Positions 1-64,000 of a DNA stretch of 64,000 bases are shown here, in pieces. A program made the position numbers and the translations under genes. How positions within the stretch are numbered: the stretch's first letter is position 1; each line of letters starts with the position of its first letter. The notes below the pieces were generated by a model. That model searched no databases and was not told the DNA's origin. It saw only the letters and a list, made by a program, of their open reading frames with translations. Source of the stretch: an uncultured Gammaproteobacteria bacterium (lineage in GTDB: Bacteria; Pseudomonadota; Gammaproteobacteria; JAGOUU01); NCBI GenBank assembly GCA_964353115.1, contig CAYGUI010000001.1:13417-77416 (forward strand), written 5' to 3'.

Positions 1-32710: not shown

Positions 32711-33580
32711 ATGAGTATTATTGTAAATAAAAACACTAAAGTAATTTGTCAGGGTTTTACTGGTAAACAAGGTACTTATCATAGCGAGCAAGCTATAAAT
32801 TATGGCACTCAAATGGTTGGTGGTGTAACTCCTGGTAAAGGTGGTCAAGAGCATTTGGGATTACCAGTATTTAATACTGTTTTTGAAGCAGTAGAAGAAA
32901 CTGGAGCTGATGCTTCTGTTATTTATGTTCCAGCACCATTTTGTAAGGATTCTATTATTGAAGCATTAGATGCTGGTATTCAAACTATCGTTTGTATCAC
33001 AGAAGGTATTCCAACTATGGATATGCTTGAAGTGAAATACGTGTTAGAGCAAACTGGAGCACAAATGATTGGACCTAACTGTCCAGGTATTATAACTCCA
33101 GGCGAATGTAAAATTGGTATTATGCCAGGTTCAATTCATCTTCCAGGTAGTATTGGTATTGTTTCACGCTCTGGTACTTTAACTTATGAAGCGGTAAAAC
33201 AAACTACTGACTTAGGGCTTGGCCAAAGTACTTGTGTTGGTATTGGTGGTGATCCAATTCCAGGCATGAACTTTATTGATGTTCTTTATGAATTTGAAAA
33301 TGATCCGCAAACTAAAGCTATTGTTATGGTAGGTGAAATTGGTGGTACTGCTGAAGAAGAAGCTGCTGAATTTATCAAAGATAACGTTAATAAGCCGGTT
33401 GTTGCGTATATTGCCGGTGTTACTGCTCCTGCTGGTAAACGTATGGGTCATGCTGGTGCAATTATTTCTGGTGGTAAAGGTACTGCAAAAGAAAAATTTG
33501 CTGCATTGGAAGCTGCTGGTGTTATAACTGTGCGCTCTCCTGCAGAAATTGGCGCTGCTTTAAAAGGAGTAGTTAGTTAG
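32711..33580 (+). CDS. sucD: Succinyl-CoA synthetase alpha subunit
   Basis: CoA-binding and phosphohistidine (GHAGAII) segments; 289 aa. Confidence 0.95.
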
Positions 33581-33584
33581 TCTT

Positions 33585-33615
33585 TTATCGTCATTCCCGC
33601 AAAGGCGGGAATCTA
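33585..33615. repeat. Palindromic repeat element, single unit (TCATTCCCGCAAAGGCGGGAATCTAGAGG)
   Basis: Perfect inverted repeat ATTCCCGC-aaag-GCGGGAAT located 5 bp after the sucD stop. Confidence 0.8.
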
Positions 33616-33627
33616 GAGGTTATAAAA

Positions 33628-34263
33628 ATGGGAAAATTTGTACAATGCACTGATAAATTAGGTAAAGAAATTCTCTATACTCCTTGCACTCGTGTGCCGG
33701 TAGAAGAGATAACTTCACGCAAATACCAAAAGATTATTAAGCTTATGAAGCGTAAAGTTAGTGGTGAGGGCATTGGTCTTGCCGCTAACCAAATTGGTGA
33801 GCATGTACAAATTTTTCTTATTGATTTTAAACCTGCTAGTGATGAGCCATATTTACAAGCATTTCCAATGAAAGTTTTTATTAATCCAATAATTACAAAG
33901 GCTTCAGCTAATAAAATTTCTTGGTGGCATGGGTGCTTAAGTGCTCAGAATCATCCTTTAGGTGAAGTAGCTACTTATGAATGGATTGAATATGAGGCCT
34001 ATGATGAAAACGGAGAGAAAATTTCTGGCCGTTTGGATAATATGGCAGCTATAATTTTTCAGCATGAATTTCGTCATATGATTGGCACTTGTTATGTTGA
34101 CCATGCGGTAAAATTCCTATCAAGCAGTGAGTTCTATGACAAAGCTGCGCGTGGCGAAGAAGCCAACTATAAGAAAGCAGATTATGGTGTTCCATTACTG
34201 CTAGCTGACTATAATATTGGCGAAACTATAGAAGAATTTGCTGCAAGAATAAATAAAAATTAA
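33628..34263 (+). CDS. Peptide deformylase family protein (divergent paralogue)
   Basis: Three Def motifs present: GIGLAANQIG, HGCLS, QHEFRHMIG (HExxH). It is 211 aa, longer than canonical Def. Confidence 0.6.
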   Translation: MGKFVQCTDKLGKEILYTPCTRVPVEEITSRKYQKIIKLMKRKVSGEGIGLAANQIGEHVQIFLIDFKPASDEPYLQAFPMKVFINPIITKASANKISWWHGCLSAQNHPLGEVATYEWIEYEAYDENGEKISGRLDNMAAIIFQHEFRHMIGTCYVDHAVKFLSSSEFYDKAARGEEANYKKADYGVPLLLADYNIGETIEEFAARINKN

Positions 34264-34682
34264 CACCTAAACGGCAAATAATTTTTACTGATATTTGTTC
34301 TGCAAGTCCAATCGATATTATCTTTATCAATATTAGGGGTAAAACTAATTTTTTTACCTCTAATTTCAGAATTAATATTTTTATTTTTTAATTTTATTGA
34401 AAATATACCATTATCATCTATCTCTATATTTTCAACAATGTTCTTTTGTAACCTATTAATATTTAAGTCTAAATCTTTATTAGAGCTTGGTAAATTATCA
34501 TTTAAAATATAGTATTCGATAATATTACTTTTTATTTCAGCCGCGATATTCATCACTTCTAATAATTTAGCTTTAATAATATATTTTTGATAATTAGGTA
34601 CAGTTATTGATAATAAAATACTAATGATTGCTATAACAATCACCAGCTCTATTAATGAAAATCCGTTAGTTTTTTTATTCAT
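34260..34682 (-). CDS. Type IV pilin / pseudopilin (prepilin N-methylation motif)
   Basis: Start taken at MNKKTNG. G-FSLIE prepilin cleavage motif and hydrophobic alpha1 helix; C-terminal Cys pair WTC...FRC. Confidence 0.7.
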   Translation of the reverse strand: MNKKTNGFSLIELVIVIAIISILLSITVPNYQKYIIKAKLLEVMNIAAEIKSNIIEYYILNDNLPSSNKDLDLNINRLQKNIVENIEIDDNGIFSIKLKNKNINSEIRGKKISFTPNIDKDNIDWTCRTNISKNYLPFRC

Positions 34683-34735
34683 GAATATTATCATAAATAA
34701 ATTTTGTTTTATTTAAATCAGAAAAAATAGGATTT

Positions 34736-35134
34736 TTAATTTAATTCGTTTAATGGAATTTGTACAAAATCTCGCTCATGAGCGTGGGGGTGGGGAAGGA
34801 TGAGTTCAGGAGTATTTAATATTAAATTATCATAATCAATTAAATCCAAGTCAAGCGTTCTTGGCCCCCATTTAACTTCGCGTATTCTCTCATGTAAATG
34901 CTCTATTTTTTGTAAAAATCTTAATAACTCAATGGGGAGTAAAGAAGTTTTGATTTTAATAACAGCATTAATAAAATCAGGTTGTTCAATAACGCCAACA
35001 GGTTTAGTTATGTGTAATTTGGACTGAGAAATAAGTGTAATATCTTTACTGCTTTTTATTTCTTCAATGGCAGTTAAAACTTGATTAACAGGATCATCAA
35101 GATTGCTGCCAAGGGCTACTATGGCTATTTTCAC
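34736..35134 (-). CDS. folK: 2-amino-4-hydroxy-6-hydroxymethyldihydropteridine pyrophosphokinase (HPPK)
   Basis: MKIAIVALGSNL N-terminus and the LDLDLI/PHPHAHER region; lies downstream of pcnB as in E. coli. Confidence 0.85.
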   Translation of the reverse strand: MKIAIVALGSNLDDPVNQVLTAIEEIKSSKDITLISQSKLHITKPVGVIEQPDFINAVIKIKTSLLPIELLRFLQKIEHLHERIREVKWGPRTLDLDLIDYDNLILNTPELILPHPHAHERDFVQIPLNELN

Positions 35135-35220
35135 TTATTATTTGTTCTTTTTATTCTTATTAACTTTTCGCGAGCTTCTTTGTTTTCAGCATTAACAAAT
35201 TTTTGCCACCATTCAGCTAC

Positions 35221-36357
35221 TTATTTAATACTATCATCAGTTTTTGCGCGTAATAACAACAAGTCATAGGCTGCTCGAAATCTTTTGTGCTCATGTATTT
35301 TAAAGCAAGATTTAGTGCCAATTCTGAGCATTCTAAGTTGCAAGAACCAAACATCGTAAATAAAATTACTCATAAATTGTGGTATGGCCACAAATTGATT
35401 TTGCGCAAATATTACCTCTTGCATTGTTGTAAAATACAAATCAGAGCTTGCCTCGTAACTTAATAATAATTTTTCTTTGTACTTATTTTCAAAAGGAATC
35501 CAAAGTAAAGATGAAAATAAAAACGCTGGTGCTAGTGGTAAATTCTGTTGATATCGATCATCAGTATTGTCAAAAGTATTATCTAAAAATTCACGTGCAT
35601 GCTTAGTTTTTAGTGCATTTTCAGTTAATGGAAATAAAATTTCGAGAATTTTGTACTTTTCTAGAATATTAAACATGCTTTTAGCATGTCCAGTTAGGAA
35701 TAACTTCTGTACTTCGTGTAATAATCTATCTCTTGAAACATTAGATAATAGGTCTTTATTATCACGTATTGAATTTTCTGTAACTGAATGGATTTTGAAA
35801 TCAAGTTTTGCTGCAAAGCGCAGGGCACGTAAAATTCTAACTGGATCTTCGCGAAAACGAATTTCAGGATCACCAATAGTACGTATTATTTTATTCTTTA
35901 TATCCTCAACACCGCCAAGATAATCAATAATACTGAAATTTTCTATCGTGTAATATAGAGCATTGATAGTAAAATCTCGCCGCATAGCGTCTTCTTCTAA
36001 TGTCCCATAGACATTATCACGCAAGATCATTCCTTCATCTGAGGTTTTATGATCATGATGACCACGGAAGGTGGTTACTTCAATAGTCTCATTTTCATAA
36101 AAAATATGGACTATTTTAAAACGTTTGCCAATTATTCGACTATTGCGAAAGATTTTGCGCACTTCTTCTGGTGTTGCAGAAGTAGCGATATCAAAGTCTT
36201 TTGGATGCATGCCCAATAAGAGTTCACGTATAGCTCCACCAACCAAATATGACTCATGGCCAGTTTTTTGGAGGCGTTTTAATATTTTTAGTGCATTATC
36301 ACTAATATTTTGGCGTGAGATGCAATGCGCATCTCTGGAAATTATTTTGGTTTTCAA
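35221..36357 (-). CDS. pcnB: Poly(A) polymerase I (tRNA nucleotidyltransferase superfamily)
   Basis: Nucleotidyltransferase head LVGGAIRELLLGMHPKDFDIATSATPEEV; conserved pcnB-folK linkage. Confidence 0.75.
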   Translation of the reverse strand: MKTKIISRDAHCISRQNISDNALKILKRLQKTGHESYLVGGAIRELLLGMHPKDFDIATSATPEEVRKIFRNSRIIGKRFKIVHIFYENETIEVTTFRGHHDHKTSDEGMILRDNVYGTLEEDAMRRDFTINALYYTIENFSIIDYLGGVEDIKNKIIRTIGDPEIRFREDPVRILRALRFAAKLDFKIHSVTENSIRDNKDLLSNVSRDRLLHEVQKLFLTGHAKSMFNILEKYKILEILFPLTENALKTKHAREFLDNTFDNTDDRYQQNLPLAPAFLFSSLLWIPFENKYKEKLLLSYEASSDLYFTTMQEVIFAQNQFVAIPQFMSNFIYDVWFLQLRMLRIGTKSCFKIHEHKRFRAAYDLLLLRAKTDDSIK

Positions 36358-36380
36358 CTTAAATTATATTATAAAAAACT

Positions 36381-36408
36381 TTGCAAATTGGTAAAAATCG
36401 CGTACAAT
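36381..36408 (+). promoter_or_regulatory. Sigma70-like promoter of the rpsP-rimM-trmD-rplS operon
   Basis: TTGCAA, 16-nt spacer, TACAAT; ~65 nt upstream of rpsP. Confidence 0.45.
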
Positions 36409-36472
36409 CTGTGTTCAATCACGAATTATAGTTGATTTAAGAATTAAAAAAAAGCACTGAGGAAAAGAAAAT

Positions 36473-36730
36473 ATGGTAACAATCAGATTGGCACGTCATG
36501 GAGCTAAAAAGAGACCTTTCTATCATGTTATAGCAACTGACTCTCGTAATCCACGTGATGGTCGTTATATTGAAAAATTAGGTTTTTTCAATCCAATAGC
36601 AGCTGGCCAAGAAAAAAGAATACAGTTAAATATTGAACAAATACAACAATGGCAAGCAAAAGGCGCGCAGGTTAGTGAAAGAGTTCAATCTTTGATTAAA
36701 GAATTCGCTAAAGGAGCTCCAGCAGCTTAA
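36473..36730 (+). CDS. rpsP: 30S ribosomal protein S16
   Basis: [17 protein letters not shown]... S16 N-terminus. Confidence 0.95.
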
Positions 36731-36739
36731 GTACGCGGC

Positions 36740-37270
36740 GTGACTACTTCTTCTTATGTGATAGTTGCTAAAGTTATCGGGGTTCATGGAATAAAAGGCC
36801 ATGTAAAAATACTGTCTTTTACAGAGCCCCCAGAAAATATCATTGATTTTAAAAGATTTTTCATTTTATCTGGTCAAAATTGGCAGCATCTCGATATTTC
36901 AGATTTTCAAATAAAAGGTCAAAACATTGTTGCTATCTTAAATAATATAAGAGATCGCGATGAAGCTCGTATATTTAATGGTAGAAGTATTGCGGTTTTA
37001 CGCGAAGATTTGCCAAAAATTGATAATGAACAAGAAGGTTATTATTGGGTTGACTTAGAAGGTCTTGCTGTTTATAACCGTGATAATAAATTATTAGGTC
37101 ACGTGGATAGCGTTTTTAATACTGGCGCTAATGATATTTTGGCTGTTGATCCCGATTCCCGTGTGGATGATGAAAAGCAAATATTAATTCCGTATATATT
37201 GAATAAATATATATTATCAGTAGATTTAGAAAACAAGAAAATTACCGTTGATTGGGAAGAAGACTGGTAA
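36740..37270 (+). CDS. rimM: Ribosome maturation factor RimM
   Basis: RimM N-terminal and PRC-barrel domains; operon position. Confidence 0.9.
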   Translation: MTTSSYVIVAKVIGVHGIKGHVKILSFTEPPENIIDFKRFFILSGQNWQHLDISDFQIKGQNIVAILNNIRDRDEARIFNGRSIAVLREDLPKIDNEQEGYYWVDLEGLAVYNRDNKLLGHVDSVFNTGANDILAVDPDSRVDDEKQILIPYILNKYILSVDLENKKITVDWEEDW

Positions 37271-37288
37271 AAAAATAATAATTAAATC

Positions 37289-37984
37289 ATGAAGTTCTCC
37301 GTTATAACCTTGTTTCCCGAAATATTTTCAGGCTTTTTAGAATATGGTGTTATTGCGCGTGCAGCTAAAAAAGGCTTAGTCGATATAAATTTCTTAAATC
37401 TCCGTGACTTTACTTCCGATCCTCACGCTACAGTAGACGATAGGCCTTATGGTGGTGGGCCTGGAATGGTGTTAAAACCAGAGCCATTATCGAAAGCAAT
37501 ACTTGCAGCGCGTAAATCTTGCGGGTATAATACCCGAGTTATTTATTTGTCTGCACAAGGTGCAAAATTTGACCATGAGAAGGCGCTTAATTTAGCGCAA
37601 TATGATGATTTAATTTTACTTAGTGGACGTTATGAAGGCATAGATCAGCGAATTATTGACCAATATGTCGATGAAGAGCTCTCAATAGGTGATTATGTGC
37701 TTTCGGGTGGTGAAATTCCAGCCATGGCCGTTATAGATGCAGTAACTCGGTTAAAGCCTGAAGTTTTAGGTTGTGATGAATCAAGTAAACAAGATTCATT
37801 TTCAGACGGTTTATTAGATTGTCCACACTATACGCGACCTGAAAATTTTATGGGCGCAAAAGTGCCGGATGTATTATTAAGTGGTGATCATAAAAAAATT
37901 GCCAAATGGCGTTATGAAGAGCAACTGAAAGTAACGCAAGAAAAAAGACCAGATTTAATGAATTTATATAAAGATAAAAATTAG
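37289..37984 (+). CDS. trmD: tRNA (guanine37-N1)-methyltransferase
   Basis: SPOUT TrmD motifs ([25 protein letters not shown]). Confidence 0.95.
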
Positions 37985-38000
37985 ATTACAGGAGAAAATT

Positions 38001-38384
38001 ATGAGCTATAACAAAATTATTCAAGAAATTGAACAAGCACAATTGAAAGAAGGTATACCACAATTTTCTGCTGGTGACACAGTAGTAGTGCAAGTTAAAG
38101 TAAAAGAAGGTAACCGTGAACGTCTACAGGCTTTTGAAGGTGTTGTTATTGCTAAGCGTAATAGAGGTTTAAACTCTGCTTTTACAGTAAGAAAAATTTC
38201 TCATGGCGAAGGTGTTGAGCGTGTATTTCAGACACATAGCGATATAATTGACAGCGTACAAGTTACTAAGCGTGGTAGCGTGCGTCGTGCTAAACTTTAT
38301 TATTTACGTGACAGAGCTGGTAAAGCTGCTCGTATTAAAGAAAAAGTTGGTAGTCATAAAAAAGAAGCTGCGGCGTCTAAATAA
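38001..38384 (+). CDS. rplS: 50S ribosomal protein L19
   Basis: L19 family sequence throughout; 127 aa. Confidence 0.95.
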
Positions 38385-38389
38385 TTTAT

Positions 38390-38482
38390 GGATTCCCGCC
38401 TGCGCGGGAATGACGTAAGTTAACGCGGGAATGACGTAAGTTAACGCGGGAATAACGTAAGTGAACGCGGGAATGACTAAAG
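38390..38482. repeat. Palindromic repeat element with 21-bp tandem array (CGCGGGAATGACGTAAGTTAA x ~3.5)
   Basis: ggattcccgcctgcgcgggaatgacg palindrome followed by three and a half 21-bp units; immediately after the rplS stop. Confidence 0.85.
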
Positions 38483-38528
38483 GACTCAAAATAGCAGAAG
38501 GATTTGCAATATTTTTCAATAATTTTAC

Positions 38529-39413
38529 ATGGATAACCCCCATAAAACTTTAGAAGATTTTTTACAAAATCTTTGGTTGCAACACGGGCTAAGTGACAAT
38601 ACGATAGCCTCATATCGTTATGATCTTACCAATTATCTAAAATATATTAATCAAAATAATTTAACTCTTTTAAATATTAACGAATCTGATTTACAGACTT
38701 ATTTAGCAGAAAGATTAGAGTCAGGAGTTTCAGCCAGAACTAGTTCACGCTTTTTATCTAGCATCAAAAAATTCTATTCTTTTTTATTGAATAAGGATCT
38801 TGTGAAATTTGACCCTACTGTTAATATTCATCGACCTAAAATTGGGCGTAAATTGCCTAATTACCTAAGCGAGAGTGAAGTCATCATATTGTTAAAAACT
38901 CCTGATATAAGCACTGATATAGGCTTAAGAGATAAGGCTATGCTTGAACTGTTATATGCCAGTGGACTTAGAGTTTCTGAGCTTATTAATTTATCCCTAA
39001 ATGATGTTAATTTTAAACAGGGAGTAGTGCGTATAGTCAGTGGTAAGGGTGGTAAAAGCCGTTTGGTTCCAATGGCGGAAACCTCTCAAACCTGGATGCA
39101 AAAATATATTAATTCAGCACGTCACAATGCCAAAACAGATGTAATTTTTATTAGCAAATCAGGGGTTGGTATGACACGGCAAACCTTTTGGCATCGACTT
39201 AAATTATATGCTTCCATGGCAGGGATTAATAAGGAAATTTCTCCTCATACACTACGGCATTCTTTTGCTACTCATTTAGTTAATAATGACGCTGACTTGC
39301 GAGTAGTTCAATTATTATTGGGTCATACAAGCATCTCTGTTACTCAAATTTACACTCATATCGCCAAAGTTAGATTGCAACAAATTCATAAGCAACATCA
39401 CCCACGGGGGTGA
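38529..39413 (+). CDS. xerD: Site-specific tyrosine recombinase XerD
   Basis: R..H..R..Y catalytic residues and LLGHTSISVTQIYTH box; C-terminal QIHKQHHPRG resembles the XerD tail. Confidence 0.85.
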   Translation: MDNPHKTLEDFLQNLWLQHGLSDNTIASYRYDLTNYLKYINQNNLTLLNINESDLQTYLAERLESGVSARTSSRFLSSIKKFYSFLLNKDLVKFDPTVNIHRPKIGRKLPNYLSESEVIILLKTPDISTDIGLRDKAMLELLYASGLRVSELINLSLNDVNFKQGVVRIVSGKGGKSRLVPMAETSQTWMQKYINSARHNAKTDVIFISKSGVGMTRQTFWHRLKLYASMAGINKEISPHTLRHSFATHLVNNDADLRVVQLLLGHTSISVTQIYTHIAKVRLQQIHKQHHPRG

Positions 39414-39461
39414 TTTTACGATATAATTGATGGATTATTAAAACCGAAAGGAGATGAAAAT

Positions 39462-40202
39462 ATGCTAAAAAAAATATTAGTGATCGGGTTGTTGTTATCA
39501 GGAGGATTAATTGCCAGTGCTGAAACTAAAGAAAAGGTTAAAGAAAGTTTATCTAAAGCTCTGCCTGAAATTACAATAGATAAAATGGAAAAAAGCCAAG
39601 TTCCAGGTTTTTATCAAGTAGAAAGCGGGGCTGAAATATTTTATGTAAGTGAGGATGGTAAATATCTATTTGCTGGAAATGTTATCGATGTTAAAACTAA
39701 AAGTAATATTACTGAAAATGCAAAAAATAGCTTGAGATTATCGGCTGTTAATCGCTTGCCAGCTAATGCATTTATTAACTTTACGCCAAAAGATAAAAAA
39801 TATCGCGTAGTGGTATTTACAGATGTTGATTGTCCTTATTGTCGTAAATTGCATGAAGAAATTAAAGGCTATGACAAAGAAGGAATTGAAATTAGTTATG
39901 TGCCATTTCCACGAGCTGGTTTAGATTCTCCTTCATACTATAAGGCAGCCAAAATATGGTGCTCTAGCCCAGAACAAGCGCGAGAATTGGTTAACTCTGC
40001 TAAATTAAAACACGACAGATTCAAAGCTTCAAAAGCAGATGTTTGTAAAAACAGTCCAGTTGCAGCTGCACTTGAAGTTGTTCGTGAATTACATTTAAAT
40101 GGTACTCCATCAATGTTATTGCCAAATGGAACTGTAGTTCCTGGTTATGTTCCTCCTAAACGTTTAGTGGAAATTTTAAAAGAAGAAGATTCTAAAGAAT
40201 AA
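39462..40202 (+). CDS. dsbC: Periplasmic thiol:disulfide interchange protein DsbC/DsbG family
   Basis: Signal peptide, N-terminal dimerisation domain, thioredoxin CPYC active site. Confidence 0.7.
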   Translation: MLKKILVIGLLLSGGLIASAETKEKVKESLSKALPEITIDKMEKSQVPGFYQVESGAEIFYVSEDGKYLFAGNVIDVKTKSNITENAKNSLRLSAVNRLPANAFINFTPKDKKYRVVVFTDVDCPYCRKLHEEIKGYDKEGIEISYVPFPRAGLDSPSYYKAAKIWCSSPEQARELVNSAKLKHDRFKASKADVCKNSPVAAALEVVRELHLNGTPSMLLPNGTVVPGYVPPKRLVEILKEEDSKE

Positions 40203-40212
40203 TTAAAAAATC

Positions 40213-41793
40213 ATGAACCAAGACTTAAGTATTGATAAGAAACAGCAAAAAGAAGAGCGAATCGGACGTAATGCTTTAGTCGTTGGTAGTATGACTTTTA
40301 TATCGCGCATAGCAGGTTTTATGCGCGATATTGTTATTGCACGTGTTTTTGGTGTAAGTGCAGAATTAGATGCGTTTTTGATAGCATTTAAAATACCAAA
40401 TTTTATGCGCCGTTTATTTGCTGAAGGTGCGTTTGCTCAAGCTTTTGTACCGATTATGGCTGAGTATCGTGAGACGCGAAGCTTATCTGATGTTAAAAAA
40501 TTAATTGCCAATTCTTATACTATTTTAGGTTTAATTTTATTTTTTATAGTTTTAGTTGGAATATTTTTCTCACCAATTTTAATTAAAATTTCAGCTCCAG
40601 GTTTGGATTTTGCTAGTGCTAAACTCACATTAGCGGCTAAGCTATTGGTTATCACTTTGCCGTATATATTTTTTATATCTTTAGTTTCTTTATATGGCGG
40701 GGCATTAAATACTTATAATAAATTTATTGTTCCAGCTATTACTCCTGTTTTATTAAATATTAGTTTAATATTCTCCTGTTTTTTTCTAATTAGATTCTTT
40801 ACTACACCGATTTATGCTTTAGCTTGGGGGGTGTTTATTGGTGGAATTTTACAGTTATTATTGCAAATATGCGCTTTATATAAACAAGGCATATTAATTA
40901 TGCCAAGTTTAAATAGTGATCTTATTGGTGTAAAAAGAATTTTAAAAAATATGGTGCCGGCTTTGTTTGGTGCCTCTGTTGCGCAGCTAGGGCTATTATT
41001 AGATACTGCTTTTGGTTCACTTTTGCCCGATGGCAGTATTTCTTGGCTTTATTATTCTGATCGCTTAATGCAATTTCCTCTTGGAATATTTGGCGTTGGA
41101 CTTGCGACAGTTGCTTTGCCATATTTATCACGTCAGCATGCCGCAGAGAATAAAGAAGGTTTTAATAATACTGCCAATTGGGCTTTCAAATGGGTGTTGT
41201 TAATTAGCATACCAGCTGGAATTGGGCTTTTTTGTTTGTCAGATATGTTGCTATTTGTTTTATTTTATAGCGACAAATTCACTATTAACGATGTAGTTTC
41301 ATCAAGTTTAAGTCTAAAAGCTTTTGCTTGTGGCCTGAATTTTTTCATTCTTGCTAAATTATTAACTTCAATTTTTTATTCGCGTAAAAATATTAAAACA
41401 CCAGTAAAAATAGCTGCTATTTGTTTATGCGCAAATGTTTTAGTCGATTATTTATTAATATCTAGCTACAAACATGTTGCCATCGCTATAGGAGTAAGTT
41501 TTTCATCTTTTATTAACTGCTCATTGTTATTGTTAGTATTAATTAAACAAAAAATAATTGAAATCAAACCTGATTTGATTAAATTTATTTCTAAAATACT
41601 ATGTGCCAATTTCGTACTAGTATTATTTTTAGTAACCTCAAAAGGAAATTTAGCAGCGTGGCAATATAGTGGAAGATTTTTTACAGCGGCTCATATGGCA
41701 GAGATTATTGTTGTTAGCATAATGTTGTACAGCATAATGTTATGGACATTGCGAGTTGATTTTGTGGGAATTTTGACATCTAAGAAATTATAA
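40213..41793 (+). CDS. murJ: Lipid II flippase MurJ (MviN)
   Basis: 526 aa, 14 TM; MurJ N-terminal region MTFISRIAGFMRDIVIARVFG. Confidence 0.9.
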   Translation: MNQDLSIDKKQQKEERIGRNALVVGSMTFISRIAGFMRDIVIARVFGVSAELDAFLIAFKIPNFMRRLFAEGAFAQAFVPIMAEYRETRSLSDVKKLIANSYTILGLILFFIVLVGIFFSPILIKISAPGLDFASAKLTLAAKLLVITLPYIFFISLVSLYGGALNTYNKFIVPAITPVLLNISLIFSCFFLIRFFTTPIYALAWGVFIGGILQLLLQICALYKQGILIMPSLNSDLIGVKRILKNMVPALFGASVAQLGLLLDTAFGSLLPDGSISWLYYSDRLMQFPLGIFGVGLATVALPYLSRQHAAENKEGFNNTANWAFKWVLLISIPAGIGLFCLSDMLLFVLFYSDKFTINDVVSSSLSLKAFACGLNFFILAKLLTSIFYSRKNIKTPVKIAAICLCANVLVDYLLISSYKHVAIAIGVSFSSFINCSLLLLVLIKQKIIEIKPDLIKFISKILCANFVLVLFLVTSKGNLAAWQYSGRFFTAAHMAEIIVVSIMLYSIMLWTLRVDFVGILTSKKL

Positions 41794-42725
41794 TGAATAG
41801 GCCCTCAATGAAATTTTTTCGTAGTATTTTTTCAATTCAGAATGACCAGTCTCCCAAAATAGCTACCATTGGCAATTTCGATGGTGTGCATACTGGCCAT
41901 AGATTATTATTAGATAAAACTACAGAAATTTCTAAAGAAAATAAGCTTAAATCTTTAATCATTACTTTTTATCCGCATACTAAAAATAAAGCTAATATTT
42001 TTGGTTTGCGAGAAAAATTGCAAAAATTATCAGAATTAGGTTTTGATTATTGCCTGGCGTTAAGATTTAGTAATAAATTTAAAAGTCTTAGTCCTGAAGA
42101 TTTTATTAAAAATATTTTAATTAATAATAATATTAAAAAGTTGGTTATTGGCAGTGATTTTGTCTTTGGTAAAGACAAAAAAGGTGATGTTAAATTGCTA
42201 CAAAAATTTGCTAAGACCCATGATTTCGAAGTGATTATTATTAATCGCAAGTGTAAATCTAGTAGCTCTTTAATAAAAAAATTATTAGTTGAAAGTAATT
42301 TTGATAGTGCAAAAGAAGTTTTAGGGCACGATTTTTACCGAATGGGGCGGATTGTTGCGGGAGATAAGAATGGTCGCAAGCTTGGATTTCATACCGCCAA
42401 CTTAAGGTTATTTGATATAAAGCCATTATTAAGTGGTGTTTTTGCTGTAAAAATTTTTATTGATGATAAGAGTTATTTTGGTGTTGCTAATTGGGGTATG
42501 CGCCCGACATTTAATGGCACGAAGCCAAAGCTTGAAGTTCATATATTTGATTTTAATGAAGATGTGTATGGTCACTTAATAAAAGTTGAATTTATTGCTA
42601 AAATACGCGATGAGATAAAATTTGATAGTTTAGAGCAATTAAAGCAGCAGATAAATTTAGATGTTGTTGCGGCTAAGAGTATTTTAGGACTGGATTCCCG
42701 CCTGCGCGGGAATGACGGTAATTAG
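41793..42725 (+). CDS. ribF: Bifunctional riboflavin kinase / FAD synthetase with repeat-encoded C-terminus
   Basis: FMN adenylyltransferase GNFDGVH(T)GH and riboflavin-kinase domains. The last ~10 codons (LDSRLRGNDGN) and the stop lie within the palindromic repeat. Confidence 0.85.
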   Translation: MNRPSMKFFRSIFSIQNDQSPKIATIGNFDGVHTGHRLLLDKTTEISKENKLKSLIITFYPHTKNKANIFGLREKLQKLSELGFDYCLALRFSNKFKSLSPEDFIKNILINNNIKKLVIGSDFVFGKDKKGDVKLLQKFAKTHDFEVIIINRKCKSSSSLIKKLLVESNFDSAKEVLGHDFYRMGRIVAGDKNGRKLGFHTANLRLFDIKPLLSGVFAVKIFIDDKSYFGVANWGMRPTFNGTKPKLEVHIFDFNEDVYGHLIKVEFIAKIRDEIKFDSLEQLKQQINLDVVAAKSILGLDSRLRGNDGN

Positions 42726-42735
42726 CGCGGACGTA
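42693..42735. repeat. Palindromic repeat element overlapping the ribF 3' end
   Basis: gattcccgcctgcgcgggaatgacg palindrome plus degenerate unit gtaattagcgcggacgtaac. Confidence 0.8.
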
Positions 42736-42754
42736 ACAAGAATTGGAGTGAATT

Positions 42755-53950: not shown

Positions 53951-54624
53951 AAATTCTAATAGTCGAAGACGAAGATACCATACGCCAGCAGCTAACCGAT
54001 TTTTTTACTGAGCAAAAATTTGTAGTTGATGCGCGGGCAAATGCTGAAGAGGGTTTTTATATGGCGCAAGAGTTTGAATATGATGCTCTTATTGTCGATT
54101 TAAATTTGCCAAAAATGCAAGGTATAGATTTAATTAAAAAAATTCGTAAAAACGACAAAAAATATCCGGTTTTAGTATTAACTGCTCGTGATTTGTGGCA
54201 AAACAAAGTTGAAGTCTTAGATGCTGGCGCTGATGACTATGTAACCAAGCCATTTCATATGGAAGAAATTTTAGCGCGCGTAAATGCTTTAATTCGTCGT
54301 GATAAAAATTTAAAAAATAAGTCATTAAAGGCTGAAGGTATAGAATTTGACTTAGAGCGTCATAAGCTAATAGTTGATAATAAAGATGTAGCTTTGACAG
54401 CCTTGGAATTTAAAATTTTAAGATATTTGATGTTAAATTCAGAAAAAGTTATATCACGTAATACTTTGCTTGATTATATTTATCCCGATGGTGATTATAA
54501 AGAAAGTAATGTCTTAGACGTGTGTATTAGCAGATTACGTTCAAAGTTAGATCCAACAGGAGAGCGCAAAATAATTGAAACTATTAGAGGGGCGGGATAT
54601 CGTTTTAATGCGCCTTTAATTTGA
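53947..54624 (+). CDS. phoP: OmpR/PhoB-family response regulator (PhoP-like)
   Basis: Receiver domain (ILIVEDE...DLNLPKMQG...VLVLTARD) and winged-helix DNA-binding domain. Confidence 0.85.
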   Translation: MKILIVEDEDTIRQQLTDFFTEQKFVVDARANAEEGFYMAQEFEYDALIVDLNLPKMQGIDLIKKIRKNDKKYPVLVLTARDLWQNKVEVLDAGADDYVTKPFHMEEILARVNALIRRDKNLKNKSLKAEGIEFDLERHKLIVDNKDVALTALEFKILRYLMLNSEKVISRNTLLDYIYPDGDYKESNVLDVCISRLRSKLDPTGERKIIETIRGAGYRFNAPLI

Positions 54625-54634
54625 TAATAAATAT

Positions 54635-55975
54635 ATGAAAATTTTTCGAACCCTACGGCAAAGAATTTTAGTATCCTCAATAATTATAATAGCAATTTTT
54701 CTAGCATTATCTGCTTTAGCAGTGATGGAAGTTTATAATAAACAGCTTCGTCATAAGGTTTATCTGCGCTTAGATAGCATGATGTTAGATTTAGTAAGTG
54801 CAGTTGATATCAAATCATCGCGTGATATAAATGTAAATTTTAAACGCATGGATGATAGGTTAACGCGTGCAAATACGGGTTTCTATGCTGTTATTGAAAA
54901 AGAGAATAAGATTCTATGGCGCTCGCCATCAACTCCAGAATTTTTTGATTATAAAATTAATGCTACAGACGGCGTTGAAATCAATAAAGCTATAACAAGC
55001 TCAAATCAAAATTTATATGCTTTAATTCATGGTATATTTTTTCGTGATATTACTGGTAAAAAAACAGATTACACCTTTATAGTTGCTGAGCCTTATAGTG
55101 TTTATCAGGGAGAGGTATTATTATTTAGAAATAATTTGTTTTTGGGTTTGGGGCTTGTAACTTTATTTGTTTTATTTTTACAGTATTTTGTATTAAAAAT
55201 TGGCCTAATTCCATTGAATAAAATAGTCGAAGAAGTTCAAGACATAAAAAATACTAAACGCGATTATTTAAGCTCAGATTATCCAGAAGAGTTGCAAAAG
55301 CATGCCGATTTAATAAATGCTCTGTTAGAGCAAGAGCGTGGTAATAAAATTCGTTATAAAAATTCACTAGGAGATTTAGCTCACAGTTTAAAAACTCCGC
55401 TTGCGATAATTAAAAATACTATATCTGACTTAGGAAAAGGCGAGAATATTAAAATAATTTCAGATCAAGTTTTAGATTTATCAAAATTAATCGAATATCA
55501 TTTAAAAAGGGCAGCCCAAGCAAATAAAAATATTTTTAAAAAGCCCATAAGAATTAATAAAGAAGCTGAAAAAGTAATAAATGCACTAATCAAAGTTTAC
55601 AATAAGAAAAATATTTATTGTGAATATGATATTGATAAAAATATTAAGTTTTACGGTGATAAAGATGATTTTGTCGAAGTTTTAGGTAATTTATTAGACA
55701 ATGCTTACAAATGGGCTGAAGGTACTATTTTTGTTAATGTTGTTAATTCTAGTGATAATAGCAAAATAATTATTGAAATAGCTGATGATGGCCCTGGGAT
55801 TCCTAAAACGCTAGTTGCCAATATTTTAGAGCGTGGGGCACGGCACGATAAAAATGTTGCAGGGCATGGTATTGGTATGGCGATTGTAAAAGATATAGTT
55901 AATTCTTATCATGGAGAGATAGAAATCAGTAGTTCTTTAGAGCTTGGTGGCGCAAGGATTGTCGTAGTATTATAG
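54635..55975 (+). CDS. phoQ: Sensor histidine kinase, PhoQ-like
   Basis: Two TM helices flanking a ~135-aa periplasmic domain, HAMP, H-box LAHSLKTPLAII, N/G boxes DDFVEVLGNLLDNAYKWA...GGARIVVVL closely resembling E. coli PhoQ. Confidence 0.75.
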   Translation: MKIFRTLRQRILVSSIIIIAIFLALSALAVMEVYNKQLRHKVYLRLDSMMLDLVSAVDIKSSRDINVNFKRMDDRLTRANTGFYAVIEKENKILWRSPSTPEFFDYKINATDGVEINKAITSSNQNLYALIHGIFFRDITGKKTDYTFIVAEPYSVYQGEVLLFRNNLFLGLGLVTLFVLFLQYFVLKIGLIPLNKIVEEVQDIKNTKRDYLSSDYPEELQKHADLINALLEQERGNKIRYKNSLGDLAHSLKTPLAIIKNTISDLGKGENIKIISDQVLDLSKLIEYHLKRAAQANKNIFKKPIRINKEAEKVINALIKVYNKKNIYCEYDIDKNIKFYGDKDDFVEVLGNLLDNAYKWAEGTIFVNVVNSSDNSKIIIEIADDGPGIPKTLVANILERGARHDKNVAGHGIGMAIVKDIVNSYHGEIEISSSLELGGARIVVVL

Positions 55976-55980
55976 TTTCT

Positions 55981-56035
55981 GGATTCCCGCCTTCGCGGGA
56001 ATGACGGTAGTATTAGCGGGAATCCAGAAATTACA
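55981..56035. repeat. Palindromic repeat element after phoQ
   Basis: ggattcccgccttcgcgggaatgacg palindrome plus partial unit agcgggaatccagaaattac. Confidence 0.8.
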
Positions 56036-56054
56036 AATTTTTCAATGAGATTTT

Positions 56055-56576
56055 ATGTTTAAAAATATTTATCAAAAAATAGCCGCTCTAACGCGTCATA
56101 AATATGCTGTTTGGATGCTAGTTGGGTTAAGCTTTCTAGAGTCTTGCGTTTCACCATTAACACCAATGGTTTTGTTAATTCCCATGTGTTTAGCAAGTCC
56201 AAAGAAAAGCTGGCGTTATGCAATTATTGCAACTGTAGCTGCTCTTTTTGGTTCGATACTTGGTTACTTAATTGGACATTTTTTAATTAGCTTTTTAATG
56301 CCGTTTATTGAGTCTCACGGTTATCTAAATTCTTACAATACAGCTGTTGATTGGTTTCATACTTGGGGATTGTGGGTGATGTTTCCGGCGAGTTTGATTA
56401 TTTTTCCGCCTTATAAATTTTTTACTATTGCTGCAGGCGTTGTTAGCGTTAAATTTGTACCGTTTTTATTTGTAGTTCTTGCTGCGCGTTTTGCGCACTT
56501 TGCTTTGGTTCCGCTTCTTATGATGTTTCACAAAGCTTCATGGCTGCAGAGTTGGGAAGAGAAGCATTTGGAGTAA
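56055..56576 (+). CDS. DedA/YqaA-family (VTT-domain) membrane protein
   Basis: 173 aa, 4-5 TM helices, YqaA-like hydrophobic pattern. Confidence 0.55.
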   Translation: MFKNIYQKIAALTRHKYAVWMLVGLSFLESCVSPLTPMVLLIPMCLASPKKSWRYAIIATVAALFGSILGYLIGHFLISFLMPFIESHGYLNSYNTAVDWFHTWGLWVMFPASLIIFPPYKFFTIAAGVVSVKFVPFLFVVLAARFAHFALVPLLMMFHKASWLQSWEEKHLE

Positions 56577-56657
56577 CCTCCTGTGCCGCTTTAACGGACT
56601 TATTCAAACCTACTCATAGTAAGTCTGCGCCGATTTCCTGATTCACTGAGGACGGTT

Positions 56658-57176
56658 TCACACAGAAGCAAAAACTTCTGTGCCAGAGCCTTCCTCTCCA
56701 ACAGGCTTAAAATCCGGAGAAGCTCCCCGTACCGTAACTATATAAAAATATTTTAATAAATTCAAAGCTGCATTTAAGTCTCGCTCAAGCCAATTAGAGC
56801 AATTGGGACACTGCCAAGACCTATCTGATAACTTTAAATCATCATTTTTATTATCACAATTATGACAAATTTTACTTGAAGCAAAAAATCTATCAGCTAT
56901 TACTAATTTTCTTGCGTACCATTTGCATTTATACTCAAGCTGGCGACGAAATTCGTAAAAACCACAGTCCATAATATGGCGTGATAATCGACGATTTTTT
57001 ATCATACCTTTGACATTTAAATTTTCTATGCAGATGCCAGAAAAATTTTTTACTAGGTCAAAAGTCAACTTGTGTAATGTATCAACTCTAATGTTAGCAA
57101 TACGAGCATGCAGCTTCGCTAATTTAAGCTTAGCCTTCGCACGATTACTGCCTTTAGATTTAGTACGGCGTGATAA
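56658..57176 (-). pseudogene. tnpB: IS200/IS605-family tnpB, C-terminal 173 codons only, truncated at the IS3 insertion point
   Basis: Translation ...KLAKLHARIANIRVDTLHKLTFDLVKNFSGICIENLNVKGM...CHNCDN...CPNCSN...RDLNAALNL gives the TnpB RuvC-II, zinc-finger and RuvC-III regions. The reading frame is open up to nt 57176, the first base outside the IS3 inverted repeat. Confidence 0.75.
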
Positions 57177-57191
57177 TGATCTATCCCCAAA

Positions 57192-58022
57192 TTAATGGAC
57201 ACTACCTGCACGTTTAAAATAATTCATTTTATTCTCAAACTCAACTGGAATTTCGTAATTAATTGCTGAATGACGTCGCTCACGGTTGTAATAGACCTCA
57301 ATATATTCAAAAATACTTTTTTCTGCTTCATCTCTAGTTTTATATTTTTGATTATAAATTAATTCAACTTTTAACGTGTGAAAAAAGCTTTCTGTAACAG
57401 CATTATCCCAACAATTACCGCGGCGACTCATGCTGCAAATTAATCTAGAGTTTTTAAGCAAATTTTGATAAAAATTAGAGCAATACTGGCTTCCGCGATC
57501 AGAGTGTACAATCGTGCCCTTTGGGAACTTTCTTCTCCATAAGGCCATTTTTAGAGCACTCGCAACTAAATATTTATCAATTTTTTTGCTTAATGCCCAA
57601 CCAATTACTTGGCGTGAATATAAATCGATCATTACAGCTAAATATAACCAGCCTTCATTAGTCTGCACATAACTAATATCAGATACCCATTTTTGATTTA
57701 TCCCAGTAGTAGTAAAATCCCGATTTAAGATATTTTCAGCAACTGGTAAATTATATTTAGAATCAGTTGTTACCTTAAATTTGCGCTTATGATGCGTTTT
57801 TAAACCAAGTTTTTTCATTCTTCGATGAATTTTATTTTTATTAGCTTTAAGCTCCTTAGCTATCCTTAAACAGCCGTAACGTCGTTTATTTTTGATAAAG
57901 ATTTTTATAATTTCTTTATCAAAATTATCATTATTAATCGCTCTTAAACTTGGCTTTTTATGAAGCCAAATATAATATCCGCTACGACTTACGCTTAAAA
58001 CTTTACACTTGGTCTTTTGCAA
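57192..58022 (-). CDS. IS3-family transposase OrfB (integrase catalytic core, DDE)
   Basis: rve-domain motifs (WVSDISYV, HSDRGSQYCS) giving D, D(35)E spacing. Confidence 0.85.
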   Translation of the reverse strand: MQKTKCKVLSVSRSGYYIWLHKKPSLRAINNDNFDKEIIKIFIKNKRRYGCLRIAKELKANKNKIHRRMKKLGLKTHHKRKFKVTTDSKYNLPVAENILNRDFTTTGINQKWVSDISYVQTNEGWLYLAVMIDLYSRQVIGWALSKKIDKYLVASALKMALWRRKFPKGTIVHSDRGSQYCSNFYQNLLKNSRLICSMSRRGNCWDNAVTESFFHTLKVELIYNQKYKTRDEAEKSIFEYIEVYYNRERRHSAINYEIPVEFENKMNYFKRAGSVH

Positions 58023-58290
58023 AGTACGCTGTTGCCTTTTTTAAGATCTCACGCTCCTGCTCAGCACGAGCTAATGCTTTGGTTAATCTGCGATTTTCAG
58101 CCAATAGGGCCTCCAAATCTAGAGCCTTCGGCTTGCTTGGTTTTATAGAATATTTACCAACCCATTTATGTAAAGTAGTGGCTGGAACTCCCAAACTACG
58201 TGCTGCATCAGCGATAGATGGGCATGTTACTGCAAATTCAGCAGAAGATTTCATAAATTCTTCTGTATATACTCGTCTTTCTTTAGTCAT
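58003..58290 (-). CDS. IS3-family transposase OrfA (HTH)
   Basis: 95 aa; HTH and leucine-zipper-like C-terminus typical of IS3 OrfA. Confidence 0.85.
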   Translation of the reverse strand: MTKERRVYTEEFMKSSAEFAVTCPSIADAARSLGVPATTLHKWVGKYSIKPSKPKALDLEALLAENRRLTKALARAEQEREILKKATAYFAKDQV

Positions 58291-58602
58291 GTGAACACCT
58301 TTTTATGTTAGATAGATTTTAACATTTTTGTGTCCATTTTTTTAGGGATAGATCACTTCAAGAATGCTAAGAAAAACGTTTCCAAAAGCTATTAACAAAA
58401 TCTACTGGAAAAATATTCTTTGGTCACCAAGCTATTTTGCCGGGAGTTGCGGTGGGGCGCCATTACACATTATTAAAAGATATATTCAAAACCAAAAATC
58501 TCCACTATAATCTTTTAAAAGGTGTGCCTTATATCACCTCCCTGAAGGAAGGTGTCTTACGGCACGTATGATAAAATAATACCCATGCTCAAAAAAATCC
58601 AT

Positions 58603-60624
58603 ATGAAAAAACGTCCTATTCATTTAATTATTACTTTTACATTCATACTGTTTACATTCTTTGTTTCCTACATATTTGGATCTGATATCAGTAGCGGTAG
58701 TAAAGTTGTTCAAAATGATGGCAGCTGGGACATAAAAAAAACATTTAACACCAAAAGAATTAATAGCGCTTCAGTTTCACCTGATAACAAATATGTAATA
58801 ACATCAATAAGTACGGCAAACATAACAAAAAACAATTGGGATAATGAAGTATATTTAATTAACATCAAGAACAAAAAAACTATTAAATTAAATGTTGAAC
58901 AAGATGAGTCATTAGTTTCATATACTCCAGATCCAGACTATTTTTCATTTGTAAAAATCACCGATAAAGCAAACACTCTTTATGTGAAAGGGATAACACA
59001 AGAAGCTGCAAGGGAGGTATATACAACAAGTTATGGCGATATTGTTAACTACAAATGGTCGCCAGATTTCAAGCAAGTGGCACTCATTATTATGCCAAAA
59101 CCAGGTACTTCAAAAAAACCATATGATGCGTATAACAAAAAACTAATCATTGTAAACCTTGATAATAATAAGTCATTTACTATTGCAAAAATAAATGATT
59201 TAAAAAAATTTGATATTGATACAGTTATAGATTGGCATCCAACAAAACCGTTATTAGCCTTTGCTTTTACAAAAGACCATGCACATTATCAATTAGCCAC
59301 GATAAACACTAACACCCATGATATTAACACTTATACGCAAGAAGTAGGAATATATAAAAATCCATTCTTTTCTCATGATGGTACTTTTATCGCTTATACA
59401 TCGAATACAAATTTAGTAAAACCTGAAGAACCAGACATAAGCTATGCATCAGATTATGCAAGCTCATCCTATATTTGCTTATTAAGTATGACAAATAATA
59501 CCAGTCACTGCCTCAATTCTACTCCTGATAATGGTCCCACCATTATTGGTTGGCAAGATAACAGTGCTATTTACTTCTATGAGTTTTATCATACTACAAT
59601 TGCAGTATACAAATACGATCTAAAGCATAATAAAATTATCAGACAAAAAGTAGATGAAACAATTTTCCCCCTAATAATCACTAAAACCAGTGAAAATTTA
59701 GTGTTTGTTGCAAGCAGTTACACTAAAGCACCTGAGATCTACTATTCTGCACTTAACCCATTTAAACCGAAGCAAATTAGTCAATTCCAGACAAATACTA
59801 ATAGCGTTAGCTCTAAGACAATTTCTATAAGCTGGAAAGGTTATGGGCAACAAGAAGTTGAAGGACTGTTAACATTACCAGCTACATTTAACCCAGATAA
59901 ACCTCCTCCACTACTTATTGCTTTACATGGGGGACCTACTGGAATATGGGTTAACGACTATGTGGGAATACCTCTTTATTATGCAGGGCCTATTTGCATG
60001 ACTTGTTTAGCTGAAAACGGTATTGCTGTATTTCGCCCCAATGTACATGGAAGTATTGGCTATGGTAAAAAATTTAGATTATCCAACTACAAAAAATTAG
60101 GGATTGCTGACTATGCTGATATTATCACCGGCTTGGATTATCTCATTGCCAATAAATATGCTGATAAAAATAAATTGGCGATTTGGGGCTGGAGTTATGG
60201 TGGTTATTTAACTGCTGTAACCCTGACTAAAACAGATCGTTTTAAAGTAGGCATTGTTGGCGCTGGACCAGTTGACTTAAGAACGATAGAGTCACAATCC
60301 ACCACTTCCTACCCCATGGGATTTTATTCTGCTTATTTAGGTAGTCATTTTTGGGAAAATTTTTCCCTTTGGTCGGAACTCTCGCCTGTGAATTACGTTA
60401 CTAACATTAATACTCCCACATTAGTACAAATTGGAGAGGAGGATAAAGTCGTACCTATATCACAAGCTTATGAACTTTATTACCCACTAAAAATGCTAAA
60501 TAAAGATACAGATATGATTGTTTATTCTGGTCAAGATCATAATTTTTCTAGTCCAAAACAACTATACGATGCTACGCAAGATATGCAAAATTGGGTCTTT
60601 AAATATATTATGAAAAAACCATGA
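58603..60624 (+). CDS. S9-family serine peptidase (prolyl oligopeptidase / dipeptidyl aminopeptidase type) with N-terminal beta-propeller
   Basis: Catalytic nucleophile motif GWSYGG, downstream Asp and His (GQDHNF) in alpha/beta-hydrolase order; N-terminal signal/TM segment MKKRPIHLIITFTFILF. The ORF track starts at GTG 58552. Confidence 0.8.
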   Translation: MKKRPIHLIITFTFILFTFFVSYIFGSDISSGSKVVQNDGSWDIKKTFNTKRINSASVSPDNKYVITSISTANITKNNWDNEVYLINIKNKKTIKLNVEQDESLVSYTPDPDYFSFVKITDKANTLYVKGITQEAAREVYTTSYGDIVNYKWSPDFKQVALIIMPKPGTSKKPYDAYNKKLIIVNLDNNKSFTIAKINDLKKFDIDTVIDWHPTKPLLAFAFTKDHAHYQLATINTNTHDINTYTQEVGIYKNPFFSHDGTFIAYTSNTNLVKPEEPDISYASDYASSSYICLLSMTNNTSHCLNSTPDNGPTIIGWQDNSAIYFYEFYHTTIAVYKYDLKHNKIIRQKVDETIFPLIITKTSENLVFVASSYTKAPEIYYSALNPFKPKQISQFQTNTNSVSSKTISISWKGYGQQEVEGLLTLPATFNPDKPPPLLIALHGGPTGIWVNDYVGIPLYYAGPICMTCLAENGIAVFRPNVHGSIGYGKKFRLSNYKKLGIADYADIITGLDYLIANKYADKNKLAIWGWSYGGYLTAVTLTKTDRFKVGIVGAGPVDLRTIESQSTTSYPMGFYSAYLGSHFWENFSLWSELSPVNYVTNINTPTLVQIGEEDKVVPISQAYELYYPLKMLNKDTDMIVYSGQDHNFSSPKQLYDATQDMQNWVFKYIMKKP

Positions 60625-60710
60625 AGTACGGGTCCTGCCAGGGCCGTCCGGCCAACGTTAGAGAAAAAACTCTCTAAGGAAATCACCTGCTGCGCCTGAA
60701 GATGGTGGAG

Positions 60711-61889
60711 TGATCTATCCCCAAATTAATGGACACTACCTGCACGTTTAAAATAATTCATTTTATTCTCAAACTCAACTGGAATTTCGTAATTAATTGC
60801 TGAATGACGTCGCTCACGGTTGTAATAGACCTCAATATATTCAAAAATACTTTTTTCTGCTTCATCTCTAGTTTTATATTTTTGATTATAAATTAATTCA
60901 ACTTTTAACGTGTGAAAAAAGCTTTCTGTAACAGCATTATCCCAACAATTACCGCGGCGACTCATGCTGCAAATTAATCTAGAGTTTTTAAGCAAATTTT
61001 GATAAAAATTAGAGCAATACTGGCTTCCGCGATCAGAGTGTACAATCGTGCCCTTTGGGAACTTTCTTCTCCATAAGGCCATTTTTAGAGCACTCGCAAC
61101 TAAATATTTATCAATTTTTTTGCTTAATGCCCAACCAATTACTTGGCGTGAATATAAATCGATCATTACAGCTAAATATAACCAGCCTTCATTAGTCTGC
61201 ACATAACTAATATCAGATACCCATTTTTGATTTATCCCAGTAGTAGTAAAATCCCGATTTAAGATATTTTCAGCAACTGGTAAATTATATTTAGAATCAG
61301 TTGTTACCTTAAATTTGCGCTTATGATGCGTTTTTAAACCAAGTTTTTTCATTCTTCGATGAATTTTATTTTTATTAGCTTTAAGCTCCTTAGCTATCCT
61401 TAAACAGCCGTAACGTCGTTTATTTTTGATAAAGATTTTTATAATTTCTTTATCAAAATTATCATTATTAATCGCTCTTAAACTTGGCTTTTTATGAAGC
61501 CAAATATAATATCCGCTACGACTTACGCTTAAAACTTTACACTTGGTCTTTTGCAAAGTACGCTGTTGCCTTTTTTAAGATCTCACGCTCCTGCTCAGCA
61601 CGAGCTAATGCTTTGGTTAATCTGCGATTTTCAGCCAATAGGGCCTCCAAATCTAGAGCCTTCGGCTTGCTTGGTTTTATAGAATATTTACCAACCCATT
61701 TATGTAAAGTAGTGGCTGGAACTCCCAAACTACGTGCTGCATCAGCGATAGATGGGCATGTTACTGCAAATTCAGCAGAAGATTTCATAAATTCTTCTGT
61801 ATATACTCGTCTTTCTTTAGTCATGTGAACACCTTTTTATGTTAGATAGATTTTAACATTTTTGTGTCCATTTTTTTAGGGATAGATCA
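60711..61889 (-). mobile_element. IS3-family insertion sequence, copy 2 (1179 bp, identical to copy 1)
   Basis: Same inverted repeats and identical OrfA/OrfB translations (61537-61824 and 60726-61556). Same orientation as copy 1. Confidence 0.85.
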
Positions 61890-62040
61890 CCCCCCCGGCG
61901 CTGACGCGCCGACCCCCTTTAAGAAAGGGGGTGTGTATCTCCCTTTTTGTAAAGGGGAGCTGTCGGCAAGAAAGGGGGTGTGTATCTCCCCTTTTGTAAA
62001 GGGGAGATGTCGGCGCAGCCGACAGAGGGGTTTTTGCCGG
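61890..62040. repeat. GC-rich block of tandem hairpin repeats (~45-bp unit x2 plus flanking palindromes)
   Basis: aagaaagggggtgtgtatctccc(c)ttttgtaaaggggag(a/c)tgtcggc occurs twice. Palindromes ggcgc-tgac-gcgcc and gtcggc-gca-gccgac present. GC content far above the surrounding ~35%. Confidence 0.7.
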
Positions 62041-62041
62041 G

Positions 62042-62560
62042 TTAATACCTCTCAATCGACGCTAAAATCTCTTTCTTAGTCTCTTCAAGTCCAACCCAAT
62101 TTTCAACTTTAACCCATTTACCTTCTTCCAGGTCTTTATAATGCTCAAAGAAGTGCTTAATTTGCTTTAATAAAAGCTCAGGAGCATCTTTATAGTCTTT
62201 CATGTGATTATACATTGGACATATTTTAGATACCGGCACCGCTAAAATTTTACAGTCAACTCCAGATTCATCTGTCATTCTTAGCATACCAAGTGGACGG
62301 CAACGAATAACTGAGCCTGGAATAACAGGAAATGGAGTAATAACAAGAACATCAGTCGGATCACCATCTTCTGCTAAAGTTTGTGGAATATAGCCATAAT
62401 TGCATGGATAATGCATGCAAGTATTCATAAATCTGTCGACAAAAATAGCTCCAGTTTCTTTATCAACTTCGTATTTTATAGGATCTTGATAGGCTGGAAT
62501 TTCGATAATTACATTAATATCTTCAGGGGGATTTTTTCCTGGTTGAATTTTGGTAAACAT
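62042..62560 (-). CDS. ppa: Inorganic pyrophosphatase
   Basis: Start taken at [23 protein letters not shown] (aligns with E. coli Ppa N-terminus); DxDxD metal site present. Confidence 0.9.
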
Positions 62561-62580
62561 AGTAGAATGTCTCACTTATT

Positions 62581-64000: not shown

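Follow-up and report, generated by a model that had tools for sequence, protein, structure and literature searches.

Within a window of 64,000 nucleotides from an uncultured Gammaproteobacteria bacterium (the window being the whole stretch of DNA that was analysed), two identical copies of an IS3-family insertion sequence bracket a gene for an S9 serine peptidase. The locus has the look of a composite transposon, yet it is most likely neither a transposon that works at present nor one that delivered the peptidase. Because both copies share a frame-breaking deletion and insertion footprints are absent, the locus is more probably the decaying scar of mobile DNA than a functional transposon by which the gene arrived. 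The explanation that we prefer, and that we consider probable, is that a chromosomal peptidase gene is flanked by a young pair of non-autonomous IS copies whose identity is owed to either a recent duplication or gene conversion.

The IS3-family pair and its transposase frame

Pairwise comparison of copy 1 (57177..58355, - strand) with copy 2 (60711..61889, - strand) indicated that the two, each 1179 bp in length and in direct orientation, are 100% identical at every base. The identity ends exactly at the left ends of the copies and 1 nt beyond their right ends. The terminal repeats (TGATCTATCCC/GGGATAGATCA; IRR at 57177-57202 and IRL at 58330-58355 in copy 1, IRR at 60711-60736 and IRL at 61864-61889 in copy 2) are perfect over 11 nt and show 88% complementarity over 26 nt. 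Translation revealed the same two genes, both on the - strand, in each copy. The product of orfA (95 aa; 58003..58290 in copy 1, 61537-61824 in copy 2) has an HTH_Tnp_1 match (PF01527, 4.9e-08) and a coiled-coil tail ending in ..EREILKKATAYFAKDQV, whereas orfB (276 aa; 57192..58040 in copy 1, 60726-61574 in copy 2) is the DDE frame, with a match to Pfam rve and a score of 319 bits against NF033516 (cut-off, 160 bits). In copy 1, orfB is open from 58040 and has a TTG at 58022. The elements are thus members of the IS3 family, and the claim of an earlier note on this DNA, that two identical, direct copies of such an element are present, was borne out. In common with IS3-family elements of the IS911, IS2, IS3, and IS150 type, they have an orfA that encodes an HTH and a coiled coil, an rve/DDE orfB that follows and overlaps it, an A_AAA_AAG heptamer within ..ILKKA.., TG..CA termini, and imperfect inverted repeats of ~26 nt; at 1179 bp they are shorter than their relatives (~1234-1240 bp).

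This element is a previously uncatalogued insertion sequence. The transposases nearest to OrfB in protein comparisons are 63-64% identical, the exact OrfB sequence is on record for one contig only, and the nearest plasmid-borne DNA, from Francisella, Legionella, and Piscirickettsia, is 66-68% identical. Genome and metagenome collections gave 0 matches to a 26-mer of the IS end, neither the IS nor the flanked unit was found elsewhere in the collections searched, and no intact master copy of the IS is visible, the next-best proteins being the 63-64% identical ones. (Note that our view is that of a 64-kb window, and that an intact master copy or more copies could exist in the source genome.)

DNA alignments with relatives located a 55-nt internal deletion in both copies (junction ..GTGTAAAG^TTTTAAGC.. 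at 58000..58001 in copy 1 and 61534-61535 in copy 2, - strand). The missing segment is present in all four of the DNA-aligned relatives (L082, L083, L171, and L172), P0021 reads ..ILKKGGSVLCSTPEVKYVFIK.. at the deletion region, and a KYxFIK..F.V..MC segment that is absent here is present in the proteins of six relatives. Correspondingly, ~17 conserved positions of NF033516 (87-103), kept by all relatives examined, are unmatched here. The slippery heptamer A_AAA_AAG, which lies in the orfA frame (58036..58042 in copy 1, 61570-61576 in copy 2, - strand), is also kept in L171 and L172. Relative to orfA, the orfB of relatives occupies the -1 frame (L082 is annotated with a slippage fusion of 388 aa over 1166 nt, and the gene coordinates of L083 agree with such a frame), whereas here the 55-nt deletion has placed orfB in the +1 frame. 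By conceptual translation, a -1 slip at the heptamer reads GNSVLCKRPSVKF and then a stop, 13 codons after the slip, and gives a product of 98 aa. Because the deletion is out of frame and present in both copies, the canonical -1 OrfAB transposase cannot be made; and because the canonical frameshift yields only a 98-aa dead-end protein the copies are non-autonomous and, we infer, inactive as transposons. The earlier note had taken the identity of the copies to imply very recent transposition, a reading left unsupported by a shared deletion that abolishes canonical OrfAB; a dead copy that was duplicated, gene conversion, or assembly could account for the identity instead.

Among the points against the explanation that we prefer are two that concern orfB. 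Its frame is otherwise undamaged, with 276 codons, no stop codons, and intact DDE motifs (WVSDISY, HSDRGSQY, and CWDNAVTESFF), which argues that the deletion is young or that the frame is still under selection. In addition, either a +1 shift or the loss of one A from the A6 run would give an uninterrupted OrfAB-like fusion of 365 aa by conceptual translation, and the copies may therefore have residual activity.

Junctions, neighbouring remnants, and the peptidase gene

A dedA/VTT-like gene and ppa, housekeeping genes that converge on each other, flank a 5.4-kb block that includes the IS pair, the peptidase gene, remains of IS200/IS605-family elements, and a GC-rich array of hairpins. The flanks of the two copies read TAA-IS-CTT and GAG-IS-CCC. 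As the earlier note had remarked, target-site duplications are absent: no pairing of the four junctions yields one of 3 bp. Relatives, in contrast, make 3-bp duplications, and the two with readable flanks carry them (GTT/GTT in L171 and ATT/ATT in L172).

Copy 1 is abutted on its left by a truncated tnpB and on its right by a truncated Y1 tnpA, the frames of both being open to the IS ends; it is situated at a deletion or rearrangement junction. The first of these genes (56658..57176, - strand) is a C-terminal remnant of TnpB, an RNA-guided nuclease of the IS200/IS605/IS607 type, that matches PF07282 and positions 216-357 of the 360 in the NF038281 profile (2.1e-50) and lacks ~215 N-terminal codons. 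The second (58358..58510, + strand), which starts 2 nt past the end of copy 1, preserves the C-terminal 50 aa of a Y1 transposase TnpA of the IS200/IS605 type (..WSPSYFAGSCGGAPLHIIKRYIQNQKSPL); it matches positions 83-126 of the 126 in NF033573 (8.1e-10) and lacks ~82 N-terminal codons. Because the closest TnpB homologues whose context could be read are of the IS607 type, the two remnants may stem from two elements rather than one. The DNA that separates the tnpA remnant from the start of the peptidase gene (58511..58602) is, judging from its sequence, probably the end of an IS200/IS605-type element; it holds an imperfect hairpin (58538-58557; CACCTCC-CTGAA-GGAAGGTG) nested in GTGCC..GGCAC. 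On the other side of the peptidase gene, the 86-nt spacer between its stop codon and copy 2 (60625..60710) is relatively GC-rich and unique in the window, and folding found no significant structure in it (z -1.07). The hairpin array (61890..62041), which includes a 47-nt tandem repeat of two units, folds at -77.7 kcal/mol (z -6.2), is likewise unique in the window, and fills the gap from copy 2 to the 3' end of ppa (62042-62575, - strand). Thus, of the earlier claim that only a peptidase gene with short flanks lies inside the pair, the peptidase gene stands, but the 50-codon tnpA remnant has to be added.

The longest ORF of the peptidase gene (58552-60624) has a GTG start at 58552 and encodes 690 aa; the database product P0001 starts at 58603 and has 673 aa (58603..60624, + strand). 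The product is an S9 (S9C-like) serine peptidase that matches PF00326 (3.5e-46), has GWSYGG at residues 529-534, and has a Ser531/Asp614/His646 triad that is invariant across an alignment of 10 homologues. Its predicted structure (pTM 0.80) comprises a transmembrane helix at residues 6-25, in agreement with the membrane anchor described earlier, an all-beta N-terminal domain of the beta-propeller type, and a C-terminal alpha/beta-hydrolase domain. A structure search aligned the model with full-length S9 peptidases at TM-scores of 0.76-0.80. These include the S9C peptidases 8wt1 (Geobacillus S9 carboxypeptidase, which also gave a sequence match with an E-value of 3.6e-27), 4hxg (Pyrococcus acylaminoacyl peptidase), and 5yzn (Deinococcus S9 peptidase), which have the same full-length fold; a Ser-Asp-His triad with GWSYGG is common to S9C-type peptidases and the one here. 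Identity to the solved S9C structures is, however, only 17-19%, the peptidase here has an N-terminal membrane anchor, unlike those structures, and its score against the NCBIfam Dpp5 model (139 bits) is far below the cut-off of 900.

When compared to 59 ORFs of the window, the peptidase gene is native-like in GC (z -0.02) and GC3 (z +0.83) and only mildly atypical in codon usage (codon log-likelihood z -1.8). One homologue, in an IS-free chromosomal context, is 47% identical and the others are at most 32% identical; the collections searched gave no close relative of the host, the best DusA match being 53-54% identical. We infer that the peptidase gene is a resident one. Possible horizontal acquisition, as suggested before, is unsupported given the native-like GC and the context of the 47% homologue, and GC3, which had been proposed as a check for foreign origin, is native-like too.

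Origin of the arrangement

According to the explanation that we prefer, an already deleted IS copy would have been duplicated recently, or neighbouring repeats would have been homogenised by gene conversion, with perfect identity as the outcome; one or other process appears to be the cause of the identity. IS-associated deletions or rearrangements would have shaped the locus after insertion, as suggested by four junctions without 3-bp duplications and by the position of copy 1 between two truncated transposon genes. The activity that remains would be passive. We accept the earlier note's view that the locus is susceptible to homologous recombination between the two IS copies; acting on direct repeats of 1179 bp, this would excise a 3534-bp circle or tandemly amplify the unit of one IS plus the peptidase gene. 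Note, on the opposing side, that two copies (if they are the only ones in the genome) 2.4 kb apart round one gene are unlike random insertion, which favours some coupled event.

A rival reading, that of the earlier note, is that the peptidase arrived by horizontal transfer on a compound transposon that still works or did so until very recently. The geometry permits this: two identical direct copies bracket one gene, the outer ends are a proper IRR/IRL pair, and the inverted repeats are complete in both copies. The phylogenetic isolation of the peptidase, its mildly atypical codon usage, and an IS known from one contig only also fit, and direct-copy IS3-family examples exist in the form of the B. 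thailandensis IS2-like element (PMC6350997). We nevertheless consider such a transposon unlikely, for the outer junctions (TAA and CCC) lack the 3-bp duplication that relatives make, neither copy can encode the canonical transposase and no functional source of it is visible, the GC and GC3 of the peptidase gene are native-like, and neither the unit nor a second IS was found elsewhere in the collections searched. Moreover, the tnpB (outer-left) and tnpA (inner-left) remnants, both IS200/IS605-family fragments, are cut at the IS ends, a pattern that in-situ events explain better than would the arrival of a unit. Integration of a 3534-bp circle (one IS plus the peptidase segment) beside or into a resident IS, by homologous recombination or a translocatable-unit-like reaction that makes no new duplication, predicts direct orientation and perfect identity and would account for the sole two known copies being neighbours. 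A transposase-dependent circle of this kind, the 'megacircle', is documented to insert beside a resident IS2-like element (PMC6350997). Such an origin is improbable here: a resident IS should keep its own outer 3-bp duplication, the truncated tnpB and tnpA around copy 1 are left unexplained, and no donor or further copy was found in the collections searched.

Assemblers and gap-fillers often give all copies of a repeat one consensus sequence. An assembly product of this sort (the source contig, 85,216 bp long, is a draft) would be expected to show zero differences over 1179 bp, and might even account for the two-copy structure. We think this very unlikely, since each of the four junctions has its own sequence, coherent in itself, and reading frames extend as far as the IS ends; the two insertion points are thus separate and real, although small differences between the copies may have been erased. 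It is more doubtful still that the deleted IS is autonomous by non-canonical recoding (a +1 ribosomal shift or transcriptional loss of an A in the A6 run, giving an OrfAB' of 365 aa in which the linker is shorter) and that the identity reflects genuine recent transposition. Both conceptual fusions are uninterrupted, orfB has no further lesions, and the IS3-family element IS1447 slips transcriptionally both ways, at ~16% each (PMC6211511). IS1447, however, requires seven or more A's in a row (PMC6211511) and here six A's are followed by G, the deletion takes the conserved profile positions noted above, and target-site duplications are absent at both copies.

Comparison with known mobile systems

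The bcpAIOB IS2-like composite transposon of B. thailandensis, as here, has IS3-family copies at both ends of its passenger, and its 'left IS plus intervening DNA' circle resembles the possible 3534-bp unit (PMC6350997). That element is ~210 kb in length and has been found experimentally to be transposase-dependent and mobile (PMC6350997). In contrast, the locus here has a broken transposase frame in both copies and a single-gene passenger, with no circle or second site known.

ISApl1 belongs to the IS30 family, and so differs from the IS3-family pair described here. In the classical composite transposon Tn6330 (ISApl1-mcr-1-ISApl1), two copies likewise surround a short, one-gene passenger, and once mobilisation has taken place IS copies may disappear or degenerate (PMC5821093). 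Tn6330 is reported to occur in many contexts (PMC5821093), whereas the unit here has been seen once and has no flanking duplication.

The locus differs from Wolbachia wBm in having only two copies with a single shared lesion, and gene conversion is a putative process here. According to work cited in PMC3196728, gene conversion keeps non-functional IS copies alike in the wBm genome and, as here, highly similar IS copies with common disabling lesions reside in an AT-rich, apparently reduced genome.

Two identical IS3-family copies and the deletion that they share

The peptidase gene is bracketed by two IS copies in direct orientation, copy 1 at 57177-58355 and copy 2 at 60711-61889 (both on the - strand), that are 1179 bp each and base-for-base identical, with the identity ending exactly at the left edges and 1 base beyond the right edges. 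No third copy or fragment of the IS sequence was found in the 64-kb window. Both copies have the termini TGATCTATCCC...GGGATAGATCA, and their 26-nt terminal inverted repeats are imperfect (88% complementary) with 5'-TG...CA-3' ends, as in the IS3 family. Each copy encodes, on the - strand, a 95-aa orfA product with a helix-turn-helix domain (HTH_Tnp_1, PF01527, 4.9e-08) followed by a leucine-zipper-like tail, and a 276-aa orfB product that matches the Pfam families rve (PF00665, 1.5e-26), rve_2, rve_3 and HTH_21. The two reading frames overlap by 20 nt (58003-58022 in copy 1), again as in IS3 elements, and orfB retains all of the D, D and E motif contexts and scores 319 bits against NF033516, the NCBIfam IS3 model (cut-off 160 bits), which places it in this family of DDE transposases. 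An earlier note, made from the sequence alone, had described identical direct IS3 copies around an S9 peptidase; with 1179 of 1179 bp alike, and matches to NF033516 and PF00326, that description is correct.

The nearest transposases among database proteins share 63-64% identity with that of the IS, and the nearest plasmid-borne DNA, from Francisella, Legionella and Piscirickettsia, is 66-68% identical. The 26-nt IS end has 0 exact matches in genome_contigs and metagenome_contigs, two collections from which the source lineage is absent. Judged by its sequence, the IS is a new IS3-family member and a candidate for cataloguing. (On the JGI metagenome contig L172, the stretch 555-2855 holds two related elements of the IS3 family, adjoining and in the same orientation; their orfA/orfB pairs lie at 555-1648 and 1693-2855, and the first has a shortened orfB, of 252 aa. 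This pair is a further case of clustered, partly decayed copies in the same IS clade.)

In IS3-family elements, the frame of orfB is displaced by -1 from that of orfA, and OrfAB, the fused transposase, arises by programmed -1 frameshifting on a slippery motif. Here orfB lies in the +1 frame, not the -1 frame. A slippery heptamer, A_AAA_AAG, is present at 58042-58036 within ..EREILKKA.., and a conceptual -1 slip enters a frame that reads GNSVLCKRPSVKF and meets a stop after 13 codons, giving a product of 98 aa. P0021, a related protein of 388 aa that the NCBI annotation gives as a frameshift fusion, reads ..EREILKKGGSVLCSTPEVKYVFIKANEPNFSVKRMCHMLSLERSGYY..; the -1 frame of the IS is therefore a truncated form of the ancestral fusion frame. 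DNA alignments revealed a single clean 55-nt gap in the IS with respect to all four of the related loci aligned (L082, an NCBI metagenome-assembled genome; L083, a Logan contig; L171, a 1.5-Mb contig; and the L172 contig). The gap falls directly after the orfA stop, at ..GTGTAAAG^TTTTAAGC.. (window 58001/58000). Moreover, a KYxFIK...F.V..MC segment kept in the proteins of six of the six relatives inspected is absent from the IS, and positions 87-103 of the IS3 profile are matched by neither orfA nor orfB.

Since 55 nt amounts to 18 codons plus 1 base, the deletion turns a -1 offset into a +1 offset; with these bases restored, the length would be 1179 + 55 = 1234 bp, near the ~1240 bp of many single-IS contigs of relatives. 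As both copies are deleted, canonical OrfAB cannot come from either, and because the frame break stems from the deletion, the IS is a defective derivative of an IS3 member and does not form a separate family. In conceptual translation, a 365-aa fusion (OrfAB') is restored only by a +1 shift or by a transcript that lacks one A of the A6 run.

Junctions of the copies and the remnants beside copy 1

Copy 1 is preceded by ..GTGATAA and followed by CTTC.., and copy 2 is preceded by ..GGAG and followed by CCCCCCC... In the two relatives with readable flanks, 3-bp target duplications are evident (GTT/GTT at L171 and ATT/ATT at L172). No 3- or 4-bp duplication was found in any pairing of the four junctions (within each copy, outer, inner, and reverse complements), and both copies thus lack the short (3-5 bp) duplication characteristic of IS3 elements. 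The absence of target-site duplications remarked on in the earlier note is therefore borne out (TAA/CTT and GAG/CCC, with no pairing in agreement). Tandem segmental duplication was ruled out as the origin of the repeat, the flanks of copies 1 and 2 being dissimilar. The flanks of copy 2 do not recur as a dispersed repeat within the window.

Copy 1 lies between pieces of IS200/IS605-type genes. On its left is a C-terminal remnant of tnpB (56658-57176, - strand; profile positions 216-357 of 360) whose frame is open to the left IS end, and on its right, starting two bases past the right IS end, is a C-terminal remnant of a Y1 tnpA (..WSPSYFAGSCGGAPLHIIKRYIQNQ; 58358-58510, + strand; positions 83-126 of 126). 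The N-terminal half of neither TnpB nor TnpA is present across the IS. Instead of the complete tnpA and/or tnpB with subterminal hairpin ends of an IS200/IS605 element, there are only C-terminal fragments; the material flanking copy 1 is a remnant, and simple insertion does not account for copy 1. On one reading, the two pieces derive from one divergent IS605-type element that lost ~1 kb of its centre at the copy 1 site; on the other, the IS connects parts of two separate elements. TnpB has its nearest homologues at 55-65% identity, and those whose context is readable are either IS607-type or fragments; because the nearest readable contexts are IS607-type, a one-element and a two-element origin are both conceivable. 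In both cases, insertion was followed by a deletion or rearrangement associated with the IS. Just 3' of the tnpA remnant, at 58511-58602, is a nested imperfect hairpin (GTGCC..CACCTCC-CTGAA-GGAAGGTG..GGCAC) that is probably the end of an IS200/IS605 element and that shares bases with the 5' extension present in the longest peptidase ORF (GTG at 58552).

The peptidase gene and its chromosomal setting

The longest ORF between the copies encodes 690 aa (58552-60624); the product in the public collection, P0001, begins at 58603 and has 673 aa. Because the hairpin at 58511-58602 probably ends an IS200/IS605 element, translation more probably begins at 58585 or 58603, and no convincing Shine-Dalgarno sequence precedes any of the three candidate starts (58552, 58585 and 58603). 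The protein matches PF00326 in Pfam (3.5e-46), carries GWSYGG at residues 529-534, and has Ser531, Asp614 and His646 invariant in an alignment of ten homologues; it thus has the Ser-Asp-His order and the GxSxGG motif of S9 peptidases in a C-terminal alpha/beta-hydrolase domain. In an AlphaFold model (pTM 0.80), a transmembrane helix (6-25) is followed by an all-beta region (residues 50-385), which corresponds to the N-terminal beta-propeller that gates the active site in the family, and then by the alpha/beta domain. Foldseek returned full-length matches to S9 peptidases (TM ~0.8), with the model superposing on the full-length structures of an S9 carboxypeptidase and an acylaminoacyl-peptidase; the best PDB match by sequence is 8wt1 (3.6e-27). 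We therefore regard the 690-aa ORF as a predicted S9 peptidase. It falls below the cut-off of every NCBIfam equivalog. A scan for an outward promoter leading from copy 1 into the peptidase gene gave 25 sites, against 25.5 expected from shuffles.

The IS-peptidase block sits between convergent housekeeping genes, a dedA/VTT-like gene on its left (56055-56576, + strand) and ppa on its right (62042-62575, - strand), and elsewhere the window carries ordinary chromosomal genes, among them leuS, lptE, holA, pcnB, folK and rimM. (In this housekeeping region, ORFs at 52694-53950, of 418 aa, and 46050-46721, of 223 aa, have no Pfam match at E <= 1e-5, and across the 64 kb no Rfam family, tRNAs included, attains its gathering score.) The host seems to be an AT-rich gammaproteobacterium (33.4% GC) in a phylogenetically isolated position. 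Some of its housekeeping proteins (LeuS, 787 aa; PcnB, 378 aa) look short, a hint that the genome is reduced and possibly that of a host-associated organism. For both the IS and TnpB, the nearest relatives are from lineages that are intracellular or associated with amoebae (Francisella, Legionella, Piscirickettsia and Candidatus Bealeia).

A GC-rich hairpin array (61890-62041; ~50% GC against a background of 33%) separates copy 2 from the 3' end of ppa; it holds two units of a 47-nt tandem repeat (61921-61967 and 61968-62014, 96% identical) and has a predicted fold of -77.7 kcal/mol (z -6.2). It has no second copy in the window and may represent a cluster of terminators or a REP/MITE-like element. 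Palindromes of this kind are targets of some IS3-family elements, IS1397 among them.

The idea, put forward in the earlier note, that the peptidase gene was acquired horizontally is not supported. Its GC content (33.2%, z -0.02) and GC3 (25.1%, z +0.83) are near the mean of the 59 window ORFs used as reference, and with a codon log-likelihood z of -1.8 its compositional deviation is weak at most. A search of 5.8 billion proteins found one homologue that is 47% identical, encoded next to minC and a metallophosphatase gene in surroundings free of IS elements, and others at no more than 32%. This rarity is not evidence of transfer, because the host is itself isolated: the best relatives of its DusA are only 53-54% identical, in GTDB species representatives and metagenomes alike. 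Among 80 genome loci, with DusA relatives no closer than this, none conserves the dedA/ppa/peptidase neighborhood, an absence that at such a distance is uninformative.

Origin of the IS-peptidase-IS arrangement

The outer ends of the unit comprise IRR at 57177 and IRL at 61889, the inner ends likewise form an IRR/IRL pair, and all inverted repeats are complete; there are therefore two IS copies around a passenger, with a usable outer pair. The compound transposon proposed in the earlier note is upheld to the extent of this composite-like geometry. It is not upheld with regard to a duplication around the whole unit (the outer flanks being ..GTGATAA and CCCCCCC..) or to an active source of transposase, canonical OrfAB being impossible in both copies. 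No intact IS copy was found among database proteins; with 64 kb of the source genome covered, supply in trans is still conceivable. Overall, the observation made in that note is confirmed and its interpretation is partly supported.

The explanation that an active compound transposon imported the peptidase gene fails, as it is contradicted by the missing target duplications, the disabled transposase and the native-like composition of the gene. Insertion of a translocatable-unit-like circle beside a resident copy, modelled on the IS2-like megacircle (PMC6350997), would account for the adjacency of the two copies; however, the missing outer duplication and the truncated tnpA and tnpB would be left unexplained. 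Non-canonical recoding that keeps the IS active is possible on paper, but it is disfavored by the loss of conserved residues and by the short A-run; IS1447, of the IS3 family, uses transcriptional slippage that needs at least 7 A's (PMC6211511). It is very improbable that the deleted IS is alive, with the 365-aa OrfAB' made by a +1 shift or loss of an A on A6G, and that it mobilises the peptidase gene in a circle of 3.5 kb ("IS plus cargo") re-inserting beside another copy without a target duplication. Were this so, the locus would resemble the IS2-like megacircle in miniature and provide the first case of a +1-frame orfB in the IS3 family. As regards single-base differences, the assembly consensus may have produced the perfect identity of the copies, although the four junctions, each distinct and coherent, speak for the reality of both copies.

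Most likely, the locus is a recently inactivated, non-autonomous IS pair, derived by deletion from a new IS3-family element and arranged in a composite-like manner. The shared disabling deletion, the missing footprints and the truncated transposon neighbors, compared at the level of single bases, together point to a decaying patch of mobile DNA. The activity left to such a pair would be homologous recombination between the 1179-bp direct repeats, with deletion or amplification of a 3534-bp unit, so that the peptidase gene would be liable to be lost or amplified. In practical terms, these consequences are modest. The locus leaves the current understanding of transposition unchanged, and its main value is one of caution, in that an IS-gene-IS arrangement with identical copies is readily mistaken for an active compound transposon with acquired cargo. 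The identity of the copies could have arisen through duplication of an already deleted copy or through gene conversion between repeats 2.4 kb apart. The latter would resemble what is described for Wolbachia wBm, in work as cited in PMC3196728, where disabled IS copies are kept alike by gene conversion.
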